NCBI GenBank assembly: GCA_963931155.1
Contig: OZ006978.1
Location: 1,300,692-1,364,691 of the forward strand
Source: an uncultured Clostridia bacterium
GTDB taxonomy: Bacteria; Bacillota; Clostridia; TANB77; CAG-508
DNA: 64,000 nt
Reading direction: 5' to 3'
The translations under genes were made by a program, and so were the position numbers. Numbering within the stretch: position 1 is the stretch's first letter; every line of letters starts with the position of its first letter. Under the pieces are notes generated by a model, which saw nothing but the letters and a program-made list of their open reading frames with translations, did no database searches and was not told where the DNA came from. This document shows positions 1 through 64,000 of the stretch, piece by piece.

Positions 1-180
1 TTATGTAATTTCTAATTTTTGTTTGTAAATATGATTACATTTCTTTAAAACCGATTTGTTGATTTACAAATAAAAATAATGTATAATATAGATATATAGT
101 TTATTTATTCGTTTTTTATTTGATATAAATTTCTTATTAAATAAAAAATAAAACTAAATCTATAAATAGGAGGAAATAAT

Positions 181-717
181 ATGGGAGATAGTTTAATTAC
201 CGTAGTCGCAATATTTTTAGCTGCAATATTAATGTTTATATTTCCTCTAATGTCACTTGCCGAAAGAAATGACGATATATCTCAACTTGCTGTACAAACT
301 GCTACTAGTGAATTTGTAGAAAATGTAAGAACTACTGGAAAAATGACATTAGAAGATTATGATGCATATTTATCAGAAATTTCTGCAACAGGAAACTCTT
401 TTGATGTTGAAGTTTTAATTCAACAACTTGATGAAAATCCTGGAGTAAAAACAACTCAAGCAGAAGTAACAAAAATAGGTGAAAATTTATATTACAATAT
501 TTATACTACACAAGTGGAACAATTATTAGATGATACAGGTAGAATTAGATTAAAAGAAGGGGATATTATAACTGTAACGGCAAAAAATACAAATAAAACT
601 ATATCTCAACTTTTAAGAAACTTTTTCTATGCAATTTCAGGAAATGATTCTTATCAAATAGCTGGACAAAGTACAGGTGTAGTAGCAGTAAATGGTAGTA
701 CAAGTGGAGAAGATTAA
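181..717 (+). CDS. hypothetical membrane-anchored protein (N-terminal TM helix)
   Basis: Complete ORF with a strong SD (AGGAGG) 7 nt upstream of the ATG. Hydrophobic N-terminus. Host-like AT-rich codon usage. Confidence 0.55.
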   Translation: MGDSLITVVAIFLAAILMFIFPLMSLAERNDDISQLAVQTATSEFVENVRTTGKMTLEDYDAYLSEISATGNSFDVEVLIQQLDENPGVKTTQAEVTKIGENLYYNIYTTQVEQLLDDTGRIRLKEGDIITVTAKNTNKTISQLLRNFFYAISGNDSYQIAGQSTGVVAVNGSTSGED

Positions 718-832
718 AATAAAAATATATTGTTGGGCAGATAATGCATCTGTCTCTACAATGATACATATGTAGGGGTAGAGTTTTTATTCTATCTCTA
801 TTTTTTACTAAAGGAAGAAAGGTAAATTACAT

Positions 833-2650
833 ATGAAATTACAATATTTAGCGATAATTTGTGTATTAATAATAGTGCCAATATCAATGGTTATGTCTGT
901 ATATATACAAAATCAAATTGATGCAATATTATTACAAGCCAAATATGATTCAAACTTAATAAATGCAACATATGATTCTGTTAAGGCATTTCAATTAAAT
1001 ACTGTAAATAACAAATATTCAGGAATAAGTAATTCAAAGATAAGGGATATAGAAGCAGCTGTTAATACTTTTTATAATTCTCTGGTCACATCAATGGGAG
1101 GATATGTTCAATCTGCACAAGATTTGCGTGATTATACTCCAGCACTTTTATATACATTATATGATGGATATTATATATATACCTCATATGATAATGTATA
1201 CTCCACAACACAAATACCAGTTAGTGGAGGAGAAGAAGATAGAGTACAAATAAATACAGATGCAAATGAATATGATAATGGCTTAAAACCATATGTGTAT
1301 TATTCAGCAAAATATGCATTAAATAATGGAGATATTGTAATAATAAATTATACATTAGACAATTATATAACTGTTTATGGAAATGCACAGGCAGACGGAA
1401 GTTATGTGGCAAGATCAGGATATTTAATAGATCCATCTAAAGTAACAAATATAAATGAAAACAGTAAAACATTAACATATGATGGTAATGTAAATATAAA
1501 ACCAGAATCATTAGTAGAGCACTTAATTACAGTAAATGATGATTCATCAATTGAGGAAGGAGATTATTATTACATAGTTTATCAAAATAATAAAATCTAT
1601 CAAGATGGACATGGAAGTGGTGCACAGTATTTTTATTATACAAATGAATCAAAAAAATCATATGTAAATGCACCAGAAATAGTTGCATATCTAAATGAGA
1701 ACAGACAAAAATATGGAGGAGGAGACCATATTTGTAGCACAAGTGCATTTGATTATTATAACGAAGCTTATAAATTTAGTAAATGGGTAGTGGAAGAATC
1801 AAAATTATCAGAAATAGATGAAAATGATTTATTATTATTTGAAGATTCTACAAGAAAATTAGGAGATTTAACAGGAGATGAAAGAAACACATATCTATCG
1901 GATAGCGTAGCTGGTACAATGCTTGTTCCGGGAGAAAATAATAATCCTCTACTTTCAGAATCTGCATTTAATAACCATAGATTATCAGTAATAAGAAAAT
2001 CAATTGAAACTACTTTATCAGTTGTAATAGACAACTATGAGGCAAGAAATAATTTATATGATTTTGCAATGCCAGTATTATCTGATGCGGATTGGTACAA
2101 AATTTTAAATAATGTATCATTAACAACATTTTTACAGGGTATGTCAATTGGTTTTAGATTTTATAGTAATTATGCGATAGTTACAAACAATATAAATAAA
2201 GAAGTTATAAAACCAGAGAATATATATATTGTAGCACAAAGCAACGGAAGTAGAGAGTATCATCAACCAGGATGTGAAAAACTATTACAAGGAGTAGAAG
2301 ATAATACTTTATCAATAGTAGGAGCATATCCTACATACGGCTTCCAAAGACAAACTGTAGACATTAATGAAAATAATTCAGTATATTATTACCCGCAAAA
2401 TGTTTCAACACAATATTTAACAGGATGTTATAACTGTATTGTAAATGCTACTGCAGAATATGACCTCCAAGACATAATTGCAGGTGTGGATTTAATTAAA
2501 TATTATGATAAAACCGAAAATGGGGGAAGTGGAACAGCAAGTTTTTCAACCGCAGAATATGAAAAAATTAGACAAGCATATATGACAGCTTTAGCAAGAG
2601 AAAGGCAAGATATATATAAATCTAATATAAATTTACAAACAAATGAGTAA
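833..2650 (+). CDS. hypothetical membrane-anchored protein, 605 aa
   Basis: Long ORF with an SD (AAGGAAGAAAGG) and an N-terminal TM segment. No family recognised. Confidence 0.55.
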   Translation: MKLQYLAIICVLIIVPISMVMSVYIQNQIDAILLQAKYDSNLINATYDSVKAFQLNTVNNKYSGISNSKIRDIEAAVNTFYNSLVTSMGGYVQSAQDLRDYTPALLYTLYDGYYIYTSYDNVYSTTQIPVSGGEEDRVQINTDANEYDNGLKPYVYYSAKYALNNGDIVIINYTLDNYITVYGNAQADGSYVARSGYLIDPSKVTNINENSKTLTYDGNVNIKPESLVEHLITVNDDSSIEEGDYYYIVYQNNKIYQDGHGSGAQYFYYTNESKKSYVNAPEIVAYLNENRQKYGGGDHICSTSAFDYYNEAYKFSKWVVEESKLSEIDENDLLLFEDSTRKLGDLTGDERNTYLSDSVAGTMLVPGENNNPLLSESAFNNHRLSVIRKSIETTLSVVIDNYEARNNLYDFAMPVLSDADWYKILNNVSLTTFLQGMSIGFRFYSNYAIVTNNINKEVIKPENIYIVAQSNGSREYHQPGCEKLLQGVEDNTLSIVGAYPTYGFQRQTVDINENNSVYYYPQNVSTQYLTGCYNCIVNATAEYDLQDIIAGVDLIKYYDKTENGGSGTASFSTAEYEKIRQAYMTALARERQDIYKSNINLQTNE

Positions 2651-2714
2651 AAGTTAGAAAAAAGGTTTAAAAAAATTCATCATGGTTATCCTATTAGTAG
2701 AAAGAAGGATAACC

Positions 2715-3926
2715 ATGAAATTATATAAAAAAATATTGACAGTTCTAATATTAATAACTATATATGCATATATTTGCAATATAACAATGTTTCCAAATAG
2801 TATTATTTTAATGCAAGGGGAAAATATAAAAATAGATACAGTTTTAGGAATAAGCATTAAAAATAAACAAACCATGCAAGCATCAAGTAATTTAAATGAG
2901 AAATTAACAGAACAAGTAGGTAAAAAAGATTTAGAGTTAAATTTATTTAACATTATTCCTGTAAAAGATGTAACAGTTAATGTTATACCTAAAACAACAG
3001 TAATTCCACTCGGAAAAACAATAGGAATGAAATTATATACCGAAGGTGTACTAGTGGTGGGAATGTCTGAAATAGAAGGAAAAAAACCATATGAAAACTC
3101 TGGCATAGAAGCAGGAGACAGAATAATAGAAGTAAATAATAAAAAAATAACAAGCTCAGATGAACTTACAGAATGTGTTAATGCTTGTAATGGAAGAAAC
3201 ATAGAAATAAAATATGTTAACAATGAAGATAAAATAGTATTGACTCAAATAGAACCTGCTAAAACATCAAATGATGAATATAAAATAGGACTTTGGGTCA
3301 GAGATGCAGCTGCCGGAGTAGGAACTATTACATTTTATGAACCTTCAACAGGAAGTTTTGCTTCTCTTGGGCATGGGATTAATGATGTAGATACTTATGA
3401 ATTAATAAATATAGCAAATGGTGAATTAGTAACAGCAAAAATACTAGACATAGTGAAAGGAAAGGACGGTATTCCTGGAGAGATAAAGGGAAGTATAGAC
3501 AATAGTGTAACTATAGGTGATATTTCTAAAAATACGGATTTTGGAGTTTATGGAACTATAACAAATACAAATGCACTTAATATACAAAACCTAGCAGAAA
3601 TGGAAGTGGCAGATAGAAGTGAGATAAATACAGGAAAAGCTTATATTCTATGTGAATTAGAAAATGGTAAAACAGAAAAATACGAAATAGAAATACAAAA
3701 ATTATTTAAAGATAATAATCAAGATAATAAAAGTATGTTAATAAAAATAACAGATGCAAGGCTTATAGAAAAAACAGGAGGAATAATACAAGGAATGAGT
3801 GGAGCACCTATAATACAAAATGGTAAATTTATAGGAGCTGTAACACATGTGTTGGTAAATGATGCAAAAGTTGGCTATGGAGTATTTGCAGATTTAATGA
3901 TAAAACAGTTGAAAGAGGTAGATTAA
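2715..3926 (+). CDS. spoIVB: SpoIVB peptidase (stage IV sporulation protein B, S55)
   Basis: N-terminal TM, PDZ-like region, and motifs GLWVRDAAAGVGTITFY and GMSGAPIIQNGKFIGAVTHV typical of SpoIVB. Start chosen at the internal ATG (MKLYKK) preceded by AGAAGG. The ORF is open from 2682. Confidence 0.75.
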   Translation: MKLYKKILTVLILITIYAYICNITMFPNSIILMQGENIKIDTVLGISIKNKQTMQASSNLNEKLTEQVGKKDLELNLFNIIPVKDVTVNVIPKTTVIPLGKTIGMKLYTEGVLVVGMSEIEGKKPYENSGIEAGDRIIEVNNKKITSSDELTECVNACNGRNIEIKYVNNEDKIVLTQIEPAKTSNDEYKIGLWVRDAAAGVGTITFYEPSTGSFASLGHGINDVDTYELINIANGELVTAKILDIVKGKDGIPGEIKGSIDNSVTIGDISKNTDFGVYGTITNTNALNIQNLAEMEVADRSEINTGKAYILCELENGKTEKYEIEIQKLFKDNNQDNKSMLIKITDARLIEKTGGIIQGMSGAPIIQNGKFIGAVTHVLVNDAKVGYGVFADLMIKQLKEVD

Positions 3927-5062
3927 TGAAAGAAAAGGGAAGAGTTTCAATTTTATTAATTGTATTAACTATATTAATAATGTTAGTATTTGGTTTTCTA
4001 ATATATCAAATGGTATTTTCAGACTTTTTTGGACTTATGCCTAAAGGGGAAGGACAAATTACTATAGGTGGGATAATAAATAGTTTAATTCCGGCAAGTG
4101 CAGAAGCAGATACGCAAATAGAAAATGTATCAGCACATGAGCCAATTATTGTAGATGACAATAAAGCCGGTAATAATACATCATCTACAGCACAAAATAG
4201 TTATTACTATAATCAATTAGATGCATATGGTAAAATAATATATAAAGGTTTTGAAGATAATAAAGAAAATATGAAATCTGGAACATATAAAATTGATTTC
4301 GGAACAAAGTTTAATGATTTATTAAACTCAGAAGGAGGAGAAGAAACTTTAAATATAGCATTTCAATCAGCTTGGAATGCGTATACATATGATCATATGG
4401 ATTTATTTTATATTGATGTTGAAAAACTTACTTTAATTACAAAAACGAGAACAATCGGAAGAAAATCAACACATACAGTAGAATTATCTAATGGAGATAA
4501 TAATTCATACTTAAAGCCAAATTTTAGTAATAAAGAAGAAATTGACCAAACATTAAATTTATTAAATGCTATGAGAAATGAAATTACAAATCAAGTATCT
4601 CAATATGACAATGTGGAAAAAATGAGACAAGTACATAACTGGCTAATTAACACAGTAGAATATGATATAAATTTCGAATCAGAAGAACCATATTCAATAG
4701 TAGGAGCACTTGTAGAAGAAAAAGCAGTATGTGAAGGATATGCAAGAGCATATAAATATATAATGGACGCAATAGGAATTCCTTGTATATTAGTTAGCGG
4801 AATAGGAACAAACTCTAATGGAGAAACAGAATCACACGCATGGAATTATGTTCAAATAAATAATAATTGGTATGCAATAGATACAACATGGGACGATCCC
4901 GTTGCAATAGGAAATGCCTATATAACTGAAGAAGATAGATATGAAAACTTCTTAAGAGGATCTAACAAGTTTTTTATAAATCATAAAGAAGATGGATATT
5001 TATCACCAGGAAGTATAAAGTTTAAATTTCCAACATTAAGTACAGAAGATTATAATTATTAA
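3926..5062 (+). CDS. transglutaminase-like cysteine protease superfamily protein
   Basis: N-terminal TM. C-terminal core has the Cys/His/Asp pattern (AVCEGYARAY ... ESHAWNYV ... DTTWDD) of transglutaminase-like domains. Confidence 0.7.
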   Translation: MKEKGRVSILLIVLTILIMLVFGFLIYQMVFSDFFGLMPKGEGQITIGGIINSLIPASAEADTQIENVSAHEPIIVDDNKAGNNTSSTAQNSYYYNQLDAYGKIIYKGFEDNKENMKSGTYKIDFGTKFNDLLNSEGGEETLNIAFQSAWNAYTYDHMDLFYIDVEKLTLITKTRTIGRKSTHTVELSNGDNNSYLKPNFSNKEEIDQTLNLLNAMRNEITNQVSQYDNVEKMRQVHNWLINTVEYDINFESEEPYSIVGALVEEKAVCEGYARAYKYIMDAIGIPCILVSGIGTNSNGETESHAWNYVQINNNWYAIDTTWDDPVAIGNAYITEEDRYENFLRGSNKFFINHKEDGYLSPGSIKFKFPTLSTEDYNY

Positions 5063-5291
5063 AAAAGTTTGTTAAAGTTTAAGTAAGTATTACGTATTGT
5101 CATATAAACGTTACTGTTCAACATAAAGTGAAATTTTCGTCTTAGCAGTATGTATAAAATAGGGCTTGCAATTATTAAGTTTTTGTGATACAATACTTAA
5201 TGTTAAAAAGTACCTCTACTTAGTTATAGGAAAATAACACCACTATAACTCAGTTGAAGGCAAATAACATAAATTTTAGGAGGTGTATATT

Positions 5292-5555
5292 ATGACAACA
5301 GAAAGAAAACAAGAAATTATAGCAACATATAGAAGAGATGAAAAAGATACTGGTTCTCCAGAGGTTCAAATTGCTCTTTTAACAGAAAGAATTAACGAAT
5401 TAACAGAACACTTAAAAGTTCATAAAAAAGATAATCATTCAAGAAGAGGACTTTTAAAAATGGTAGGTTCAAGAAGAAACTTACTTAACTATTTAAGCAA
5501 AAAAGATATTCAAAGATATAGAGACATAGTTGCAAAATTAGGATTAAGAAAATAA
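5292..5555 (+). CDS. rpsO: 30S ribosomal protein S15
   Basis: Typical S15 sequence ([34 protein letters not shown]...). ATG at 5292 with AGGAGG 8 nt upstream. The ORF track extends 9 nt further to a GTG. Confidence 0.95.
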
Positions 5556-5673
5556 TTTATTGTGGTGGGCGTTTGGCGTTATAGGCTTAAACGTCCATTT
5601 GCGAGAAATTGATTTTTAAAAACGGCTAATTAAATAGCACAAAAATTAGTAAGTAGCTTGTATAATGTGCTTT

Positions 5674-5745
5674 TGTCAGTTTTAGGGACAGGCTCTTTTC
5701 TGCCAAGTTTGTCAGCTTTGGGGACAGGCTTCAATCTACAAAATT
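5674..5745 (+). repeat. two tandem copies of a ~36-bp repeat unit (tgtcaNNtttNgggacaggctc...tgccaaNtt)
   Basis: Direct repeats read in the rpsO-pnp intergenic region. Same family as the array at 15051-15278. Confidence 0.6.
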
Positions 5746-5882
5746 TATAATTTATTGCTATGGACAAAAAATCAAAATATAACAAAAGCATAGTATAGAG
5801 GTTACAGCTAATTAAGGTGCTATTAATTAAATATAAAAAAGAAAGGAGTAGTATGATAATTTTATTATCATACAAATAGAAA

Positions 5883-8003
5883 ATGGTTAAAACTTATAGT
5901 ACAGAATTAGCAGGAAGAAATTTAAGTATTGAAACAGGTAAAATAGCAGGACTAGCAAATGGAAGCGTAGTAGTAAGATATGGAGATACAGTTGTAATGG
6001 TAAATGTTACAGCTTCGAAAGAGCCAAGAGAAGGAATAGACTTTTTTCCACTTTCAGTAGATTATGAAGAAAAATTATATTCAGTGGGAAAAATTCCTGG
6101 GGGATTTAACAAAAGAGAGGGAAAACCATCAGAAAAGGCAATACTTACATCAAGAGCAATAGATAGACCTCTTCGTCCTCTATTTCCAAAAGATTTTAGA
6201 AATGATGTATGTGTTACAGCAACAGTATTATCAGTTGAGCAGGATAATAGTCCAGAAGTTTGTAGTATGATTGGTGCAAGTGCTGCACTTTCAATTTCAG
6301 ATATACCATTTGGAGGACCAACTGCAGCAGTAGCCGTTGGCTGGGTAGATGGAGAAATAGTTATTAATCCAACAGTAGAGCAAAGAAAAAGAAGCAAATT
6401 AACTGCAACAGTTGCAGGAACATTAGATAAAATAACTATGATAGAAGCAGGAGCAGATGAAATACCTAATGAAAAAATGTTAGAAGCAATTGAAAAAGCT
6501 CATATTGAAATTAAAAACATTTGTAATTTTATATCGGATATAAAAGCAGAAATAGGAAAGCCAAAATTTGAATATAAATCATTTGCAGTAGATCCGGAAT
6601 TTTATCAAGATATTGTTGAGCATTTCAAAGATAGAATGTATCAAGATGTACAAGCTACAGATAAAGAAGTAAGAGATGCAAATATAGATAAAATAACAGA
6701 AGATATTACAGCTTATGTTATAGAAAAATATGGCGAAGAGGCAGAAGAGGAGAGAAAATCAGACATAGCAGACAGTATACATGACTTAGAAAAAGCATGT
6801 GTAAGAGAGATGATATTAAAAGAGCACAAACGTCCAGATGGTAGAAAAATTGATGAAATAAGACCTCTTTCATGTGAAGTTGGAGTACTTCCAAGAGTAC
6901 ATGGAAGTGCAATTTTCACAAGAGGACAAACACAAGTAATGTCAATTGTAACACTTGGAATGAAAAGTGAAGAACAAATATTAGATGGAATTGATGAAGA
7001 AACAGAAAAAAGATATATGCATCAATATAATTTCCCTTCATATTCAGTAGGTGAAGCAAGACCATCAAGAGGTCCAGGAAGAAGAGAAATAGGGCATGGA
7101 GCTTTAGCAGAAAAAGCATTAGTTCCAGTATTACCATCAGAAGAAGAATTTCCATATGCAATAAGAGTAGTATCTGAAGTATTATCTTCAAATGGATCAA
7201 CATCACAAGCAAGTATCTGTGGTAGTACATTAGCATTAATGGATGCAGGTGTTCCTATTAGAAAGCCAGTTGCAGGAATTTCAACAGGACTAGTAACAGA
7301 TAAAGAAGATACAAGTAACTATATAATGCTTACAGATATTCAAGGAATAGAAGACTTCTTTGGAGACATGGACTTTAAAGTAGGTGGTACAAAAGATGGA
7401 ATAACAGCAATACAAGTTGATATAAAAATAGATGGTTTAACATATGACATAATAAAAGAAGCATTTGAAAGAACAAAAGTTGCAAGAGATTATATATTAG
7501 ATGAAATAATGCTTCCTGTTATAGATAAACCAAGAGCAGATATTTCTAAATATGCACCAAGAATAAATACAACACAAATAAGTGTAGACAAAATAAAAGA
7601 TGTAATAGGACCTGGCGGAAAAATGATTAATAAAATTATTGAAGAAACAGGAGTAAAAATTGATATTGAAGAGGATGGCAAAGTTTGTGTTTATTCAAAT
7701 GATCCAGAAAGTGGAAAAAAAGCATTAAAAATGATTGAAAATATTGCAAGAGAAATTGAAGTTGGTGGAATATATGATGGTATAGTTACAAGAATAATGT
7801 CATTTGGAGCATTTGTAGATGTAGGAGGAGGAAAAGAAGGATTACTTCATATATCGAAAATTTCAAATAAAAGAGTTGAAAAAGTTGAAGATGTACTTTC
7901 TGTAGGTGATGAAGTTACAGTAAAAGTATATGAAATAGACCATCAAGGAAGAATAAATTTAACAATGAAAGACTTAGAAGCAGGAAATAAAGAAGAAGAA
8001 TAG
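5883..8003 (+). CDS. pnp: polyribonucleotide nucleotidyltransferase (PNPase)
   Basis: 706 aa with two RNase PH domains, KH and S1 domains. Canonical N-terminus and conserved motifs. Confidence 0.95.
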   Translation: MVKTYSTELAGRNLSIETGKIAGLANGSVVVRYGDTVVMVNVTASKEPREGIDFFPLSVDYEEKLYSVGKIPGGFNKREGKPSEKAILTSRAIDRPLRPLFPKDFRNDVCVTATVLSVEQDNSPEVCSMIGASAALSISDIPFGGPTAAVAVGWVDGEIVINPTVEQRKRSKLTATVAGTLDKITMIEAGADEIPNEKMLEAIEKAHIEIKNICNFISDIKAEIGKPKFEYKSFAVDPEFYQDIVEHFKDRMYQDVQATDKEVRDANIDKITEDITAYVIEKYGEEAEEERKSDIADSIHDLEKACVREMILKEHKRPDGRKIDEIRPLSCEVGVLPRVHGSAIFTRGQTQVMSIVTLGMKSEEQILDGIDEETEKRYMHQYNFPSYSVGEARPSRGPGRREIGHGALAEKALVPVLPSEEEFPYAIRVVSEVLSSNGSTSQASICGSTLALMDAGVPIRKPVAGISTGLVTDKEDTSNYIMLTDIQGIEDFFGDMDFKVGGTKDGITAIQVDIKIDGLTYDIIKEAFERTKVARDYILDEIMLPVIDKPRADISKYAPRINTTQISVDKIKDVIGPGGKMINKIIEETGVKIDIEEDGKVCVYSNDPESGKKALKMIENIAREIEVGGIYDGIVTRIMSFGAFVDVGGGKEGLLHISKISNKRVEKVEDVLSVGDEVTVKVYEIDHQGRINLTMKDLEAGNKEEE

Positions 8004-8016
8004 TTTATAAAATAGG

Positions 8017-8140
8017 AATTGTGCCAATGGAGACAGTGAAGTGAACCCAAATTATTAGACAAAAAAGTTTAATAAGGAGGGTTCATTTTCATGTGTACTG
8101 AACCCATTGGCACAATTGTTTTATATAAAATTAAAAAAAC
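8017..8140 (+). terminator. large compound hairpin terminator downstream of pnp
   Basis: Perfect 14-bp outer stem (aattgtgccaatgg / ccattggcacaatt) enclosing competing inner pairings (gtgaaccc, gggttca, ctgaaccc). Followed by a T-rich tract. Confidence 0.55.
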
Positions 8141-8279
8141 GAGCCCGTTTTCTTTTGTAAATTTTAAAAAAATTAATTTTTTATAAAAACTGTTGTAAAA
8201 AGTTGTAATAATTGATATACTAATGGTATTAAAAAAGCGTAACATGCTTTTTCTTAGAATTCTTTAAGGAGGTAAAGTA

Positions 8280-8729
8280 ATGGAAGATAATAAAGAAATA
8301 AATGAAGTTACAAACAATGTAGAAAATGAAGGAGAGGTAACACTTGAAAATAATTCAAACATAAAAATAGCAGATGACGTTATTGCGGTTATTGCCGGAG
8401 CAGCAGCTTCAGAAGTGCCAGGAGTTTCTTCAATGGCAGGAGGTTTCGCAGGAGGAATTTCTGAAGTGTTTAGTGGTAAGAAAAACTTTGCTAAAGGTAT
8501 TAAAGTGGAAGCTGGAGAAAAAGAAACTAGAATAGATGTTAACATAATCGTGGAATATGGAGTAAGAATTCCAGATGTTGCTTTTGAAATTCAAAATAGA
8601 GTTAAAAAAGCTGTTGAAAGTATGACTGGACTAAAAGTTTTAGATGTAAATGTTCATGTTCAAGGTGTTAATACTGATGCAAATAATGTAGAAGAAATGA
8701 AACAAGATGGTTCTAATAAACCAGAATAA
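8280..8729 (+). CDS. Asp23/Gls24 family alkaline shock protein
   Basis: Asp23-type sequence (ADDVIAVIAGAAASEVPGV...). SD AAGGAGG. Confidence 0.85.
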   Translation: MEDNKEINEVTNNVENEGEVTLENNSNIKIADDVIAVIAGAAASEVPGVSSMAGGFAGGISEVFSGKKNFAKGIKVEAGEKETRIDVNIIVEYGVRIPDVAFEIQNRVKKAVESMTGLKVLDVNVHVQGVNTDANNVEEMKQDGSNKPE

Positions 8730-8849
8730 TATTTATAAGGCACTTTAAAAATTACATTATTTCAAAATATTATGAATATAGATTGCAGAAGTTGAAATAA
8801 AATAATTTTAGAGTGCCTTTTCTAAGTAGCGGAAAGGTAGGAAAATAAA

Positions 8850-9425
8850 ATGAGAAAATTAGAAAAATTATCATTAATACTTTTTTCAACAATAATGCTT
8901 ATAATTTCAGTTGTACTATGTTTAACAATATTTGGGTGGTTAGATTATAGATTTGTAGAAGATGCTTTAGAAATTGCGATAAAGAATGAAGTAACATCTA
9001 AAATTCTTTTGACTTTAAGTATAATATTTATATTACTTTCAATAAAATGTATTTTCTTTGATTCAAGTGCAAAAGATGATGAGGAGAACAAAAAAGGAAT
9101 ATTGTTAGAAAATTCAAACGGAAAGCTTTTAATTACTAGAGAGACAATTGAAAACCTTGTAAATGGTGTCGTAAAAGGTTTTGATAGTGCAGAAGATGTT
9201 ACTACAAAAATAGAACTAGATAAAGAAAATAATCTAAATGTTTTTGTTAATTTAACAGTTAAAGAAAATGCTGTTATTAAAGAATTGTCTACAAATCTTC
9301 AAAACAAAATTAAAGATACAATAAAGAAAGCATCAGATTTAGAGGTAAAGGAAGTAAATATAAAAGTGAAGAATATAGAACCAGTAAAAGACATAGAGCA
9401 GACAACGATTGAGGGAGAAAAATAA
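8850..9425 (+). CDS. alkaline shock response membrane anchor protein (AmaP-like)
   Basis: N-terminal TM plus an Asp23-like C-terminal region. Conserved position after asp23. Confidence 0.6.
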   Translation: MRKLEKLSLILFSTIMLIISVVLCLTIFGWLDYRFVEDALEIAIKNEVTSKILLTLSIIFILLSIKCIFFDSSAKDDEENKKGILLENSNGKLLITRETIENLVNGVVKGFDSAEDVTTKIELDKENNLNVFVNLTVKENAVIKELSTNLQNKIKDTIKKASDLEVKEVNIKVKNIEPVKDIEQTTIEGEK

Positions 9426-9475
9426 CAAAAGATAACAATTTTTTAATTGGAATCATATGAAAGGAAGAAGCTGGT

Positions 9476-9679
9476 ATGGACGATTTTAAAAGTTTCATGT
9501 CTCAATATGGTGGCATGATTATAGGAGTAATTATAGCTATTTTATTATTATTAACGAAATTCTATGAATTAATAATTGCAATAGTTTTAATTGTAGTATG
9601 TGGTTATGCAGGTTATTATTTTCAGCGTAACAAAAACAGTGTAAAAGATAAACTTAAAAATTTTATAGACAAATTATAA
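9476..9679 (+). CDS. small membrane protein (DUF2273-like) of the asp23 operon
   Basis: 67 aa with one TM. Conserved position in asp23 operons. SD GAAAGGAAG. Confidence 0.6.
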   Translation: MDDFKSFMSQYGGMIIGVIIAILLLLTKFYELIIAIVLIVVCGYAGYYFQRNKNSVKDKLKNFIDKL

Positions 9680-9698
9680 AAAGGGGAAAGATAGCAAA

Positions 9699-10181
9699 AT
9701 GAGTATGTCAGATAATAGAAAAGTAGCATTTGAAATAGTATATAGTTTAGAATCTCAAAATGTAAAATATGAAGAATATAAAGAAAATGTTGAAATGTTT
9801 TTTGAAGAGAGAAACATACACGGTAGAGCTACATCTAAATATATTAAAGATGTTGTTTATGGAACCAAAAGACATGGCAAACAAATAAGAAAACAAATAG
9901 AAGAGTGTTTATCTGAAAAATGGAGTTACGATAGAGTTTCAAAAGTAAATATAGTAATTTTAGAGATTGCTATATTTGAGATGCTTTATTTAAATACACC
10001 ATATAAAGTTGTAATAAACGAAGCGGTGGAACTTGCAAAAGAATATTCAGATACAAAAGCACCAAGTTTTATAAATGGGGTTTTAGCAAGCATTGTTAAA
10101 AGAAATGAAATAGACAAAAAAGAAGAAAAGGATAACAATTCTGCCAAGAAAAATCAAAATAACGAGGATAACAAGGAGTAG
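9699..10181 (+). CDS. nusB: transcription antitermination factor NusB
   Basis: NusB-like sequence sitting directly upstream of xseA. Confidence 0.8.
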   Translation: MSMSDNRKVAFEIVYSLESQNVKYEEYKENVEMFFEERNIHGRATSKYIKDVVYGTKRHGKQIRKQIEECLSEKWSYDRVSKVNIVILEIAIFEMLYLNTPYKVVINEAVELAKEYSDTKAPSFINGVLASIVKRNEIDKKEEKDNNSAKKNQNNEDNKE

Positions 10182-10191
10182 TAGAAAACTA

Positions 10192-11379
10192 ATGACATAT
10201 AATCCAATAAGTGTAACAGAACTAAATAAATACATAAAAAACAAAATTGATTCAGATGAAGTATTAAATAATGTTTTAGTAAAGGGAGAAATTTCAAATT
10301 ACAAGCATCATTATACAGGGCATTTATATTTTACTTTGAAAGATGAAAATTCTTTAATAAAGTGCATAATGTTTAAAAGCTCAGCTGTTAGATTGAAATT
10401 TGAACCACGTGATGGAATGAAAGTTATGGCATTTGGTACAGTATCTGTATTTGAAAGAGACGGTGTATATCAAATATATGTCAAAGCAATGCAAGAAGAT
10501 GGTATGGGAAGCTTATATAAAGCATATGAAGAATTGAAAGCTAAACTTGAAAAAGAAGGGCTTTTTGATGTAAATCACAAAAAGCAAATCCCAACATTTC
10601 CAAAATGTATAGGTGTTCTCACATCAAATACTGGGGCAGTTATAAAAGATATAATTAATGTGTCTACAAGAAGAAATCCAAATGTATACATTAAATTACT
10701 TCCAGTTCCAGTACAAGGTGAAGGAGCGGCTGAAAAAATAGCAGATGCAATAAAATTAATGAATGACAAACAATTAGCTGATGTAATAATAATAGCCAGA
10801 GGTGGAGGTTCATTAGAAGATTTATGGCCATTTAATGAAGAAATTGTCGCAAGAGCAATATATGATTCGAAATTACCTGTAATATCAGCTGTGGGGCATG
10901 AAACTGATTTTACGATTGCAGATTTTGTTGCAGATTTAAGAGCACCAACACCTTCTTCAGCAGCAGAGTTAGCAGTACCAAACATATCAGATTTAGTTTT
11001 AAAATTAGACTCATATAGTAATAGATTTAAATTGGCACTAAAGAAAAAAGTAGAGCTAATGCGACTAAGATATGAAAAGTGTATGAATAGTAGAGTGTTT
11101 AAAGAGCCAACACAAAAAATAAATGAAAAATATATGATTATAGATTTAAAAATAAAATCTATTCAAAATAGTATGATGAGCATATATAAAGATAAAAAGA
11201 CAAATATGATAAAACAAATATCTAAACTAGATGCTTTAAGTCCATTAAAAACTTTAACAAGAGGTTATTCAATAATTCAAAAAAATGGAAAAGTTATAAA
11301 ATCAGTTAGTGATGTAAAAAAAGATGATGAAGTAGATTTAAGGCTAACAGATGGAATAGCAAAGGCAAAAATTTTATAA
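10192..11379 (+). CDS. xseA: exodeoxyribonuclease VII large subunit
   Basis: OB-fold N-terminus and ExoVII catalytic domain motifs (ARGGGSLEDLWPFNEE). Confidence 0.9.
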   Translation: MTYNPISVTELNKYIKNKIDSDEVLNNVLVKGEISNYKHHYTGHLYFTLKDENSLIKCIMFKSSAVRLKFEPRDGMKVMAFGTVSVFERDGVYQIYVKAMQEDGMGSLYKAYEELKAKLEKEGLFDVNHKKQIPTFPKCIGVLTSNTGAVIKDIINVSTRRNPNVYIKLLPVPVQGEGAAEKIADAIKLMNDKQLADVIIIARGGGSLEDLWPFNEEIVARAIYDSKLPVISAVGHETDFTIADFVADLRAPTPSSAAELAVPNISDLVLKLDSYSNRFKLALKKKVELMRLRYEKCMNSRVFKEPTQKINEKYMIIDLKIKSIQNSMMSIYKDKKTNMIKQISKLDALSPLKTLTRGYSIIQKNGKVIKSVSDVKKDDEVDLRLTDGIAKAKIL

Positions 11380-11391
11380 GGAGGAATACAT

Positions 11392-11895
11392 ATGAGTAAA
11401 GGTACAAAAAAAGTTGTAGGAGTAGTTATAATAATTGTTTTAATATTATTAGTATCGTGGCTTGTATATAGAGGAACAAAATCAGAACAAGCTAACATAA
11501 ACGAGATAAATACAATGCAAAGTGAAGATATGAAAATATCAAATGAAGTAAATGAAATAATTGAAGAAAACAATGTAGTAGAGGAAGAAGTGGCTATACC
11601 TGAAGAAGATAATAATGAAGAAGAAGCTGTGAAAACAACAGAAGAAGAGGAAAAACCAAAACAAAGCTCTACATCTAATTCTGAAGTTGTGGCCGGAACT
11701 AATGCTGATAGAGAAAAAAGAGCAGTAGAACTAGCTAAAAAATATTATGAAAATGAATATGGTAGTACAGAAGGTTTGAATTTTGAAGTTGATGATATAG
11801 ATGGAGCAGGAAGATATATAGTAAAATATGGAACTCCTGATAGATCTATGTATTTATACGTTAACTTAAGTACAGAAACAGTTTCAGAAAAATAA
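11392..11895 (+). CDS. hypothetical membrane-anchored acidic protein
   Basis: Strong SD (TAAGGAGG), N-terminal TM, Glu-rich linker. Inserted between xseA and xseB. Confidence 0.5.
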   Translation: MSKGTKKVVGVVIIIVLILLVSWLVYRGTKSEQANINEINTMQSEDMKISNEVNEIIEENNVVEEEVAIPEEDNNEEEAVKTTEEEEKPKQSSTSNSEVVAGTNADREKRAVELAKKYYENEYGSTEGLNFEVDDIDGAGRYIVKYGTPDRSMYLYVNLSTETVSEK

Positions 11896-11907
11896 AGGAG
11901 AATTATA

Positions 11908-12141
11908 ATGGAAGAGAATACAAGCTTTGAAGATAAAATGAAAAAATTAGAAGAAATTGCATTAGAACTTGAAAAAGGAGAATTAAACTTAGATGATTCA
12001 GTATCTAAATTTGAAGAGGGAATGAAGTTATCTAAAGAATGTAACAAAATGCTTGAAGAAGCAGAAAAGAAAATTACAATGCTTATAAAAGATGAAGACG
12101 GTAATTTATCAGAAGAGAAATTTGTACAAAACGAGGAATAG
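11908..12141 (+). CDS. xseB: exodeoxyribonuclease VII small subunit
   Basis: 77-aa XseB-like coiled-coil sequence (FEDKMKKLEEIALELEKGELNLDDSVSKFEEGMKL). Confidence 0.85.
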   Translation: MEENTSFEDKMKKLEEIALELEKGELNLDDSVSKFEEGMKLSKECNKMLEEAEKKITMLIKDEDGNLSEEKFVQNEE

Positions 12142-12146
12142 GAAAG

Positions 12147-12584
12147 ATGATGGGGTTTATTTACGAATACAGATATTTAATAATACCATTTGCAACATGG
12201 TTTTTTATACAACTTTTTAAGTTAATATATGATTTAGTAACTACAAAAAAATTTAATTTTAAAAGAATATTAGGTGCAGGAGGAATGCCAAGTTCTCACT
12301 CTGCAGTTGTTATTGCATTAGCTACAATGATAGGCAAAAATTATGGGGTAAATTCTGCAATATTTGGATTGTCCGTAGTATTTGCATTTGTAGTAATGTA
12401 TGATGCGGCAGGAGTAAGAAGAGCAGCAGGAAAGCAAGCAAAACTTCTTAACAAAATAGTTCAAACACCAGGACTTACAAATGTAGAAGTTACAGAAAAA
12501 CTACAGGAAGTTCTAGGACATACACCAGTACAAGTTTTTGTTGGTGCTTTAATTGGGGTAATAGTAGGTCTAATATTTGGTTAG
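12147..12584 (+). CDS. divergent PAP2 family membrane protein
   Basis: Motifs GGMPSSHSA and VVMYDAAGVRR typical of the divergent PAP2 (DUF212) family. Start may be 12150. Confidence 0.7.
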   Translation: MMGFIYEYRYLIIPFATWFFIQLFKLIYDLVTTKKFNFKRILGAGGMPSSHSAVVIALATMIGKNYGVNSAIFGLSVVFAFVVMYDAAGVRRAAGKQAKLLNKIVQTPGLTNVEVTEKLQEVLGHTPVQVFVGALIGVIVGLIFG

Positions 12585-12598
12585 AAAGAAGGTAAGTT

Positions 12599-14260
12599 AT
12601 GGGAGATGTAGAGATTGCAAGAAACACAAGACTAGAAAAAATACAAAAAATTGCAGAAAGTATAGGAATTCCAGATGAAAGTTTAGAGCTATATGGAAAA
12701 TATAAAGCTAAAATAAATTTAAATATAATGAAAAATTTAAAAGCTAAAAAAGATGGAAAACTAGTTTTAGTAACTGCAATAAATCCAACACCATTAGGAG
12801 AAGGTAAAACAACAATGGCAATAGGACTTGCAGATGGGCTTAAAAAAATTGGAGAAAAGCCAATTTTAGCTTTAAGAGAACCATCTTTAGGACCAGTATT
12901 TGGAATAAAAGGTGGAGCAACAGGTGGAGGACATTCACAAATAGCCCCAATGGAGGATATTAATTTACATTTTACAGGAGACATTCATGCAATTACATCT
13001 GCTAACAATCTTCTATCTGCCATGATAGATAACCACATTTATTTTGGAAACAGCCTTGGATTTGATAAAGTAACATGGAAAAGGTGTGTTGATTTAAATG
13101 ATAGACAACTAAGAAAAGTAGAAACAGGACTATCTGGTGAAAAGAAAGTTGTGCCAAGAGAAGATGGTTTTGATATATCTGTTGCATCAGAAATAATGGC
13201 AATATTTTGCTTAGCTACTGATATAAACGACTTAAAAAGGAGAATTGGAAATATAATTGTTGGATATACTAAGGATGAAAAGCCGATAACAGCACGAGAT
13301 TTAAAGGCTGATGGAGCATTAACTGTTCTATTAAAAGATGCATTAAATCCAAACTTAGTTCAAACTTTAGAAAAAGTGCCAGCTATTGTACATGGTGGTC
13401 CATTTGCTAATATAGCTCATGGATGTAATAGTATTATTGCAACTCGTCTTGCACTAAAGTTAGGAGATTACGTAATAACAGAAGCAGGATTTGGAGCTGA
13501 TTTAGGTGCAGAAAAATTCTTGGATATAAAATGCAGAAAGGCAGAAATCAAACCAGATGCAGTAGTTTGCGTGGCTACAATTAAAGCATTAAAATATCAT
13601 GGTGGAATGACAAAAGATGAAATTCAAAACGAAAGTATTGAAGCGTTAGAAAGAGGATTTAACAATCTTTTAAGACATGTAGATAACTTAAAAAACAAAT
13701 ATGGTTTAAATGTAATTGTAGCAATAAATAAATATACGCAAGACACAGAAAATGAAATTGAATTTTTGCGTAACAAATTAAAAGAGCAAGGAATAGAATT
13801 AAGTTTAGTAGAAAGTTGGGAAAAAGGTGGAGAAGGTGCTACAGATTTAGCTGAAAAAATTGTTGAATTAACAAAAAAAGATTCTAAATTACATTACATG
13901 TATGATTTAAAAGAAAGCTTAAAAGAGAAATTACAGGATGTGGCAACAAAAGTATATGGAGCAGAGGGAGTAGAATATACCAAAGAAGCAGAAGAACAAA
14001 TAAAAAGAATAGAAGAATTAGGATATGGAAACTTACCTGTATGTATTGCTAAAACACAATATTCTTTTTCTGATGACCAAAAGAATTTGGAGTGCTTAGA
14101 ACCATTTAAAATACATGTAAATGAAGTTATATTAAAATCTGGAGCTGAATTTGTTGTAGCTATAACAGGAAAAATAATGACAATGCCAGGACTTCCAAAG
14201 GTTCCGGCAGCAGAAAATATAGATTTAGATGAAGACGGAAATATAATTGGAATATTTTAA
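12599..14260 (+). CDS. fhs: formate--tetrahydrofolate ligase
   Basis: 553 aa with P-loop PTPLGEGKTT and FTHFS family motifs throughout. Confidence 0.95.
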   Translation: MGDVEIARNTRLEKIQKIAESIGIPDESLELYGKYKAKINLNIMKNLKAKKDGKLVLVTAINPTPLGEGKTTMAIGLADGLKKIGEKPILALREPSLGPVFGIKGGATGGGHSQIAPMEDINLHFTGDIHAITSANNLLSAMIDNHIYFGNSLGFDKVTWKRCVDLNDRQLRKVETGLSGEKKVVPREDGFDISVASEIMAIFCLATDINDLKRRIGNIIVGYTKDEKPITARDLKADGALTVLLKDALNPNLVQTLEKVPAIVHGGPFANIAHGCNSIIATRLALKLGDYVITEAGFGADLGAEKFLDIKCRKAEIKPDAVVCVATIKALKYHGGMTKDEIQNESIEALERGFNNLLRHVDNLKNKYGLNVIVAINKYTQDTENEIEFLRNKLKEQGIELSLVESWEKGGEGATDLAEKIVELTKKDSKLHYMYDLKESLKEKLQDVATKVYGAEGVEYTKEAEEQIKRIEELGYGNLPVCIAKTQYSFSDDQKNLECLEPFKIHVNEVILKSGAEFVVAITGKIMTMPGLPKVPAAENIDLDEDGNIIGIF

Positions 14261-14338
14261 TAAAATGTATAATAACACCAATTTCGGATAAAATAAGATA
14301 AAATTGTTTATTTTGTTTATAGAAAGTGGTGTTTTATA

Positions 14339-15058
14339 TTGGCTTTAAAAGTAAAAAAGAATATAAAAGCAATTATAATAATCTTTTTAGTTAGCTCAAT
14401 ATTTATTTCATACAATGTGTTCTTTAGAAATAACGAGATATATGCATTATCTAAATATGGCTCAAGAGGAGAAGAGGTAAGAACAATACAAACAAAATTA
14501 AAAAGATGGGGATATTATAACGGAAATGTGGATGGAATATATGGAAGTCAAACATTAGAAGCAGTAAAAAGATTTCAAAAAAAGAATGGATTAGTAGTAG
14601 ATGGAATAGCAGGAACTAAAACATTACAAGCAATGGGAATATTTAACTCATCAGGGAACAGTGGAAATTCAGGAAGTTCATCGAATAATTCAAGTTCATC
14701 AACAAATTCAAATGATTTAAACTTATTAAGTAGACTGGTGTATGGAGAAGCAAGAGGAGAACCCTATACAGGGCAAGTGGCAGTAGCAGCAGTGGTTTTA
14801 AATAGGGTAAGAAATAGCTCATTTCCCAATACTGTATCAGGAGTAATTTATCAAAAAGGAGCATTTGATGTAGTAAGTGATGGACAAATAAATTTAACCC
14901 CAAATGATACTGCAAAAAAAGCAGCACAAGATGCATTAAATGGGTGGGATCCATCTAATGGAGCAATATACTATTTTAATCCAGCAACAGCTACTAATAA
15001 ATGGATTTGGTCTAGACCAATGACAGTCACAATAGGAAAACACAGATTTTGCAAATAA
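14339..15058 (+). CDS. cell wall hydrolase (SleB/CwlJ-type) with peptidoglycan-binding domain
   Basis: PG_binding_1 motif (RWGYYNGNVDGIYGSQTLEAVKRFQ), Ser/Asn linker, SleB-like C-terminal domain (GEARGEPYTGQVAVAAVVLNRV). Apparent TTG start. Confidence 0.75.
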   Translation: MALKVKKNIKAIIIIFLVSSIFISYNVFFRNNEIYALSKYGSRGEEVRTIQTKLKRWGYYNGNVDGIYGSQTLEAVKRFQKKNGLVVDGIAGTKTLQAMGIFNSSGNSGNSGSSSNNSSSSTNSNDLNLLSRLVYGEARGEPYTGQVAVAAVVLNRVRNSSFPNTVSGVIYQKGAFDVVSDGQINLTPNDTAKKAAQDALNGWDPSNGAIYYFNPATATNKWIWSRPMTVTIGKHRFCK

Positions 15059-15278
15059 AATGTCAGTTTAGGGGACAGGCTCTTTAGTGCCATTTATGTC
15101 ACTTTTAGGGACAGACTATACCTTAAATTTATCTATATCACTTTTAGGTAACAGGCTACTAAAAGAAAATCTATTATAACTGAGTAGAGCCTGTCCCCAT
15201 TGATGACAAGTCTGGCACAAAAGAGCCTGTCCCCATTGATGACAAGTCTGGCAGAAAAGAGCCTGTCCCTTTTGGTGA
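15051..15278 (+). repeat. array of the ~36-bp repeat: three forward then three inverted units, forming a long imperfect palindrome
   Basis: Units tgtcagtttaggggacaggctc... followed by three reverse-complement units gagcctgtccccattgatgacaagtctggca. Two of the reverse units are identical. Confidence 0.65.
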
Positions 15279-15307
15279 CAAGTTTGGCAAAAGCACTTGA
15301 AAAAAGT
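15279..15307 (+). terminator. rho-independent terminator
   Basis: Hairpin aaagcactt-gaaaaa-agtgcttttttc. Confidence 0.6.
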
Positions 15308-15362
15308 GCTTTTTTCATGTAAAATATAGTAGTTAAATGGGAGCAGAGAGGATAGAATTTTA

Positions 15363-16772
15363 ATGAAAAAATCGGATATAGAAAATGAATTAACATATAT
15401 AGATAAAGTTAAAACAATAAATGATGGGAAGAATTTGAAATATTACATATTAACCATGGGGTGCCAGCTAAATGAGAATGATTCTGAAAAGATTTGTGGT
15501 ATGGCTGAGAAAATGGGTTATACTGAGACTGATGATATAATGGATGCAGATTTGGTTATATATAATACTTGTTGTGTAAGAGAAAATGCTGAAGAAAAGC
15601 TTTTTGGTAAGTTAGGTGAGGTTAAAAAGCAAAAGGAAGCAAAGGGGACAATAATTGCTATTGGTGGTTGCATGATGCAAGAAAAGCATATTGTTGATAA
15701 AATAAAGAAAAGTTATAAATATGATGTTATTTTTGGTACTCATACTTTGTATAAATTTCCAAAGGATTTATATGATGCTATAATTGATAATAGAAAAATA
15801 ACAGATATATTGGATATTGATGGAGAGATTATAGAAGGGCTTCCTATTAAAAGAGATGATAATATAAGAGCATCTGTTACTATAATGAATGGATGCAACA
15901 ATTTTTGTACATATTGTATTGTTCCATATGTGCGTGGTAGAGAAAGAAGTAGAAGTCCAGAAGATATTTTGCAAGAGATAAGCAATTTAGCAAAGGAAGG
16001 CTACAAAGAAATTACGTTGCTTGGACAAAATGTTAACTCATACATGAGAGTTGAAAGGGAGAAAGGCGAAGTTACATCAGAGATAAATTCATTTGCTAAA
16101 TTATTAAGAGCTGTTAATGAAATTGATGGAATAGAAAAAATTAGATTTATTTCACCACATCCTAAGGATTTTACAGATGACGTTATAGAGGCTATAAGAG
16201 ATTGTAAAAATGTTTCTAAGTTTATTCATTTGCCACTTCAATCTGGTAGTACAAATGTGCTTAAAGTGATGAATAGAGTTTATACAAAAGAGCAATATTT
16301 AAATTTAGTTGATAAGATGAAAAAAATGATTCCTAATGTAAAGTTCTCTACAGATATAATCGTAGGCTTTCCAGGAGAAACAGAAGAGGATTTTGAAGAT
16401 ACTTTAGATGTGGTAAGAAAGGTTAAATTCGAGCAAATTTTTATGTTTATATATTCTAGAAGAAAAGGAACACCAGCTGATGAAATGGAAAATCAAATTC
16501 CAGAAGATATTAAACATAAAAGATTTGATAGATTAAAAGAGTTATATGAAAGATTAGTAGAAGAAAACAATAAAGAGTATATAGGCAAAAACTTTGAATT
16601 GCTTGTAGAAGGATATAGCAAAACAAATAATAAATTTTTAACAGGAAGAACAGATACTAATAAAGTAGTTATATTTGAAGCAGCTGAGGATGCAATTGGA
16701 AAAGTTGTAAATGTAAAAATAATATCTGAACATAAATGGTATTTAAAAGGAGAGATATTAGAGCTAAATTAG
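15363..16772 (+). CDS. miaB: tRNA (N6-isopentenyl-A37) methylthiotransferase, radical SAM
   Basis: MTTase N-terminal domain, CNNFCTYC radical-SAM motif, C-terminal TRAM domain. Confidence 0.85.
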   Translation: MKKSDIENELTYIDKVKTINDGKNLKYYILTMGCQLNENDSEKICGMAEKMGYTETDDIMDADLVIYNTCCVRENAEEKLFGKLGEVKKQKEAKGTIIAIGGCMMQEKHIVDKIKKSYKYDVIFGTHTLYKFPKDLYDAIIDNRKITDILDIDGEIIEGLPIKRDDNIRASVTIMNGCNNFCTYCIVPYVRGRERSRSPEDILQEISNLAKEGYKEITLLGQNVNSYMRVEREKGEVTSEINSFAKLLRAVNEIDGIEKIRFISPHPKDFTDDVIEAIRDCKNVSKFIHLPLQSGSTNVLKVMNRVYTKEQYLNLVDKMKKMIPNVKFSTDIIVGFPGETEEDFEDTLDVVRKVKFEQIFMFIYSRRKGTPADEMENQIPEDIKHKRFDRLKELYERLVEENNKEYIGKNFELLVEGYSKTNNKFLTGRTDTNKVVIFEAAEDAIGKVVNVKIISEHKWYLKGEILELN

Positions 16773-16786
16773 CTCGAATGGAGGTT
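16761..16786 (+). promoter_or_regulatory. conserved stem-loop + SD motif (gagcNaaatNgctc-gaatggaggtt) before mutS
   Basis: 5-bp stem gagct/agctc immediately 5' of the GGAGG. A near-identical motif with a compensatory change sits before lysS at 62670. Confidence 0.45.
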
Positions 16787-16792
16787 AAAATA

Positions 16793-19411
16793 ATGGCAGG
16801 ATATTCACCAATGATGCAACATTATTTGGATACTAAAAATCAATACAAAGATTGTATACTATTTTATAGATTAGGCGATTTTTATGAAATGTTTTTTGAT
16901 GATGCAATTAATGTTTCTAGAGAATTAGAGCTAACACTTACAGGAAAAGAGTGTGGAATGGAAGAAAGAGCACCTATGTGTGGTGTTCCATATCATGCGG
17001 CAGAAAATTATATTTCAAAACTTATAGCTAAAGGATATAAAGTTGCTATTTGTGAGCAAATGGAAGATCCCAAAAAAGCCAAAGGAATGGTTAAAAGAGA
17101 TGTTATAAGAGTTATAACACCAGGAACTGTTATAGAGGCTAATTTACTAGACGATAGGAAAAATAATTATATAATGTGTGTTTATAAAAATGGGATATAT
17201 TTTGGGATAACTGTATGTGATGTGACAACAGGTGATTTTAGAACAACTGAAATAAGAGAAACAAATAACTTTACATCTCTTATGGACGAAATTTCAAAAT
17301 ATTCTCCAGCAGAACTTGTTGTGAATCAAATGATGTTCGATTCTAAAGAAGAAATTGACAAGATAAAAGAAAGATTTGAGGTATATGTAACAAGACTTGA
17401 TGAAGACAAATTTGTAAATAATAAAGAAAAACTAATAGAAAAATATAAAATTATAGATGATGAAAATAATGAAATTGAAAATATAGAAGCATATAATTTA
17501 TCAATACCTGCTACAAATGCTCTACTAGCGTATTTATTAGACACTCAAAAAAATAGTTTAGACCATATAAATAAATTGGTAATATATAATACAACTAAAT
17601 ATATGGCATTAGACATAAATGCCAGAAGAAATTTAGAAATAACAGAGAAACTTAGAGATAAAACTAAAAAAGGAACTCTTTTATGGGTGCTAGATAAATC
17701 CTCAACATCTATGGGAGGAAGACTTATTAGAAGATGGCTTAATAATCCTTTAATAAGCACAAAAAAAATAAACCAAAGGTTAGATGCAGTAGCTGAATTA
17801 AAGGATAATATTATATTAAGAGGAGATATAATAGATAGCTTAAAAAAAGTATATGATATAGAAAGATTAGCAGGAAAGATATCATATGGAAGTGCTAATG
17901 GTAGAGATTTAATTTCTCTTAAAACATCAGCAGGTCAACTTCCAGGAGTAAAGAAAGTGCTTGCTAATTGTAAGTCTGAGCTTTTGGTAAATTTGTATAA
18001 TAATTTAGATACATTAGAAGATATATATGAACTAATAGATAAAACAATAGTTGAAGAACCACCAATTAGTGTAAAAGAAGGTGGATTAATAAAACTTGGA
18101 TTTAATGAAGAAGTTGATAAATTAAAAACAGCAACAACAGATGGCAAAAAATGGATTGTGCAATTAGAAGCGGAAGAAAGAGAAAAAACAGGCATAAAAG
18201 CTCTAAAAGTTGGATTTAACAAAGTATTTGGATATTATATAGAAGTTTCAAAATCAAATATTTCATTAGTGCCAACAGATAGATATATTAGAAAGCAAAC
18301 TCTAACAAATGGTGAAAGATATATTACAGAAGAATTAAAAAACTTAGAAAACCAAATACTTGGAGCAGAAGAAAAGGTTGTTAATTTAGAGTATGATATA
18401 TTTGTAAAAGTAAGAGATAAAATAGAAGCACAAATAGAAAGAATACAAAAAACAGCAGAAACTATAGCAACACTAGATGCACTTTCAGCATTTGCAACAG
18501 TTGCAGAAGACCAAAATTATGTAAGACCAAATGTTGATAATAGTGGGATAATAGATATAAAAGATGGACGTCACCCAGTAATAGAAAAAATATTACCAAG
18601 TGGAAGTTTTGTTCAAAATGATACATATTTAGATAAAAATGATAATAGATTAGCAATAATTACAGGACCTAATATGGCAGGAAAATCTACATATATGAGA
18701 CAAGTGGCATTAATAGTACTAATGGCTCAAGTTGGAAGCTTTGTACCTGCATCTAGTGCTAGTATTGGAGTAGTTGATAAAATATTTACAAGAGTAGGGG
18801 CGTCTGATGACTTAAGCATGGGACAAAGTACATTTATGGTAGAAATGATGGAAGTGGCTCAAATATTAAAAGAAGCAACAGCAAATAGTTTAGTAATACT
18901 GGATGAAATAGGAAGAGGTACATCTACATATGATGGATTATCAATAGCATGGGCTGTTGCAGAATATATTTCAGACAAAGAAAAATGTGGAGCAAAAACA
19001 TTATTTGCAACACATTATCATGAATTAACAGATTTGGAAAACAAGTTAGAAGGTGTAAAAAACTACTCTATTGCTGTAAAAGAAAAGGGAGAAGATATAA
19101 TTTTCTTAAGAAAAATAGTAAACGGAGGAACAGATGAAAGTTATGGAGTGCATGTAGCAAAACTTGCCGGAGTTCCTAGATTAGTTACAAAAAGAGCAAA
19201 TGAAATATTAAAATCAATAGAAAGAAAAAATGTACTTAATAATAAGAAAATAGAAAAAGAAAATAAAAATGTTACAGAAGGTCAACTTACAATGTATAAT
19301 TATAAATTGGCAGAACTTGCCCAAGAACTTGATAAAGTTGATGTTAACGAATTAACACCAATTGAAGCATTAAACACTTTAGTGAAAATAAAAGAGAAGA
19401 TGTCGTCTTAA
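16793..19411 (+). CDS. mutS: DNA mismatch repair protein MutS
   Basis: 872 aa with Walker A GPNMAGKST and MutS domains I-V. Start at the ATG 7 nt after GGAGG. The ORF track extends upstream into miaB. Confidence 0.95.
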   Translation: MAGYSPMMQHYLDTKNQYKDCILFYRLGDFYEMFFDDAINVSRELELTLTGKECGMEERAPMCGVPYHAAENYISKLIAKGYKVAICEQMEDPKKAKGMVKRDVIRVITPGTVIEANLLDDRKNNYIMCVYKNGIYFGITVCDVTTGDFRTTEIRETNNFTSLMDEISKYSPAELVVNQMMFDSKEEIDKIKERFEVYVTRLDEDKFVNNKEKLIEKYKIIDDENNEIENIEAYNLSIPATNALLAYLLDTQKNSLDHINKLVIYNTTKYMALDINARRNLEITEKLRDKTKKGTLLWVLDKSSTSMGGRLIRRWLNNPLISTKKINQRLDAVAELKDNIILRGDIIDSLKKVYDIERLAGKISYGSANGRDLISLKTSAGQLPGVKKVLANCKSELLVNLYNNLDTLEDIYELIDKTIVEEPPISVKEGGLIKLGFNEEVDKLKTATTDGKKWIVQLEAEEREKTGIKALKVGFNKVFGYYIEVSKSNISLVPTDRYIRKQTLTNGERYITEELKNLENQILGAEEKVVNLEYDIFVKVRDKIEAQIERIQKTAETIATLDALSAFATVAEDQNYVRPNVDNSGIIDIKDGRHPVIEKILPSGSFVQNDTYLDKNDNRLAIITGPNMAGKSTYMRQVALIVLMAQVGSFVPASSASIGVVDKIFTRVGASDDLSMGQSTFMVEMMEVAQILKEATANSLVILDEIGRGTSTYDGLSIAWAVAEYISDKEKCGAKTLFATHYHELTDLENKLEGVKNYSIAVKEKGEDIIFLRKIVNGGTDESYGVHVAKLAGVPRLVTKRANEILKSIERKNVLNNKKIEKENKNVTEGQLTMYNYKLAELAQELDKVDVNELTPIEALNTLVKIKEKMSS

Positions 19412-19500
19412 GAACAAAGCGACCTTGGTCGCCCTTTGTTCTTGCCAATTTGAGTATCCAACAGCAATGAGGAAATCTCAAAAGCAATGGTGATTATAAC
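19412..19500 (-). repeat. core of the interspersed MITE/PATE-like element (inverted orientation) with terminator-like hairpin
   Basis: Reverse complement matches the core found at 28544-28639 and 32672-32767. Hairpin gaacaaagcgacc/ggtcgccctttgttc immediately after the mutS stop. Confidence 0.55.
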
Positions 19501-19566
19501 AAATAGTATACTATACTGACACATAAGAATAATAGAGAAGAACTTACTATAATAGGAGGAATTAAT

Positions 19567-21156
19567 ATGTTAGCAATAGAAAAATTTAGAGATGACAAGG
19601 AAAAAAACATTCTTGCTTGTAAATATAAAAATGAAATTAAATCATTAAATGAAGAAGTAGATAATTTAGATGATGTAGTTCCAATAGATCTTACTACAAA
19701 AGATGGAAGAAGAGTTTATCAAAGAGGAATTCTATATATAATGGGGATGGCTTTTAATAGAGTATATCCAAAAGCTTATCTTACAGTAAATTGTCAGCTT
19801 TCAAATTCAATATTTTGTAATGTAGATAATATGAAAGTTACAAACGAAATGATTGAAAACATAAAAAATGAGATGACAGAAATAGTAAAAAGTAATTTGA
19901 AAATAAAAAAAATAGAAATGACAAAAGAAGAAGCAGAAAAATTTTATGAAAGAGAAAAAACATTAAGAGGAATATTACAACTAGATAATAAATATAAAGA
20001 TGAAGTTTCATTATATTTCTGCGAGAATTATTACAACTATTTTTATGGAGTTATGCCAATATCTACAGGATACATAAAGATATTTGATATAGTAAAATAT
20101 CATGATGGATTTTTATTAAGATATCCAGATAAAAAAGCACCATATAAATTAGATAAATATAAAGAAACAAAAAAACTACTACAAACATTAGAGGATTATG
20201 ATGATATATATAAAGTATTAAATGTAAATACAATATATAAACTAAATAAAAAGATAGAAGAAGGAAAATCAAAAGAACTAATTTTACTTGCAGAAGCATT
20301 ACATGAGAAAAAAATATCTGATATAGCAGATAAAATTGTAAAAAGAAAAAATATAAAAATAATATTAATAGCAGGACCTTCATCATCAGGAAAAACTACA
20401 TTTGCACAAAGATTAGGAATACAATTAAAGCTAAATGGAATTAAGCCACTTACAATATCTGTAGACAATTATTTTGTTGAAAGAGAAAATACTCCAAAAG
20501 ATGAAAATGGTCAATATGATTTTGAAAGATTGGATTCAATAGATTTGAAATTATTTAATGATCACTTAACAAAATTGCTAAATGGAGAAGAAGTTGATTT
20601 ACCTACATTTAACTTTAAAACAGGACATAAAGAATATAAGGGTAATAAAATGAGAATGAGAAACAATGAGATATTAGTTATAGAAGGAATCCATTGTTTA
20701 AATGATAAATTAACAGAAGCAATACCAAAAGAGCAAAAATATAAAATATATATTAGTGCATTAACAGTTCTAAACATAGATTACTATAATAGAATTTCCA
20801 CAACAGATACAAGATTAATACGTAGAATAGTTAGAGATAATAACTTTAGAGGATATAAAGCGCTTCATACATTAGAAAATTGGGAAATGGTTAATAAAGG
20901 AGAAGAAAGCTATATATATCCATTTCAAGAAGATGCAGATAGTATGTTTAATACATCATTAATATATGAAATATCAGTACTAAAAAAATATGCTCTACCA
21001 CTACTAAAAGAGATCGATAATACTCATCCCGAATATTCAGAAGCACAAAGTTTATGTGAACTATTAAAATATTTTGATGATATAGACGATGAATATATAC
21101 CTAAAAATTCCCTAATAAGAGAGTTTATAGGAGGAAGTATATTTGATGTACAATAA
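19567..21156 (+). CDS. uridine kinase-family P-loop NTPase with N-terminal TGS-like domain
   Basis: Walker A IAGPSSSGKTTF inside a PRK/uridine-kinase-like core. Strong SD AGGAGG. Confidence 0.65.
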   Translation: MLAIEKFRDDKEKNILACKYKNEIKSLNEEVDNLDDVVPIDLTTKDGRRVYQRGILYIMGMAFNRVYPKAYLTVNCQLSNSIFCNVDNMKVTNEMIENIKNEMTEIVKSNLKIKKIEMTKEEAEKFYEREKTLRGILQLDNKYKDEVSLYFCENYYNYFYGVMPISTGYIKIFDIVKYHDGFLLRYPDKKAPYKLDKYKETKKLLQTLEDYDDIYKVLNVNTIYKLNKKIEEGKSKELILLAEALHEKKISDIADKIVKRKNIKIILIAGPSSSGKTTFAQRLGIQLKLNGIKPLTISVDNYFVERENTPKDENGQYDFERLDSIDLKLFNDHLTKLLNGEEVDLPTFNFKTGHKEYKGNKMRMRNNEILVIEGIHCLNDKLTEAIPKEQKYKIYISALTVLNIDYYNRISTTDTRLIRRIVRDNNFRGYKALHTLENWEMVNKGEESYIYPFQEDADSMFNTSLIYEISVLKKYALPLLKEIDNTHPEYSEAQSLCELLKYFDDIDDEYIPKNSLIREFIGGSIFDVQ

Positions 21157-21226
21157 AAATAAATGCTGATTAATGTAAAGATATACACAACAAGAAAAGC
21201 AATATTAAAATAAATAGGAGCAAAAA

Positions 21227-21538
21227 ATGGAAAAAAGATTTACTGAAATAGATGAAGAGTTTATATGTGATAATTGTGGAAAAAAAGTTCCGAAATTAGG
21301 ATATTCTTGCAGAGACCATTGCCCAAAATGTTTACATTCAAAACATGTAGATATAAATCCAGGGGATAGAATGGAAGAATGTCATGGAGATTTAGAGCCA
21401 GTCTCATTAGAAATAGATAGTAAAAAAGGTTATGTGATAATATATAAATGCAAAAAATGTGGAGCTATTAGAAAAAACAAAGCAGCAAAAGATGATAATA
21501 TGGATTTAATAATAGAGCTTAGTAGTAAGCAAATTTAA
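21227..21538 (+). CDS. RNHCP domain zinc-ribbon protein
   Basis: CDNCG ... CRDHCPKC ... CKKCG cysteine pattern. The RNHCP signature is present. Confidence 0.6.
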   Translation: MEKRFTEIDEEFICDNCGKKVPKLGYSCRDHCPKCLHSKHVDINPGDRMEECHGDLEPVSLEIDSKKGYVIIYKCKKCGAIRKNKAAKDDNMDLIIELSSKQI

Positions 21539-21584
21539 GTAATTTAATTATTTAATTTAATTTAGAATAGTAAGAAGCATTTCT

Positions 21585-21875
21585 TAAATTGTAGAATTTA
21601 TCAAAAAAGCAAGAAGAATTTTTAAAAAAGCTCAATTAACTTGTCCTTCAAGCTATTTGTAGCAAGAGCTTATAATGAAATTTTGTTGGCACTCTCACCT
21701 TAGTAGGTGAGACGCCTTAACAAAATTTCAAAATAATCTCTATGCACAAATACTTTCAAAAACCATGTTTAATTTCACTTTTTGAAAAATTTCTTCTTGC
21801 TTTTTTTAATTTTAGTTTTTTAAATGCTATATTTTTAAATGCTATATTATTAAAATTCTACATTCCTTTAAACTC
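21585..21875. repeat. large imperfect palindrome (~290 bp) with central hairpin 21676-21728
   Basis: Arms share tgtagaattt and aaaaagcaagaagaatttttaaaaa. Central stem aaattttgttggcactctcacc/ggtgagacgccttaacaaaattt. Lies between convergent genes. Confidence 0.4.
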
Positions 21876-22189
21876 TAGCTTTTTTAACTAATTAAACATC
21901 TCTGTACAAATTGCCTCTTGTATACTGCCTTCCTTCTAAGCTTTCACCAAAAAATGTAGCTTTTGCAATAGAATTTATCTCATCAATTGATTCATCTATA
22001 CAATCTATTCTAAAAGAATTTATATTAGTTTTTATATCTGTAATACAAGTGATTTTACTATTAAAAATTGTTGTTACTGTCTGAATGTTGTCTGGTAAAA
22101 CTCTAAAATTAAAGCCAAGTCTATCTCTTAGATAATATTTATTAGATAGCGTTTTGCATCTCATTTTACATTCAGGATAGCATTTGTTA

Positions 22190-24400
22190 CTATTTCCGAA
22201 GAACGCAATAGTTCATTTTCATAACAGGTGTGTTTCCGTATACTATTAATTCTAAAGGAATATTAGCCTTTTTTGTTTTTTCAATATAATTTATATCATT
22301 TAAATTCAATTCTGGTGAAAGTGTTATTTTTGATAATCCTAAATCTGATAATGAATTTACACTTATTTGGTTAAAAGCATTTAGTGAAAAATTACCTATA
22401 AATTCGTAGTCGTCTTTATAATTATCTAATAATACAAAATCACCAAGACTAGATATAATAAATCCAGATATATGATATTTGTTTATCATAATGTCTAAAC
22501 TATGTTTTATTATATTTTTATAATTGGTTTTAGCTATAGCAGGCATATATATGTAAGTTTTAAAATTTTCGGTAATTTGTCTTATTTGATTAATATAATT
22601 TTTATTGTTTAAATGCCTCAAAGGTATATATACACTTGAAATATATTCTTTTGAAAGCTTAGTATAATCAAATTCAGGATGGATTTCATTTAAATAAATT
22701 GATATATGTCTTGTAGTATTATTTAAATGAGTATTAGACAAATTGTTATTATATTCACAAGTTAATAATTGTTCTATTTTATCATCTGCTGTACTATTTG
22801 TGTCTCTTTTAATTCTAGAAATAATAATATTTTCTATTTGAGATAGAATAACTCTTCTAATTTCATTTATTTCTTTAATTCCTGGAATAAAAATATCGTT
22901 ATCCATTTCTATTTTTATCTTTTCAAATTCAAAAGGGGAATTAGTGGTTTTAGTTAACTGCGAAATTATTCGTTCTTCATTAGTAGGACTTTTTAAAGCT
23001 TTTTCTGGAACTATTTTGCTTTCATAATTTACAGAAATATTATTAAAAATGCTATTTCTCATATGATTACATACATAAGCATTTGCGGAAATATTAGTTC
23101 CTTTTTTTGCTATAATTTTTATGCCTAGAGGAATTTTCTTGCTTTCAGAATTATATGAAAATTTTGCTTTTTCAATTTGCTTTTTACTAGACAATTTATA
23201 TATTTTATCACCTAAATGAATATGTCCTTTCATTCTTCCAATAATAACCTTTTCTCCGTTTCTTAGCATAGGTAAGGTTAGTATTATTAAGCATAAGTTC
23301 AGAAACAGTATATCTAGTATTTTCGTTTTCAAAATTAATAGTATCTCCAATACCTAATTCTTCATTTAAAAGTATTTTTATATGTCCTTTAATCTTATTA
23401 TATCCAGCAACATTGCCTATATATATTCCCATATTATTGGGTTTTTCCTTGCAAATCAAATTATGATTAGCATGATTATCTAGGTGGCCAGATGAAAATC
23501 CACCTCTATTAAAAATTTGTTTTAATTCATGTACATCATCATTGTCAACAATATATGTAGCTCCGCTTAAAACCATATCAATATATTTTCTATATATTCT
23601 AGTAACGGTTGCAACATATTCTGGTGATTTTAATCTGCCTTCTATTTTAAAACACTTTACACCAGCTTTAATAAGTGATGGAATATATTCTAATAAACAT
23701 AAATCTTTTGGGCTTATAAGATAACCCTTATCAATTTTATGCTCTATTATTTTTTTATTATTAGTTTGCTCTTCTATTAATTCATAAGGCAGTCTACAAG
23801 GCTGAGCACATTTACCTCTGTTGCCAGATCTTCCACCAACCATACTAGAAAACAAACATTGACCAGAATACGATATACAAAGAGCACCATGTACAAAAGT
23901 TTCTATTTCAATATTTGAATTTTTAGTTATAAATTCAATTTCTGGAAGAGAAAGTTCTCTAGATAGTACAGCTCTAGAATATCCAAGCTTTTCTAACTGT
24001 TGCACACCTTCTAGATTGTGAATTGTCATTTGAGTACTAGCATGTATAGGAATATTTGGAAAAAGCTTTTTTATAAATTTAGCAAGACCAATATCTTGAA
24101 TAATTAAAGCATCTATGCCTAGTTCTATAGCTTTTTTTGCAAGTAAAACAGCATCTTTAAATTCACTATCTTTTATAAGTATGTTTAAAGCAAGATGAGT
24201 TTTTACATTCCTTAAAGCACAATAATTTATAACTTTCTCAAGTTCTTCAAAATCAAAATTTGTGGCAGTTGCTCTAGCATTAAACAGGTTTCCACCAAAA
24301 TATACACTATTTGCACCATTTTGAACAGCTGCTTTTATACATTCAAAATCTCCGAGCAGGAGATAAAAGTTCAACATCATATTTCATTTGGAAAACTCCT
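22190..24400 (-). pseudogene. peptidase U32 family (collagenase-like), disrupted by at least two frameshifts
   Basis: U32 motifs across two overlapping ORFs (23208-24380 and 22190-23350) in different frames. A third frame carries the expected N-terminus MKYDVELLSPA before the GDFECIKAAV consensus, with an SD. Confidence 0.7.
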
Positions 24401-24518
24401 ATTCTTAACTCATGATATTATTAAAATAATTATATTATATGGGCTAAAAAAAATCAAATTGTAACCAAAAACAAAAAAACGCATAGTATATATAAATAAA
24501 AAGAAGGGGGTTTTATAT

Positions 24519-24665
24519 ATGCAAGAAGAAGTAAGAAATTGTGGATGTGATAATGGTGGCTTTTTAGGAAACTTCTTTGGAGGTTGTGGTTGCCAAGACA
24601 ATAGTATGTTATTTTTTATACTAATATTCTTAATTTTATTTTGCAATTGTGGTTGTAATAGATAA
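24519..24665 (+). CDS. YjcZ-like small sporulation protein (Gly/Cys-rich, hydrophobic tail), 48 aa
   Basis: Not in the ORF track (<60 aa). Strong SD AAGAAGGGGG 9 nt upstream. Sequence MQEEVRNCGCDNGGFLGNFFGGCGCQDNSMLFFILIFLILFCNCGCNR. Confidence 0.45.
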   Translation: MQEEVRNCGCDNGGFLGNFFGGCGCQDNSMLFFILIFLILFCNCGCNR

Positions 24666-24809
24666 ATAAAACATATATTGCTTAGAATAAACATAGTATA
24701 TAATAAAACAAAAAGAGATAAAGTAGAAAACTTTATCTCTTTGAAGTTTTATAAATAGGAATAGAAAAGTCGAAAAGTCTTGACAAACACTATACATATT
24801 GATAATATT

Positions 24810-25340
24810 ATGGATGTAGAAATGGAGGAAAACGTGTTATATCCAAAAGAGTATTTTAATAGTGTTAAAGATATAAGTATAGAATTACTGAATAAACATA
24901 ATATAAAGGGATTAATACTTGATGTAGATAATACACTAATAAATTTAGATAGAAAAATGCCTGAAGGTATTTCTGATTGGGCAAAAAATCTAAAAGATTA
25001 TGGAATAAAAATATGTATATTATCAAATAGTAATAAAATAGATAAAGTAGGAGCAGTTGCTAAAATATTAAATGTACCATATATCTTTTTTGGAAAAAAA
25101 CCATTGAAGTCAGGATTTTTAAGGGCAAAAGAAATTCTTAAATTAGATAATGAAAACATTGCTGTAGTCGGAGACCAAATTTTTACAGATATAATAGGTG
25201 CAAATAGATGCAACATGTATTCAATATTAGTAAAACCAATAGAGGAAAAAGATTATTTAATAACAAGAATTAAAAGACCAATAGAAAAACTTATAATTAA
25301 AAACTATGAAAAAGATAAAAGGAGAAAAAGTTTAAAATAA
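24810..25340 (+). CDS. YqeG-family HAD phosphatase (HAD-IIIA)
   Basis: DVDNTL motif I and YqeG-like layout. Start uncertain: TTG at 24780, ATG at 24810 or 24822, or GTG at 24834. Confidence 0.7.
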   Translation: MDVEMEENVLYPKEYFNSVKDISIELLNKHNIKGLILDVDNTLINLDRKMPEGISDWAKNLKDYGIKICILSNSNKIDKVGAVAKILNVPYIFFGKKPLKSGFLRAKEILKLDNENIAVVGDQIFTDIIGANRCNMYSILVKPIEEKDYLITRIKRPIEKLIIKNYEKDKRRKSLK

Positions 25341-25374
25341 AACTAAAATGAAACACATAAAACGGAGGAGAAAA

Positions 25375-26115
25375 ATGTATATTAATGAATTACATATATT
25401 AACATATGTTATAGTAGGAGTAATAGGATTAATAGTTGGGCAATTTGTTGATTGGTGTAACCTAAGAATGGCTGAACATAAAAAAATCATATCAAGAGAT
25501 TTTTTTAAGGAATATTTAAAAAATGCTAGACCAAAATATTTATTAATGATTATTAGTTCAATTGCGTATATAGTCTTACTATATTTTAAAGGATTAACTA
25601 TAGATACAATTAAATTTATGTTTTTAATACCAATGCTTCTAAATGCATTTATGATTGATTTTAAATCACAAATTATTCCAAATAGATTAACACTTACAGT
25701 GTTTGAAACAGGATTAATATTTACATTCATAGAAACATTGCAAAATACAAATTTAGGAATTAATATATTTATAGATAATATGCTAGGAATGTTAATAGGA
25801 GGAGGTATTTTCTTATTAATAACATTACTAGGAGGGCTAATGGCAAGAAAAGAAGCCATGGGGTTCGGAGACGTAAAACTTATGGCGGCTTTAGGGTTAT
25901 TCTTTGGTTGGATGAATATAATTCTAATATCAGTAATGTCCTTTTTATTTGCAGCAATTGTAAGTATAGTAATATTAATTAGTAGAAAGAAAAAATCTAG
26001 TGAATATATTCCATTTGGACCATTTATTGTAGTTGCTAGTTTAATACCAATATATATGTCTACATCAGACATTTTAATGGTGCTATTAAAAATATTTTCA
26101 TTAGGTACATATTAA
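25375..26115 (+). CDS. prepilin peptidase (A24 family)
   Basis: Polytopic membrane protein with GFGDVKLMAALGLFFGW. Start at the ATG after ACGGAGGAG. The ORF is open from 25348. Confidence 0.8.
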   Translation: MYINELHILTYVIVGVIGLIVGQFVDWCNLRMAEHKKIISRDFFKEYLKNARPKYLLMIISSIAYIVLLYFKGLTIDTIKFMFLIPMLLNAFMIDFKSQIIPNRLTLTVFETGLIFTFIETLQNTNLGINIFIDNMLGMLIGGGIFLLITLLGGLMARKEAMGFGDVKLMAALGLFFGWMNIILISVMSFLFAAIVSIVILISRKKKSSEYIPFGPFIVVASLIPIYMSTSDILMVLLKIFSLGTY

Positions 26116-26167
26116 AATAAATATAATAAAAATAGAGTGATGTATGTATTAAATAAGGGGGGATTTT

Positions 26168-27235
26168 ATGAATCCAAAGATTAAATGGCTAAGAGATAAA
26201 ATAAATATGGAAAATATGCAAGGAATGATAATATCAAACCCTGTTAATATACGATACCTCACAGGAATAACAGCAGAAGGATTATTAATTATTACAAGAA
26301 AAGAAAATTTTTTCATAACAGATGCAAGATATTTAGAAGAAGTAAAATCTACATTAACTATTAATGATGAAATAATAGTTAGTGATATTTCTACTATTAC
26401 AAGAGATGATTACGAAAATTTCTTTTTGTTTTGCGAAAATGTAGGATTTGAAGAGAATTATATAACTTATGCTACATATAAAAAATATATAGAAAGATAT
26501 AAAATAAATAATTTTGAAGAAACAGAGAACTTAATAGAAAAACAAAGAATGATTAAAGATGACGAAGAGATAGGATTAATAGAAAAAGCTTGTTTTATAA
26601 CTGATCAATGCTTTACACATATATGTGATTTTATAAAAGTAGGAATGACAGAAAAAGAAATTGAATTTGAAATAGAAAAATTCTATAGAGAAAATGGTGC
26701 AGATGGACTAGCATTTGATACAATAGTAGCATCTGGAAAAAATTCTTCAAAACCACATGCAAGACCAACAGACAAAAAAATAGAAGCAGGAGATGCAATA
26801 ACCATTGATATGGGATGTAAATATAAAGGTTATTGCTCAGATATGACAAGAACAATATTTGCAGGTTATGTTCCTGTACAAATTCAAAAAATATATGATT
26901 TAGTTTTGAAAAATGAAATTCAAACTCTAAAAGAATATAAAGATGGAGTAAGTATTAGATTAGTTAGCAAAATGGTAGAAAATGATTTTAAACTAAATGG
27001 ATATGACTTAGTGCATAGTTTAGGACATGGAGTTGGTTTAGAAATCCATGAAATGCCATTTATTAACGGAAAAAATGATAATATATTAAAAGCAAATATG
27101 GTTGTTACAAATGAGCCGGGAATATATATACCAGGAAGTTTTGGCGTTAGAATAGAAGATACAGTATTAATTACAAAATCTGGATGTATAAGTTTAACTA
27201 AATCTGATAAAAATTATATAGTAGTAGATAAATAA
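26168..27235 (+). CDS. Xaa-Pro aminopeptidase (M24 family)
   Basis: M24 pita-bread fold motifs (HGVGLEIHE, NEPGIY). Confidence 0.85.
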   Translation: MNPKIKWLRDKINMENMQGMIISNPVNIRYLTGITAEGLLIITRKENFFITDARYLEEVKSTLTINDEIIVSDISTITRDDYENFFLFCENVGFEENYITYATYKKYIERYKINNFEETENLIEKQRMIKDDEEIGLIEKACFITDQCFTHICDFIKVGMTEKEIEFEIEKFYRENGADGLAFDTIVASGKNSSKPHARPTDKKIEAGDAITIDMGCKYKGYCSDMTRTIFAGYVPVQIQKIYDLVLKNEIQTLKEYKDGVSIRLVSKMVENDFKLNGYDLVHSLGHGVGLEIHEMPFINGKNDNILKANMVVTNEPGIYIPGSFGVRIEDTVLITKSGCISLTKSDKNYIVVDK

Positions 27236-27350
27236 TGGACTAAATATATTTATTTTAGCTAAATACAAGGGCTTTTACTTGATTTACAGAGTAACATATG
27301 GTACAATAATTAAAGTTTAAATTTATGTTAATTTGAAAGGAGAAATAAAT

Positions 27351-27917
27351 ATGGCAGAAGTATATTCAGCAGGAGATTTTAGAAATGGAACAACATTTGA
27401 AATGGACGGAAATGTATTTAAAGTAGTAGAATTTCAACATGTTAAACCAGGGAAAGGGTCAGCATTTGTTAGAACAAAATTAAAAAACGTTATATCAGGA
27501 GCAGTAATAGAAAAAACATTTAATCCATCAGAGAAATTTCCAGCTGCAGAAATAGAAAAAAGAGAAATGCAATACTTATATAATGATGGAGGGTTATATT
27601 ATTTCATGGACAATGAAACATATGAGCAAATGCCTCTAAACGAAGAACAAATTGGTGATGGATTAAAATTCTTAAAAGAGAATATGAATGTGAAAATATT
27701 ATCATACAAAGGAAATGTATTTTCAGTAGAACCTCCAATGTTTGTTGAATTAGAAGTTACATATACAGAACCAGGATTTGCAGGAAACACAACAACTACA
27801 TCAGGAAAACCTGCGACACTTGAAAATGGATACAAACTTACTGTACCTTTATTTATAAATATAGGTGATGTTGTTAGAATAGATACAAGAACTGGCGAAT
27901 ATATGGAAAGAGTTTAA
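27351..27917 (+). CDS. efp: elongation factor P
   Basis: Canonical EF-P sequence including KPGKG. SD GAAAGGAG. Confidence 0.95.
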
Positions 27918-27934
27918 GGAGGAATTTGTTATAT

Positions 27935-28471
27935 ATGTCTGATATAAAGGGTAAATATATGAAAATATTAGATGAATTAGAATCTAATATTAAAAATAAA
28001 GAAGATTTAGCTATAGCAAAAGAAAAATTCATGGAATTAACCGTAGTTTTTATGGATATAGTTGATAGATTGACTTTTTTAACAGATGAAAGAATAAAAA
28101 ACATTGAAGAAAAACAAGTAGAAATTAATAATAGATTAAGTAATGTACAGTCAATTGTAGATGGAATAGAAGAAGATATTTATGATGAGGAAGATGAAGA
28201 AGATGGTTATGAATTTGAAATAGTTTGTCCTTATTGTAATTACGAATTTACCACTGATATAGCAGATGAAGAAAGAAATGAAATAAAATGTCCTAAATGT
28301 AATAATATAATAGAATTAGATTGGAATACAGATGAAGAGTATGCTTGTTCAGGAGATTGCTCACATTGTCATGAACAGGTTGCAGAAGATAATGTAGAAT
28401 ATAACAAAAATTCTAAAAACAAGAAGAAAAAAGATGATAGTTCAGAAGCAAACAATGAAGATGATATGTAA
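27935..28471 (+). CDS. hypothetical protein with C-terminal CxxC zinc-ribbon motifs
   Basis: SD AAGGAGG. Motifs CPYCNYEF, CPKCNN, CSHCHE. Confidence 0.55.
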   Translation: MSDIKGKYMKILDELESNIKNKEDLAIAKEKFMELTVVFMDIVDRLTFLTDERIKNIEEKQVEINNRLSNVQSIVDGIEEDIYDEEDEEDGYEFEIVCPYCNYEFTTDIADEERNEIKCPKCNNIIELDWNTDEEYACSGDCSHCHEQVAEDNVEYNKNSKNKKKKDDSSEANNEDDM

Positions 28472-28474
28472 TAA

Positions 28475-28510
28475 AAAAGCTTAAAGATAAAAAATCTTTA
28501 AGCTTTTTTA
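28475..28510 (+). terminator. rho-independent terminator
   Basis: Stem agcttaaagat/atctttaagct followed by tttttt. Confidence 0.65.
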
Positions 28511-28511
28511 T

Positions 28512-28672
28512 GTAATAGGAAATTTCTCCGAAATTCCTATTACATAAAAAGGCTATAATCGCTATTGCCTTTGAGATTTCCTCCTTGACGTCGGAAACTC
28601 AAATCGGCAAGAACAAAGGGCGACTGCGTCGCTTTGTTCTGTAATAGGAAATTTCTCCGAAGTTCCTATTAC
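28512..28672 (+). repeat. complete MITE/PATE-like element: 32-nt palindromic hairpin + 96-nt core + 32-nt hairpin
   Basis: gtaataggaaatttctccgaaattcctattac at both ends. Core ends with gaacaaagggcgac-tgc-gtcgctttgttc. Confidence 0.6.
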
Positions 28673-28694
28673 ATAAAATGCTAAAAAATTTGAA

Positions 28695-29316
28695 TTAATC
28701 AAACAAAGTTAAAGGATTTATATATTCATCATTAATTCTTACTCCAAAATGAAGATGTGGACCAGTAGTTGCTCCATTAGTTGGATTTCCGTTTTCATCA
28801 TAATATTGATTGCCTTTAACCCCATAGACGTTTTTAGGACCAACATAACCAACAACTTGTCCCTGAAGTACAGAATCACCTTTTTTTACTATATAAACAG
28901 GAGAAACATGACAATATGTAAATTTCATATTATCTTTAGAAAGTGTAATAGTATAACCACCTCCACCTAAGAAACCTGTAAAAGTTATTATACCAGAAGT
29001 AACAGCGATAAGTTTGCTACCTTCAGGTGCACCAATATCTAGTCCAGAATGATATGTAGAAGCACCGAGATGTAGGTGAGGTTCTATAACCAAAATATGA
29101 ATTTATTGTAGTATATCCAGGAGAAGGCCATACATATCCAGAAGAACTAATATCCATTGATATAATAGAATTAGAAGAAGATGGTGAGATATAAGCTAAA
29201 GAAGAGTCAGACATAAAAGGTGTGAAAAACATAGAAATAAAAAGAACTAAACAAATTAAAAAAATCATTAAAAATTTAAAAGGCATAAAAAAACTATTAG
29301 ACATAAAAACCTCCAT
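28695..29316 (-). pseudogene. M23 family metallopeptidase, frameshifted
   Basis: N-terminal ORF (29023-29316) has the signal peptide and WPSPGYTTINSYFGYR. C-terminal ORF (28695-29093) has EPHLHLGASTYHSGLDIGAP and HLHFGV. Frame break at about 29090. Confidence 0.65.
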
Positions 29317-29349
29317 TGTAATCTAATAGCCCCCGATTATAATTGCTTT

Positions 29350-29874
29350 TTAATTATCATTTTTATTAGATTTAAAAGCAAAAAATTTACTAATAAAGAA
29401 ATTCAAAATAATTACTATTATTGTTATTAAACATTTACTAACTATTATAGGAAAAGGCGCATAATTAAATAGCAAAGTTCCACCAAAAGATTCAATAAAC
29501 ATTGTAAACAATCTTCCTAAAATAAATTTTGAAAATTCTATAAATTTTTCTCCAAAGCCTTGAGCTTCAGAATGAAAAACTAAATCTTTATTTGTAACAT
29601 AAGCAACTAATACTGCAAGAACTATTGCAATATTATTAGCTGAAGTAGAATTAATTCCAAAAAAAGTAGATAATACGTAAAAAGAACCTATATTGACTAA
29701 AGTGGTTAAGGCGCCAAAAACCACGTACAATATAACTTCTTTACTAAAAAGCTTTTGGCAAAAACTTTTTTTGAATTTTTTTTGTTCAATTAACTGATTG
29801 TTATCTAATTCGTTTTCGTTAGTTTTTTTTATATTATTAATTTTTGTATTTAAGTTTTTATTTAAATCTTCCAT
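29350..29874 (-). CDS. GtrA family membrane protein
   Basis: GtrA-like four-TM layout. Start trimmed to the internal ATG (MEDLN) because the longer ORF would overlap tRNA-Trp. Confidence 0.65.
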   Translation of the reverse strand: MEDLNKNLNTKINNIKKTNENELDNNQLIEQKKFKKSFCQKLFSKEVILYVVFGALTTLVNIGSFYVLSTFFGINSTSANNIAIVLAVLVAYVTNKDLVFHSEAQGFGEKFIEFSKFILGRLFTMFIESFGGTLLFNYAPFPIIVSKCLITIIVIILNFFISKFFAFKSNKNDN

Positions 29875-29885
29875 AAAAAATCCTT

Positions 29886-29961
29886 TGGCAGGGGTACTAA
29901 GATTCGAACTCAGACTTGTGGTTTTGGAGACCATCGTGCTAACCATTAACACTATACCCCT
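29886..29961 (-). tRNA. tRNA-Trp (anticodon CCA)
   Basis: Cloverleaf folded by hand: acceptor AGGGGUA/UACCCCU, D stem GUGU/GCAC, anticodon loop CUCCAAA, T arm CUGAG-UUCGAAU-CUUAG, discriminator G, CCA encoded. Confidence 0.9.
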
Positions 29962-30010
29962 ATAAAATTACTTTATTATCTTAGCACAAAAAAAAAATTA
30001 ATGCAAGAGA

Positions 30011-30062
30011 AAAAAGAAAAAAACATGAAAAAAGTAGAGGCCCCCGTTTGCACGGAGGCCTC
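30011..30062 (-). terminator. GC-rich rho-independent terminator of the Cys-rich gene
   Basis: gaggcccccg-tttgca-cggaggcctc followed on the - strand by a U-tract. Confidence 0.7.
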
Positions 30063-30099
30063 AGATAGAACCAGCTCTGAATTTAGTCCGTCAGAAGAG

Positions 30100-30543
30100 T
30101 TACTTCTTCCAGAAGTAGAGCTGGAGCTTCTCCTCATCCACCTTGACGATGACCGCCAAGAAGCGATCGTCCTCGAACAAGAACGTGTTTGCCGCCTTGT
30201 CGTTGCAGACTTCCCAGTGGTCGTCCTTGAAGTAGACGCCAGGTATGGCGGTAGGGTTCAGCATGTCGAAGCACGACAGCTTAACCTTGGTGTTGGGATA
30301 ATCGCAGATGGGGGTCAAGACATGAATCGCCGTAGCGATCTCGATGCCCGTGGTGCCGGTCGAGCCGAGGAGTGCATCCACGACATAGGGGTCGCAGTTG
30401 TATGCACATGTGCCCTCGTCATAGACCATGTAGGCGGTCCGGCTGCCCAGAATAGCTAGCACCTTGTCGGTGTTATCACTCTTCCGAGCGTAGTGAGAGA
30501 AGCAGTTGTGAGGACAATAGCCCTCAGATTCGAACTTAGCCAT
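30100..30543 (-). CDS. hypothetical Cys-rich protein (CPHNC ... CAYNC), 147 aa, GC-rich
   Basis: About 53 % GC against a ~28 % background. Perfect SD AAAGGAGG 8 nt upstream. Own promoter and terminator. Confidence 0.6.
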   Translation of the reverse strand: MAKFESEGYCPHNCFSHYARKSDNTDKVLAILGSRTAYMVYDEGTCAYNCDPYVVDALLGSTGTTGIEIATAIHVLTPICDYPNTKVKLSCFDMLNPTAIPGVYFKDDHWEVCNDKAANTFLFEDDRFLAVIVKVDEEKLQLYFWKK

Positions 30544-30619
30544 AGTTGTATACCTCCTTTAGTTGTAATGTGCCGATATGGCTAGTATCGACAATTGTAT
30601 CCCCATTTGGGGCTTACAA

Positions 30620-30652
30620 GTAAATTATACCACAATTAACATAAAAAGGCAA
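30620..30652 (-). promoter_or_regulatory. near-consensus sigma-A promoter with extended -10 (TTGCCT-17-TGGTATAAT)
   Basis: Read on the - strand upstream of the Cys-rich gene. A CCCCAAATGGGG hairpin sits in the 5' UTR. Confidence 0.55.
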
Positions 30653-30806
30653 ACTGACGAAGTATGTAAAAAAATTAAAAGTATAATTTTTAGGACTTTA
30701 TTAATAGAGTGATATAATTAAATATCACTTACATCTATATTCCTTGAAAACATAGGTAAATTATGGTAAAATAAATAATATAAATTGAAAAAATGGAGAT
30801 GAGCAT

Positions 30807-31802
30807 ATGGATAATTTTATTATAGATGAATTTGAAAATTCAAAGCCACCAAGAAAAGAGGAAGGCAAAAAACAACATTCGCTTGAAGGCAAAAGAAGAA
30901 AAAGTATTATAACAATATTTGAACAATCTGGTGGATTAATAGGACCAGAAGAAATTGCAGATGCTTTAGATATTGATTTAGAATTAGTGAAAAGAATATT
31001 AGGAGTAAGGAGAATAGAACAATATGAAATATTAGTAGGTAAAAAGAAACCTACTATACCTAAAAGAGATCGTAGGAAAAAAGCGAATCCATCTGAAGAA
31101 AAAGAAGAAGAAAAGTTAGATAGAATTATTATTGAAAGAAATAAAGAAATATTTGAATTAAGTACTCAAGGAATGAGTTTAGCTGAAATTCATGAAAAAA
31201 CAGGAATAAGCATAGATTTATTAAAAGAAATATATATGTCTTTAGGATTAAATATATATACTGACGAGGAAATAGAAGAGATGAGAAGACAAGCTGAATC
31301 TGTTAGCCAAAATCCAAAAACAGTTATTGCGCCAGAGACTACTGAGAAAAGTGCGAGTGGAGTAAAAGGAGAGATAAAAGCAGATAGCAAAAAAATGGAC
31401 AGAGCTATAGATTTGCAAGAAGGTGGTAAAACTAAAGAATACGGAGAAAGCAGAGTTCAAGAAGAAGTGGATAGTGAAAAGGTAAGTTCAAAAGGAGATG
31501 TAGATGAGCAAGAAAATGGTGAAGAAGGAAATTCTAAAAATAAAGAACAAGAACTTGAAGAATTAAAAGCTAAAATAACAAGTTATGGAGACATTGGAAA
31601 AATGATAAAAGGATTTATAGCAGAGGGGAGAATTGAAGATGCAATAAAATATGGCAAATATTTTATGAACAATTCAGACTTTTTAACAAAAATAGAAAAA
31701 GATAATTTATTTGTTTTAATAGAATATATGAAATCAATAAAAACACAACATTTTCAACCACGTTGTATGGGAGAAATTTCAGATGAAGAAGAAATGAGAT
31801 AA
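30807..31802 (+). CDS. K/R-rich protein with two DeoR-like HTH modules
   Basis: HTH modules (SIITIFEQSGGLIGPEEIADALDIDLELVKRIL; EIFELSTQGMSLAEIHEKTGISIDLLKEI). C-terminal region similar to that of the 33308 protein. Confidence 0.6.
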   Translation: MDNFIIDEFENSKPPRKEEGKKQHSLEGKRRKSIITIFEQSGGLIGPEEIADALDIDLELVKRILGVRRIEQYEILVGKKKPTIPKRDRRKKANPSEEKEEEKLDRIIIERNKEIFELSTQGMSLAEIHEKTGISIDLLKEIYMSLGLNIYTDEEIEEMRRQAESVSQNPKTVIAPETTEKSASGVKGEIKADSKKMDRAIDLQEGGKTKEYGESRVQEEVDSEKVSSKGDVDEQENGEEGNSKNKEQELEELKAKITSYGDIGKMIKGFIAEGRIEDAIKYGKYFMNNSDFLTKIEKDNLFVLIEYMKSIKTQHFQPRCMGEISDEEEMR

Positions 31803-31823
31803 AAAGTTGATTAAAAGCATATA

Positions 31824-31852
31824 ATTGACAATTTACATAAAACATACTATAA
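31824..31852 (+). promoter_or_regulatory. consensus sigma-A promoter TTGACA-17-TATAAT
   Basis: Exact consensus hexamers with 17-nt spacing, about 95 nt upstream of the GC-rich ORF at 31948. Confidence 0.6.
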
Positions 31853-31947
31853 TAAAGAATAAGCCTTAAAAGGCATAGTAGCAAGCATAAAAGTTAGGAG
31901 GACAACCTAGTAAGGTTTGTAGTATTGAACAGTAAAAAAGGAGAAAA

Positions 31948-32475
31948 ATGAGTAGTGTAGTTGTGAGGTTTAAAGAGGAGATGACTTTTCCTCACGTAGA
32001 AGATGCAGGTAAAATCAAATGGCGGGGAGGTTATATCCTAGATGATGTCACAGGAATCCTGGAAGGATACATCGAGGAAGACATCAATGGGGTTCCCGCT
32101 GATGAACAGCGCCGTGCATGGATTTTAGGAATTTGCAAAGGTGCTAGATGGTGCTTCAACTGGTTCGGAAGTAAGAACTTTGACTTCCCTATCACAATCA
32201 GATTCTTTGATGGCAATTTGAACGAGGGAATTCTAGTAGCACTAGGGTCGAAAGACGATAGAAACATTGATATGATTGAAGTCGGCTATTCGACTATTCA
32301 AGCGACAAGACTATCCGGAGAGTGCACAGAAGCAAAAGAAGTAATCAAGAGCATCGTTGAAGATATTAAGGACAGTATCTATCTCCCTGAATTTGACATA
32401 ACAGCTATTGCCCTAAATGATATTGATAATTGGGCTAAATCCTACTACCGACGGAAGACGGGACGTCCTTGGTAA
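31948..32475 (+). CDS. hypothetical protein, 175 aa, GC-rich, no recognised family
   Basis: About 43 % GC. Strong SD AAAAGGAG. Followed by a cctcctttttaggagg hairpin. Confidence 0.6.
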   Translation: MSSVVVRFKEEMTFPHVEDAGKIKWRGGYILDDVTGILEGYIEEDINGVPADEQRRAWILGICKGARWCFNWFGSKNFDFPITIRFFDGNLNEGILVALGSKDDRNIDMIEVGYSTIQATRLSGECTEAKEVIKSIVEDIKDSIYLPEFDITAIALNDIDNWAKSYYRRKTGRPW

Positions 32476-32551
32476 CTAACGGTGCTAACAAAAAAAGAAC
32501 AATGTTCTTTTCCTCCTTTTTAGGAGGTTTTTCTTTTTGTCTTTTTAATGA

Positions 32552-32767
32552 TATAATAGGAATTCCTTCTTATAGTCGGAAACCTAAATTGGCAAGAACA
32601 AAGAACAAGGTTGCCCCCTTGTTCTTTGTTCTTAGTTCTGTAATAGGAAATTTCTCCGAAATTCCTATTACAGAAAAAGGCTATAATCGCTATTGCCTTT
32701 GAGATTTCCTCCTTGACGTCGGAAACTCAAATCGGCAAGAACAAAGGGCGACTGCGTCGCTTTGTTC
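32552..32767 (+). repeat. MITE/PATE-like element: diverged core + 32-nt palindrome + full core, abutting the ssrA 3' end
   Basis: Same hairpin and core as at 28512-28672. The partial core keeps the terminal stem through covarying changes. Confidence 0.6.
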
Positions 32768-32782
32768 AAATCAAAATGTAAT

Positions 32783-33142
32783 TGGTGGAGATGAGGAGAG
32801 TCGAACTCCTGTCCAATAATCCTTCCACATGAACTTCTCCGAGTGCAGTTTGTTAAAAAAATTCCCTAAAAAGAAATTAACAAACAAATTTGTTTTTTAG
32901 GTAGTCAAATAAATACCCTTCATTCCTATGACACGGAAATAAATTCGTTTCCCACATATATGACGTTTTATCTAAAGCTGTGGGGAGCTAAAGAAAAACG
33001 AGCTACTAATCTTAAGCAGCGTAAGCTAATTCTTTATTATCAGCGTTTATATTTAAATTTCGCTTTTTTATAGTGGCCAAAGCGACCATCCACTACTCGC
33101 TATTCATACTTCTGGGTTATTGTCGAAACCAAATACATCCCC
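32783..33142 (-). ncRNA. ssrA: tmRNA (ssrA)
   Basis: On the - strand: 5' GGGGAUGUAUUUGGUUUCGACA, 3' GGAGUUCGACUCUCCUCAUCUCCACCA (T-arm and acceptor). Internal tag ORF reads ...GCU GAU AAU AAA GAA UUA GCU UAC GCU GCU UAA. Confidence 0.9.
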
Positions 33143-33307
33143 ATAAAAAGTACAATAATAATTATACTATAATTATAAAAAAAAAACAAGATATATGATT
33201 ATTACAAACTAAATATTATTTGTAATGTTCATATGATTTATTTACTTGAAAAAAGTATTTGAAAATGTTATTATAATTATGTAAATTAATTATAGGGAGA
33301 AAATCGA

Positions 33308-34768
33308 ATGCCAACTAAATTAGATGAAACAGGAGATAGAAGAAAACAAATATTAGAATTATTAAACGAACAAGGTAGAACTATAGAAGAAGTTTATACT
33401 TTTTTTAGTAATGTACCTCATAATGTAATTGAAAGGGATATAAGATATCTTATTAGAAATAAATTATATCAGCCATATAATATAATATTGAGTAGAAAAA
33501 TAGAAAATGATAATAGTAGAAGTGGAGAAAAAACAGATACAAATAGTGAAACTGAAGGCAACGTTGAGAACACAGAAAAAGAAGATAATTTAACAAGACA
33601 AGGAAGACGACCAACAAGAAGGAAAAAAAAGAAATCACCATTTGATGCTAAAACAAGAAGAGAGAAAGTATTACAAAGATTAAAAAACACTTTAAAAACG
33701 CAAGAACAAATTGCATCAGAATTAGGAGTATCAAAGGGAGTAATTTCTACTGATATACAATTTTTTATAATAAGTGGAATTATAACACCAGAAGAACATA
33801 AAACTAGAAAAAAACAAATAAAACAATTGGCTAAACATAAAAAATCACCCCAAATAGAACAAAGAAGGAAGCAAATATTAGAGTTAATACATAGTACAAA
33901 TATGACACAGAAACAAATAGGAAAAGAAATAGGTTTATCGCAAACAGCGGTTTCGAAAGAAATAAGATATTTAGTAAGTATGGGATTAATATCACAAGAA
34001 ACTTTGGAAAATAGAAAAAAACAATACAAAAGAAATAAAAAAGTAAGAAGTATTACACCAAAAAAGAAAAAAGAGCGAAAAGCATCGAATATGAAAAGAA
34101 AGAGAATAGGGCAAGTGTTGTATTTAATAAAAAATAAATATATGGCTCAAAGTGAGATAGCTGTATTACTAGGAGTATCAAGAAAAACTATATGTAAAGA
34201 TGTAGAATACTTAGTGGAAACAGGTATGCTAAAAAAAGAAGAAGTACAAAGTGCGGCAAAAAAAAGAGTACAAATAAGAAGAACAAGAGTAATTGAATTA
34301 ATAAGAAGAGGAAAATTACCTAAAGTTTTAAGAAAGAGTATTGCAGAAGAATTAGGTGCTGGAACAGCTACTATTTCTGTGGATGTAAAAGTTCTAATAG
34401 AGCAAGGTTTGATTGAAGAAGACGAAAAAGGAGAGTTAAGAGTAGTAGAATCTAAGATTGCAGAGAGTGAATTACTATCAGATGCATTATATTTAGAACA
34501 ACAAGAACAAGAGGAAGATAGTTTAAGTATGACTTCAGAAGAAAAAGAATGTTTATTGATGATGTTTAGACAAATAAGAAAATTGTCATTTGGGGGAAAT
34601 TTAGATAAGGCAATTAGAAATCTAGGATTGGTAAAAGAAATGTTTGGTTTTTCTAAAGAAAAATTAAAACAATTAGAAGATATAGAAAGTTTTTTAAGAG
34701 AAGAAAGCAATAAAAAACAAAAAAATGCTGACAGAAAAGCATCTGGAGAGGAGATAGGAGATAGATAG
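33308..34768 (+). CDS. protein built from five tandem DeoR-like winged-HTH modules separated by K/R-rich linkers
   Basis: Repeated R(R/K)KQILEL(L/I)... followed by HTH (TQEQIASELGVSKGVISTDIQ; TQKQIGKEIGLSQTAVSKEIRYL; AQSEIAVLLGVSRKTICKDVEYL; SIAEELGAGTATISVDVKVL). Confidence 0.65.
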   Translation: MPTKLDETGDRRKQILELLNEQGRTIEEVYTFFSNVPHNVIERDIRYLIRNKLYQPYNIILSRKIENDNSRSGEKTDTNSETEGNVENTEKEDNLTRQGRRPTRRKKKKSPFDAKTRREKVLQRLKNTLKTQEQIASELGVSKGVISTDIQFFIISGIITPEEHKTRKKQIKQLAKHKKSPQIEQRRKQILELIHSTNMTQKQIGKEIGLSQTAVSKEIRYLVSMGLISQETLENRKKQYKRNKKVRSITPKKKKERKASNMKRKRIGQVLYLIKNKYMAQSEIAVLLGVSRKTICKDVEYLVETGMLKKEEVQSAAKKRVQIRRTRVIELIRRGKLPKVLRKSIAEELGAGTATISVDVKVLIEQGLIEEDEKGELRVVESKIAESELLSDALYLEQQEQEEDSLSMTSEEKECLLMMFRQIRKLSFGGNLDKAIRNLGLVKEMFGFSKEKLKQLEDIESFLREESNKKQKNADRKASGEEIGDR

Positions 34769-34832
34769 ATTGTGTTTTATGTGAAATTGTGGTAAAATAT
34801 AATATAGGTACCCAAACATTGGAGGTATTACA

Positions 34833-35300
34833 ATGGAAGATCTGGAACTGGCAAATGTGGTTCTGGAAACAGTCCAACCGTGTGACGATGCAGAAGAGTT
34901 CTTCTACATCGCACAAGAAGGAGGTGTTAGAGAGTACGTCGGATTCATGTATCCAACTAGTCTGGAAAAGGCACGAGAAATCTTGGAGTTCTTGTGCGAT
35001 ATGAGATTCGAGTGCTTCAAGATTGTTGAGGAAGATACAGGTGACATGGTCGGAATCATTTTCGGCGACCCCCTAACCAGTACTATACTGGATGTTTCAT
35101 ACTTCATCGGTGATGAGTATCGATGCATGGGGTACTGCTCATCAGCTGTACGGCAGTTCGAAGAGTATCTGAGGGAGGAGACTTGCTACACAACCATGAG
35201 ATTCTTCGTAAGAGAAGATAACGCGGAGTCTCAGGGCGTGATGAACAAGCTTGGAATCCCTAATGCTTTCGGCAATGTCTACATGCTCGACCTTGACTAA
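34833..35300 (+). CDS. GNAT family N-acetyltransferase, GC-rich
   Basis: About 47 % GC. GNAT motifs (VGIIFGDP, YFIGDEYRCMGYCSSAVRQFEEYL, EDNAESQGVMNKLG). SD GGAGG and a TGG-extended -10. Confidence 0.7.
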   Translation: MEDLELANVVLETVQPCDDAEEFFYIAQEGGVREYVGFMYPTSLEKAREILEFLCDMRFECFKIVEEDTGDMVGIIFGDPLTSTILDVSYFIGDEYRCMGYCSSAVRQFEEYLREETCYTTMRFFVREDNAESQGVMNKLGIPNAFGNVYMLDLD

Positions 35301-35310
35301 CACTTCTCAA

Positions 35311-35352
35311 GCAGGGTGTCATGCTCCCAAAAGAGCATGGCATCCTGTTTTA
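35311..35352 (+). terminator. GC-rich terminator of the GNAT gene
   Basis: cagggtgtcatgctc-ccaaaa-gagcatggcatcctg followed by tttt. Confidence 0.6.
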
Positions 35353-35466
35353 AAATATTCTAAAAAAATTATCAAAAATTGTTTACTTTTGTAACTTTTA
35401 AGTATACAATATACATAGTTAATTTTAAGAGAGAATCAAAAGAAAAAATGAAAGGGGCTATTGCCA

Positions 35467-36759
35467 ATGAAAATATTAATGTTAACCTGGGAGTATCCAC
35501 CAAGAATAGTTGGAGGAATAGCTAGAGTTGTGCATGATTTATCAAAAAGATTAATAAAAGATGGTCATGAAGTAACAGTAGTAACATATAAAGATGGAAA
35601 TGTGCCATATTATGAAAATGATAAGGGTGTTGATGTATATAGAGTAGATAACTATATGATTCATCCTAATAATTTTATAGATTGGATATTACAACTTAAT
35701 TTTAATTTGGCTTCAAAAGCATCAGAAATAATAAATAAAAATGGAAAATTTGATGTAATACATGCACATGATTGGTTAGTGGCAAATGCTGCAAAAACAT
35801 TAAAAAATGCATATGATATTCCACTTGTTTCTACAATTCATGCAACGGAATCGGGAAGAAATGCAGGAATTCATGATGAAACACAAAGATATATAAATGA
35901 TACAGAATGGCTTTTAACATATGAGTCTACAGAAGTTATTGTTAATAGCAATTATATGAAAGGACATGTACAAGGATTATTTGGACTTCCTTTTGATAAA
36001 ATAAATGTAGTACCAAACGGAATTAATTTAAATAACTTTAATGGAATAGATAGAGATTATGATTTTAGAAGACAATATGCAATGGATAATGAAAAAATCA
36101 TACTTTATTTAGGTAGATTAGTATATGAAAAAGGAGTACAACATTTAATTTCAGCTATGCCAAAAATACTTTCAAATTATCATGATGCTAAATTGATAAT
36201 AGCTGGAAAAGGTGGAATGTTAGATGAATTAAAAGCACAAGCAAACAATATGGGGCTTTCAAATAAGGTGTATTTTACAGGTTATTTAAGTGGAAAACAA
36301 GTTCAAAAAATGTATAAATGTGCAGATGTTGCTGTATTTCCAAGTACATATGAACCATTTGGAATAGTTGCCTTAGAAGCAATGCTTGCTGGTGTACCTA
36401 CAGTTGTATCTGATATAGGTGGACTAAATGAAATAGTAGATCATAGAGTTAATGGAATGAAGAGTTATGCAGGAAATCCAAATTCAATTGCTGATTCTGT
36501 TTTAAGCTTATTATTTGATGCAGGACTTGCATCTAATTGTGCTAAGAAAGCAAAACAAAAGGTAAAAGAAGAATATAATTGGAATAAAATTGCACAAGAT
36601 ACTCATTATATATATGAAAAAGCTATATGTAAGACAATGGCACAAAGACAAGCTGAACAAATGGCACAAGAAAAAGCTAAGAAAACAACTAAAGCTAAAA
36701 ATACAGAAAAAGAAATTACAAATTTATTAAGTTTCAAAAAGAAACATGCATATGCATAA
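35467..36759 (+). CDS. glycosyltransferase family 4
   Basis: N-terminal MLTWEYPPRIVGGIARVV (GT4 glycine-rich motif) and a GT-B C-terminal domain. Confidence 0.8.
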   Translation: MKILMLTWEYPPRIVGGIARVVHDLSKRLIKDGHEVTVVTYKDGNVPYYENDKGVDVYRVDNYMIHPNNFIDWILQLNFNLASKASEIINKNGKFDVIHAHDWLVANAAKTLKNAYDIPLVSTIHATESGRNAGIHDETQRYINDTEWLLTYESTEVIVNSNYMKGHVQGLFGLPFDKINVVPNGINLNNFNGIDRDYDFRRQYAMDNEKIILYLGRLVYEKGVQHLISAMPKILSNYHDAKLIIAGKGGMLDELKAQANNMGLSNKVYFTGYLSGKQVQKMYKCADVAVFPSTYEPFGIVALEAMLAGVPTVVSDIGGLNEIVDHRVNGMKSYAGNPNSIADSVLSLLFDAGLASNCAKKAKQKVKEEYNWNKIAQDTHYIYEKAICKTMAQRQAEQMAQEKAKKTTKAKNTEKEITNLLSFKKKHAYA

Positions 36760-36792
36760 AAACGATATAAACATAAGGAAGGTAGAAAATAG

Positions 36793-37134
36793 ATGAATGT
36801 ATATGATACAGCAAATAGATTAGCTTATGAAATTCAAGAGTCAGATGAATATAAGCAATACAAAAAACTAAAAGATAGTGTAATGTCAGATAATGCAAAA
36901 AAGAATAAAATAGAAGAATTTGAAAAATTAAGATATGATGTTCAACTAATGGCTTATACAGGAGAAAATAATGATGAAGAAAAACAAGAAAAAACAAAAA
37001 AATTAGAAGAAATGTATAGAATGTTAGTTGAGGATAAACAAGTAAAAGAATATTTTGATTTAGAAGTGAAATTTAACGTCATGATAGCAGATGTAAACAA
37101 GATAATAGCAGAGGCAATACGAGACGTACTATAA
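36793..37134 (+). CDS. YlbF/YmcA family (UPF0342) protein
   Basis: 113 aa matching the family pattern (ANRLAYEIQESDEYKQYKKLKDSV). Confidence 0.7.
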   Translation: MNVYDTANRLAYEIQESDEYKQYKKLKDSVMSDNAKKNKIEEFEKLRYDVQLMAYTGENNDEEKQEKTKKLEEMYRMLVEDKQVKEYFDLEVKFNVMIADVNKIIAEAIRDVL

Positions 37135-37189
37135 AACTATTTTAATTTGGTCGAATATATAAATTTTATTATATATTGAACATATTGTT

Positions 37190-37235
37190 AGGAGCTTTTG
37201 ATATGTATTTAATGCATATCAAAAGCTTTTAACGT
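37190..37235 (+). terminator. rho-independent terminator
   Basis: Perfect 13-bp stem agcttttgatatg/catatcaaaagct. Confidence 0.6.
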
Positions 37236-37296
37236 TTAAAAATATATAACATAAGAACAAATAAAATATTTTATAAGAAAAAGAGAGGAGAAATAA

Positions 37297-38064
37297 ATGT
37301 TGTACTATATTTTTACAATTGTATTTTGCATAATTGCAATAATTACATTAAAAATTGGATTTAACATAAAATTAAAAGATGTAAAACAAATAAAAGAATT
37401 AGGATATGATAAGAACTTAAACAATATTGCAAACAAATTTCCAGAAAATAAAGAAATATGTGAAAAAATATTAAAAAAATTAGGAAATAAAACAGTAAAG
37501 GTTGAAGAAAACAAAGAGTCAAAGGCAAGCTTGTATATAGCAGTAACAAATAAAATAATTATTGCAAATATAAAAGATACTTTTACAAGGATACAAACAA
37601 TAGCGCATGAATGTTTACATTCTGTGCAAAATAGAAAAATTTTATTATTTAATTTTATTTTTTCAAATATTTATATTATATATTTTGTAGCATCTTTAAT
37701 ATTAATATTTTTTAGAGTTGGGGAAAAATATTTTAATACATATATGTATATACAAATATATTATATATTAACATTGATATATATAGGAATAAGAACATAT
37801 TTAGAAAATGAAGCAATGAGTAAGGCAATGTATGTGGCTAAGGAGTATATGGAAGAATATAAAGTTACAAAAGACCAATGTGAAGCAAATAAAAATATGA
37901 AGGCTAGTGAAAAAAATAAAAGTGAAATTAAAAGTGAAGATATACAAAAGCTTGTAAAAGGTTTTGTAGAAATAAATAGGGTAGGAATACCATTTACAAA
38001 TTTTTATTTAATAACACTTTGCTTATTAAAAATAATATTGTTATGTGTTGTTGGATTGATTTAA
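37297..38064 (+). CDS. polytopic membrane protein with HExxH motif (putative zinc metallopeptidase)
   Basis: IAHECLHSVQ motif followed by hydrophobic helices. SD GAGAGGAG. Confidence 0.5.
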   Translation: MLYYIFTIVFCIIAIITLKIGFNIKLKDVKQIKELGYDKNLNNIANKFPENKEICEKILKKLGNKTVKVEENKESKASLYIAVTNKIIIANIKDTFTRIQTIAHECLHSVQNRKILLFNFIFSNIYIIYFVASLILIFFRVGEKYFNTYMYIQIYYILTLIYIGIRTYLENEAMSKAMYVAKEYMEEYKVTKDQCEANKNMKASEKNKSEIKSEDIQKLVKGFVEINRVGIPFTNFYLITLCLLKIILLCVVGLI

Positions 38065-38199
38065 ATTATAATGATATTAATTGGAAAAACTGACCATGTT
38101 TAGTGGTCAATTTTTTTATATTTTACCCCTTTAAAAAAAACATAATTTGTAGTAAAATATATAGTATATTGTGTTTTAAGGAGTTTTTAATGAATAAAA

Positions 38200-39875
38200 A
38201 GTGGGAATGTTATGAAGTTGATGAAGAAAAAGTTAAAGAATTAGCACAAAAATTAAATATAAATGAATTATTAGCAAAAATTTTAGTGAATAAAAATCTT
38301 ACTGAAAAGAAAGATATTGAATTATTTACTAATCCTACAAGAAAAGATTTTCTAGATCCGTTTTTAATGCCAGATATGGAAATTGCAGTAGAAAGAATTT
38401 TAAAAGCTATAAAAAGTAAAGAAAGTATTATAATTTATGGCGATTATGATGCAGATGGAATAACAAGTATAACTGTTCTTAAAAGCTATTTAGAAGAAAG
38501 AGGGTTAGAAGTAGCATCATATATACCAAACAGGTTAGATGAAGGGTATGGTTTAAATAATAAAGCAATAGAGAAAATATATAATGATGGATATAGACTA
38601 ATGATTACAGTAGACTGTGGGATAACAGGAATTGATGAAATAAATTATGCAAGTTCTTTAGGAATAGAAACTATAATTACAGACCATCATGAACCAGCAG
38701 AAAAAATACCAAACGCAATTGCAGTAGTTGATGCAAAAAGAAAAGATAATCAATATCCATTTAATCAATTAGCGGGAGTAGGTGTTGTATTTAAATTAAT
38801 TCAAGCAATATCTATAAAGCTTGGTTTAGAAGAAAAAGAATACTTAAAATATTTAGATATTGTATGTATTGGAACAATATCTGACATAGTTCCATTAGTA
38901 GATGAAAATAGAATAATTGCTAAATTAGGATTAAAACTAGTAGCTCAAACTAGAAATATTGGGCTAAAGGCGTTGTTAGAGATAATAGGATTTAAAAAAA
39001 TTGATTCTGGAGCGGTATCATTTGGAATTGCCCCAAGGATAAATGCATGTGGTAGAATGGGAAATGAACAATTGGCTTTAGATTTATTTCTTTGCAAAGA
39101 TTACGAATTAGCAAAAAGATTAGCAATGAAATTAAATGAATATAATGTGGAAAGACAAGCTATAGAAAAAAATATTTTCGATGAAGTAGTAGAAAATATA
39201 GAAAAAAGTGAGAAAGAAAATAGCTGTATAATTATAGGAAATGAAGGATGGCACCATGGAATTATAGGTATTGTTGCTTCAAAAGTAACAGAAATGTATT
39301 TTAAACCATCTATTTTGGTTTGCTTTGAAGATGGTATTGGAAAAGGTTCTGGAAGAAGTATACCAGGATTTGATTTACATGAAGCTTTAATGAATTGTTC
39401 AAACAAACTAGAAAAATTTGGTGGACATGCAATGGCTGTGGGTGTCACTTTAAAACAAGAAAATTTTGATGAATTCAAAAAAGAATTAGAAACATACGCA
39501 AAAAAATGTGAAATAGATAAAATAGTACCAATAATAAATATTGATAGTGAGGTATCATTAAAAAATGTTAGTATAGAAAATGTAAAAAGCCTATCTGTAT
39601 TAGAACCATATGGAGAAGCAAATAAAATGCCGATGTTTCTGTTAAAAAATTTAAAAATTAACTCAATAAGATCATTATCAGAAGGAAAACATTTAAAACT
39701 GACCTTAAAAGCTGATGGATTTATGGTAGATGCAATAGGTTTTAATATGGGGTGTTTATCTGAGGAATATTTATTAGATGATAAAGTAGATGTAGTAGGA
39801 AATTTAGATATAAATTCATTTAATGGAAATGAAAATGTACAAATTATAATAAAGGATATAAGAAAATCATACTAA
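38200..39875 (+). CDS. recJ: single-stranded-DNA-specific exonuclease RecJ
   Basis: DHH (GDYDADGITS, DHH) and DHHA1 domains. Start at the ATG after TAAGGAG. The ORF is open from 38103. Confidence 0.9.
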
Positions 39876-39890
39876 AGGAGGGAAAAACGT

Positions 39891-42089
39891 ATGTCAGAAT
39901 ATAAAAATAAAAAAATTGAAGATGTAATAGCAGTGGTGAAAAAGAAGAAAGGAAGACGTGATACAAAATTAATACAACGAGCTTATGATTATGCAAATGC
40001 AAAACATGGAGACCAAAAAAGAAAATCTGGAGAACCATATATAATTCACCCATTGCAAGTATCTTATATTTTAGCTGACTTAGGTATGGACGACAACACT
40101 ATTTGTGCTGCACTTTTACATGATGTTTTAGAAGATACTGATACTACATACGATGATTTAGTAAAAGAATTCAACCAAGAAGTTGCATATATGGTAGATG
40201 GTGTTACAAAGCTTAGTAAGTTGCAATATGCAAGTGTTGAAGAACAACAAGTTGAAAACTACAGAAAAATGTTTTTGGCAATGGGAAAAGACATACGTGT
40301 AATCCTAATTAAACTTGCGGACAGACTTCATAATATGAGAACTTTAAAATATTTATCTAGAGATAGGCAAATAGCAAATGCTAAAGAAACAATGGAACTT
40401 TATGCACCACTAGCAAATAGACTAGGTGTATATTCATTAAAATGGGAACTTGAGGATTTATCATTTAAATATTTATATCCAGAAGAGTATAGAGAACTAG
40501 TAGAAGGTATAAATAAAAAAAGAGAAGAAAGACTTAAATTTATAGAGCAAATAATGGATCAAATAAGAGAAGAACTAAGAAATCAAAAAATAGATGCAGA
40601 AGTAACAGGAAGAGCAAAGCATTTATATAGTATATATAGAAAAATGAAAAGAGATAATAAAACATTGGATCAAATATATGATTTATTTGCATTAAGAATA
40701 TTGGTAAACTCAGTAAAGGACTGTTATGCAGCACTTGGGGTAGTACATGATTTATATAATCCAATGCCAGGAAGATTTAAAGACTATATTGCTGTGCCAA
40801 AACCAAATATGTACCAATCATTACATACAACTCTAATAGGTCCAAAAGGAACACCATTTGAAGTACAAATTCGTACATGGGATATGCATAGAGTTGCAGA
40901 ATATGGTATTGCTGCACATTGGGCATATAAAGAGTCTAGCTTTTTTAGTGGAAGAAAATCAAATGTAAAAGTACAAGATGATAAATTAGCATGGGTAAGA
41001 GAAACCTTGGAATGGCAAAGCGAAATGCAAGATCCAGATGAATTTATGTCTACCTTAAAGAAAGAATTATTTGTAGACGAAGTATATATTTTTACACCAA
41101 AAGGTGCAATAAAAGTACTTCCAAAAGGATCAACACCAATAGACTTTGCATATCAAATACACGAACAAATAGGACATAAAATGGTTGGCTGTAAAATAAA
41201 TAGTAAAATGATGCCAATTACAACAAAACTAAAAAATGGTGATATAGTTGAAATAATAACATCAGACCAATCAAAAGGACCAAGTAGAGATTGGCTAAAA
41301 TTTGTAAAAAGCTCAAGAGCGAGAAATAAAATATTAGGTTGGTTTAAGAAAAATCAAAGAGAAGAAAATATAGAAAAAGGAAAAGACATAATAGAAAGAG
41401 AACTAAAGAAGATTGGTGTAAAACATGATGATTTATTTAAAAATGAATTTGTACAGCCGGCATTAAACAGATATAAATATAATAGCTTAGATGATATGTA
41501 TGCAAGTGTTGGATTTGGCTCAATATCTGCAGGAAAAATTATATCTAGAATGTTAGAAGAGTATAGAAAAGTCCATAAAGAAGATGATATAGAAAAAACA
41601 CTACAAGAATTATCAAAAGAAAAAGTGCATAGAGAAAAACCATCATCAAATGGTGTTATAGTAAAAGGAATAGACAACTGTTTAGTAAAACTATCAAGAT
41701 GCTGTAATCCAGTACCAGGAGACGAGATAATAGGATATATAACAAGAGGAAGAGGGGTATCTGTACATAGAACAGACTGTGTAAATGCAAAAAATCTATT
41801 ATCAGACGGAAACAGAATAATAGATGTATACTGGAGCAACCAAAAAACAACATATAGTGTAGACATAGAAATATATGCAAATGACAGATCAGGACTTTTA
41901 GCAGACATAATAAATGTATTAGGAAATACAAAATGCAAATTACAAGCAGTAAATTCAAAAGCAAACAAAGAAAAAATTGCAATTACTGAAGTTACAGTAG
42001 AAGTAGAAAATATAGAACAACTAAACCAAGTATTAAAAGCATTAAGAAAAGTAGATAGTGTATACGAAGTAAAAAGAAAGAAACAATAA
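39891..42089 (+). CDS. relA: bifunctional (p)ppGpp synthetase/hydrolase Rel
   Basis: HD hydrolase, synthetase (YQSLHTT, EVQIRT), TGS and ACT domains. 732 aa. Confidence 0.95.
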   Translation: MSEYKNKKIEDVIAVVKKKKGRRDTKLIQRAYDYANAKHGDQKRKSGEPYIIHPLQVSYILADLGMDDNTICAALLHDVLEDTDTTYDDLVKEFNQEVAYMVDGVTKLSKLQYASVEEQQVENYRKMFLAMGKDIRVILIKLADRLHNMRTLKYLSRDRQIANAKETMELYAPLANRLGVYSLKWELEDLSFKYLYPEEYRELVEGINKKREERLKFIEQIMDQIREELRNQKIDAEVTGRAKHLYSIYRKMKRDNKTLDQIYDLFALRILVNSVKDCYAALGVVHDLYNPMPGRFKDYIAVPKPNMYQSLHTTLIGPKGTPFEVQIRTWDMHRVAEYGIAAHWAYKESSFFSGRKSNVKVQDDKLAWVRETLEWQSEMQDPDEFMSTLKKELFVDEVYIFTPKGAIKVLPKGSTPIDFAYQIHEQIGHKMVGCKINSKMMPITTKLKNGDIVEIITSDQSKGPSRDWLKFVKSSRARNKILGWFKKNQREENIEKGKDIIERELKKIGVKHDDLFKNEFVQPALNRYKYNSLDDMYASVGFGSISAGKIISRMLEEYRKVHKEDDIEKTLQELSKEKVHREKPSSNGVIVKGIDNCLVKLSRCCNPVPGDEIIGYITRGRGVSVHRTDCVNAKNLLSDGNRIIDVYWSNQKTTYSVDIEIYANDRSGLLADIINVLGNTKCKLQAVNSKANKEKIAITEVTVEVENIEQLNQVLKALRKVDSVYEVKRKKQ

Positions 42090-42104
42090 AAACAGGAGAG
42101 AAAC

Positions 42105-42755
42105 ATGATTTTAAAAGAATTAAGAGTACAATCAGATTTTGAAAATATAATTACAAATTGTTATATAGTTGAAGATGAAAAAACAAAAGAAACAATGGTT
42201 ATAGATCCAGGAGGAGAATCAGAAAAAATTATAGATCTATTACAGATTTTAGGCTCAAAGGTTAAATATATTTATTTAACACATTGTCATGGTGACCATA
42301 TAGGAGCTGTAGAAGAAGTAAAAAATAAAAAAGGCGGAAAAATACTTATCCATGCAGAAGATTATGAAGGATTAAAGAATCCAGAAATTAATCTTACTGG
42401 TGTTGTTTCAGAAAATAGAAAAAGTATAGAAGCGGATTCTAGAGTAAATGATGGAGATACAATTCATATAGGAGACTTAGAGTTTAAAGTAATACATACT
42501 CCTGGGCACACAAAAGGTGGAAGTAGTTTATATTGTGAGAAAGAAAATATGTTATTTTCTGGAGACACAATGTTTAAAACAATGTGGGGAAGAACAGACC
42601 TTCCAACCGGTAGTTTCCCAGCTATAATACAATCAATTAGTAATAGATTACTAGTTTTACCAGACGATACTATTGTATATCCAGGACATGGTGCTTCTAC
42701 AAGAATTAAAGAAGAAGAACCAATCTATTATAACTTAATGCCAGGCGAAGAATAA
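42105..42755 (+). CDS. MBL-fold metallo-hydrolase
   Basis: THCHGDH metallo-beta-lactamase motif. Confidence 0.8.
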   Translation: MILKELRVQSDFENIITNCYIVEDEKTKETMVIDPGGESEKIIDLLQILGSKVKYIYLTHCHGDHIGAVEEVKNKKGGKILIHAEDYEGLKNPEINLTGVVSENRKSIEADSRVNDGDTIHIGDLEFKVIHTPGHTKGGSSLYCEKENMLFSGDTMFKTMWGRTDLPTGSFPAIIQSISNRLLVLPDDTIVYPGHGASTRIKEEEPIYYNLMPGEE

Positions 42756-42860
42756 GATAGTTAATAATAAATAAAATATTGAAAAAGGATAATAAATAAA
42801 TTATTAAAAAAATCACAATTATTAAAGTAGAGTAATCTTAAAATATAGGAGGACAAAGTT

Positions 42861-44168
42861 ATGAGAGTAGAACCACGAACATTACCGGGATTTATGGAAC
42901 TTTTGCCAAACGACCAAATACAATTTAATTCTATGATGGATAAAATAAGAGCATCATATGAAAAATTTGGATTTCTTCCATTAGATACACCTATAGTTGA
43001 AATGGCAGATGTACTTTTAGCGAAAGCTGGTGGAGAAACAGAGAAGCAAATATATCGTTTTAATAAAGGAGATAATGACTTGGCACTACGTTTTGATTTA
43101 ACAGTACCACTTGCTAAATATGTATGCCAGTATTATAACGATATTAGTTTCCCTTTTAAAAGATATCAAATAGGAAAAGTATATAGAGGTGAAAGACCAC
43201 AAAAAGGCAGATATAGAGAGTTTTATCAATGTGATATAGACATAATTGGAGATGGCGAATTAAGTTTAATAAATGATGCAGAAATGCCAAGTGTTATTTA
43301 TACTACAATAAAAGAATTAGGATTTGATGATTTTACAATTAGGATAAATAATAGAAAAATATTAAATGGATTATTTGCAGAACTAGATTTAGAAAAAGAA
43401 TCTGTAGAAATAATGAGAATTATTGATAAATTAGAAAAAATAGGAAAAGAAAATGTAGTTAAATGCTTAGAAGATTTAAAAATAGAAACAAGCAAAATAG
43501 AAAAAGTAATGGAATTTTTGAAAATAGATGGAGACACAGATACTAAACTAGAAAAATTAAGTAAGTTAGATTTTTCTAATAAGCTATTTAATGAAGGAGT
43601 AACTGAGCTTAAAGAGGTAATTAAGAATGTAAGATTATTTGGGGTTCCAGACACACATTTTAATGTAGATCTTACGATTGCAAGGGGGTTAGACTACTAT
43701 ACAGGAACTGTATATGAAACATTTCTAAATGATTATAGAGAGTTAGGAAGTGTTTGTTCTGGCGGTAGATATGATAATTTGGCAGAGTATTACACAGATA
43801 AAAAGATGCCAGGTGTTGGAGTATCTATAGGACTAACTAGATTTTATTCTAAATTGCAAGAGATGGACATAATAAAAAATACTCCAAAATCGATTTCAAA
43901 AGTAATTGTTATATCTATGCTAGATAATAACGATAGAGCATTAGAAATAGGAAGTATACTTAGAGAAAATAATATAAATACAGATGTATACTTAGAAGAT
44001 AAAAAGATAAAGGCAAAATTTAAATATGCGAACAGATTAAATGTTCCATATGTAGCAATAATAGGTGAAGAAGAAGAAAAAAATGGAACAGTTAGTCTTA
44101 AAAATATGGAAACAGGAGAACAAAACGAAATTAGCATAGATGAATTAATAACTATATTAAAAAAATAA
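42861..44168 (+). CDS. hisS: histidine--tRNA ligase
   Basis: Class II motifs (GGRYDNL, GLDYYTG) plus a C-terminal anticodon-binding domain. Confidence 0.75.
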   Translation: MRVEPRTLPGFMELLPNDQIQFNSMMDKIRASYEKFGFLPLDTPIVEMADVLLAKAGGETEKQIYRFNKGDNDLALRFDLTVPLAKYVCQYYNDISFPFKRYQIGKVYRGERPQKGRYREFYQCDIDIIGDGELSLINDAEMPSVIYTTIKELGFDDFTIRINNRKILNGLFAELDLEKESVEIMRIIDKLEKIGKENVVKCLEDLKIETSKIEKVMEFLKIDGDTDTKLEKLSKLDFSNKLFNEGVTELKEVIKNVRLFGVPDTHFNVDLTIARGLDYYTGTVYETFLNDYRELGSVCSGGRYDNLAEYYTDKKMPGVGVSIGLTRFYSKLQEMDIIKNTPKSISKVIVISMLDNNDRALEIGSILRENNINTDVYLEDKKIKAKFKYANRLNVPYVAIIGEEEEKNGTVSLKNMETGEQNEISIDELITILKK

Positions 44169-44298
44169 ATAGAAAAAATATAACCTAGTTTTTAAAAGGA
44201 TTAGGTTATATTTTTTATGCTTTCTGAATATAAATATATATAGGAAACTTGGACAATTAGAAATTCAAAAAGTGTATCATAAGGAAGGAAAGCCAAAG

Positions 44299-45426
44299 AT
44301 GATTAATTTAGCTGTAATAGAATTAAAAGATATTATAAAATATTTAATAAAAATAACAATTATAATATTACTTGCTGTAGGACTTACAAAATTTTTCTCA
44401 AGTTTTAAAACAAAACTAAATATAGAAAAGAATTCATTTCTTTCCTGTTTAGATGTAGTTATACCTAGCATGGGAGATATAAACAAAACTGAGCAAAGTA
44501 CAAAAAAGGTAGATAAAGCAGAAATAAAACCTCTAAAAATGGTACTAGAAACTGAATTAGGACTTATTGATACATTAGAAAAAAATGGAGAAAAAACAGA
44601 AGAAAAGAAAGAGGAAAAAAATGAAAATACAGAAGAATCAAAAGACGAAAAAATTGAAGAGGCAAAAACAGGTTTAAAAACAGAAGTTATAGAAACTAAT
44701 GTGCCTGAAAAATTTACCACTGAATACAATGGAGTAAAAATAAGAAACGAAACAGATAACATAAAATTAACAAAAGAAATGTTAAAACCAGATATTAGTT
44801 TAAATAATAAAAATATTATAATATATCATACACATACATGTGAAAGTTATACAAAAACAAAAAAATATACATATAAATCATCAGGAAATTTTAGAACAAC
44901 AGATATAAATTATTCAGTAGCAAGAGTGGGAACAGAACTTACAAAGTACTTAGAACACTATGGATATAACGTAATACATGATACTACACTATACGATTAT
45001 CCATCATATAGTGAATCTTATGATAGATCATTAAAAGGTGTAGCAGAATTGTTAGAAGAAAATAAAGATACAGATATTTTATTTGATATACATAGAGATG
45101 CAATAGGAGATAGTAAATATGCACCAACAGTAAAAATAGGAGAAGAAGAAGCAGCTCAAATGATGTTTGTAATAGGAAGTAATGGAGGAGGAAGCAAGCA
45201 TGATGATTGGAACAAAAATTTAAAATTTGCAGTAAAAATACAAGAAAAAGCAAATGAAATGTATCCAGGTTTATTTAAACCGATAATCTTAAGAGATAGC
45301 AGATACAATCAACAATTAGCAGAAGGTGCAAGCATTATAGAAGTAGGAGCTACAGGAAACACACTAGAACAATGTTTAAATAGTATGAAATATTTATCAA
45401 AAGTAATACAAGAAGTTTTGAAATAA
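44299..45426 (+). CDS. spoIIP: stage II sporulation protein P (SpoIIP)
   Basis: N-terminal TM and SpoIIP-like amidase domain (IIIYHTHTCESY). Start at the ATG after AAGGAAGG. Confidence 0.7.
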   Translation: MINLAVIELKDIIKYLIKITIIILLAVGLTKFFSSFKTKLNIEKNSFLSCLDVVIPSMGDINKTEQSTKKVDKAEIKPLKMVLETELGLIDTLEKNGEKTEEKKEEKNENTEESKDEKIEEAKTGLKTEVIETNVPEKFTTEYNGVKIRNETDNIKLTKEMLKPDISLNNKNIIIYHTHTCESYTKTKKYTYKSSGNFRTTDINYSVARVGTELTKYLEHYGYNVIHDTTLYDYPSYSESYDRSLKGVAELLEENKDTDILFDIHRDAIGDSKYAPTVKIGEEEAAQMMFVIGSNGGGSKHDDWNKNLKFAVKIQEKANEMYPGLFKPIILRDSRYNQQLAEGASIIEVGATGNTLEQCLNSMKYLSKVIQEVLK

Positions 45427-45427
45427 T

Positions 45428-45459
45428 GTGCCATTGGGTCAGACCCCAATGGCATTTTT
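45428..45459 (+). terminator. rho-independent terminator
   Basis: tgccattggg-tcagac-cccaatggca followed by ttttt. Confidence 0.7.
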
Positions 45460-45571
45460 GCCAATTTAACGAAAAATTATTTTAAATTACTTGACAATTT
45501 GGCTTAAAAAAATTATAATAAAATATTGTTAGATACCTAACAATATTTGGGGGTGATGTAAAATAGAAAGC

Positions 45572-45997
45572 ATGAATATAGGGAGAAGTATTCATATATT
45601 ATCAAGGCAAATTAAGAGAAAAATAGATGAAGCGGTCATTAAATACAATGTTACGTCTGTTCAGTGTGGTTTTATAGAATATATAAGTTATGAAAGTAAA
45701 AAGGGAAATGTTTATGCAAAAGACATCGAAAAAAAATTTAATATGCGAAGAGCTACTGTAGCAGAGATTCTTAGCTTGATGGAAAAAAATGGATTAATAG
45801 AAAGAAAGTCAAATGAGCAAGATGCTAGATTAAAACAAATTATTTTAACAAAAAGGTCATTGGAAATTAAAAATAGTATAAAAAAAGAAGTAAAAAAAGT
45901 AGAAAAATTACTAAGAAAAGATTTTACAGAACAAGAACTAACTAATTTTATGAATATATTGAAGAAAATGTCTGACAATTTAGAATGTAAAGTATAA
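45572..45997 (+). CDS. MarR family transcriptional regulator
   Basis: 141-aa winged helix with a MarR signature. Upstream of the ABC exporter pair. Confidence 0.8.
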   Translation: MNIGRSIHILSRQIKRKIDEAVIKYNVTSVQCGFIEYISYESKKGNVYAKDIEKKFNMRRATVAEILSLMEKNGLIERKSNEQDARLKQIILTKRSLEIKNSIKKEVKKVEKLLRKDFTEQELTNFMNILKKMSDNLECKV

Positions 45998-46093
45998 ATA
46001 AAAGTTCACTAATAAATATGATTTAATGTAATTTAAGTAAAAAAATATTAATAAAATAATGTATATAATTAGTAAAAAATATAGGAGGTAGAA

Positions 46094-47845
46094 ATGATAA
46101 AGAAATTAGCTAAATATATAAAAGACTGTAAAAAAGATACAATTTTAACACCTATATTTGTTATTTTTGAGGTTATTATGGAAGTTGTAATTCCATATTT
46201 AATGGCAAAAATCATAGATGTGGGTATACAAAATAGTGATATTAAATATATATTGGAAATAGGTATATTTTTAATTGTATCTGCAATATTATCACTTACT
46301 TTTGGTATGTTATCTGGTAGATTTGCTGCAAAAGCATCTGCAGGTTATGCTAAAAATTTAAGAAAAGCTATGTTTGATAAAATTCAAACATATGCATTTG
46401 AAAATATTGATAAATTTTCAACATCGAGCTTAATTACAAGACTTACAACAGATGTAACTAATGTACAAAACGCTTTTCAAATGATTATAAGAATACTAGT
46501 AAGAGCTCCAATAATGCTAATATTTGCTCTTATTATGGCTTTTTCAATAAGTGCAAAACTTGCCTGTATATTTTTGGTTGCAATACCTATCCTTGGCTTT
46601 CTTTTAATATTTATAGCAAAAAAAGCACATCCATATTTTGAAAAAGTATTCAAAAAGTATGATAAATTAAATAGAGTAGTACAAGAAGATTTATCAGGAA
46701 TAAGAGTTGTTAAAGCATATGCTAAAGAAGATTTAGAAAAGCAAAAATTTGGTGAAGTAAATAATGAAGTATTTAAAATGTTTAAAACAGCAGAAAAAAT
46801 AGTTGCTTTTAACTCTCCAGTAATGCAATTTACTGTGTATTCATGTATTTTATTAATCTCATGGTTTGGTGCACAATTAATTGTTGGGGGAGAAATGCAA
46901 ACAGGTCAATTGTCTAGTTTAATTACATATGCATATCAAATACTTATGAGTTTAATGATGCTTTCTATGGTTTTTGTTATGGTAATAATTGCTCAATCTT
47001 CTGCAGAGAGAATTGTGGAAGTTTTAGATGAAGAACCAGCAATTAAAAATAAAGAAAAAAATATAAAAGAAGTAAAAGATGGATCAATCGTATTTGATAA
47101 TGTAAGTTTTTGCTATAGTGATGAAAAAGACAAAAGTAAATTTGCTTTAAGAAATATAAACTTAGAGATTAAGCCTGGAGAAACTATTGGAATTATAGGT
47201 GGAACAGGTAGTTCAAAATCTACTCTAGTTCAGTTAATTCCAAGACTATATGATGCAACTAAGGGAAAGGTTAAGGTAGGAGGAGTAGATGTTAAAGACT
47301 ACGATATAGAAACTTTAAGAGATAGTGTTTCCATGGTACTTCAGAAAAATGTATTATTCTCAGGTACAATTAGCGAAAACTTAAGATGGGGAAATAAAGA
47401 AGCAGATGATGATGAATTGGAAAGAGTTTGTAAATTAGCACAAGCAGACGATTTTATAAAACAATTTCCAGCAAAGTATGAAACAGTATTAGATCAAGGT
47501 GGAACTAATGTATCAGGAGGGCAAAAACAAAGAATTTGTATAGCAAGAGCATTACTAAAAAAACCAAAAATATTAATATTAGATGATTCAACGAGTGCTG
47601 TAGATACTAAAACAGATGCATTAATTAGAAAAGCATTTAGGGAGGAAATACCAAATACAACTAAAATAATTATTGCACAAAGAATTAGTTCTATAGAAGA
47701 TGCAGATAAAATTATTGTATTAAATGAAGGAAAAATTGATGGAATTGGAACATCAGAAGAATTATTAAAAACCAATAAAATTTATAAAGAAGTATATGAT
47801 TCTCAAATGAAGGGAGATGATGAAAAAGATGGAAAAGAAAATTAA
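46094..47845 (+). CDS. ABC transporter permease/ATP-binding protein (heterodimeric exporter subunit)
   Basis: Six TM helices plus NBD (Walker A GGTGSSKST, LSGGQKQR). Confidence 0.9.
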   Translation: MIKKLAKYIKDCKKDTILTPIFVIFEVIMEVVIPYLMAKIIDVGIQNSDIKYILEIGIFLIVSAILSLTFGMLSGRFAAKASAGYAKNLRKAMFDKIQTYAFENIDKFSTSSLITRLTTDVTNVQNAFQMIIRILVRAPIMLIFALIMAFSISAKLACIFLVAIPILGFLLIFIAKKAHPYFEKVFKKYDKLNRVVQEDLSGIRVVKAYAKEDLEKQKFGEVNNEVFKMFKTAEKIVAFNSPVMQFTVYSCILLISWFGAQLIVGGEMQTGQLSSLITYAYQILMSLMMLSMVFVMVIIAQSSAERIVEVLDEEPAIKNKEKNIKEVKDGSIVFDNVSFCYSDEKDKSKFALRNINLEIKPGETIGIIGGTGSSKSTLVQLIPRLYDATKGKVKVGGVDVKDYDIETLRDSVSMVLQKNVLFSGTISENLRWGNKEADDDELERVCKLAQADDFIKQFPAKYETVLDQGGTNVSGGQKQRICIARALLKKPKILILDDSTSAVDTKTDALIRKAFREEIPNTTKIIIAQRISSIEDADKIIVLNEGKIDGIGTSEELLKTNKIYKEVYDSQMKGDDEKDGKEN

Positions 47846-49688
47846 AAAATCTAAAACAGCATTTAGACTTTTAAAATACGTATTTACGACTTATAAACTA
47901 CAATTCTTTATAGTACTTGTAGCAATTATATTTAGTGCACTTGCCAATGTGTTAGGAATTCAATTTATACAAACATTAATTGATAATTATATAGTACCAT
48001 TATTAGGAAATCAAAATCCAGATTTTTCATCATTATTGCAAGCAATCTTTTCAATGGGACTAATCTATATATTGGGTGTTATAGCAACATATGTTTATAA
48101 TAGATTGATGATTAATATTTCGCAAGGAATACTAAATAAAATACGTACAGAAATGTTTGAACATATGCAAACATTACCAATAAGATACTTTGATAGCCGT
48201 TCTCATGGTGAAATAATGAGTACATATACAAATGATGTAGATGCCCTAAGACAGTGCTTAAGTCAAAGTATTCCACAAGTATTTTCTGCAATTATAACAA
48301 TGATAACAGTTTTAATATCAATGTTTACTACAAATGTATATTTAACATTAGTAGTTATAGCAATGGTTGTAATAATGACCTTTGTATCTAGGTACTTGGG
48401 CGGAAATAGTTCAAGATATTTTGTTCAACAACAAGAAGATTTAAGTAAAGTAAATGGGTATATAGAAGAAATGATGGAAGGACAAAAAGTAGTAAAAGTT
48501 TTTTGTCATGAAGAAGCAACAAAGGAAAAATTTGATGAATTAAATGAAAATTTATGTGATAGTGGAGCAAGAGCTAATACATATGCAAATATTTTAATGC
48601 CATGTATATTAAATATTGGAAACTTAGGGTATGTTTTAGTTGCGGTTATAGGAGGTATACTTTCTATAAATGGAATATTAACAATCGGAAACATAGCGGC
48701 ATTTTTACAATATGTAAAAGCATTTACAAACCCACTTGGTCAAGTTTCACAACAAATCAACTTTATAGTTATGGCACTAGCAGGAGCTGGAAGAATATTC
48801 AAATTAATTGATGAAAAACCAGAAGAAGATGATGGATATGTAACACTAGTAAATGCAAAAATGGAAAACGGAAAAATTGTAGAAACTAATGAAAGAACGG
48901 GATTATGGGCATGGAAACACCCACATAAAGATGGTAGAATAACATATGCTAGATTGAGAGGAAAAGTTACATTTAGTGATGTTGTATTTGGTTATACAGA
49001 CAAAAAGATTGTATTACATAATATATCTCTAGAAGCGAAAGAAGGACAAAAGGTTGCATTTGTTGGAGCAACTGGTGCAGGAAAAACAACAATTACAAAT
49101 TTAATAAACAGATTTTATGATATACAAAGTGGAAAAATCAGATACGACGGAATAAATATACAAAAAATAAAAAAAGCAGATTTAAGAAGATCACTTGGAA
49201 TGGTTTTGCAAGATACAAATTTATTTACAGGAACAATAAAAGATAATATCAGGTATTCAAGACCAGACGCATCTGATGAAGAAGTATATGCTGCAGCAAA
49301 ATTAGCAAATGCAGATTATTTTATAAAGCATTTACCACAAGGATATGATACAGTTATAACAGGAAATGGAGAAGGACTATCACAAGGGCAAAGACAATTA
49401 CTTTCAATAGCAAGAGCAGCATTAGATAATGCACCAGTATTAATATTAGATGAAGCAACATCAAGTATAGATACACGTACAGAGAAAATCGTTCAAGACG
49501 GTATGGATAAATTAATGAAAGGAAGAACTGTTTTTGTAATAGCACATAGACTATCAACAATAAGAAACTCTGACTTAATTATGGTATTAGATCAAGGAAG
49601 AATAATTGAAAGAGGAAATCATGAAGAGTTAATAGGTAAAAAAGGTATGTACTATGGATTATATACAGGAGCAATAGAAATAGAATAA
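47817..49688 (+). CDS. ABC transporter permease/ATP-binding protein (heterodimeric exporter subunit)
   Basis: Six TM helices plus NBD (GATGAGKTT, LSQGQRQLL). Overlaps the upstream gene. Exact start uncertain. Confidence 0.9.
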   Translation: MMKKMEKKIKKSKTAFRLLKYVFTTYKLQFFIVLVAIIFSALANVLGIQFIQTLIDNYIVPLLGNQNPDFSSLLQAIFSMGLIYILGVIATYVYNRLMINISQGILNKIRTEMFEHMQTLPIRYFDSRSHGEIMSTYTNDVDALRQCLSQSIPQVFSAIITMITVLISMFTTNVYLTLVVIAMVVIMTFVSRYLGGNSSRYFVQQQEDLSKVNGYIEEMMEGQKVVKVFCHEEATKEKFDELNENLCDSGARANTYANILMPCILNIGNLGYVLVAVIGGILSINGILTIGNIAAFLQYVKAFTNPLGQVSQQINFIVMALAGAGRIFKLIDEKPEEDDGYVTLVNAKMENGKIVETNERTGLWAWKHPHKDGRITYARLRGKVTFSDVVFGYTDKKIVLHNISLEAKEGQKVAFVGATGAGKTTITNLINRFYDIQSGKIRYDGINIQKIKKADLRRSLGMVLQDTNLFTGTIKDNIRYSRPDASDEEVYAAAKLANADYFIKHLPQGYDTVITGNGEGLSQGQRQLLSIARAALDNAPVLILDEATSSIDTRTEKIVQDGMDKLMKGRTVFVIAHRLSTIRNSDLIMVLDQGRIIERGNHEELIGKKGMYYGLYTGAIEIE

Positions 49689-49694
49689 TTTTTT

Positions 49695-49740
49695 ACAAAA
49701 GGGACGGGTTTGCAAAACAAACCTGTCTCTTTTTGTAATT
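49695..49740 (+). terminator. rho-independent terminator
   Basis: aagggacgggtttg-caaaa-caaacctgtctct followed by ttttt. Confidence 0.55.
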
Positions 49741-49855
49741 TTGGTAAATTTTATTTTTTTTTGTAAACTACTTGATAAAAAATTATTTGTATAATATGAT
49801 ATAAATGTATAAATAAAAATGAAGTTTGAGTATATTTTTACAAAGGAGGAGTTTT

Positions 49856-51172
49856 ATGGGAAATATAAAGATAAACTTTGATAATGCAAAGGATTTTGAG
49901 AAAAAAATAATGAAGTATTCTAGGCAAGTTAAAGAAACTCATAAAGAATTACATGCAAAAGCTGACTATAAAAATGAATTTTGTGGATGGCTTAATTTAC
50001 CTACAAATTATGATAAAGAAGAGTTTGAAAAAATAAAAAAAGCTGCTAAAAAAATACAAGCAGATTCAGATATATTATTAGTTATTGGAATTGGAGGTTC
50101 TTATTTAGGTGCTAGAGCTGTTATTGAATCTCTTAATAACACATTTTACAATATGCAAGATAATACTCAAAGAAAAACACCTCAAATATTATATGTAGGA
50201 AATTCACTAAGTCCAAACTATATAAGTGATTTAGTAAATTATATTGGTGATAAAGATATTTCTATAAATGTTATTTCTAAATCAGGTACAACTACAGAAC
50301 CTGCTATAGCTTTTAGAATTTTTAGAGAAATAATGGAAAACAAATACAGTCTAAAAGAGGCAAGATCTAGAATTTATGTAACAACAGATAGTGAAAAAGG
50401 TGCATTAAAAACACTTGCAGATAAGGAAAAATATACTACATTTGTTATTCCAGATAATGTGGGAGGAAGGTACTCTGTTTTAACAGCTGTTGGTTTACTT
50501 CCAATAGCTACTGCGGGAGTGAATATCGATGAATTAATGGAGGGAGCAAGAATAGCTCAAGACAGATATTCAGATGAAAATTTAAAATATAATGAGTGTT
50601 ATAAATATGCAGTTTTAAGAAATATTTTATATGAAGATGAAAAAAATATAGAAATTTTGGTTACATATGAACCAAAAATGCATTATTTTATTGAATGGTG
50701 GAAACAATTATTTGGAGAAAGTGAAGGTAAGGAGCAAAAAGGAATTTACCCATCTGGAGCAGAATTTACTACAGATTTACATTCATTAGGTCAATATATT
50801 CAACAAGGAAGAAGAAATTTATTTGAAACAGTTATAAGCATAGAAAATCCAGAAAATGATATAGAATTAAAAAAAGAAGAAGATGACATGGATAATTTGA
50901 ATTATTTAGCTGGAAAAACAATGGACTATGTAAACAAAAAAGCGATGGAAGCAACTATTGCAGCACATGTTGAAGGAGATGTTCCAAATATTGTAGTTAA
51001 TATTAATAAATTGGATGCAAATAACATGGGACAATTAATATATTTCTTTGAATTGGCATGTGCTATGTCTGGTTCAATATTAGGAATTAATCCATTTAAT
51101 CAACCAGGAGTGGAAAAATACAAAACAAACATGTTTAAACTATTAGGAAAACCAGGATATGAAGGAAAATAA
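49856..51172 (+). CDS. pgi: glucose-6-phosphate isomerase
   Basis: Firmicute-type PGI of about 440 aa ([18 protein letters not shown]). Start at the ATG after AAAGGAGGAG. Confidence 0.9.
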
Positions 51173-51202
51173 TTCAAATGAAAAAATAAAGAGGAAAAAA
51201 GA

Positions 51203-54200
51203 ATGAAAAACAAAGTAAAAAATTTAAAAAGCTTATTATTTTTATTAATTATTTTTGTAGTATTAGCATTTTCAAACACAGTATATGCTATTGATGGGCT
51301 AACCATTGCAGAACCAACAGATGAATATAAAGCATATATGGAATTAAGTGATGAAGAAAAGAATAAAGTGTTAGAACCAAAAAGATATAATGTTATAGCA
51401 CCAGAGTCAACTTCATCAAAATTAAATAAGATGAATAATTTATTTAAATTAACAGATATACTAGAAGATTCCTTAAATAAAGAATATGATTTAAGAAATA
51501 TAATTCCTAATAATGTTTTAGTAAGAGACCAAATGCAGACAGATTCATGTTGGGCATTTGCAGGATTAGGTATGCTAGAAAGTAGCTTGGGAATGAGAGA
51601 TTACAAGTTAGGAAATACTAAAAATATATATGATTTCTCAGAGAGACATATGTTTTATGCTTCAAAAAGAAGTTTCTTTAATAATAATCAATTCAATGAG
51701 TATGGATATACTACAGATGTTTCAGGAGGAAACTTTAATGAAGTAAGAAACTATTTTACAAATGGAATGGGAGCAATTGCAGAATCTGATATGCCATTTG
51801 AAAATAATGAGAATTATATTAATCTTTCAGACATACAAAACAAAAACACAATAACTACATTATATGACACAATTGAATTTGAAGATATAGAAGATGTGGG
51901 AAAAACAGAGCTTATGGCAAAAATGAAGCAAACTATATCAAATTATGGAGGAATTTTTGCGGGAGTTCATGGTGCACAATTACTTTCAGATGCATATAAC
52001 AATAAAACAGGAGCTATATATTGTGATCCAAATGACCAAGAAAATAGTTACGCAATGAATCATGCTGTTGTAATAATTGGCTGGGATGATAATTATAGCA
52101 GAGATAATTTTAATGAGGAACATAAACCACAAAATAATGGTGCATGGATAGTAAAAAATTCATGGGGAGATCAATTAACTGCAAATTTAAAAGAGCAAAA
52201 GCAAACTTTATATAATAAATATACAGCAGAATATAATGAAAAAGGTTGGTATTCAGCAGATGATATACCAAATGATTATATTATAGAGTTATTTGTTGAA
52301 AATGGTTATGGAGAAGGAAAAGTTTCAATAGAAGGTGAAAACATAGTTATTGATATTGGAGATAATGGTTATATGTATATCTCGTATGAAGATAAAAACA
52401 TATATAATAATCTATATGCAGTTGAAAAAGCTAGTAGTGAGAAAGATTATGACAATTTATATCAACATGATAAAAGGGCAGCTAATATACCAATAATTTA
52501 TCCAACTCAATCAGTGTATATCGCTAATAAATTTGAAAGAGATGCAGAAAAAACAGAATATTTAGATAAAATAGGATTTTATACATATCAAGAAGTTACA
52601 TGTGAAGCTTATGTGAATTCAGCAGATGGAGATTTAACAAATACAAAATTAAAAAAAGTAAACTTAAAAGAGGGAAGTAGCATTACTGTAGAACCAGGCT
52701 ATCATGTTTTAGAATTGGCAGAGCCAGTACAACTAACAGGAAGTTCATTTGTTGTTTCATTACGTATTTCTACAACTGAAGATGAAATAACATTTACAGA
52801 AGAAACTAAGGAAACAGATGAAAATGCTGAAATCGGACCAGACAAAAGTTTCTTTACAGATGATGATAACTTTAAAGTAAACAATTGGGAAGATTTAGGA
52901 ACGTACGAAACAGAAGAGGTTAGAGGAAATTTATCAATAAAAGCATTTACAGATAATGAAGGACCAGTTAAAAACTTAGAAAAAATTGAAATAACTACAC
53001 CACCAACTAAAACAGAATATATGGAAGGAGAAACCTTTGATAAAACAGGAATGGTTGTAAAGGCAAGTTATAGTAATTCCACATCACAAGAGGTAACAAA
53101 TTATAAAATTACAGATGGAGATAAACTTACATATGGGCAAGACCATGTTACTATACAATATGAAGAAAATGGAATTTCAAAAACTGCAACACAAGCTATT
53201 ACTGTAAACAAGGAAGAAACGCCAGAGCCTGTAGAAATTACAAATGTAACTATTAAGTCACTTCCTAGTAAATTAACATATATACAAAATGAAGAAGAAT
53301 TAGATTTAACTGGAGGTGTTTTAGAAGTAACATATAGTGATGGTAATGTAATTCAGTTAGATATGAAATCTACAGAGATTATTGTTACTGGTTTTGATAA
53401 TACAAAACTTGGAAAACAAACAATAACAATAACATACTCAAATAGACAACTTACTTTTGAAATAGAAATTATAGAAAAGACTGAACCTGTTGATCCTGAG
53501 AATCCAGGTGGTACAGATGAACCAGAAAATCCTGGGCAACCAGAAAACCCTCAAAATCCAGAAGAACAAATAAAACCAGTATTATCTGATTTTACAAATA
53601 TGCGAACAGAATATCTTCAAGCATTAATATATCTTTTTTCAGGAGATGAAGAATCATATATAGATTTTGAAATAAAGGTATCTAATATTGTAAATGGTAG
53701 TGACAAAACAAATTACACTTATTATTATCATTTTTCTGGAATAGGTACAGATGAGAATATTAATAATTGGATAAAAATAGAGAACCCTGAAATAAATGTA
53801 GCAAATGATGGAACAAAAACATTAACATTTAAAGTTAATAGCAAAGATATACCTGATTTTAGTGAAATATCTAAAAGCACAACACTATATTTATATTTAA
53901 AAGAAGATGCAGAAGCATCTGGTGAAACATTAAGTCAGGTAGTGTTAGATGAAGTTGAGAAAACAGAAAATACATTTGTAAAAGTATATAATGATGAAGA
54001 AGAAGTAGGAACAGTAGATGATGTAATTAACATATCAGGAAATAATCATCAAGCTCCAAATACTAACTATTCTGGTACAGAAGATACAGGAGATAATACA
54101 GTAGCAAAAGGAATACTTCCACAAGCAGGAGCTATATCAATAGGAATTGCAATAGCTGTATTAATAGGAATAGGAATATATACATTTATAAAACATAGAA

Positions 54201-54214
54201 ATATAGACAAATAA
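51203..54214 (+). CDS. cell-surface C1 (papain-like) cysteine peptidase with Ig-like repeats and C-terminal sorting-signal-like anchor
   Basis: Signal peptide, QMQTDSCWAF (catalytic Cys), NHAVVIIGWDD (His), bacterial Ig-like repeats, Pro-rich linker. C-terminal LPQAG + TM + KHRNIDK. Confidence 0.8.
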   Translation: MKNKVKNLKSLLFLLIIFVVLAFSNTVYAIDGLTIAEPTDEYKAYMELSDEEKNKVLEPKRYNVIAPESTSSKLNKMNNLFKLTDILEDSLNKEYDLRNIIPNNVLVRDQMQTDSCWAFAGLGMLESSLGMRDYKLGNTKNIYDFSERHMFYASKRSFFNNNQFNEYGYTTDVSGGNFNEVRNYFTNGMGAIAESDMPFENNENYINLSDIQNKNTITTLYDTIEFEDIEDVGKTELMAKMKQTISNYGGIFAGVHGAQLLSDAYNNKTGAIYCDPNDQENSYAMNHAVVIIGWDDNYSRDNFNEEHKPQNNGAWIVKNSWGDQLTANLKEQKQTLYNKYTAEYNEKGWYSADDIPNDYIIELFVENGYGEGKVSIEGENIVIDIGDNGYMYISYEDKNIYNNLYAVEKASSEKDYDNLYQHDKRAANIPIIYPTQSVYIANKFERDAEKTEYLDKIGFYTYQEVTCEAYVNSADGDLTNTKLKKVNLKEGSSITVEPGYHVLELAEPVQLTGSSFVVSLRISTTEDEITFTEETKETDENAEIGPDKSFFTDDDNFKVNNWEDLGTYETEEVRGNLSIKAFTDNEGPVKNLEKIEITTPPTKTEYMEGETFDKTGMVVKASYSNSTSQEVTNYKITDGDKLTYGQDHVTIQYEENGISKTATQAITVNKEETPEPVEITNVTIKSLPSKLTYIQNEEELDLTGGVLEVTYSDGNVIQLDMKSTEIIVTGFDNTKLGKQTITITYSNRQLTFEIEIIEKTEPVDPENPGGTDEPENPGQPENPQNPEEQIKPVLSDFTNMRTEYLQALIYLFSGDEESYIDFEIKVSNIVNGSDKTNYTYYYHFSGIGTDENINNWIKIENPEINVANDGTKTLTFKVNSKDIPDFSEISKSTTLYLYLKEDAEASGETLSQVVLDEVEKTENTFVKVYNDEEEVGTVDDVINISGNNHQAPNTNYSGTEDTGDNTVAKGILPQAGAISIGIAIAVLIGIGIYTFIKHRNIDK

Positions 54215-54245
54215 AAAATTATAAAATTGTGTTATAATAAAACTA

Positions 54246-54515
54246 TTGACATAATGTGCTTATATAAGTTATAATATGAATTGTATTTAAATAAACAAAA
54301 ACATAAATGAGACAAAGTAAAATAAGGGTTGTTTACAGAGAGGAATAGTTATAAGCTGAAAGCTATTCTAAATAAATGTATTTGAAAAACTACCTCATTG
54401 TTTCTAGAAAAACTAGACGTATGCTTGCGTTAAAAGTTAATTAAGTTAAATAAAGGGTGGAACCGTGTATAAAAAAGCACCCCTCTAATAGTTACTATTA
54501 GAGGGGGCTTTTATA
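54246..54515 (+). promoter_or_regulatory. promoter (TTGACA-18-TATAAT) and T-box riboswitch leader (Thr specifier) of thrS
   Basis: AGAGA stem I motif, specifier region aaaaACUAcc, T-box aaaGGGTGGaACCGtg, terminator agcacccctctaatag/ctattagagggggctttt. Confidence 0.7.
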
Positions 54516-54517
54516 TG

Positions 54518-54647
54518 TAATAGGAAATTTCTCTGAAATTCCTATTACATATAAAGGCTATAATCGCCATTGCCTTTAGGATTTCCTCCTTATAGTCGGA
54601 AACCTAAATCGGCACGAACAAATGGTGACTTCGACCTTTTGTTCTCC
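54518..54647 (+). repeat. MITE/PATE-like element (hairpin + diverged core) inserted between the T-box terminator and the thrS start
   Basis: gtaataggaaatttctctgaaattcctattac followed by a core of about 100 nt related to 28544-28639. Confidence 0.55.
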
Positions 54648-54678
54648 AAATAGATAAAATAAAGAAAGGATGATTATT

Positions 54679-56589
54679 ATGAAAATTACTTTAAAAGATG
54701 GATCTATCAAAGAAGTAAAACAAGGTATTACAGTTTTAGAATTAGCAAAAGAAATAAGCGAAGGGTTAGCTAGAATGGCAACTTGTGCCAAAGTTAATGG
54801 AAAAGTAAGAGATTTAAGATATGAAATTAAAGAAGACTCAGAAGTTGAAATATGCACTTTTGAAAATAGTGAAGATGGAAAAAAAGCGTATTGGCATACA
54901 ACAGCACATATAATGGCACAAGCTATTAAAAGAATATATGGAAATGATATAAAATTAACAATAGGACCTGCAATTGATAAAGGTTTTTATTACGATTTTG
55001 ATGTTAAAGAAAATATTTCTTCAGACGACTTTGAAAAGATTGAGGCAGAAATGAAGAAAATAATAAAAGAAGATTTGCCAATTGAAAGATTTACTCTTCA
55101 AAGAAATGAAGCTATAAAATTTATGAAAGAACAAGCAGAAGACTATAAAGTCGAATTAATAGAAGAACTTCCTGAAGGAGAGGAAATATCATTTTATAAG
55201 CAAGGAGAATTTACAGACCTTTGTGCAGGACCACACTTAATGAGTACAGGAAAAGTTAAAGCAGTTAAGATATTATCCTCTTCAGGAGCATATTGGAGAG
55301 GTGACGAGAATAATAAAATGCTTCAAAGATTTTATGGAATATCTTATCCAAAGGCTAGCCAATTGGAAGAGTATTTAAATATGCTAGAAGAAGCTAAAAA
55401 ACGTGACCATAAAAAACTAGGAAAAGAATTAGAATTATTTATGATTGCACCAGAAGGACCAGGATTCCCATTTTTCTTACCAAAGGGAATGGTACTAAGA
55501 AACGTACTAGAGGATTTTTGGAGAGATATTCATAGAAAAAACGGATATGTTGAAATAAAAACTCCAATGATATTAAATGAAGAATTATGGCATCGTTCAG
55601 GACATTGGGATCATTACAAAGAAAATATGTATACCACAAAAATAGATGATGTAGATTATGGTATTAAGCCAATGAACTGCCCAGGAGGAATGCTTGTATA
55701 TAAGAGTAAAATGCATTCATACAAGGATTTACCAATAAGAGCAGGAGAGTTAGGACTAGTTCACAGACATGAAAAATCTGGAGAATTAAATGGATTATTC
55801 AGAGTAAGATGCTTCACACAAGATGATGCACATATATTTTGTTTGCCAGAGCAAATAGAAGCTGAAATAGCAGGAATAATGAAACTTGTAGATGAAGTGT
55901 ATAGCATTTTTGGATTTGAATATACAGTAGAGCTTTCTACAAGACCAGAAGATTCAATGGGGTCTGATGAGCAATGGAAAATGGCAGAAGGAGCCTTAAA
56001 AAAAGTACTTAAAGATATGGATATGCCATATGAAATAAATGAAGGAGATGGAGCTTTCTATGGCCCTAAGATAGATTTCCATATAAAAGACTCCTTAGGA
56101 CGTGAATGGCAATGCGGTACAATACAACTAGATTTCCAAATGCCAGAGAGATTTGACTTAACATATATTGGTGAAGATGGAGAAAAACATAGACCAGTTA
56201 TGCTTCATAGGGTTATATTTGGAAGTATAGAAAGATTTATTGGAGTACTTATTGAAAATTATGCAGGAGCATTCCCAACATGGCTTGCACCAGTACAAGT
56301 AGAACTCTTGTCAATTGCAGATACACATGTAGAATATGCAAATCAAGTAAAAGCAAAATTAGAAGATGTTGGAATTAGAGTAGAGTTAGATGATAGAAAT
56401 GAAAAAATTGGATATAAGATAAGAGAAGCACAACTTCAAAAAATACCTTATATGCTAATACTAGGAGATAAAGAAAAAGAAAAAGGAACAGTAGGTGTTC
56501 GTTCTAGAAAAGATGGAGACATAGGAGCAATGGATTTAGATGATTTTATTGCTAAAATAGTTGAAGAAATAGATACTTTTGCAAAATAA
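54679..56589 (+). CDS. thrS: threonine--tRNA ligase
   Basis: TGS domain, class II core, anticodon-binding domain. Start at MKITLKDG. Confidence 0.95.
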   Translation: MKITLKDGSIKEVKQGITVLELAKEISEGLARMATCAKVNGKVRDLRYEIKEDSEVEICTFENSEDGKKAYWHTTAHIMAQAIKRIYGNDIKLTIGPAIDKGFYYDFDVKENISSDDFEKIEAEMKKIIKEDLPIERFTLQRNEAIKFMKEQAEDYKVELIEELPEGEEISFYKQGEFTDLCAGPHLMSTGKVKAVKILSSSGAYWRGDENNKMLQRFYGISYPKASQLEEYLNMLEEAKKRDHKKLGKELELFMIAPEGPGFPFFLPKGMVLRNVLEDFWRDIHRKNGYVEIKTPMILNEELWHRSGHWDHYKENMYTTKIDDVDYGIKPMNCPGGMLVYKSKMHSYKDLPIRAGELGLVHRHEKSGELNGLFRVRCFTQDDAHIFCLPEQIEAEIAGIMKLVDEVYSIFGFEYTVELSTRPEDSMGSDEQWKMAEGALKKVLKDMDMPYEINEGDGAFYGPKIDFHIKDSLGREWQCGTIQLDFQMPERFDLTYIGEDGEKHRPVMLHRVIFGSIERFIGVLIENYAGAFPTWLAPVQVELLSIADTHVEYANQVKAKLEDVGIRVELDDRNEKIGYKIREAQLQKIPYMLILGDKEKEKGTVGVRSRKDGDIGAMDLDDFIAKIVEEIDTFAK

Positions 56590-56602
56590 AGCAGGTCATA
56601 TT

Positions 56603-56632
56603 GAAAAAAATCAAAAAAATGCTATAATCATT
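56603..56632 (+). promoter_or_regulatory. sigma-A-like promoter TTGAAA-16-TATAAT for the HD gene
   Basis: Read directly upstream of the strong SD GTAAGGAGGAG. Confidence 0.45.
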
Positions 56633-56665
56633 AAATAGTTAAAACTACTATGTAAGGAGGAGCTT

Positions 56666-57097
56666 ATGGTATATACTGAAGCAACTGAAAGAGCGATGAG
56701 AATCGCATATAATGCACATCATGGACAACTTGACAAATCAGGAGTACCTTACATTTTCCACCCTATTCATTTGGCAGAACAGATGGGAACGGAGGCGGAG
56801 TGCATTGTTGCACTTTTGCATGACACGGTGGAGGACACCGATGTGACCCTAGATGAGCTGTCAGAACAGTTTTCGAGCAGTATCATCGAGGCTTTGAAGC
56901 TTCTTACACATGACAAGTCTGTGGACTACTTCGACTATGTTAGGATGGTGAAGGACAATCCGATTGCAAGGAAAGTTAAGCTTGCAGATCTAAGACACAA
57001 TAGTGACATGTCTAGAATCAAAAATCCAACTGAAAAGGATTGGAGGCGTGCAAAGAAGTATCAAAAAGCGATTGAAATGTTGAATAGGGAGGAATAA
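56666..57097 (+). CDS. small HD-domain (p)ppGpp-hydrolase-like protein (small alarmone hydrolase, SAH-type)
   Basis: 143 aa aligning with the HD domain of the window's own Rel (HPIHLAEQ..., ALLHDTVEDT). GC rises to about 45 % after the first 100 nt. Confidence 0.8.
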   Translation: MVYTEATERAMRIAYNAHHGQLDKSGVPYIFHPIHLAEQMGTEAECIVALLHDTVEDTDVTLDELSEQFSSSIIEALKLLTHDKSVDYFDYVRMVKDNPIARKVKLADLRHNSDMSRIKNPTEKDWRRAKKYQKAIEMLNREE

Positions 57098-57102
57098 GTC
57101 TT

Positions 57103-57139
57103 CCACCAAAAAAGAGACCATTGGTCTCTTTTTTGGTGG
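57103..57139. terminator. bidirectional hairpin terminator
   Basis: ccaccaaaaaagagaccattggtctcttttttggtgg. Confidence 0.7.
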
Positions 57140-57157
57140 ATAGAAAAAGTGATAAAT

Positions 57158-57186
57158 TTGAGAAAATAGCTAAAATATGCTATAAT
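57158..57186 (+). promoter_or_regulatory. sigma-A promoter TTGAGA-17-TATAAT for the synthetase-domain gene
   Basis: Near-consensus hexamers, 17-nt spacer. SD AAAGGAG 7 nt before the ATG at 57231. Confidence 0.55.
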
Positions 57187-57230
57187 TAAAGAGTAAACCG
57201 TTTTACAAACAACCGAAAGGAGTATGCAAC

Positions 57231-58142
57231 ATGAGGGTTACAGACACCCTGGAATTTCCTGATATGCAGGAAATTCTGGAAAAAGCGCACAACATCGATG
57301 ATGTTTGGACTGCGCTTATCGCATGGTTCAGTGAGGATCCAAACAACTTGGAGAAGGTCGCATGTGCGAACAAGCTCATCGAGTTTAACAACATGCGGAA
57401 TTCGGATCTGGTCATCAAGCTTGATCAAGATGTTCGTGAAATCAAAGATGTCCTTCGCGGGATATCCAGAAGATACGGACACACGATTACAGTGACCAGG
57501 CGTCAAAAGGCGCTCATTGGTGTCATCGCAAAGATGGTGATACTAATTCAGCGAGGTGAGAAACGAGGCACGAATGTGTTCTCCTCTCTTGAAAGTCTGA
57601 AAGACTTTATCGGCATTCGAATTGTTGCTCAGACTGGAAAGAAGGATACACCAAAAAGCCAGCAGATGGCTTACGACATCATGAACGAGGTGCTTAGGTT
57701 CCTTGTTGTCGACAAGAAGAACACTCTGTCTACGGTCACACAGGATCGCACGGTGCGAGAGCTGGATGGCATCTTGATTCCGAAGGAGTCTGGAGTTTTG
57801 GACGTCTTCAGGGACAACGTGAAGGACTACTTTTACTATGCCAAACCCAATGGCTACCAGTGCCTGCACGCTGTTCCCATGGGACCTGACCAGCAAACGG
57901 TCGAGATTCAGGTAAGGACTCAAGAAGCCGAAGTGCGAGCAGAGTATGCCGAGGCAACTAGCCATGAAGCTCACAGACTGCTTCGCTATGAAGACTTCGA
58001 GATTCCGGTCGACCTGTCTAGGGTCGACATCGAAGGTGTCACCTTGGTTGAATTCGAGGGCGAAACTTCGGTTCCTAGTGGCACCATCTACGATAGAGTC
58101 GGACTCGTTAGCTCGGTTGATCCATTGAACCTTTTGCGTTAG
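57231..58142 (+). CDS. RelA/SpoT-synthetase-domain protein (small alarmone synthetase / toxSAS-like nucleotide pyrophosphokinase), GC-rich
   Basis: About 48 % GC. Aligns to the Rel synthetase core: DFIGIRIVAQT (DLFALRILV), NGYQCLHAV (YQSLHT), EIQVRTQ...AEYAEA (EVQIRT...AEYGIA). Confidence 0.8.
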   Translation: MRVTDTLEFPDMQEILEKAHNIDDVWTALIAWFSEDPNNLEKVACANKLIEFNNMRNSDLVIKLDQDVREIKDVLRGISRRYGHTITVTRRQKALIGVIAKMVILIQRGEKRGTNVFSSLESLKDFIGIRIVAQTGKKDTPKSQQMAYDIMNEVLRFLVVDKKNTLSTVTQDRTVRELDGILIPKESGVLDVFRDNVKDYFYYAKPNGYQCLHAVPMGPDQQTVEIQVRTQEAEVRAEYAEATSHEAHRLLRYEDFEIPVDLSRVDIEGVTLVEFEGETSVPSGTIYDRVGLVSSVDPLNLLR

Positions 58143-58148
58143 AGGTTG

Positions 58149-58186
58149 CAATTGCCCGGGGAGAAATTCCCTGGGCAATTGTTTTG
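58149..58186 (+). terminator. GC-rich rho-independent terminator
   Basis: caattgcccgggg-agaaatt-ccctgggcaattg followed by ttttgg. Confidence 0.65.
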
Positions 58187-58312
58187 GAAAAATAAGAAAG
58201 TTTAGTAACTTTATTATATAAAAACTTTTTCTGAAATTCATATTTTCATATAGAATAATAAAGAAACTTGTGATATAATGCAATACGAAAGAATAATTGA
58301 AGGAGGCAAATT

Positions 58313-60757
58313 ATGGCTAGAACTGCTAAAACAGTAAAAACAACAGAGGCTACAAAAACTACAAAAACACCTAGAACTACCAAAAAAGTCACAAAAAAAG
58401 AGCCAGATAATGAAGTAAATAGCAAATTGAAATATATTGGACTTAATTTAAACAGAATACCAGCATTTTTAAAAGAACATGAAAGCCTAAATTTCAGACC
58501 TTCTAAATCGTATGATGATACAATTTATAAAGTATATAGATATGTTAATATAAAAAATATAGAAATTTTAATAACACCACAAGATAGACTAACTGACATA
58601 AAAGAAAAATATAAATTAGCAAGCCCAATTCGTGATTACTTGGATAAAAAGAATATAGAAAATGCTGAAAAACATGAAACTTTTATAAAGCTAATTGAAA
58701 CTATTAACGAAACAAGAATTGAAGAAATAGCCAAAGAACAAGAAAAATTAAACGAAAAAATACCATATGAAGTAAAATATCCAAACAATTATATATGGCA
58801 AGTATATTATTCAGATTATGCAAAAAAATATTTTATGCTTGCAACTACAAAAGAACAAGATAATAACGCAATGTTTTACTTGTTAAAAGAACAAATAGCA
58901 CATGCAAGAGCTAAAAAAGGAAATTATATATTTATTCCAATAAGTCATTTAGAATATTCTGGATTATACTTAACAAAATCAGAAATTTCAGATATTGAAA
59001 ATTATTTATGGTATTTTACAAAAGAATGGCCAAATGTATATGAGATATTTGATAAAGACAATAATCTATTTATTAAAGTTGTAGGAATTACAAATATATA
59101 TGATAAAATAAAAACCACATATAGTATAACTTTAGATTCTAAAGAAAAATCATTAGAGTTTTACAAATTGCTAAAAGCCATGTTTATACTAGCAACAGGC
59201 GCAAAGGAAGAATTTAAATTTGTAACAAAGATAAATCCAGAAGGCGAGTTAGAGTTTTGGCATAATAATCATTTAATTAAATATGCAAATCTTTCTGAAT
59301 ATATAAAATTAGAGTATTTAGATAAAATTGATAGACTAAAAAAAGAAATAAAAGATGGAGCAGAACTTGAAAGAAAACTAAGTAAATTTAAAATAGTTAT
59401 TGAAGAATTAACACAAGATTACTTACAAAGGCAAAGACAAATTGCGACATTTCTAGAATGTAAAAAAACTTTTTTTGGTAAAGTTAAATATTTCTTTAAA
59501 AAGAAAAAAGACAATAAAGATGTTCGAATACTAAAAGAGCAAAAAACTTTAAATAGAAGAAATGAAAGTAAAGGTGTAAAAGACGAAGCACAAGACGAAA
59601 CATTAAAAGAATTATATATGTTAAAACAACAATATACAATAGAGGATTTAATTAATATATGTGCAAAACTAGAAGAAATAGTTAAGAAAAATACAAATTT
59701 AACATTAGATATCAAAGCAATAGAAACAAAAAAAGATATATTAGCTAAAAAAATTGACAATGCTGATTTATACATAAAAGAAATAGACAAACACAAGAAG
59801 AGCATTTTTGAATTTTGGAAATTTACTAGCAAAGATGAGGTACAAACCCTACATGAAGCAGAAGAACAAGAAAAAGCAGAGCAAATAAAAATGAAAAAGT
59901 ATTTCGATTATCAAGATGATTTAGAAGATTTAGGAAAAATTGTTGATGAAGTTCAAAGAAGAAAATTATCAAAAAATGAAACAGATGCAATATTTGCTTT
60001 AAAACAAGTGCCAGCATCATTTAAAGAATTAAATGATGAAATAGATGCAGAATTACTTGAAATAAAAGAAAATAAAACAGTAAAACCAAAAAGAAAAACT
60101 GGGAAGAAAGAAAGTCAATTAGAAAAGGATTTAAACAAATTAAAAAAAGAATACGAAGATAATATAGAAGTAATAAATAGTAAAGATTTTGACATTTTTG
60201 GTAGCTTAGTCGAAGACAAAACTAAACTAAAAAGCATTAACAATGAAAAACATAGAGAAATAGAAAAAGACAAATTTAAAATATTAAATATAAGTTTAGA
60301 CACAAATATTAAAACATATAAAGAAAACTTAGAAAGCTATTTATCACTTATAAAAGAATCATTAAATAAAATAAAATCACCATATGATATGTCTGTATAT
60401 TGTGTAAATGATAAAAAAACAGTTCAGGGAATACGAATATTTAATATGAATCCAAAAACAGCTTTAAAAAATGAACTTACAGGGAAAAAAGAAAAAATAA
60501 CATTATGTAAAATAAATATAAAAGAAAATACACCAGCAGTATTTTATAGCAATATAATATTTTATGATAATTATAATAAAACATTACCAGTAGGAATGAA
60601 CTTATCATCAGAAATAGTGTTAGATGTAAACAAATTAAAATTAAAATTTGTAAAAGAAGATACATTTTATATGAATTACAAAGTAAATGAATTTGACTTT
60701 GCAACAAAAGAAATAGAAATTTATGAATATAATGCAGATTATGAAACAAAAGAATAA
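58313..60757 (+). CDS. large K/E-rich hypothetical protein (814 aa), Thr/Lys-rich N-terminus, coiled-coil C-terminal half
   Basis: SD GAAGGAGG, host-like codon usage, no recognisable catalytic motif. Confidence 0.6.
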   Translation: MARTAKTVKTTEATKTTKTPRTTKKVTKKEPDNEVNSKLKYIGLNLNRIPAFLKEHESLNFRPSKSYDDTIYKVYRYVNIKNIEILITPQDRLTDIKEKYKLASPIRDYLDKKNIENAEKHETFIKLIETINETRIEEIAKEQEKLNEKIPYEVKYPNNYIWQVYYSDYAKKYFMLATTKEQDNNAMFYLLKEQIAHARAKKGNYIFIPISHLEYSGLYLTKSEISDIENYLWYFTKEWPNVYEIFDKDNNLFIKVVGITNIYDKIKTTYSITLDSKEKSLEFYKLLKAMFILATGAKEEFKFVTKINPEGELEFWHNNHLIKYANLSEYIKLEYLDKIDRLKKEIKDGAELERKLSKFKIVIEELTQDYLQRQRQIATFLECKKTFFGKVKYFFKKKKDNKDVRILKEQKTLNRRNESKGVKDEAQDETLKELYMLKQQYTIEDLINICAKLEEIVKKNTNLTLDIKAIETKKDILAKKIDNADLYIKEIDKHKKSIFEFWKFTSKDEVQTLHEAEEQEKAEQIKMKKYFDYQDDLEDLGKIVDEVQRRKLSKNETDAIFALKQVPASFKELNDEIDAELLEIKENKTVKPKRKTGKKESQLEKDLNKLKKEYEDNIEVINSKDFDIFGSLVEDKTKLKSINNEKHREIEKDKFKILNISLDTNIKTYKENLESYLSLIKESLNKIKSPYDMSVYCVNDKKTVQGIRIFNMNPKTALKNELTGKKEKITLCKINIKENTPAVFYSNIIFYDNYNKTLPVGMNLSSEIVLDVNKLKLKFVKEDTFYMNYKVNEFDFATKEIEIYEYNADYETKE

Positions 60758-60759
60758 AA

Positions 60760-60792
60760 AAGGATATCAATTTGATATCCTTTTTTATTCGG
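60760..60792 (+). terminator. rho-independent terminator
   Basis: aaaaggatatcaa-ttt-gatatcctttttt. Confidence 0.65.
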
Positions 60793-60901
60793 TGTATTTT
60801 TCTATTAATAATATAATAATAAAAAAGTGCAAAAAAGAGATTGACAAAACGAACACTTGGTTGTAAAATATAACAAACAAATTTTCTATAGGAGGATAAA
60901 A

Positions 60902-62524
60902 ATGATATCTACTTTGCATATAAAAAATATAGGAATTATAGAGGATATAATAATTGATTTTAACGAAGGATTTAATGTTTTAACAGGTGAAACTGGTGCA
61001 GGAAAATCTTTAATAATAAATGCATTAAATATAATTTCTGGAGGAAGATTTTCAAAAGAGATGATTCGAAATGGAGAAAAAAATTCTTTTGTTGAAGCAA
61101 GTATATATTGCCCTGAAAATCCACATTCTGTTGATGGAAATATTATAGTTTCTAGAGAAATATATATAAATGGAAGAAACTCATGTAAAATAAACGGAAG
61201 ATTAGTTACAGTAAATGAATTAAAAGAATTTATGCAAGATTTAATAGATATACATGGTCAACAAGATAACTATAATTTATTAGATGAAACCAAACATATA
61301 TCATATTTGGATGACTTTGCAGGAAAAGAATTAATAAAATTAAAATCAGAGTATTATTCATTATTTGAAAGATATTGTAATATAAATAAAGAATTAAGCA
61401 AAAATTATGGGGATGACAAAGAAAAAGAAAGAAGATTAGATTTATTAAACTATGAATTAAAAGAAATCACAAATGCAAAATTAAAAATTAATGAGGATAT
61501 AAAATTACAAGAAGAACATAATATAATGAAAAATTCTGAAAAATTACAAGAAAACCTACATATAGTAGATGATAGCTTATCCAATCAAGCAATAGAAAGT
61601 ATTTCTATATCTATAAGAAGCTTAGAAAAAATATCAAACTTTGGCAATCAGTATGAAGAAAAACTTTCTGAATTAAAGAATATTTATTATGAAGTACAAG
61701 AATTAGCAAGAGATATTTCCATAATGAATGATGAAATCAGTTTTGATGAGGAAGAAAGAGATGTAATAGAAAAAAGATTGGACGAAATCTATTCTTTAAA
61801 AAGGAAATATGGCAATACTATAGAAGAAATACTTTTATATAAAGAAAAATTAGAAAACGAAATAAATGAAATAGAAAATGTTGATGAAATTAATAATAAA
61901 TTAAAACAAGAAAAGCAAGAAATAGAACAAAAAATGCTAAAAATATGTAATAATATAACAGCCATAAGAATAGAAAAAGCAAAAGAATTATCAAATTTAA
62001 TAAATAAAGAACTATCAGATTTAGAAATGTATAATGCAGTATTAAGAGTTGAAGTAGAAAACAAAAATGAATTCGATAGAAATGGTTTGAATAAAGTAAA
62101 ATTTTTAATATCAACAAATAAAGGGGAAGAAGAAAAAGAATTAACTAAAATTGCATCTGGTGGAGAAATGTCAAGAGTAATGCTGGGAATAAAAACAGTT
62201 TTAGCAGATGTAGACAAAGTATATACCCTAATATTTGATGAAATAGATACAGGAATTAGTGGAAAAGCAGCAAAAGCTGTAGGAGAAAAATTGAGAAAGA
62301 TTTCTAATAATCATCAAGTTATAATAGTAACGCACCTAGCTTCAATTGCGGCAAAAGGTGACTATAACTACTTTATAAGCAAAAATATTAAAAATGATAA
62401 AACATATACAAAAGTAAGGTTATTAAATGAAGAAGAAACAATAAAAGAAATTGCAAGAATATCAACTGGGGATATAACAAAAACATCTTTAGAACATGCA
62501 AAAGAATTAAGAAAAGTATCTTAA
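60902..62524 (+). CDS. recN: DNA repair protein RecN
   Basis: SMC-like: Walker A GETGAGKS, long coiled coil, signature/D-loop region near the C-terminus. Start after AGGAGG. The ORF is open from 60857. Promoter TTGACA-17-TAAAAT lies upstream. Confidence 0.9.
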   Translation: MISTLHIKNIGIIEDIIIDFNEGFNVLTGETGAGKSLIINALNIISGGRFSKEMIRNGEKNSFVEASIYCPENPHSVDGNIIVSREIYINGRNSCKINGRLVTVNELKEFMQDLIDIHGQQDNYNLLDETKHISYLDDFAGKELIKLKSEYYSLFERYCNINKELSKNYGDDKEKERRLDLLNYELKEITNAKLKINEDIKLQEEHNIMKNSEKLQENLHIVDDSLSNQAIESISISIRSLEKISNFGNQYEEKLSELKNIYYEVQELARDISIMNDEISFDEEERDVIEKRLDEIYSLKRKYGNTIEEILLYKEKLENEINEIENVDEINNKLKQEKQEIEQKMLKICNNITAIRIEKAKELSNLINKELSDLEMYNAVLRVEVENKNEFDRNGLNKVKFLISTNKGEEEKELTKIASGGEMSRVMLGIKTVLADVDKVYTLIFDEIDTGISGKAAKAVGEKLRKISNNHQVIIVTHLASIAAKGDYNYFISKNIKNDKTYTKVRLLNEEETIKEIARISTGDITKTSLEHAKELRKVS

Positions 62525-62669
62525 AATTTTTTCATACTTTTTATCTAAAAAAGAGCAATTATTAAAATTTATAGTGTTTTAGTAATTTATATTATATAAT
62601 TGGTTTACAAAAACAGTAAAATATTATATAATATTGAACGTATAAGGTATTATAATATTAGAAATAGAA

Positions 62670-62694
62670 GAGCATAAATGCTCGAATGGAGGTT
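62670..62694 (+). promoter_or_regulatory. second copy of the conserved stem-loop + SD motif, before lysS
   Basis: gagcataaatgctc-gaatggaggtt. The stem carries a compensatory swap relative to the copy at 16761. Confidence 0.45.
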
Positions 62695-62697
62695 TTT

Positions 62698-64000
62698 ATG
62701 AGTGAGAATAGCAATAGTAATGTAGAACAAGAATTAGATATGAACCAATTAATGAAGGTAAGAAAAGAAAAATTAGATAAATTAAAAGAAGAAGGTAAAG
62801 ATCCTTATAGAATTACTAAATTTAATAGAACACATTTAAGCCAAGAAATAAAAGAAAATTATGATGAATTAGAAGGAAAAGATGTTACTATAGCAGGAAG
62901 ATTAATGGCAAAAAGGATAATGGGAAAAGCATCATTTTGTCATATTCAAGATAGTACCGGAAAAATTCAGAGTTATGTAAGTATAAATGATTTAGGAGAA
63001 GAAAGTTATAAAGCTTTTAAAGAAGATGATATAGGAGATATTGTAGGAATAACTGGTTTTGTATTTAAAACAAGAACAGGAGAGATTTCAATTCATGCAA
63101 AAGAATTTACACTTCTTTCAAAATCGTTAAGACCACTTCCAGAAAAATTTCACGGATTAAAAGATACAGACTTAAGATATAGACAAAGATATGTAGATTT
63201 AATAGTTAATCCAGAAGTAAAAGATACATTCATAAAAAGAACAGAAATAATAAAAGAAATGAGAAGAATTCTTGATGAGAAAAAATATGTTGAAGTAGAA
63301 ACACCAATATTAAATACAATTCCGGGTGGTGCTAATGCAAGACCATTCATCACACATCACAATTCACTAGACATAGATATGTATTTAAGAATTGCAACAG
63401 AACTATATTTAAAAAGATTAATAGTTGGTGGTTTTGATAGAGTATATGAAATAGGAAGAATATTCAGAAATGAAGGAATGGATATAAAACACAATCCTGA
63501 ATTTACAACTATAGAATTATATCAAGCATATGCAAACTTAAATGATATGATGGATATCACAGAAGAATTAATTACAAAGATTGCAATGAAAGTATTAGGA
63601 ACAACAAAAATTACTTATCAAGGACAAGAAATAGACTTAACACCAGGAACATGGAGAAGAATTACAATGATAGATGCTGTAAAAGAAGTGACTGGAGTTG
63701 ATTTCCATACAATTAATACTGGTGAGGAGGCTGTTGAAGCGGCTAAAAAAGCTGGAGTTCCTGTAGACCCAATAAAAACAACAAGAGGAGATATTATAGC
63801 AGCATTCTTTGATGAGAAAGTTGAAGAAACATTAATACAACCAACATTTATATATGAATATCCAATAGAAAATTCTCCACTAGCTAAGAAAACAGAAAAA
63901 GATGAAAGAATGACACAAAGATTTGAATTATTTATAGGTGGTAGAGAATATGCAAACGCATTCTCAGAATTAAATGACCCAATAGATCAATATGAAAGAT
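62698..64000 (+). CDS. lysS: lysine--tRNA ligase (class II), 3'-truncated by the window end
   Basis: N-terminal OB fold and class II motifs (FRNEGMD...). The ORF runs off the window. Confidence 0.9.

Follow-up and report, generated by a model that had tools for sequence, protein, structure and literature searches.

Here, we present an analysis of a repeat family that is interspersed in a 64-kb stretch of DNA from an uncultured Clostridia bacterium (hereafter, the window; G+C content of 28.8%). The window contains five copies of a core of ~90 nt and four copies of a 32-nt palindrome, here referred to as H, which are distributed across four sites (A to D). A degenerate 25-nt core pattern matched at 28593, 32578, 32721, and 54598 on the plus strand and at 19435-19459 on the minus strand, and a search for the 32-nt palindrome matched at 28512, 28641, 32640, and 54517, each with at most one mismatch. 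Neither pattern had a single match in 100 dinucleotide shuffles each, and none is expected by chance. The same repeat families were recovered in the window by a repeat finder, and a scan with a covariance model did not reveal a sixth core in the window. All copies listed in the original prediction exist and have the layouts described there, and most of its description is accurate; its count of four is correct for the sites, while the number of cores is five.

At site A (28512-28672), the layout is H-core-H. The intrinsic terminator of the upstream gene (28476-28511, plus strand) has a T-run that is continuous with the first H (GTAATAGGAAATTTCTCCGAAATTCCTATTAC; 28512-28543, to which, as for all copies of H, no strand is assigned). 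This H has a flanking T-run and A-run that lengthen the hairpin to ~45 nt, and it lies within a 129-nt block that is missing from some strains. An A-run linker and core A follow (28544-28640, plus strand; covariance model score of 113.5 bits), with stem-loop 1 at 28567-28608 and a terminal hairpin composed of an A-tract, a GC stem, and a T-tract at 28611-28639, both on the plus strand. The second H (28641-28672) has one A-to-G change and represents the resident H, which is the sole H in strains L076 and L079. Site B (32550-32767) consists of a truncated core, H, and a second core. Core B1 (32550-32639, plus strand; 48.3 bits) is truncated at its 5' end and lacks the left part of stem 1, and its terminal stem is extended to a perfect 15 bp; H (32640-32671) has a flanking CT...AG that extends the pairing; and the A-run linker with core B2 (32672-32767, plus strand; 113.1 bits) is nearly identical to core A and lies 15 nt away from the 3' end of the tmRNA gene, which is convergent with it (32783-33142, minus strand). 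Site C (54517-54645) has the layout H-core, with an H that carries one C-to-T change in the loop (54517-54548) and a linker with core C (54549-54645, plus strand; 103.8 bits), which belongs to the AGG/CCU subfamily of stem 1 and ends 24-33 nt upstream of the thrS start codon. Site D (19412-19497, minus strand; 97.3 bits) is an inverted core without H that is located directly after the mutS stop codon. Besides these copies, the window contains a second repeat family, i.e., short tandem arrays of 36-nt units (TGTCAGnTTTGGGGACAGGCTCTTTTCTGCCAAGTT), which are located in two intergenic regions (5673-5766, plus strand; 15061-15293, inverted); the number of units varies between strains, with four in L103 versus two in the window. 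Moreover, the PNPase-Asp23 spacer (L103 9546-10001, equivalent to 8003-8280 of the window) is ~180 nt longer in one strain, and the insert in L103 is different from the core, with long inverted repeats at its ends (ggggacgggcttgttttgtaaa ... caaaacaagcccgtcccc).

Using the core pattern to scan species-representative genomes, we found 60 loci, of which four (L001, L026, L054, and L056) were dropped as chance matches within unrelated sequence. The remaining 56 true matches are distributed over 28 assemblies, in agreement with the proposal of an interspersed, non-coding repeat family with many further copies elsewhere. The host assemblies, which represent gut bacteria similar to Clostridium sp. 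CAG:452, carry the label uncultured Clostridia or Clostridium sp. (including Clostridium sp. CAG:452), and the host organisms possess sporulation genes. Individual assemblies contain up to nine loci, and the complete 1.57-Mb genome OZ007016.1 contains five. When the covariance model was run over 483 kb of these loci, only four additional cores were detected, and two additional sets of strains, for the regions 1-17 kb and 32-52 kb of the window, yielded no new cores. The core family was absent from the phage records and viral contigs searched, and the plasmid records searched contained nothing beyond one weak hairpin match. A comparison with Rfam, as suggested in the original prediction, assigned the element to no family: At the gathering score, the only matches in the window were the tmRNA and a tRNA-Trp, and at E ≤ 10, the element region yielded chance hairpin matches only. 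Altogether, the libraries searched contain no description of the family, but the element itself is of a known kind. The identity of cores outside the pattern columns is 0.81 within genomes versus 0.72 between genomes; only 12 of 37 copies have their nearest relative within their own genome, and an identity of up to 98% is seen for some pairs of cores from different species. Judging from these comparisons, several core subfamilies coexist and are common to multiple species. We also considered strict concerted evolution, which we rejected because the homogenization within genomes is only partial and subfamilies are shared across genomes. The high identity across species and the few nearest relatives within the same genome could mean that the copies are selected for a function in the host and have not spread recently.

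From 5' to 3', the core consists of an A-run followed by GGCT, a −10-like box, stem-loop 1, a two-base linker, and the terminal hairpin. Stem-loop 1 (GCCTTTGAGATTTCC...GGAAACTCAAATCGGC) forms a long hairpin that has bulges and is rich in pyrimidines at its top. In the terminal hairpin (GAACAAAG-GGCGAC-loop-GTCGC-TTTGTTC), an A-tract, a GC stem, and a T-tract are arranged as in a two-way intrinsic terminator; in our alignment of 56 cores (A1), this hairpin appears as GAACAAAG-GG-CGAC, a loop, and GTCG-CTTTGTTC. In this alignment, standard pairs are present in 94.7% of the cells (stem 1, 96.7%; terminal stem, 92.9%) compared with 32-50% when the partners are slid by 1-3 columns, and both sides of a pair have changed in 42 cells compared with 8.6 in shuffles. 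Compensatory exchanges are present at columns 29/60 (GC to AU in eight sequences), at columns 30/59 (AU to GC in seven sequences), at the loop-closing pair 44/50 (CG to AU in ten sequences), and at five pairs of the terminal stem. At the level of the alignment, the two core hairpins are supported by compensatory changes, and the covariation noted among the few copies in the window holds for the core stems in 56 sequences; the presence of a palindrome module is confirmed as well. Columns 53-77 were fixed by the search pattern, and the invariance there is, therefore, partly a matter of ascertainment; the core is also highly conserved outside these columns. The structure of the core is conserved and includes invariant unpaired bases. 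An extra 5' hairpin in the core (GGC...GCC) was dropped as it is only 65% paired.

The unit of the repeat is 86-130 nt long and non-coding; no small ORFs are conserved across copies on either strand. The H+core unit is predicted to fold into three independent hairpins on either strand and folds far better than shuffles (z = −8.6 and −7.2). In the three hairpins, the numbers of G·U and A·C mismatches are 13 versus 7, 6 versus 10, and 11 versus 9, i.e., about equal. Because the two are equally common, the covariation singles out no particular RNA strand. Thus, although the compensatory changes were originally taken as selection on RNA structure, a constraint at the level of DNA, or on both strands, fits equally well, and the symmetric mismatches are compatible with hairpins that form in single-stranded DNA or with a requirement for both strands to pair. 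Truncated copies and inverted modules occur among the cores. In one copy (L020 1544-1600), the terminal hairpin has the opposite orientation to that of the remaining core (GAACAAAGCGACCTTGGTCGCCCTTTGTTC), and the two-base bulge is on the other arm; this arrangement points to a flip at the palindrome at the level of DNA.

H is a perfect AT-rich palindrome with arms of 13-20 bp, a loop of 3-9 nt, and a flanking T-run and A-run. Depending on the genome, the arms comprise GTAAT, TCTAAT, TATACT, AGTTAT, or TTGAAT followed by AGGAAAT. The two arms vary in concert from genome to genome, and the loop differs in length (3-9 nt), so that the spacing of the arms varies, which argues against a dimeric operator with fixed spacing and for a hairpin. 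In three loci (L029, L057, and L039), an unrelated palindrome takes the place of H, and H is absent from four others (L043, L027, L050, and L060) as well as from copy D of the window. In a metagenome scan with the exact H of the window, we found one locus only, which is from a different organism (contig L061; G+C content of 39%). There (2130-2262), 38 identical bases of H are followed by an unrelated, GC-richer structured stretch of ~75 nt and a clean terminator. The presence of H without the core in L061 indicates that H is a separable module, which also occurs in another organism, and H may partner with other cargo. Another conserved palindrome (ttattgtataggaaaaatcgacagatttttgctatacaacaaggtta) that is not attached to the core was present in three genomes (L036 6278 and 6385; L050 579; L039 3769).

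Based on crude ORF calls, the positions of 47 copies could be classified. Thirty-three copies are co-oriented with both flanking genes, eight are opposed to both, five are located between convergent genes, and one between divergent genes. Hence, 33 of 41 copies (80%) are co-oriented (~1e-4 by normal approximation), and 14 of the 47 are antisense or between convergent genes. GC skew, with which we attempted to split replication bias from transcription bias, was uninformative because the skew follows gene direction. The usual order is the upstream gene, its own terminator, H sharing the T-run of this terminator, the core, and the next gene, and for 18 of 42 sense copies, only 12-45 nt separate the end of the copy from the Shine-Dalgarno (SD) sequence and start codon of the next gene. 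In antisense copies, the terminal hairpin tends to abut the stop codon of the preceding gene, as in the case of mutS at site D. Consistent with what the window alone had suggested, the copies are, therefore, located at gene 3' ends or in a leader. The leader is that of thrS. Using a permissive Rfam search, we detected a T-box leader with a terminator at 54295-54512 (plus strand); the T-box at 54295-54487 has a score of 71.5 bits (E = 1.4e-15), which is below the Rfam gathering score of 93 and explains why it was missed in the default scan, and the terminator is at 54480-54506. H and the core of site C sit between this terminator and the thrS start codon. Read-through transcripts of the essential thrS gene would, therefore, have to cross the element, arguing that its sense orientation is probably not a strong block to transcription. 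The copy upstream of thrS is syntenic in L034, where stem 1 belongs to a different subfamily and H is different.

The 18 sense copies that end shortly before an SD sequence and start codon, together with the conserved structure and its invariant unpaired bases, would be compatible with a cis-acting leader, i.e., a riboswitch, an attenuator, or a translational operator, for the gene downstream of each copy. We consider this highly improbable. The downstream genes lack a common function, and the 20 downstream proteins examined are unrelated (ThrRS, GyrB, RpoB, MnmE, PrmC, SpoIIP, SpoIIIAA, ScpB, a PBP, NAD synthase, and others), which excludes a riboswitch or metabolite-sensing regulon. Moreover, the copies that are antisense or between convergent genes have no such position, thrS is already under the control of its own T-box, and the presence of copies varies between strains.

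It was also proposed that the copies encode a small RNA, based on TATAAT and a CCUCC anti-SD-like stretch. According to this idea, the copies would be multicopy genes for a trans-acting sRNA similar to LhrC or csRNA, with a TATAAT promoter, a 5' stem-loop with the CCUCC anti-SD seed, and a terminator. The order of the −10 box, the stem-loop, and the terminator fits a gene of ~80 nt, several copies have TGnTATAAT, one has a −35-like hexamer, and the sequence is highly conserved across species. However, TATAAT is present in some copies only; many copies, and nearly all copies of some genomes, instead have TGAAAT, TACAAT, or a shortened form (TGAACG/TAAACG), and in some of these variants, the key A or T (at positions 2 and 6, respectively) is missing. 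Site A itself has no promoter-like site. In addition, CCUCC is mostly located within stem 1, where columns 36-37 and 44 are paired in 89-100% of the sequences and two unpaired pyrimidines are left. Because the box is not conserved and CCUCC is mostly base paired, a free-standing sRNA gene is unlikely. The strong orientation bias relative to the flanking genes, the many ends 12-45 nt before start codons, and the lack of an excess of G·U on the supposed RNA strand also argue against it, and the gain and loss between strains, the truncated copies, and the inverted modules are typical of repeats and not of regulators. We, therefore, regard an sRNA gene as very unlikely.

To compare strains, we used exact-protein look-ups to obtain the corresponding region of additional strains that belong to the species of the window. 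At site D, the difference is an exact presence/absence of 86 nt: L071 lacks 19412-19497 and reads gtcgtcttaaAAACAAATAG, compared with gtcgtcttaa[GAACAAAGCGACC...GGTGATTAT]AACAAATAG in the window. In the orientation of the element, the flank TTTGTT precedes ATAATC..., and the element ends with ...CTTTGTT. The TTTGTT before the element matches the element's own conserved 3' end and is the only junction feature there; this match could equally reflect a microhomology deletion. At site A, the spacer of five strains is 95 nt long and has just one H, and that of the window and four other strains is 223 nt long with H-core-H. The two states differ by 129 nt (28512-28640), i.e., exactly one H+core unit, and the single H of L076 and L079 has the substitution of the window's second H at this site. 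Based on the flanking haplotypes, the filled strains group with one of two empty groups, and one gain would, therefore, be more parsimonious than two losses. Recombination between the two copies of H could also cause this polymorphism by loss of the unit. At an additional site (E), L066 has H+core after the terminator of an acetyltransferase gene, and this unit is absent in the window (~35300-35340) and in five other strains. In comparisons across species, L019 and L048 have copies in intergenic regions whose orthologs in the window (~44170-44300 and 60757-60840) are empty. Inserted copies gain substitutions between strains, as expected of neutral passengers. The data fit the idea that the element is, or recently was, mobile. 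Several contigs stop inside the element. A contig of the window's species (L064 3728-3900) exits the tmRNA locus within the core and enters the dapB locus via a core-H junction; this is either a real recombination between copies or an assembly chimera at the repeat. The gene content on either side of the tmRNA gene is also strain variable (window 32475-35300; L062, L071, and L077): L071 lacks the gene for a 175-aa protein, and in L062 and L077, a 582-aa ORF without a Pfam match replaces the HTH and acetyltransferase genes, which suggests that the tmRNA gene is an integration hotspot.

In line with the terminator-like hairpin of the original prediction, the terminal hairpin was called terminator-like in a consensus scan on the antisense strand at site A (28632-28620, minus strand) and site D (19419-19432, plus strand); on the sense strand, there was no terminator call at these two sites. 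These calls are relevant for the possibility that the copies are terminator or insulator cassettes recruited by the host, which would be kept for transcript punctuation by the terminal hairpin (and H) and would spread mainly by recombination. Antisense copies abut stop codons without another terminator, as for mutS, for which the empty allele has none; the very high conservation of the core across species and the contig that switches locus at the repeat would also be in line with such cassettes. However, most sense copies are located behind a good terminator of the upstream gene and would be redundant, the T-tract is interrupted (TTTGTTC(T)), and efficient termination in the sense direction is hard to reconcile with a copy in the essential thrS leader. 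Moreover, this model does not assign a role to stem-loop 1 and H, both of which are conserved. Taken together, we find it unlikely that the family as a whole consists of such cassettes. A terminator role of the terminal hairpin is plausible, especially for antisense copies. By sequence alone, termination in the sense direction should be about as good, which is awkward with the position in the thrS leader.

With regard to how the element moves, its ends are informative. Terminal inverted repeats are lacking from the unit; its left end (ATGTAATAGG..., or ATAATC... in copies that consist of the core only) is not complementary to the right end (...GTCGCTTTGTTC), and only H is self-palindromic within the unit. 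For copies other than that at site D, we observed no flanking direct repeats. The 3' end is constant, the 5' extent is variable (H+core, or core only from ATAATC), and the 5' flanks are T-rich in the three junctions that are readable (including TTTGTT|ATAATC and TTTTTT|AT-H). In the absence of terminal inverted repeats, a clear target-site duplication, or matching end hairpins, the element fits neither a classical MITE, a term that applies only loosely, nor an IS200/IS605 palindrome-associated element (PATE), as the original prediction had considered. More specifically, in the case of an IS200/IS605-type PATE or a REP-like element mobilized by a RAYT-type Y1 transposase, the hairpins would be recognition sites in single-stranded DNA, and the element would insert on the 3' side of a short T-rich target. 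The lack of terminal inverted repeats and of a clear target duplication, the hairpins at or near both ends of the unit, the symmetric mismatches expected of DNA and not RNA, and the T-rich 5' flanks are as expected for such an element, and the 80:20 orientation bias could reflect strand-specific insertion. However, IS200/IS605 elements have similar hairpins at their ends, whereas H on the left and the terminal stem on the right are unrelated in sequence; the GTAG tag of REPs is lacking; and the IS605-associated motifs in Rfam do not match. Moreover, in several strains, the Pfam annotations of the genes in a ±10-kb range around the window's copies include no HUH transposase, Y1, or TnpB family, and none of the loci with Pfam-annotated genes had a transposase. 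None of the 56 matches is a longer element with these ends or has a coding insert that splits the core, and both core halves are present in all of them. Finally, copy D is opposed to the other four within a single co-oriented 64-kb stretch. For these reasons, we judge this type of element to be quite unlikely.

The constant 3' end, the variable 5' extent, the T-rich flanks, and the gain of H-core-H next to a resident H are compatible with hairpin-directed single-strand transposition or with site-specific integration at H, among several mechanisms. By analogy with integron attC sites, H could be the attachment site of a hairpin-directed integration system, in which a circular or single-stranded [core-H] cassette and a resident H would give rise to H-core-H and alternating arrays; H itself would cross genera and be combined with differing cargo, as in L061. 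A Campbell-type integration predicts a remnant of the left arm of H after cores, and such a remnant was not consistently present after the cores. We consider it distinctly unlikely that H has this function.

We favor a different explanation, namely that the copies constitute a clade-specific family of small, modular, non-coding, non-autonomous dispersed repeats that are built from hairpins, turn over at the strain level, and are spread by an enzyme encoded elsewhere, and we regard this as probable, although with only modest confidence. According to this model, units would be gained and lost on the time scale of strains and would lodge immediately after gene terminators or stop codons, mostly along the direction of transcription, and could stack head to tail with H and core alternating. 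The enzyme encoded elsewhere would recognize the hairpins as DNA. Once inserted, copies would be passively transcribed within the mRNAs of their neighbors. In the sense orientation, they would be tolerated even within the thrS leader, and in the antisense orientation, the terminal hairpin would probably terminate the gene that it abuts.

Such a family has precedents. Among published elements, SPRITE, bcr1, and the mosaic BOX and BIME elements resemble it most closely (PMC3184786). SPRITE is a small, non-coding dispersed repeat of a Firmicute that has a predicted fold similar to an intrinsic terminator and is biased to gene 3' ends (PMC3184786). The Clostridia element is similar in size, position, and its terminator-like hairpin; however, a sequence relationship is not established, the Clostridia element has, in addition, the long bulged stem-loop and the separate palindrome module, and it is mostly co-oriented after the genes' own terminators and not between convergent genes. 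bcr1 of the Bacillus cereus group is ~155 bp and non-coding, has two independent stem-loops with compensatory changes and a strain-variable distribution, and has no known transposase (PMC3184786). Both elements are non-coding, vary between close strains, and have two stem-loops that are kept by compensatory changes; they differ in that bcr1 is flanked by 5-bp direct repeats, which we did not observe for the Clostridia copies, and their sequences and host clades are unrelated. The modules of the Clostridia element are present alone, together, or alternating (H, H-core, H-core-H, and core-H-core), similarly to boxA/B/C of BOX and to REP with linker motifs in BIME; however, BOX modules pair with each other whereas the Clostridia modules each fold alone, and the modules and hosts differ. 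With classical MITEs (Correia and RUP), PATEs, and REP-RAYT systems, the Clostridia element shares that it is short, non-coding, multicopy, intergenic, strain variable, and rich in hairpins. In contrast to classical MITEs, its unit has no terminal inverted repeats, and no duplication of TA or other sequence was observed; in contrast to PATEs and REP-RAYT systems, its end hairpins are dissimilar, and GTAG and, within ±10 kb of the window's copies, a cognate transposase are lacking.

The mechanism of mobilization is the only part of these findings that could prove to be more than ordinary, given a unit that has a separable palindrome and that lacks terminal repeats and clear duplications. From a practical perspective, the copies break metagenome assemblies and may yield chimeric contigs, and they are also markers for strain typing. 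Altogether, our findings document an undescribed repeat family in poorly known, uncultured gut Clostridia with small genomes, in which copies are located at sites that must be transcribed, including an essential leader under T-box control.

Follow-up and report, generated by a model that had tools for sequence, protein, structure and literature searches.

The stretch of DNA analysed here (64,000 nt; hereafter the window) contains an islet between the genes for tRNA-Trp and tmRNA (ssrA), which lie 2,821 bp apart. The host is an AT-rich gut Clostridia bacterium from a poorly studied, small-genome, uncultured group. Features of the islet and its surroundings are as follows.

28511–28678, plus strand: second copy of a MITE-like repeat, with a 32-nt palindromic hairpin on both sides; polymorphic within the species
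29886–29961, minus strand: tRNA-Trp (CCA), left anchor of the islet (ARAGORN; Rfam tRNA, 56.4 bits)
29962–30029, minus strand: conserved region upstream of tRNA-Trp, the last backbone before the insert (alignment to empty-site genomes)
30027–30652, minus strand: self-contained GC-rich cassette with a 147-aa gene (composition; promoter/terminator scan), with a promoter-like site at 30652–30624 and a terminator at 30062–30037 plus T-run
30744–31802, plus strand: 331-aa gene of native composition (GC3 0.14), with a promoter-like site at 30744–30772 and the ORF at 30807–31802
31825–32537, plus strand: self-contained cassette with a 175-aa orphan gene (composition; promoter/terminator scan)
32540–32635, plus strand: degenerate MITE part-copy, 72% identical to the full copy over 65 nt
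32636–32770, plus strand: full three-hairpin MITE-like repeat of ~130 nt, 99.2% identical to 28511–28639
32783–33142, minus strand: ssrA, right anchor of the islet, its 3' end being the exact right boundary of the insert (ARAGORN and Rfam)
33199–35351, plus strand: gap from upstream of ssrA to a glycosyltransferase gene (backbone breaks at 33198 and 35352)
33308–34768: multi-HTH protein of 486 aa, native GC (MarR_2, HTH_11 and DeoR matches)
34833–35300: GC-rich GNAT acetyltransferase (Acetyltransf_3, 2e-13; GC3 0.54)

ARAGORN and Rfam confirmed both RNA genes at the positions given in a preliminary description of this DNA; ssrA is full length (Rfam, 164.5 bits) and encodes the tag ADNKELAYAA. 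Alignment with L027, L029, L003 and L009 placed the left limit of backbone homology at approximately 30021–30031, and homology picks up again at 32782, i.e., at the 3' end of ssrA (32783). Enclosed are a 54%-GC gene, a 42%-GC orphan, a gene of native composition and a polymorphic MITE, and the gene order is identical among the same-species contigs that span the islet, most contigs covering it partially. GC3 of the remaining window ORFs of at least 90 aa is 0.08–0.22 (median 0.14). The islet had been described as a set of compositionally foreign cassettes; the 147-aa and 175-aa genes are indeed GC outliers, but the 331-aa gene has native GC3 and the 147-aa gene is no recent arrival (see below). 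An Rfam scan of the islet at E ≤ 1 returned chance hairpin-level matches only (BjrC68, 25.9 bits, on a terminator, and miRNA models).

The 147-aa ORF (30543–30100, minus strand; GC 0.54, GC3 0.77) is preceded by a ribosome-binding site, AAAGGAGG, immediately 5' of the start codon at 30543. Its high GC agrees with the earlier account of a Cys-rich gene of 53% GC, but the Cys-richness is mild only, with 7 Cys in 147 residues; Cys46 and Cys91 are invariant across the 11 closest homologues. BLASTP and profile searches found homologues in the same genus and no match in Pfam, PHROG, NCBIfam or PADLOC. The protein belongs to an uncharacterised ~150-aa family that is widely distributed (120 clusters), and no member was found in the phage and plasmid collections searched. 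An AF2 model built from a 39-sequence alignment reached a pLDDT of 94.5, an earlier model from 11 sequences having been poor (pLDDT 51), and the better model had no Foldseek match in PDB or BFVD. A degenerate-pattern scan for the family was built on a 17-sequence subset; the 39-sequence alignment has no conserved stretch. Two further candidates at this gene were dropped. An antisense ORF (30001–30459, plus strand) was judged a by-product of the GC-rich sequence; the minus-strand frame has both the GC3 signal and conserved family membership. The T-arm of tRNA-Trp matches the beginning of the 147-aa gene at 15/17 positions, which the conserved N-terminal peptide MAKFESEG accounts for.

An identical 147-aa protein is encoded by 21 independent contigs, with the same neighbouring genes in all 10 that were retrieved. 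Homologues occupy the same position, mostly at high GC, in L097, L091, L001, L002 and L008 of the same genus, and the gene is therefore no recent arrival here; the earlier expectation that the GC-rich ORFs lack close same-genus homologues of the same GC is in part contradicted for the 54%-GC gene. A family member adjoins tRNA-Trp–GtrA–M23 in the same orientation in five close species, L008 and L020, and one also adjoins tRNA-Trp in the more distantly related L104. The 11 close homologue clusters with readable context all come from AT-rich genomes and from this same locus. Divergence of the gene is decoupled from that of its flanks: the L008 and L020 copies are 28% identical, compared with 73% for GtrA and 89% for M23, and the neighbouring 205-aa membrane protein is 76–94% identical where the 147-aa gene is at ~35%.

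The 331-aa protein is lineage-restricted: a search of 5.8 billion proteins gave only 5 homologue clusters. It has a homologue in L097. It has two weak HTH-like motifs and no significant match in Pfam, NCBIfam, PHROG or PADLOC (best Pfam match Sigma70_r4_2, E = 0.047). The earlier label of DeoR-HTH-repeat protein is not supported, as no HTH profile is significant, unlike in the true multi-HTH protein at 33308–34768, which lies outside the range covered by that description. Paralogy between the 331-aa and 486-aa proteins was considered and rejected, with no BLASTP similarity between them. The orphan cassette has a perfect TTGACA-17-TATAAT promoter (31825–31853; 12/12 match), a 175-aa ORF on the plus strand (31948–32475; GC3 0.41) and a terminator at 32512–32527 followed by a T-run. 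Only two homologue clusters were found for its product (94% and 52% identical), the gene is absent from all 80 related-species loci, and there was no PDB, Pfam, plasmid or phage match. It was reported as an unknown gene of 43% GC, and we concur (GC 0.42, with no known-domain match).

Further copies of the MITE-like repeat lie at 54516–54645 (87% identical) and 19394–19498 (83%, opposite strand), giving four copies in 64 kb compared with 0 matches in shuffles; the fold z-scores are −6.8 and −7.1. Among same-species contigs, the 28511 site has both filled and empty alleles, and L083 carries an extra copy. The filled allele is a 129-bp insertion adjoining a resident copy of the element's own 32-nt palindromic hairpin, which forms one end of the MITE. 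In L084 the context switches exactly at the MITE end. MITE/REP-like palindromic repeats include BOX/RUP, Correia and PATE elements, and the repeat resembles these in being short (~130 nt), non-coding, hairpin-rich, intergenic, multi-copy and insertion-polymorphic between strains. It differs in its insertion next to its own hairpin and in that neither terminal inverted repeats of the classical type nor a short duplication of the target was seen. The MITE reported earlier is thus real, but it does not abut the ssrA 3' end exactly; the conserved unit ends at 32767–32770, 13–16 bp short of 32783, and so is close to ssrA without touching it. The MITE is a genome-wide mobile repeat and not a boundary of the islet.

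Synteny was compared across ~30 related species and the locus proved variable, with empty and filled sites among relatives. The tRNA-Trp to ssrA gap is 71–117 bp in L027, L029 and L003, which have empty sites, whereas other species of the genus hold 0.9–8.5 kb of unrelated cargo; the full range across relatives is 62 bp to 8.5 kb. Among the cargo are a GH5 cellulase (L031), an adhesin-like protein (L022), a sigma-factor-like protein (L009), DUF6080 proteins (L005 and L012), CinA (L019) and many orphans. Inversions affect ssrA alone in L003 and L009 and a block in L033. On the other side of ssrA, the glycosyltransferase gene is ~160 bp away in L027, L029, L003, L006, L010, L013, L015 and L021, and across relatives that gap ranges from ~160 bp to 3.1 kb and contains unrelated genes. 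The hotspot is not confined to the 3' side of ssrA, and integration at the 3' end cannot explain the variability on the 5' side. Self-contained GC-rich single-gene cassettes are also present at 56666–58142, far from any tRNA, which makes them a trait of this genome and not of the tRNA/tmRNA site. Divergence within the species is mosaic: GNAT has 52/468 mismatches in L083 and M23 has 45/399 in L090, compared with 0–2 in most other strains, and EF-P diverges by 2–4% in L086 and L088 and by ~0 in the other same-species contigs.

No recombinase was detected among the annotated ORFs of 29962–35460 by Pfam, PHROGs or NCBIfam. At a tolerance of up to 3 mismatches, a 26-nt probe from the ssrA 3' end matched the window once, at ssrA itself, and the islet contains no att duplicate of the ssrA 3' end or of tRNA-Trp, the best partial matches having 5–6 mismatches in 18. 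Profile and probe searches of the window therefore bear out the earlier statement that there is no integrase or attachment-site duplicate, and the direct repeat of the ssrA 3' end that it had envisaged was not found. A 10-nt match to the att core, TGGAGATGAG, is located at 30794–30803, just 5' of the 331-aa gene; it was rejected as an att remnant, as it sits in a purine-rich ribosome-binding region and is missing upstream of the L097 homologue. A classical element does occupy the ssrA 3' end in L017, where it encodes a tyrosine integrase (L017:7714–8883; Phage_integrase, 1.4e-26) and a Mob_Pre relaxase and is delimited by an exact 15-bp direct repeat, TGGTGGAGATGAGGA, identical to the ssrA 3' end. 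Given this element and the variability of the locus, the preliminary description of the islet as a remnant or a non-classical hotspot was reasonable, except that it confined the hotspot to the ssrA 3' side; same-species contigs share the gene order.

The locus is an integrase-free hotspot at a tmRNA gene, ordinary and of a kind already known, and its oddest content is the small 147-aa protein gene, which is GC-rich in every AT-rich host checked. We lean towards an account in which both gaps flanking ssrA form a gene-turnover hotspot in this genus, and the islet has been built up in layers by this turnover, is immobile at present and is not one inserted element. The layers would be the GC-rich ~150-aa family gene by tRNA-Trp, in a slot that holds very divergent family members in several relatives; the lineage-specific 331-aa gene of native composition; the species-specific orphan, which lies closest to the ssrA 3' end and has a consensus promoter and a terminator of its own; and the recently mobile MITE. 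Content may change by site-specific integration of integrase-bearing elements at the ssrA 3' end, as L017 shows, or by homologous recombination in the conserved flanks (tRNA-Trp/GtrA/M23, ssrA and the glycosyltransferase gene and, in relatives, the 205-aa membrane-protein gene), with deletions and inversions probably adding to the change. We infer recombination to be the mechanism by which content is swapped. What this account explains poorly is the repeated landing of the same family in the same slot, for which random cargo does not account.

Genomic islands integrated at tRNA and tmRNA genes are defined by Islander as having an integrase, a displaced fragment of the target and an insert at the 3' end of the tDNA (PMC4383910). 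The islet is like these in its boundary at the last base of ssrA, its absence from some relatives (L027, L029 and L003), its foreign composition and the textbook integrase element at the same site in L017. It is unlike them in that the window lacks an integrase, a displaced piece of ssrA and an att repeat, the parts of the islet differ in age and composition, and the gene order is the same in spanning same-species contigs. Hotspots without recognisable mobile elements, with recombining core genes on their flanks, have been described and were defined within species (Oliveira et al., 2017; PMC5635113). These share with our locus the conserved flanks, fast-changing accessory content, lack of mobility proteins and presence of tRNA/tmRNA genes; recombination in flanking genes may be a further similarity, the sign of it here being mosaic divergence. 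Unlike in those hotspots, variation here is mainly between species of the genus, and a single family recurs, in divergent forms, in one slot.

A decayed classical island, in which ~30800–32782 or the whole 2.75 kb derives from one integration at the ssrA 3' end, followed by deletion of the integrase and erosion of the distal att, strikes us as rather improbable. The right boundary does coincide with the ssrA 3' end, the 15-bp ssrA terminus does serve as att in the relative L017, and the TGGAGATGAG match could be taken as a trace of the lost site. That site, however, has 6 mismatches in 18, which two further positions in the gap match or better, and L097 does not conserve it; no fragment of a recombinase is present in the window, and the composition of the parts differs sharply (GC3 0.14 versus 0.41). 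Moreover, the 331-aa homologue in L097 adjoins HTH-repeat genes with no ssrA or orphan between them, which shows that the segment is not one conserved unit. A cassette array driven by an integron-like recombinase, with the hairpin repeats as attC-like sites, is very hard to sustain: the units are single genes and structured hairpin repeats lie beside one of them, but there is no integron integrase, the cassettes differ in orientation, each with a promoter and a terminator of its own, and the hairpin repeat follows one cassette only, being otherwise dispersed, next to ordinary genes and not at cassette boundaries. The chance that GC-rich pieces of another organism were mis-joined into an AT-rich contig is negligible. 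In its favour, the DNA evidently comes from a metagenome, the MITE and similar repeats can cause misjoins, and L084 switches context at the MITE end. Against it, the identical protein recurs in the 21 independent contigs (among the 10 retrieved, one has a name of the long-read assembly type), assemblies of other species have homologous GC-rich genes in this position, and each cassette has a ribosome-binding site, promoter and terminator within AT-rich flanks.

The composition of the 147-aa family bears on whether its genes were imported or have long been resident. In all AT-rich hosts sampled, the family gene exceeds its flanks in GC, and this holds in other contexts too (MutS2/FtsY and SleB/MGDG synthase); in mid-GC hosts its GC3 is roughly host-like, whereas in AT-rich hosts it is always higher. 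Among close relatives GC3 ranges from 0.32 to 0.91, the lowest value in AT-rich hosts being 0.32, and none of the AT-rich hosts sampled had a copy fully adapted to AT. The net change is from GC to AT, with 84 lineage-specific third-position changes in that direction and 16 in the other (20:0 in L002, 40:1 in L098 and 8:1 in L001). The L097 copy keeps a GC3 of 0.90, having lost GC at 2/56 sites compared with 14/68 in the window lineage. Between the window and L097, dS is 0.60 for the 147-aa gene and 0.39–0.67 for core genes; a rough dS-based estimate of neutral decay, too crude to choose between import and maintenance, predicts GC3 below that observed if the gene predates the species splits. 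No GC-rich donor with a close homologue was found among the homologue clusters examined.

Under the turnover account, the GC-rich genes most likely came from a pool of GC-richer Clostridia, where the family's composition is host-like, and would now be undergoing erosion by AT-biased mutation. Such amelioration of horizontally acquired genes is a concept of Lawrence and Ochman; the family fits it in having GC3 far from the host value and net GC-to-AT flux in several lineages, but not in that no copy has reached host composition, one lineage is nearly without decay and no donor pool was found. The same misfits favour the opposite possibility, that the gene is an old, vertically inherited, fast-evolving resident beside tRNA-Trp, kept GC-rich through selection (on synonymous sites or on properties of the mRNA) or through a local GC-biased process, this maintenance being relaxed in some lineages, with empty sites arising by deletion. 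Its position and orientation recur as far as distant L104, its GC exceeds that of the flanks in every AT-rich host and context without ever falling to host level, the family is absent from the phage and plasmid collections, there is nearly no GC loss in L097, and its dS equals that of core genes, where faster change would be expected of a GC-rich gene under AT pressure. Long-term residence is nonetheless unlikely in our view, given the strong one-way flux in L002, L098 and L001, the wide GC3 spread among close relatives, jumps in divergence that fail to track the flanks and the roughly host-like composition in mid-GC hosts; import is also simpler for the other GC-rich cassettes of the window (the GNAT, orphan and alarmone genes). 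It is similarly doubtful, if conceivable, that a ~150-aa family is kept GC-rich (GC3 0.3–0.9) in genomes with GC3 of ~0.1 elsewhere and that the slot adjacent to tRNA-Trp is a dedicated hypervariable locus for it. If the GC-richness is maintained, composition is no marker of foreign origin for this family.

The locus is one more tmRNA-associated hotspot that lost, or never needed, an integrase; among sister species, the same site is seen both in its classical form and without an integrase. That the 147-aa family is GC-rich in AT-rich hosts calls into question the common practice of reading composition as evidence of recent transfer, and the several GC-rich units that consist of one gene with its own promoter and terminator suggest how these reduced genomes acquire single genes. 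Further by-product leads are the following: a widely distributed ~150-aa family with a confident model and no PDB match, and a small, currently mobile MITE that inserts next to copies of its own hairpin.

The 2,821 bp between tRNA-Trp and ssrA, the tmRNA gene, hold four components in an AT-rich window (GC ~0.27; native-gene GC3, or third-position GC, 0.08–0.22, median 0.14).

Features of the islet between tRNA-Trp and ssrA
29886–29961, minus strand: tRNA-Trp(CCA), called by ARAGORN and Rfam
30062–30037, minus strand: terminator of the 147-aa gene, 11-bp stem
30543–30100, minus strand: ORF of the 147-aa gene, GC 0.54, GC3 0.77
30652–30624, minus strand: promoter-like site of the 147-aa gene, which also has a strong ribosome-binding site
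30807–31802, plus strand: 331-aa gene of native composition, GC3 0.14
31825–31853, plus strand: perfect TTGACA-17-TATAAT promoter of the 175-aa gene
31948–32475, plus strand: ORF of the 175-aa orphan gene, GC 0.42, GC3 0.41
32512–32527, plus strand: terminator of the 175-aa gene
32540–32770: hairpin-rich repeat region
32783–33142, minus strand: complete ssrA, called by ARAGORN and Rfam

The coordinates and GC values in the preliminary description were borne out, and checking confirmed its statement that the window contains neither an integrase nor an attachment-site (att) repeat. It had also identified the 331-aa product as a DeoR-HTH-repeat protein, which did not hold: the best match was Sigma70_r4_2 (E = 0.047), no HTH or DeoR match was significant, and relatedness to the genuine multi-HTH protein encoded at 33308–34768, on the far side of ssrA, was not detectable. 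A search of 5.8 billion proteins returned only five clusters of homologues of the 331-aa protein. The 175-aa gene has homologues in only two clusters (94% and 52% identical), was not found in any of 80 related-species loci, and is the newest layer of the islet, closest to the ssrA 3′ end. The 147-aa gene is overlapped on the opposite strand by a 152-aa ORF (30001–30459, plus strand), which was rejected as a gene; its first-position GC (0.73) is a reflection of the sense GC3, making the ORF a by-product of stop-codon-poor, GC-rich DNA.

Synteny was compared across those 80 loci, each from a different species and anchored on the neighboring glycosyltransferase gene; ssrA was present in 29. The closest were from uncultured gut Clostridia MAGs, one relative being a circular 1.57-Mb MAG, and more distant matches included Clostridium sp. 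CAG:508 and CAG:273. tRNA-Trp lies near ssrA in three comparison loci (L027, L029, and L003), where the order is M23 peptidase, GtrA, tRNA-Trp, 71–117 bp, ssrA, ~160 bp, glycosyltransferase. Elsewhere the gap is filled with cargo and measures 0.9 kb (L019), 1.2 kb (L020), 1.25 kb (L023), 1.4 kb (L008), 2.0 kb (L031), 2.65 kb (L022), 2.85 kb (L002), 5.6 kb (L001), or 8.5 kb (L017). The backbone shared with the empty-site genomes, tRNA-Trp and a ~65-bp upstream region, ends at ~30021–30031 in the window, and homology restarts at 32782, the final base ahead of the ssrA 3′ end; the entire ~30030–32782 stretch is therefore an insert relative to those genomes. Cargo in other species includes a GH5 cellulase, adhesin-like proteins, a sigma-factor-like protein, DUF6080 proteins, CinA, and many orphans. 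In one sub-clade tRNA-Glu replaces tRNA-Trp beside ssrA. Inversion affects only ssrA in L003 and L009 but takes in the whole ssrA-tRNA-Trp-GtrA-M23 block in L033. Together, the inversions and the tRNA swap (L003, L009, L007, and L033) mark the ssrA 3′ flank as a synteny breakpoint.

The gap between ssrA and the glycosyltransferase gene is variable too, as a second pair of backbone breaks relative to relatives (33198 and 35352) shows; in many relatives the two genes are merely ~160 bp apart. On this 5′ side of ssrA, 33199–35351 carries the multi-HTH gene (33308–34768; 486 aa, at least four winged-HTH repeats, native GC) and a GC-rich GNAT (Acetyltransf_3) gene with GC3 0.54. Positional homologues of the GNAT gene are 70% identical with GC3 0.53 in L001, and 43–44% identical with GC3 0.31–0.33 in L002 and L091.

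Within the species, 21 contigs of independent samples encode identical copies of the 147-aa protein. Its neighbors were the same in all 10 contigs examined, five of which span the full order of 147-aa, 331-aa, and 175-aa genes, ssrA, HTH gene, GNAT, and glycosyltransferase. This matching gene order rules out an assembly chimera, and the same-species contigs that span the islet gave no sign of current islet mobility. Divergence around the locus is mosaic: 52 of 468 GNAT positions differ in L083, 45 of 399 M23 positions in L090, and 13–21 of 585 EF-P positions in two same-species contigs, compared with 0–2 in most other strains. Such a pattern would be expected if recombination had imported sequence within and near the locus. 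A frameshift near 29062–29066 splits the window's M23 peptidase gene (28695–29316) into ORFs of 97 and 132 aa, and the same-species contigs covering the gene share it; the L090 allele is intact (202 aa) and 11% divergent at the DNA level.

One related species, represented by L017, carries an 8.5-kb integrative mobilizable element between tRNA-Glu and ssrA (L017:524–9447). It encodes a tyrosine integrase (7714–8883) that adjoins ssrA, a Mob_Pre relaxase (1252–2205), and an HTH_3 regulator. Its boundaries are marked by a 15-bp direct repeat, TGGTGGAGATGAGGA (positions 663 and 9088), which is identical to the ssrA terminus. Judged by the published criteria for tDNA-integrated islands (PMC4383910), the L017 element has the features of such an island, whereas the window islet shares just the location and the existence of an empty site. 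On balance, we lean toward reading the locus as a gene-turnover hotspot flanking ssrA on either side, free of integrase, built in layers, and reshaped genus-wide by several routes. These might comprise integrase elements that occasionally enter at the 3′ end of ssrA, homologous recombination in the conserved flanks, deletions, inversions, and a mobile MITE. Regions of this kind have already been described (PMC5635113; PMC4383910), and the aspect worth pursuing is how persistently GC-rich and how hypervariable the 147-aa family is.

The MITE is a unit of ~130 nt with three strong hairpins (fold z about −7). Four copies lie within the window, and shuffled sequences gave no matches.

MITE copies in the window
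32636–32770: copy beside ssrA
28511–28678: 99% identical
54516–54645: 87% identical
19394–19498, opposite strand: 83% identical
32540–32635: degenerate part-copy

The repeat had been described as abutting the ssrA 3′ end exactly; it in fact stops 13–16 bp short. At the 28511 site, the MITE is present in the window and in the same-species contig L082, and the site is empty in five others (L081, L085, L086, L088, and L089). In the filled allele, 129 bp are inserted beside a resident copy of the MITE's own 32-nt palindromic hairpin, an arrangement suggestive of hairpin-targeted insertion or recombination. An additional copy lies between the GNAT and glycosyltransferase genes in L083. The MITE is real and active, and is a genome-wide element rather than an islet boundary. 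In another same-species contig (L084:3740–3905), the context changes precisely where the MITE beside the 175-aa gene ends, and the sequence continues into dapB and DHDPS genes, through either MITE-mediated rearrangement or a short-read misjoin.

The 147-aa protein belongs to a real, though unnamed, family of 11 close clusters and, by profile search, 120 clusters at 50% identity. Members are ~130–190 aa with conserved motifs MA(M/K)YExxG(Y/F)CP and LGxRxxYMVY. A structure model from a 39-sequence alignment reached pLDDT 94.5 and had no significant Foldseek match in PDB or viral structure predictions; sequence searches gave no PDB match, none of the 39 members had a hit in Pfam, and the family was not found in the phage or plasmid collections searched. 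Close members always adjoin tRNA-Trp-GtrA-M23 (L001, L002/L100, L091, and L097), as do divergent members in L008, L020, and a more distant relative, L104; further members occur in unrelated housekeeping contexts. In five relatives a 205-aa multi-pass membrane protein, 76–94% identical and without a Pfam match, adjoins the GC-rich gene (L001:4080–4697, L002:7282–7896, L008:3963–4586, L091:4655–5305, and L097:3663–4280); it is absent from the entire 64-kb window.

In AT-rich hosts (flank GC3 0.08–0.16) the family gene has GC3 0.32–0.91, above its flanks in every case; in mid-GC hosts (flank GC3 0.36–0.54) it is roughly host-like at 0.43–0.66. Import followed by erosion is supported by the lineage-specific third-position changes, 84 GC-to-AT against 16 AT-to-GC, the ratio being extreme in L002 (20:0) and L098 (40:1), and by the wide variation in GC3 between close relatives. 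The gene's divergence is also decoupled from its flanks: between L008 and L020 it is 28% identical, against 73% for GtrA and 89% for M23, and where it is ~35% identical the adjacent 205-aa protein is 76–94% identical. Its dS is two to four times that of core genes in most pairs. Several observations argue against simple import. No GC-rich carrier of a close homologue was found in the databases searched, and no family copy at host composition was found among AT-rich hosts. For the window and L097, the dS of 0.60 is at core-gene level (0.39–0.67). L097 retains GC3 0.90, having lost GC at 2 of 56 sites; the window lineage lost it at 14 of 68 and L002 at 30 of 84. We therefore retain active maintenance of GC-richness as a live rival explanation, albeit a rather unlikely one.

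Two further GC-rich genes, flanked by thrS and an 814-aa gene, are distant from all tRNA genes; each is served by an extended −10 promoter and a terminator of its own.

GC-rich genes away from tRNAs
56666–57097: HD_4 alarmone-hydrolase-like gene, 143 aa, GC3 0.44
57231–58142: RelA_SpoT synthetase-domain gene, 303 aa, GC3 0.57

Their location indicates that GC-rich single-gene cassettes are a property of the genome and not of tRNA or tmRNA sites. Together the two genes might constitute a small module of the alarmone synthetase/hydrolase or toxSAS type.

Follow-up and report, generated by a model that had tools for sequence, protein, structure and literature searches.

Gene organization and synteny

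The window (the whole stretch of 64,000 nt from an uncultured Clostridia bacterium analysed here) contains a gene encoding a 147-aa protein, together with a compact set of expression signals (Table 1). All features listed for this locus by a first-pass annotation, made from the sequence alone, were found at their positions. These are the ORF itself, a TTGCCT-17 promoter, a stabiliser-like 5' hairpin, a perfect Shine-Dalgarno box, and a GC-rich intrinsic terminator. Orthologues and distant family members have the same architecture.

Table 1. Coordinates of the features of the 147-aa gene, its neighbours, and the candidate promoter class in the window
Feature	Position	Strand	Evidence and remarks
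Sigma-A-type promoter: TTGCCT, 17 nt, TG-extended TATAAT	30624..30652	-	10/12 consensus positions; TTGCCT at 30652-30647, TATAAT at 30629-30624
Operator-like near-palindrome TTTATGTTAAT in the promoter spacer	30635..30645	-	family consensus TTTAYRTAAA
5'-terminal hairpin of the predicted transcript, GUAAG-CCCC-AAAU-GGGG-AUAC	30597..30617	-	predicted fold; starts at predicted +1; CCCCAAATGGGG at 30612-30601 lies inside the longer GUA...UAC stem
Second leader hairpin, GUCGAUA / UAUCGGC	30572..30592	-	loop and 3' side hold the anti-start element UAGCCAUA (30584-30577)
Shine-Dalgarno box AAAGGAGG	30553..30560	-	9 nt ahead of ATG; core (nearly) invariant in a 14-sequence alignment
Start-codon segment UAUGGCUA	30537..30544	-	8 bp complementary to leader element 30584-30577
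Small GC hairpin, codons 7-11, AGGGC-UAUU-GUCCU	30511..30524	-	overlaps the conserved G-Y/F-C-P peptide
CDS, 147-aa protein of an uncharacterised family	30100..30543	-	GC 54%, GC3 77%; dN/dS; AlphaFold2
Intrinsic terminator or 3' protective hairpin	30027..30062	-	11-bp stem with 8 GC pairs and GCAA tetraloop (30062-30037), then T run
tRNA-Trp(CCA), own promoter, conserved neighbour	29886..29961	-	139 nt downstream of the stop codon
Antisense ORF, 152 aa, codon-opposite frame, by-product	30001..30459	+	antisense stops in family loci
Second spacer-motif promoter, inverted ATTTACATAAAA	31825..31853	+	ahead of GC3-rich ORF 31948-32475
175-aa ORFan, GC3 0.41, putative promoter-class member	31948..32475	+	composition and promoter
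Third spacer-motif promoter TTTTATGTGAAAT	34770..34798	+	ahead of the GC3-rich GNAT gene
155-aa GNAT (Acetyltransf_3), GC3 0.54, putative promoter-class member	34833..35300	+	family search and promoter

The gene resides on the chromosome, is inherited vertically and forms a transcription unit of its own. Its neighbourhood is identical in all same-species contigs retrieved (8/8), it is syntenic with tRNA-Trp, GtrA and an M23 peptidase gene in five sister species, and this order is kept in another genus (L038), where the copy is 38% identical. The flanking proteins are 85-98% identical in the sister species, save for the faster-evolving GtrA and a 178-aa ORF. Diversity within the species is very low, and the 0-2 SNPs are too few to yield a mutation spectrum.

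Islands at tRNA and tmRNA genes that undergo compositional amelioration are a concept of Lawrence and Ochman. The locus resembles them in its atypical composition and in its place beside tRNA-Trp, with tmRNA 2.2 kb upstream. The 3 kb from tmRNA to tRNA-Trp, in which the gene lies, are variable, and gene content nearby differs between sister species. It differs from such islands in its synteny through speciation and across genera, and in GC3 retained beyond the neutral expectation (see below). Patchy distribution was not observed. No integrase was found between tmRNA and tRNA-Trp, no att-like repeats copying the 3' end of either gene were found within 29300-33400, and no relatives were found in viral contigs (contig scan) or in phages and plasmids (tblastn). 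The first-pass description of a compact, designed or mobile expression unit is thus correct in its first part: the unit is genuine, compact and monocistronic, with a near-consensus sigma-A promoter, 5' hairpin, Shine-Dalgarno box and intrinsic terminator. However, its conserved chromosomal site and the lack of integrase, att sites and mobile relatives speak against the second part. In about 5/11 independent contexts a tRNA gene lies less than 500 bp from the family gene, which is also what insertion of integrative elements would give.

The protein family

A full HMMER scan yielded a family of 126 cluster representatives, which is frequent in metagenomes from the gut and other host-associated sites. 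As far as seen, the family is confined to uncultured, mostly small-genome, AT-rich Clostridia. Neither the single protein nor the family profile matched any curated family in Pfam, NCBIfam, PHROGs, PADLOC or the PDB sequences, in agreement with the initial remark that no family was recognised. The family searches also gave no hit to a housekeeping family; such a hit is what the first-pass annotation had named as refuting it.

The AlphaFold2 model of the protein, built from a 41-sequence alignment, is confident (pLDDT 93.5, pTM 0.89); a first run with 5 sequences (pLDDT 50) was set aside. For this model, from the structure prediction suggested at the outset, Foldseek found no match in PDB or BFVD. 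The best PDB hits belong to the VOC / glyoxalase-bleomycin-resistance fold, and the likeness is weak and local, covering the C-terminal beta-sheet plus helix. However, this match is not meaningful (E about 1, probability 0.14 or less, TM 0.2-0.25). The protein is a soluble alpha/beta protein. Tyr41 and Asp93 are the only residues invariant across the 41 family members, and their conservation, with that of Arg35 and Asp125, suggests a small enzyme or a ligand binder.

A metal-binding or redox fold had been proposed from the motifs CPHNC and CAYNC plus three further cysteines. All seven cysteines are present (positions 10, 14, 46, 50, 80, 91 and 113). C10, C46, C80 and C91 are invariant within the genus. 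Among the displayed rows of the 41-sequence alignment, most members keep C10 (within a G-Y/F-C-P motif) and many keep C80. However, the second cysteine of each CxxxC motif varies within the genus, C14 being replaced by A or S and C50 by T or G in sister species. No cysteine falls in a column of the 41-sequence alignment that is invariant or at least 90% conserved, and the searches gave no sequence or fold match to a metalloprotein or thioredoxin-like family. A cysteine-based function of this kind through the two motifs is therefore highly improbable.

The ORF is a real coding gene of unknown family, as follows from dN/dS of about 0.15-0.4 among the five orthologues compared, from the size of the family, and from the confident structural model. 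The gene evolves fast in both dN and dS in these orthologues, and has diverged at synonymous sites 2-3 times as much as its neighbours.

Base composition and codon usage

The GC content of the gene is 54.3% (about 53% in the first-pass annotation), versus the window average of 28.8%. By codon position it is 0.49/0.37/0.77, so that 77% of third positions are G or C in a genome of 29% GC. The comparison genes have GC3 of 0.13, and the remaining genes of the window, with five GC3-rich outliers left out, 0.08-0.19; the GC excess of the 147-aa gene is far beyond the distribution of window genes.

The codon usage is the inverse of that of the host, and consists mostly of codons that the host nearly does not use. 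AAG stands at 94% (13% in the host) and CAG at 100% (5% in the host), whereas TTA, AGA, TCA and CAA do not occur at all. The codons CTC, CTG, CGC and CGG, with frequencies of about 0.00 in the host, make up 32-42% of the Leu and Arg codons of the gene. A-ending codons are purged, with AAG, CAG and GAG standing in for AAA, CAA and GAA, and T-ending codons are tolerated. The overall codon profile is that of an organism of roughly 55-65% GC. Reassignment of CGG, known among the Arg-codon recodings of low-GC bacteria, was considered and rejected, since CGG specifies the near-invariant Arg35 of the window gene and thus reads as arginine.

The excess is not restricted to this species. It was observed in 18/18 family loci from hosts with less than 33% GC, where GC3 is 0.34-0.90 versus 0.08-0.22 in neighbouring genes. 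In all four loci from hosts of 36-47% GC (4/4) there is no GC3 excess over the neighbours. A simple threshold requirement would lead one to expect a narrower span than 0.34-0.90.

Atypical composition is usually taken as a mark of recent transfer. One possibility is that the gene was gained long ago from a GC-rich donor, for instance within an element inserted at tmRNA or tRNA-Trp, and that its amelioration is incomplete and the high GC has no function. The donor-like codon profile, the variable tmRNA to tRNA-Trp stretch and the tRNA genes close to other family members all agree with this. Moreover, GC3 ranges over 0.59-0.92 among the five species, and decay of G and C would yield both this spread and the high synonymous divergence. 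However, the synteny predates the split of the five species, and the copy in the other genus occupies the same tRNA-Trp-GtrA-M23 context. Between sister species, G/C-ending synonymous codons are retained at 0.79 in the 147-aa gene and at 0.27 in the flanking genes, whereas the neutral expectation is about 0.5 or less. As the synonymous G/C states of the neighbours are 67-90% randomised between sister species, a two-state model puts the neutral ceiling for GC3 at 0.38-0.62 even from a start at 1.0, although the model is crude, the neighbours' G/C-ending codons may form a class that is biased and decays fast, and the surrounding sequence could depress mutation rates in GC-rich DNA. The gene lies above this ceiling in four of five species (0.70-0.92). 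Finally, an excess in 18/18 AT-rich host lineages would demand many independent gains, always from donors richer in GC, and the locus lacks the mobile-element traces listed above. We therefore consider such a gain unlikely.

A count of singleton changes by parsimony (17 S>W vs 1 W>S) turned out to be uninformative, as the flanking genes have a mirror-image bias, which is expected under majority-state parsimony. It was replaced by the two-state and retention analyses.

Another possibility is a local mutational or repair bias, either GC-biased gene conversion at a recombining cassette or a lower rate of GC-to-AT mutation in highly transcribed or duplexed DNA. Such conversion is among the proposals made for bacteria (PMC4450053), and the fast evolution in both dN and dS is compatible with frequent allelic exchange. 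However, the GC bias ends exactly at the boundaries of the ORF, the promoter, leader spacers and flanks being AT-rich, and diversity within the species is very low. The effect is also too large: GC3 of up to 0.90 in a genome of 26-30% GC is well above what bacterial gene conversion with a GC bias would be expected to produce. This explanation is very unlikely.

The codons themselves could also be the regulated feature. If they are read by tRNAs in low demand, the message would be translated best, or only, under starvation, stress or particular tRNA availability. The theory of selective charging supports codon-supply gating of this type. The codons CTC, CTG, CGC and CGG, so prominent here, fit the suggestion, as do the other genes of the promoter class described below, which are likewise GC3-rich. 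An argument that codon choice tunes expression under starvation forms part of two publications (10.64898/2026.02.22.707322; PMC3783181). However, an absolute GC requirement explains the data better than relative rarity, given that GC3 equals that of the neighbours in hosts of 36-47% GC. Besides, the purge is limited to A-ending codons, and none of the neighbouring tRNAs (Trp-CCA, Gly-UCC, Leu-UAA) reads the rare codons. A comparable known system is the bldA regulon of the GC-rich Streptomyces, whose targets contain a single TTA codon or a few, decoded by one dedicated tRNA. The similarity is in a co-regulated gene set marked by codons contrary to the genome composition, and enrichment in host-rare codons is indeed found in the 147-aa gene. 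On the other hand, this gene is atypical at almost every codon, no dedicated tRNA is evident, and the codon contrast of the family vanishes in mid-GC hosts. We regard gating by codon supply as decidedly unlikely.

A promoter class with a conserved spacer motif

The promoter of the 147-aa gene is kept in orthologues and in distant family members. In most family loci its spacer contains the near-palindrome TTTAYRTAAA, which is also found, in either orientation, ahead of other GC3-rich genes. The promoters of L028, L030 and L042 do not contain the motif. In L042, an Acetyltransf_3 gene is situated directly 3' of the family gene.

The window contains three composite hits of the promoter with the spacer motif, each ahead of a GC3-rich gene. 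In 218.5 kb from 14 loci there are 20 such hits, versus 1.8 +/- 1.2 in shuffled sequences. All of them (20/20) precede GC3-enriched ORFs, whereas such ORFs constitute 13% of the total. The GC-richness is a family-wide trait, and this finding on composition is the main new result of the analysis; the trait is tied to a shared promoter motif. As the relatives in other AT-rich gut Clostridia are likewise GC3-rich and share this distinctive promoter, the odd composition of the 147-aa gene looks selected, rather than left over from a recent transfer.

The motif was not found upstream of two further GC3-rich genes of the window at 56.6-58.1 kb, encoding HD_4 and RelA_SpoT-like proteins. These look like accessory modules, a point in favour of the transfer explanation discussed above.

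To our knowledge, TTTAYRTAAA fits no site of the WalR, PhoP, PlcR, CcpA, LacI, Fur, PerR or TcdR type. At least two other GC3-rich genes of the window, the GNAT acetyltransferase gene and the 175-aa ORFan, have promoters of the same type, and the 147-aa locus is thus likely to be a member of a small co-regulated set.

Structure of the transcript

If transcription starts at about position 30617, as the position of the -10 box indicates, the transcript begins with a hairpin. A hairpin starting from the predicted +1 or +2 occurs in 11/16 other family loci, or 12/17 with the window's own, and the stem sequences differ. The terminator has a fold energy of -27.9 kcal/mol (z = -3.9), and none of 200 shuffled sequences folds as well (0/200). 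A 3' hairpin with the GCAA loop recurs across the family.

A stem-loop at the 5' end, a strong Shine-Dalgarno box and a strong 3' hairpin are the classical features behind a long mRNA half-life in Gram-positive bacteria. Examples of 5'-stabiliser mRNAs in Firmicutes are the aprE leader of B. subtilis, the STAB-SD of B. thuringiensis cryIIIA, and ermC. The 147-aa transcript is predicted in silico to be of this type, with a stem-loop no more than 1-2 nt from the 5' end (given the start site deduced from the promoter), a strong Shine-Dalgarno box and a 3' hairpin. However, the known stabilised mRNAs carry AT-rich coding regions typical of their hosts, whereas here the coding region is GC-rich and over-structured, the start codon is predicted to be sequestered, and the architecture is conserved throughout the family together with an operator-like motif.

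The second leader hairpin contains an element, 25-43 nt upstream, that can pair with the AUG and codons 2-4, looping out the Shine-Dalgarno box. In the predicted transcript of the window the probability of the AUG being unpaired is 0.01, and the AUG is paired in the minimum-energy folds of most lineages. The leader/start duplex is borderline in the window (p = 0.056) and significant in L015, L024, L028, L030 and L039 (p <= 0.024), with combined p of about 1e-4. In this helix L028 has UUGC/GCAA where the window has UAGC/GCUA, a compensatory change.

The small hairpin at codons 7-11 is predicted in nearly all family transcripts. Its pairs barely vary, and selection on RNA and selection on the protein are inseparable there. 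The coding regions are more stable than their own synonymous permutations in 9/9 family genes, with mean z = -2.8, versus -0.57 in the same test of fourteen ordinary genes, although these z-scores may in part mirror local GC clustering. RNAalifold gave no conserved global fold of the coding region (covariation term +6.4). If selection acts here, it would favour generic structure or composition rather than a defined RNA.

This bears on the possibility that the conserved product is something other than the 147-aa protein: the antisense ORF, a dual-coding gene, or a structured non-coding RNA. In L024 and the five orthologues at genus level, an antisense frame of 152-217 codons is open across the gene, and the transcript is highly structured. 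However, the antisense frame is codon-opposite, so that it has a stop wherever the sense strand reads TTA, CTA or TCA, and it is open because the sense gene avoids these codons. In six other family loci (L027, L028, L030, L032, L033, L035) it is interrupted by 2-6 stops per locus, and the substitution pattern agrees with the sense frame. The first-pass annotation had allowed for this ORF being the conserved one; at the family level, the sequence comparison has effectively refuted it as a gene. As for a non-coding RNA, the global fold lacks covariation support, and Rfam scans, both at the gathering threshold and by E-value, detected only tRNA, tmRNA and one sub-threshold terminator-like hit, with no match for the 147-aa locus. 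An alternative product of any of these kinds is almost certainly not the explanation.

Proposed mode of regulation

We suggest that the locus encodes a repressor-gated, structurally protected mRNA of a vertically inherited gene whose GC-rich synonymous sites are under selection. We hold this model tentatively, at a little less than an even chance. A dimeric DNA-binding protein at the palindromic spacer site would gate the near-consensus sigma-A promoter. Once the promoter fires, the mRNA would be shielded from decay and controlled at initiation. The hairpin on the first nucleotides, the GCAA-capped 3' hairpin and the stable GC-rich coding body would protect it, and the leader helix pairing with the start codon could act as a translational gate. 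Selection would keep the synonymous sites GC-rich although mutation pushes strongly towards AT, and the benefit would most probably lie in RNA structure and stability, that is, in a long-lived or stored, translationally gated message. If selection indeed acts on mRNA structure or stability, this would be a natural bacterial case of synonymous composition serving as a regulatory layer.

A broader version, which is possible but more doubtful, is a regulon of small AT-rich gut Clostridia, made up of monocistronic genes with a palindromic spacer operator, whose coding regions selection keeps GC-rich so as to produce structured, nuclease-resistant, translationally gated mRNAs. The 147-aa protein would be the most extreme and most widespread member of this regulon, with a fold absent from solved structures, and an N-acetyltransferase is possibly its partner. 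In that case the synonymous base composition of a gene set would be a heritable, regulatory trait.

Whatever the mode of regulation, the family adds a confidently modelled protein without a fold match in solved structures. It keeps its GC-rich codons through speciation and in many AT-rich lineages, and is a warning against calling islands from composition only.

Leaders that sequester the start codon or the Shine-Dalgarno box are known from RNA thermometers and translational riboregulators. The leader described here differs in that it pairs with the AUG rather than the Shine-Dalgarno box, matches no Rfam family, and has statistical support. It resembles them in the predicted pairing of the start region and in the compensatory change between lineages.

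The 147-aa gene and its family

The gene encoding the 147-aa protein is GC-rich, as described in the first-pass annotation, and its promoter, Shine-Dalgarno box, 5' hairpin and intrinsic terminator were all found at the positions claimed there (see the table). Its GC content is 54.3% (0.49, 0.37 and 0.77 at the three codon positions), against a window mean of 28.8%. The remaining genes of the window have 0.08-0.19 G/C at third codon positions (GC3), five GC3-rich outliers excepted.

Coordinates of features in the window and, where named, in other family loci
Feature	Position	Strand	Remarks
147-aa gene	30100-30543	-	composite promoter upstream
Promoter	30652-30624	-	TTGCCT, 17 nt, TG-extended TATAAT; from sequence
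5' hairpin	30612-30601	-	CCCCAAATGGGG, within GUA...UAC stem beginning at predicted +1 (about 30617)
Shine-Dalgarno box	30560-30553	-	AAAGGAGG, ATG 9 nt downstream; from sequence
Terminator	30062-30037	-	GCAA loop on 11-bp stem, then T run; z = -3.9
Antisense ORF	30001-30459	+	codon-opposite frame
178-181-aa protein	27926-28471	+	right after EF-P
tmRNA to tRNA-Trp interval	29962-32782		331 aa + 175 aa
175-aa ORF	31948-32475		GC3 0.41; composite promoter, inverted element
65-nt direct repeat	32560-32624, 32703-32767		72% identical, 143 nt apart
Hairpin in repeat	32594-32610 with 32617-32633		17 bp
tmRNA	32783-33142
Repeat-HTH protein	33308-34768	+	486 aa; TTATGTAAA at 33277, right before start
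GNAT gene	34833-35300		GC3 0.54; composite promoter
Long Rel protein	39891-42089		composition normal
HD_4 protein	56666-57097	+	143 aa; GC3 0.44
RelA_SpoT-like nucleotidyltransferase	57231-58142	+	303 aa; GC3 0.57
Small ORFan, L039	5689-5949
Small ORFan, L040	6118-6408	-
Small ORFan, L018	about 4807-5097
Family gene beside CRISPR array, L043	about 3850-4000

The codon preference is opposite to that of the host. AAG is used at 94% (background 13%) and CAG at 100% (5%); CTC, CTG, CGC and CGG, at about 0.00 in the host, are frequent, and TTA, AGA, TCA and CAA are absent. Codon reassignment was rejected, as CGG codes for the near-invariant Arg35. Gating by codon supply, the mirror image of bldA, seems a rather improbable explanation of this usage. 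The first-pass annotation allowed that the reverse-strand ORF might be the conserved one. Its stops correspond to sense TTA, CTA and TCA, and the frame is open because GC-rich usage shuns these codons; six other family loci carry 2-6 stops in it. Thus this ORF is a by-product, and antisense or dual coding has a negligible probability.

No match was found in Pfam, NCBIfam, PHROGs, PADLOC or PDB sequences, in agreement with the earlier failure to recognise a family. A word-indexed search of 5.8 billion proteins gave five clusters only (57-100% identity), and 1.84 billion representatives scanned in full with a HMMER profile yielded 126 relatives, all of about 130-190 aa and named only "hypothetical protein" in any source. 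The family signature is MAxYExxG(Y/F)CPxNxF ... LGDRxxYMVY ... GTLGIEIA ... IPxCxY ... GRKIxCxDxxNPxQIP ... EDERYLVxI ... VxxYxFKK. In an alignment of 41 members, Y41 and D93 are the only invariant residues, and G8, P11, L32, G33, R35, A70 and D125 are conserved in at least 90%. To judge from the conserved Y41, D93, R35, D125 and E68, the protein may be a small enzyme or may bind a ligand. A metal-binding or redox fold had been proposed from CPHNC (10-14), CAYNC (46-50) and three more cysteines. All seven cysteines are present. However, none reaches 90% conservation in the 41-member alignment, and C14 and C50 vary already inside the genus; therefore this proposal is unsupported, and a cysteine-based function is highly improbable. 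In one family protein (L026) the C-terminal beta-hairpin module is duplicated.

Inheritance and neighbourhood

The identical protein occurs in 21 contigs, with the same neighbours in all eight retrieved, which come from several studies. Orthologues (57-71% identity) were found in four sister species, each named "uncultured Clostridia bacterium" (L009, L015, L017, L018). The common order is variable genes, 147-aa gene, tRNA-Trp, GtrA, M23 peptidase and, further on, EF-P. The flanking proteins are mostly 85-98% identical (dS 0.3-0.8), GtrA and a 178-aa ORF diverging more (65-91%). With dN 0.20-0.34 and dS 0.6-2.1, the 147-aa gene evolves fast, yet under purifying selection. The layout from this gene to M23 recurs in a different genus (L038), where the family member is 38% identical. 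No relatives were found in viral contigs, phage records or plasmids, and no integrase or att-like repeat between tmRNA and tRNA-Trp. Together with the conserved synteny, this does not bear out the suggestion of a mobile expression unit.

The tmRNA-tRNA-Trp interval is a variable hotspot without integrase in which the GC-rich gene beside tRNA-Trp is constant; the sister species have 203-205 aa plus 130-161 aa or 294 aa there. A direct repeat adjoins the 3' end of tmRNA on its downstream side. Both copies contain a perfect or near-perfect hairpin and, on the minus strand, an AAGGAGG-like stretch; they may represent a terminator or an sRNA unit that was duplicated, or what is left of old attachment sites. 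The conserved protein following EF-P in all sister species has an acidic tail and a zinc-ribbon-like CPYC...CPKC...CSGDCSHC. In L043 (host GC 36.5%) the family gene adjoins a CRISPR array with repeat GTGTCAATTCCTCATAGGTACGGTATTACAA, and an RT-Cas1 fusion and Cas2 also lie beside it.

Probable maintenance of GC-rich coding

The orthologues have GC3 0.59-0.90 in loci of 26-31% GC. Family-member DNA from 22 loci was compared with its surroundings. GC3 excess was observed in 18 of 18 loci with host (flank) GC below 33% (family gene 0.34-0.90, neighbours 0.08-0.22) and was absent in four of four with host GC 36-47%, where the family gene equals its neighbours (0.29-0.55).

Comparison between the five species shows that, at synonymous third positions of neighbouring genes, the G/C-versus-A/T state has been randomised by 67-90%. 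By a simple, crude neutral-decay model, a gene starting from GC3 = 1.0 under the neighbours' pressure would now have 0.38-0.62, against actual values of 0.59, 0.70, 0.77, 0.80 and 0.92. Between species pairs, G/C-ending synonymous codons are retained at 0.79 in the 147-aa gene and at 0.27 in its neighbours. Crude as the model is, maintenance of GC3 is more probable than leftover amelioration, given how large the effect is, which way it points and how many lineages repeat it; ancient transfer with slow amelioration is unlikely. Of 11 independent contexts, about five have a tRNA gene within 500 bp of the family gene (Trp, Gly-UCC twice, Thr-CGU, Leu-UAA); this fits past integrative insertion or the placing together of highly transcribed structured-RNA genes. 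A local mutational or conversion bias is very unlikely to account for the high GC3.

RNA structure

Twelve of 17 family loci have a predicted transcript that opens with a hairpin, at +1 or +2, whose stem sequence varies by lineage. In the minimum-energy folds of most lineages, AUG and codons 2-4 pair with a part of the leader lying 25-43 nt upstream and the Shine-Dalgarno box is looped out; the probability of unpaired AUG is 0.01-0.13 in seven loci. The duplex is formed by UAGCCAUA with UAUGGCUA in the window and, with compensatory change, by UUGCCAUU with AAUGGCAA in the family loci L028 and L030. Tested against shuffled leaders, it reaches significance or comes close to it in six loci; combining 12 lineages by Fisher's method gives about 1e-4. 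The 3' hairpin with the GCAA loop recurs family-wide.

The folding energy of family coding regions is -0.28 to -0.39 kcal/mol per nt (EF-P, -0.17), and nine of nine are more stable than permutations that leave protein and codon usage unchanged (z between -0.8 and -5.9, averaging -2.8). The same test gave -1.8 to -2.7 for three other GC-rich window genes and a mean of -0.57 for 14 ordinary ones. No conserved global fold was detected by RNAalifold (covariation term +6.4), and the transcript has no Rfam match. The signal thus reflects structure in general rather than any particular non-coding RNA.

A shared promoter with a candidate operator

Family members whose proteins are only 25-40% identical still have conserved promoter nucleotides, with TTTGCnATTTTATGTAAAT(T)RTGGTATAAT as consensus and the near-palindrome TTTAYRTAAA in the spacer. 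A search for the composite pattern, which combines a -35-like hexamer, this element read in either direction and a -10, gave three matches in the 64-kb window. In 14 loci (218.5 kb) it gave 20, compared with 1.8 +/- 1.2 after dinucleotide shuffling. Each of the 20 is followed by a GC3-enriched ORF, although such ORFs make up only 13% of all ORFs. Five further gene families have this promoter, all ORFans except GNAT. From its sequence, TTTAYRTAAA may be the operator of a putative dimeric regulator. It is missing in some family promoters (L028, L030, L042) and at the window's two other GC3-rich genes (56.6-58.1 kb).

As the reading with the best support, we tentatively suggest, with slightly less than even confidence and from sequence analysis, a sigma-A promoter gated by a regulator. 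The mRNA would be shielded at its 5' end, body and 3' end, its start codon would be sequestered, and selection would hold the GC-rich synonymous sites, with RNA structure and stability as the likeliest benefit. Known protein families, folds, RNA families and defence or mobile systems gave no match. The single expression elements are classical. What appears new is their setting: in a limited literature search, we found no description of GC-rich coding that selection would keep family-wide in AT-rich genomes, linked to a common promoter with a putative operator.

The repeat-HTH protein, whose gene adjoins tmRNA, is a candidate regulator acting on TTTAYRTAAA. It has about five tandem winged-HTH repeats with MarR_2, HTH_11 and ArsR-like matches; repeat-HTH proteins occur in the same island of L015 and L018. 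In L042 an Acetyltransf_3 GNAT lies directly 3' of the family gene, and the Met-Ala N-terminus of the family is nearly invariant; that GNAT is the enzyme and the family protein its substrate is a speculative lead. Small ORFans of 86-96 aa (GC3 0.38-0.51) with the same spacer-motif promoter were observed in other genera. The one in L040 ends in ...FILYFKKQ, like the YFFKK strand ending the family proteins.

The adjacent HD_4 and RelA_SpoT-like genes, with a terminator between them and TG-extended promoters of their own, resemble a toxSAS-like module of small alarmone hydrolase and synthetase.

Follow-up and report, generated by a model that had tools for sequence, protein, structure and literature searches.

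The two genes on either side of ssrA in the window (the whole 64,000-nucleotide stretch of DNA analysed here, from an uncultured, spore-forming gut Clostridium) represent, in this genome, a two-gene unit that is conserved and uncharacterised. Gene B (30807–31802; an ORF of 331 aa, supported by a B-family alignment and HMM) and Gene A (33308–34768; an ORF of 486 aa) are both on the forward strand, as are all of the parts given for them below; between them lie an additional ORF of 175 aa (31948–32475) and then ssrA on the reverse strand (tmRNA, tag ADNKELAYAA; 32783–33142). In our preferred reading, to which we give a probability of roughly 0.45, A binds DNA at several points at once, with B as its acidic partner or modulator, the two associating via a common C-terminal domain. 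The first-pass annotation had placed two ORFs here with ssrA between them, and had described five HTH modules in A, two in B and a related C-terminal domain in both; all of this was borne out by the analyses below.

Gene A encodes a basic protein (pI 9.8, net charge +31 over the whole protein), the sequence of which was recovered identically on at least 23 metagenome contigs. It is laid out as five diverged three-helix HTH modules with Lys/Arg-rich linkers, a single one of which carries a charge of +13, with a helical domain and then a tail at the C-terminal end. A module HMM derived from the family detected all five modules at 30–48 bits each: module 1 (33338–33463; aa 11–52; 41 bits), module 2 (33656–33781; aa 117–158; 47.1 bits), module 3 (33863–33988; aa 186–227; 47.9 bits), module 4 (34106–34228; aa 267–307; 42.5 bits) and module 5 (34277–34444; aa 324–379 including its wing; 30.2 bits over aa 324–368). 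The AlphaFold2 models, built from alignments of 5–6 sequences, were of no more than moderate confidence, with a mean pLDDT of 69.5 for A and 62.7 for B. Every module of A was predicted as a three-helix bundle with a block pLDDT mostly of 70–90, the helices of module 1 spanning residues 4–20, 26–32 and 38–50. The modules had been called winged, and although the HTH fold was recovered throughout, a beta-hairpin wing was predicted in module 5 only (aa 369–379, strands 369–371 and 377–379). Similarly, R(R/K)KQILEL, which had been taken for a motif preceding each module, is actually helix 1 of the module and occurs verbatim in modules 1 and 3 only. Pairwise identity among the five modules was only ~30% and their recognition helices differed; module 1 belongs to a divergent 'IYxxFSxxPxxVIxRDIRYL' subtype also present in the proteins P0012 and P0016.

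Pfam analysis of whole A gave matches to MarR_2 (64.6 bits), HTH_11 (54 bits), Sigma70_r4 (43 bits) and PF08220 (26 bits). When the modules were scanned alone, module 3 (MarR_2 30.4, Sigma70_r4 26.9 and HTH_5 25.4) and module 4 (HTH_11 25.7 and HTH_DeoR 23.9) were above the gathering scores, module 2 reached 23.6 bits with HTH_11, slightly under the cut-off of 25, module 5 was sub-threshold and module 1 matched nothing. The earlier label 'DeoR-like' suits A only loosely, PF08220 being a minor match outscored by HTH_11, MarR_2 and Sigma70_r4. The DeoR C-terminal sensor domain was absent among the Pfam hits shown, and membership of A in the DeoR family was rejected.

B is an acidic protein (pI 5.1, net charge −14). 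Its N-terminal peptide, MDxYxxD[DE][YF], is conserved; two diverged, degenerate modules come next, then a long acidic linker predicted to be disordered, and finally the C-terminal domain with its tail. Module 1 (30882–31034; aa 26–76) and module 2 (31089–31244; aa 95–146; 21.8 bits and E = 6e-7 with the module HMM) matched the A-type module profile in hhalign with probabilities of 97.3% (E = 2.2e-11) and 97.2% (E = 3e-11) respectively. Both were predicted by AlphaFold2 to be three-helix bundles (pLDDT 76–90), with helices at residues 26–40, 47–54 and 58–76 in module 1 (pLDDT 82–90) and at 95–120, 125–132 and 136–146 in module 2. No significant Pfam match was obtained for B. The net charge is −10 for module 2 and −6 for the linker (31305–31523; aa 167–239; pLDDT <50), and the acidic modules of B may not be DNA-binding at all.

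We then compared the C-terminal domains. That of A (34535–34723; aa 410–472; 68.5 bits with the CTD HMM) was modelled as helices 410–429, 432–445 and 450–472 with one TPR/PPR-like hairpin motif, and that of B (31524–31745; aa 240–313) as four helices with a pLDDT of 85–90. BLASTP of A against B was not significant (E = 0.78); profile–profile alignment of the A-type and B-type domains using hhalign gave a probability of 94.9% (E = 4.7e-8 over 52 columns), pointing to a common helical, TPR-like domain of ~65 aa. Positions 15–37 of its profile matched consensus TPR/PPR chains, and Foldseek showed a weak likeness to the TPR units FimV TPR3, Sgt2 and LapB; no family was matched in Pfam or NCBIfam, and Foldseek with the whole A and B models gave nothing significant (best E 0.1–0.2). 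The homologous modules and homologous C-terminal domains, as judged from these profiles, make A and B paralogues. The tails that follow, predicted to be disordered in both proteins, end in ...EEIGDR in A (34724–34765; aa 473–486) and in ...EISDEEEMR in B (31746–31799; aa 314–331); a terminal Arg was found in 25 of 28 non-redundant proteins bearing the domain, with tail lengths of 17 to 75 aa.

When 1.84 billion representative proteins were searched exhaustively, only 57 relatives were returned at E≤1e-3, confirming that such tandem HTH arrays are unusual. All 57 were HTH arrays of 2–12 modules, and none carried a functional name, 'hypothetical protein' being the sole label found. From 364 module instances we obtained the consensus RRxxVxxLYxxGKxxxEIAxELGVSxxTVxxDIxxLxxxG, in which entropy peaked at the recognition-helix columns 26, 27, 30, 31 and 35, plus column 15. 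The nearest solved relatives of the module were SorC, LrpA/AsnC, NiaR, SpoIIID, GerE, RacA, a transposase of the IS21 family (IS5376) and region 4 of sigma factors. Two fusions were found: P0014 combines seven A-type modules with a module 2 and a C-terminal domain that are both of the B type, and P0012 has B-like N-terminal modules together with the A module-1 subtype. Modules within one protein reach 100% identity, and the arrays of the family grow by recent tandem duplication. Between the window and the related locus L012, dN/dS was 0.30–0.45 for the A modules, 0.24 for the B C-terminal domain, about 1.1–1.3 for the long linkers and about 1.07 for the acidic linker of B, so selection acts on the folded parts and not on the linkers. 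The overall dN/dS of ~0.6 is fairly high, indicating that constraint on the genes is weak.

A-type and B-type genes were neighbours in five other independent loci (L010, L003, L011, L016 and L012). They were directly adjacent in four of these, in the order B then A with an 18-nt gap in L010, A, B and B′ in L003, A then B in L011, and A, B and another ORF bearing the C-terminal domain in L016; a tmRNA scan of L003, L010 and L011 found none. The order B, ssrA, A was seen in L012 and also in L001. Since the pair is adjacent in other lineages, with no ssrA where scanned, the flanking of ssrA, which had been reported as part of the arrangement, holds for the window's genus and not elsewhere. Thus the A/B gene pair is the conserved unit, and ssrA lies outside it in an incidental position.

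The DNA-binding reading of A draws on its domain architecture, on its strongly basic charge, on the nearest solved relatives of its modules, which are DNA-binding HTH proteins, and on the entropy peaks at the recognition-helix columns, the positions expected to face bases in an HTH. In this reading A would be beads on a string, its modules carried on flexible Lys/Arg-rich linkers, each module using its recognition helix to touch a short DNA site, with non-specific affinity for DNA contributed by the basic linkers. The C-terminal domain would be a protein–protein interaction module for self-association, for A–B hetero-association or for docking on a common partner. An association of A with B is suggested only by synteny and the common domain, and B would probably act as a modulator or adaptor and not as a strong DNA binder. 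No operator-like or repeated site was found near A or B, and no common motif upstream of the two genes.

The modules resemble those of HTH_11, MarR, ArsR, sigma-70 region 4 and GerE regulators in being ~40-aa three-helix HTHs with the pattern 'xEIAxxLGVSxxTVxxDI'. However, single-domain regulators combine one HTH with a sensor or dimerisation domain and bind palindromes as dimers, whereas the A/B family has 2–12 modules per chain; no ligand-binding domain was detected in the family, and its C-terminal domain is unrelated to those of the single-HTH regulators. Several HTH-type domains per polypeptide are also found in SelB (WH1–4), Rpc34/TFIIE, Myb (R1R2R3) and the CENP-B/paired domains, and tandem HTH and winged-helix proteins make multivalent contacts with nucleic acids or proteins. 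SelB and CENP-B were weak Foldseek matches. In contrast with the variable 2 to 12 modules on long basic linkers of the A/B family, these proteins have 2–4 fixed, non-equivalent domains, and no homology to them beyond the generic fold was detectable. Other uncharacterised tandem arrays are WP_215559763.1 (645 aa; plasmid p74 of Bacillus mycoides) and gp64 of mycobacteriophage DS6A (302 aa), with ~11 and ~5 HTH modules respectively matching the module HMM; their annotations go no further than 'hypothetical protein' or 'DNA binding protein'. Both differ from the A/B family in having neither the C-terminal domain nor the Arg tail, in their very low identity (23–29%), and in lying on a plasmid or in a phage, not in the chromosomal core, with no B-type partner annotated alongside. 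RNPP regulators (PlcR, NprR, Rap and PrgX) likewise are Firmicute proteins that join an HTH to a TPR-type helical domain, but their HTH is single and of the XRE type, and their peptide-binding domain is large, with 5–9 TPRs, whereas A and B have many sigma4/HTH_11-like modules and a single TPR-like hairpin.

A TPR-like domain together with a conserved acidic C-terminus (...[DE][DE]xR-COOH) also recalls the TPR 'carboxylate clamp' that binds EEVD (Hop, CHIP and Sgt2 with Hsp70/Hsp90), the Sgt2 TPR being among the weak Foldseek matches, and suggests that the tail could dock in the domain in trans; this is pure analogy, and the A/B family ends in Arg where the clamp ligands end in Asp. Among PDB chains, 8VD6 alone matched the module profile several times in tandem (five repeats at 27 bits each, E = 1e-32); it is a 'CAP repeat' protein designed de novo with ProteinGenerator (PMC12339374). 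Its repeat unit, RREVRELIEEGKTAEEIAEILGLSVDEIK, forms an artificial 33-residue solenoid repeat without linkers and with no known DNA binding. We rejected it as a homologue or functional guide, as the likeness reflects generic HTH-like sequence statistics.

It is possible, although unlikely, that A and B are a developmental chromosome-organising pair that compacts, coats or anchors the chromosome in sporulation, with a function like that of RacA or SASPs and no relationship to either. Wherever a locus has enough flanking sequence, it comes from a spore-former and carries sporulation genes (gpr, ytxC or spoIIP): the pair lies between uvrA and gpr in L003 and L010, with ytxC near, L016 has it beside gpr and L015 after uvrA, and spoIIP is downstream in the window. 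The gpr gene encodes the germination protease, which degrades SASPs, and one of the module's weak sequence matches is to the HTH of RacA. Synteny with gpr is nevertheless no evidence of function, and in the window's genus gpr does not lie close to the pair. Furthermore, the promoter-like sites 5′ of A (33246–33274; TTGAAA, a 17-nt spacer, TATTAT and a TG extension) and B (30744–30772; TTGAAA, a 17-nt spacer, TAAAAT and a TG extension), which are consensus matches only and around B not above the regional chance count, resemble housekeeping sigma-A rather than sporulation-sigma sites. Such a chromosome-organising role would be a more specific version of the multivalent DNA-binding reading.

HTH and winged-helix domains can also bind protein or RNA, as in Rpc34 and in SelB, whose tandem winged helices bind RNA. 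The modules might accordingly form a multivalent protein scaffold, for example as sigma-region-4-like decoys of RNA polymerase, or an RNA binder. The Sigma70_r4 match on whole A, the weak likeness of B to sigma factors in Foldseek, the acidic modules of B and the weak SelB match are consistent with this, but we regard it as rather improbable: A, with its Lys/Arg-rich linkers, is a strongly basic protein, most of the module columns that vary belong to the recognition helix, the closest solved relatives of the module bind DNA, and sigma region 2 is absent.

The first-pass annotation had offered, as a speculation, the arrayed ~36-bp repeats at 5674–5745 and 15051–15278 as candidate targets; in specific form, with the second array taken as 15051–15289, the HTH array would read them with one module per repeat. 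These repeats are real and non-random (six core matches against 0.35 expected; TRF period 36, 2.9 copies, score 173), and arrayed sites are a natural target of a multi-module protein. Yet they lie 15–25 kb away with no copy near either gene, nothing connects them with A or B, the ~30% identity and differing recognition helices of the A modules fit five distinct sub-sites better than identical units, and the 36-bp pitch (~120 Å) is long for the shortest A linker of 13 aa; we therefore consider this proposal very unlikely. Members of the family, with 2–12 modules, were also present in the other loci read, namely L003, L010, L011, L012, L015 and L016. An origin of A and B as domesticated HTH arrays of transposases, or as the cargo of some mobile element or genomic island that integrated at ssrA, is hardly credible: ssrA is a classic integration site for islands, ~950 bp adjoining its 3′ end are missing from L012, IS transposases contain module-like HTHs and other HTH arrays occur on the B. 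mycoides plasmid and in DS6A, but no integrase, transposase or phage genes were found near A/B, tblastn of A against a phage collection found nothing, PHROG comparison gave no matches beyond generic HTH families, the genes flanking the window pair are core chromosomal (efp, M23 peptidase, recJ, relA and hisS), other lineages have the pair between uvrA and gpr, with no ssrA where scanned, and the GC content of A and B (26–34%) is that of the genome and unlike GC-rich insertions.

The protein family is real, rare and unstudied, with a function that can only be inferred, and the A/B unit occurs in a limited set of Clostridia that are represented solely by metagenome assemblies. As a multivalent DNA binder, A would be either a nucleoid-associated protein or a regulator acting at several sites.

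Two open reading frames, A (33308–34768, plus strand, 486 aa) and B (30807–31802, plus strand, 331 aa), were recovered by an ORF scan, and ARAGORN and Rfam both placed ssrA, the tmRNA gene (tag ADNKELAYAA), between them on the minus strand at 32783–33142, in agreement with the first-pass annotation. In the window (28.8% GC) and in L001, another locus carrying the family, the surroundings of the pair include efp, gtrA, tRNA-Trp and genes for an M23 peptidase, a GNAT protein and a GT4 glycosyltransferase, with ylbF, recJ, relA, hisS and spoIIP as further neighbours, and belong to the core chromosome of a spore-former; neither integrase nor phage genes were found around the pair in either locus. 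A phage origin of A was rejected, as a tblastn search of a phage collection with A as the query gave no match. The GNAT acetyltransferase gene (34833–35300) lies just 3′ of A and has a GC content of ~46%, above that of the genome.

Both proteins had been described from the sequence as tandem arrays of HTH modules, and we examined this using a module HMM, single-module Pfam scans, hhalign and AlphaFold2. The module HMM, which was seeded with the five segments of A and then iterated over homologues, detected exactly five modules in A (aa 11–52, 117–158, 186–227, 267–307 and 324–368) with scores of 30–48 bits each. When scanned singly against Pfam, modules 3 and 4 of A scored above the gathering scores, module 2 was borderline and module 5 sub-threshold, and no match was obtained for module 1 of A or either module of B. 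The two B modules aligned to the A-type module profile by hhalign with probabilities of 97.3% and 97.2% (E values of 2e-11 and 3e-11 respectively). AlphaFold2 models, built on shallow alignments and with mean pLDDT values of 69.5 (A) and 62.7 (B), contained a three-helix bundle at each module of both proteins, with a beta-hairpin wing predicted in module 5 of A only and with disordered linkers at residues 57–112 of A and 167–242 of B. The HTH arrays are confirmed, and under a family definition of at least two consensus-matching modules A contains five by HMM and B two by hhalign. The consensus of 364 module instances was RRxxVxxLYxxGKxxxEIAxELGVSxxTVxxDIxxLxxxG, with the highest variability at recognition-helix columns 26, 27, 30, 31 and 35, plus column 15. 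The modules of A are only ~30% identical with one another; some modules within other family members are 90–100% identical, so the arrays have grown through recent tandem duplications. The nearest solved sequence relatives of the module (SorC, LrpA/AsnC, NiaR, SpoIIID, GerE, RacA, an IS21-family transposase and sigma region 4) are DNA-binding HTH proteins.

The proposal that A and B are paralogues with a related C-terminal domain (CTD) was borne out by profile methods, and their relationship is detectable with profiles only: BLASTP gave no significant similarity between A and B (E 0.78), nor of A with itself. The CTDs of A-type and B-type proteins aligned over 52 columns by hhalign (94.9% probability, E 4.7e-8), and the B-family HMM also detected the CTDs of A-type proteins. 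Moreover, two homologous proteins bridge the types in a fusion-like manner: in P0014 seven A-type modules precede a module 2 and a CTD that are both of B type, and in P0012 the N-terminal modules are B-like and the unusual module-1 subtype of A comes after them. Taken together, the alignment, the reach of the HMM and these bridging proteins indicate that A and B are paralogues.

The CTD, with the consensus YxxMMIxxIKxxxKxGxIExAIxYLExLxxxxxFSxxE, scored 68.5 bits in A against the CTD HMM and matched no family in Pfam or NCBIfam. Through its core motif (YKxGDIExAIxYLExL) it matches TPR/PPR consensus sequences of the PDB; profile positions 15–37 matched consensus TPR/PPR designs with E values down to 7e-11, which are inflated by the repeats of the targets. 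Pfam TPR_6 and PPR gave E values of 0.02–0.03 in 2/24 members only, and Foldseek returned weak TPR-like matches for B (FimV TPR3, Sgt2 and LapB, E ~3). The tail that follows the CTD is 17–75 aa long across the family, and notwithstanding this spread it ends in arginine in 25 of 28 non-redundant CTD-bearing proteins, usually as [DE][DE]xR or EER; the last residues are GDR in A and EMR in B. The extreme N-terminus of B-type proteins is conserved as well (M[DE]x[YF]hhD[DE][YF]), in the window (30807–30833, residues 1–9 of B) and in the loci L003, L010, L011 and L016, and this peptide may be a short docking motif.

In every independent locus readable with flanking sequence a B-type gene adjoins an A-type gene, in the order B and, 18 nt further on, A (L010), A then B (L011), A, B and B′ (L003), A, B and a further CTD-bearing ORF (L016), or B, ssrA and A (L012). 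In the window, ssrA and an insertion encoding a 175-aa protein are all that separates B from A. The unit is flanked by uvrA and gpr, with ytxC nearby, in L003 and L010; it comes after uvrA in L015 and before gpr in L016. Only in the genus of the window does ssrA stand between the two genes; the conserved unit is the pair and not the ssrA-flanking position. In L015, a long-read assembly, the A-type gene is broken into ORFs of 262, 267 and 98 aa (6322–8297), and the uvrA preceding it is also split; the breaks in the A-type gene are probably frameshift errors, although a pseudogene is possible.

Comparison of the window with L012, the more distant relative used for this purpose, gave dN/dS values of 0.30–0.45 for the modules of A, 0.24 for the CTD of B and about 1.1–1.3 for the long linkers, a pattern that is as expected if the proteins are real, their modules folded and their linkers free. 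Codons 1–200 of A were near-identical in DNA (window 33308–33907 compared with L012 1686–2285; dS 0.017), whereas the remainder of the gene had a dS of 0.36, indicating that gene A is a recombination mosaic; the shift in dS marks a breakpoint inside module 3. Between the window and L001, identity varied blockwise (98.5, 96.8, 97.7 and 93.9%).

We then compared the pair with known HTH families. The modules had been called DeoR-like, and HTH_DeoR (PF08220) does match A in one stretch (aa 266–310, 26.2 bits), with module 4 alone scoring 23.9 against a cut-off of 21. PF08220 had no match in the other four modules, and the scores on A were higher for MarR_2 (three stretches, 64.6 bits in all), HTH_11 (four stretches, 54 bits) and Sigma70_r4 (43 bits). 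DeoR regulators combine an N-terminal DeoR-type HTH with a C-terminal sugar-phosphate sensor and oligomerization domain (DeoRC, PF00455), which was absent among the 25 of 56 Pfam matches listed for A and among those of B. The match to MarR_2 covers the HTH core only (profile positions 9–55 of 61) and recurs three times in the chain of A, whereas MarR proteins have a single winged HTH between N- and C-terminal dimerization helices in about 140–160 aa, and a wing was predicted in A for module 5 only. Sigma-70 proteins possess region 2 (core binding and −10 recognition) besides region 4; A matched Sigma70_r4 and r4_2 repeatedly, but region 2 was not among the matches listed, and the NCBIfam sigma models scored far below their cut-offs. 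RNPP regulators have one XRE-type HTH followed by 5–9 TPR motifs forming a peptide pocket, unlike the 2–5 non-XRE modules and the CTD of 3–4 helices with one TPR/PPR-like motif in A and B. As the defining non-HTH parts of these families were undetected, we consider A not to be a DeoR, MarR, sigma or RNPP member. Two further proteins, an unannotated one from a Bacillus mycoides plasmid and gp64 of mycobacteriophage DS6A, also contain tandem HTH arrays but lack this CTD.

Among solved structures, only 8VD6, a de novo designed repeat protein of 5 × 33 residues from ProteinGenerator (PMC12339374), matched the module profile in tandem. Each copy of its repeat unit, RREVRELIEEGKTAEEIAEILGLSVDEIK, scored 27 bits with the profile of the natural modules, so that a generative model had made a tandem HTH-like repeat resembling the natural family; 8VD6 gives no functional information.

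phmmer, run exhaustively over 1.84 billion representative proteins, gave 57 relatives at E≤1e-3, all of them HTH arrays of 2–12 modules and 176–887 aa, about half with the CTD. None carried a functional name, the sole name being 'hypothetical protein [uncultured Gemmiger sp.]'. Among the GTDB species representatives, a four-sequence CTD alignment detected only two MAG loci (uncultured Clostridium sp. and uncultured Gemmiger sp.) and a scan with A found nothing; no family member was found in scans of JGI metagenomes and IMG/VR. Word-indexed homologue searches returned 4–5 matches each, and the CTD-profile search four short fragments. All Pfam matches of A were HTH families, and in NCBIfam, PHROGs and PADLOC the matches of A were confined to the HTH parts of models for regulators, sigma factors, Csa3/CARF-type proteins and the like; B had no significant match in any of the four. 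Nothing relevant was found in the literature on tandem or multi-HTH proteins or on the tmRNA tag. A and B belong to a rare, unnamed family occurring as a gene pair.

The first-pass annotation had speculated that the arrays of 36-bp repeats are targets of the two proteins. The units (core GGGGACAGGCTCT, unit GTCAnTTTTAGGGGACAGGCTCT) are real. One intergenic region holds two arrays of opposite orientation with about three copies apiece (15051–15160, plus strand, and 15186–15289, minus strand), and there is a separate two-copy array at 5674–5745 (plus strand); this layout is an inverted, MITE-like array and not a simple tandem repeat. No copy lies near A or B, and the regions upstream of the two genes share no motif; the proposed link is unsupported. 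A shared upstream operator was rejected, as the longest common words were AT-rich 9-mers.

Other elements lie close to the pair. A segment at 30040–30736 carries a GC-rich minus-strand gene (30100–30543, ~50–57% GC in a 29% GC genome) for a 147-aa Cys-rich protein, with a hairpin terminator at 30028–30087. The stretch at 30000–30600 was considered as a structured RNA and rejected: it had no Rfam match and its minus-strand ORF has a perfect RBS (AAGGAGG), indicating a gene. The product matched nothing in Pfam, NCBIfam, PHROG, PADLOC or the PDB, and the whole segment is absent from L012 and present in L001. A second GC-rich single-gene insertion (~44% GC, 31808–32760) adjoins the 3′ end of ssrA and carries the gene of the 175-aa protein (31948–32475, plus strand; no family match) and a perfect TTGACA-17-TATAAT promoter sequence (31825–31853); it is absent from L012, in which ssrA comes directly after B. 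The GNAT gene 3′ of A, unlike these two GC-rich genes, is present in L012. A dispersed short element, TCGGAAACYYAAATYGGCAAGAACAAAG, occurs at 19434–19461 (minus strand) and at 28591–28618, 32576–32603, 32719–32746 and 54596–54623 (plus strand), five copies against zero expected. The copies at 32576 and 32719 lie between ssrA and the gene of the 175-aa protein, with a hairpin after each, and the element resembles an intergenic element of the MITE or REP-like kind.

A is a strongly basic protein with a pI of 9.8 and a net charge of +31, one linker accounting for +13, and B is acidic (pI 5.1), with a charge of −10 in module 2 and an acidic disordered linker. These charges, together with the DNA-binding solved relatives of the module, suggest that A may be a multivalent DNA binder, that the shared CTD may bring A and B together or bind a common partner, and that B may act as a modulator or adaptor. 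We speculate that the conserved acidic, Arg-terminated tail docks into the TPR-like CTD much as EEVD peptides bind TPR clamps. In its fullest form, to which we give a chance of only about one in eight, the array would resemble zinc-finger or TALE proteins and serve as a tunable reader or organizer of the chromosome in spore-forming gut Clostridia. Each module would read a short DNA sub-site via its hypervariable recognition-helix positions, module duplication would grow and shrink the arrays, and the CTD with its conserved ...[DE][DE]xR-COOH tail would join A to B by tail-into-domain contacts, or give head-to-tail polymers.

In bacteria, a DNA-binding protein almost always has a single HTH in its chain and becomes multivalent through oligomerization. 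The dedicated acidic partner gene, the private CTD and the near-invariant C-terminal arginine make the family a possible natural scaffold for modular DNA-binding design. Should the family prove to consist of lineage-specific nucleoid proteins, this would be a modest finding. The family occurs only in uncultured Clostridia that are apparently spore-forming, and it is unannotated; a binding result for A with DNA or for A with B would be new, and 2–12 complete HTH modules in a single chain would be a different bacterial design for recognizing or organizing DNA.
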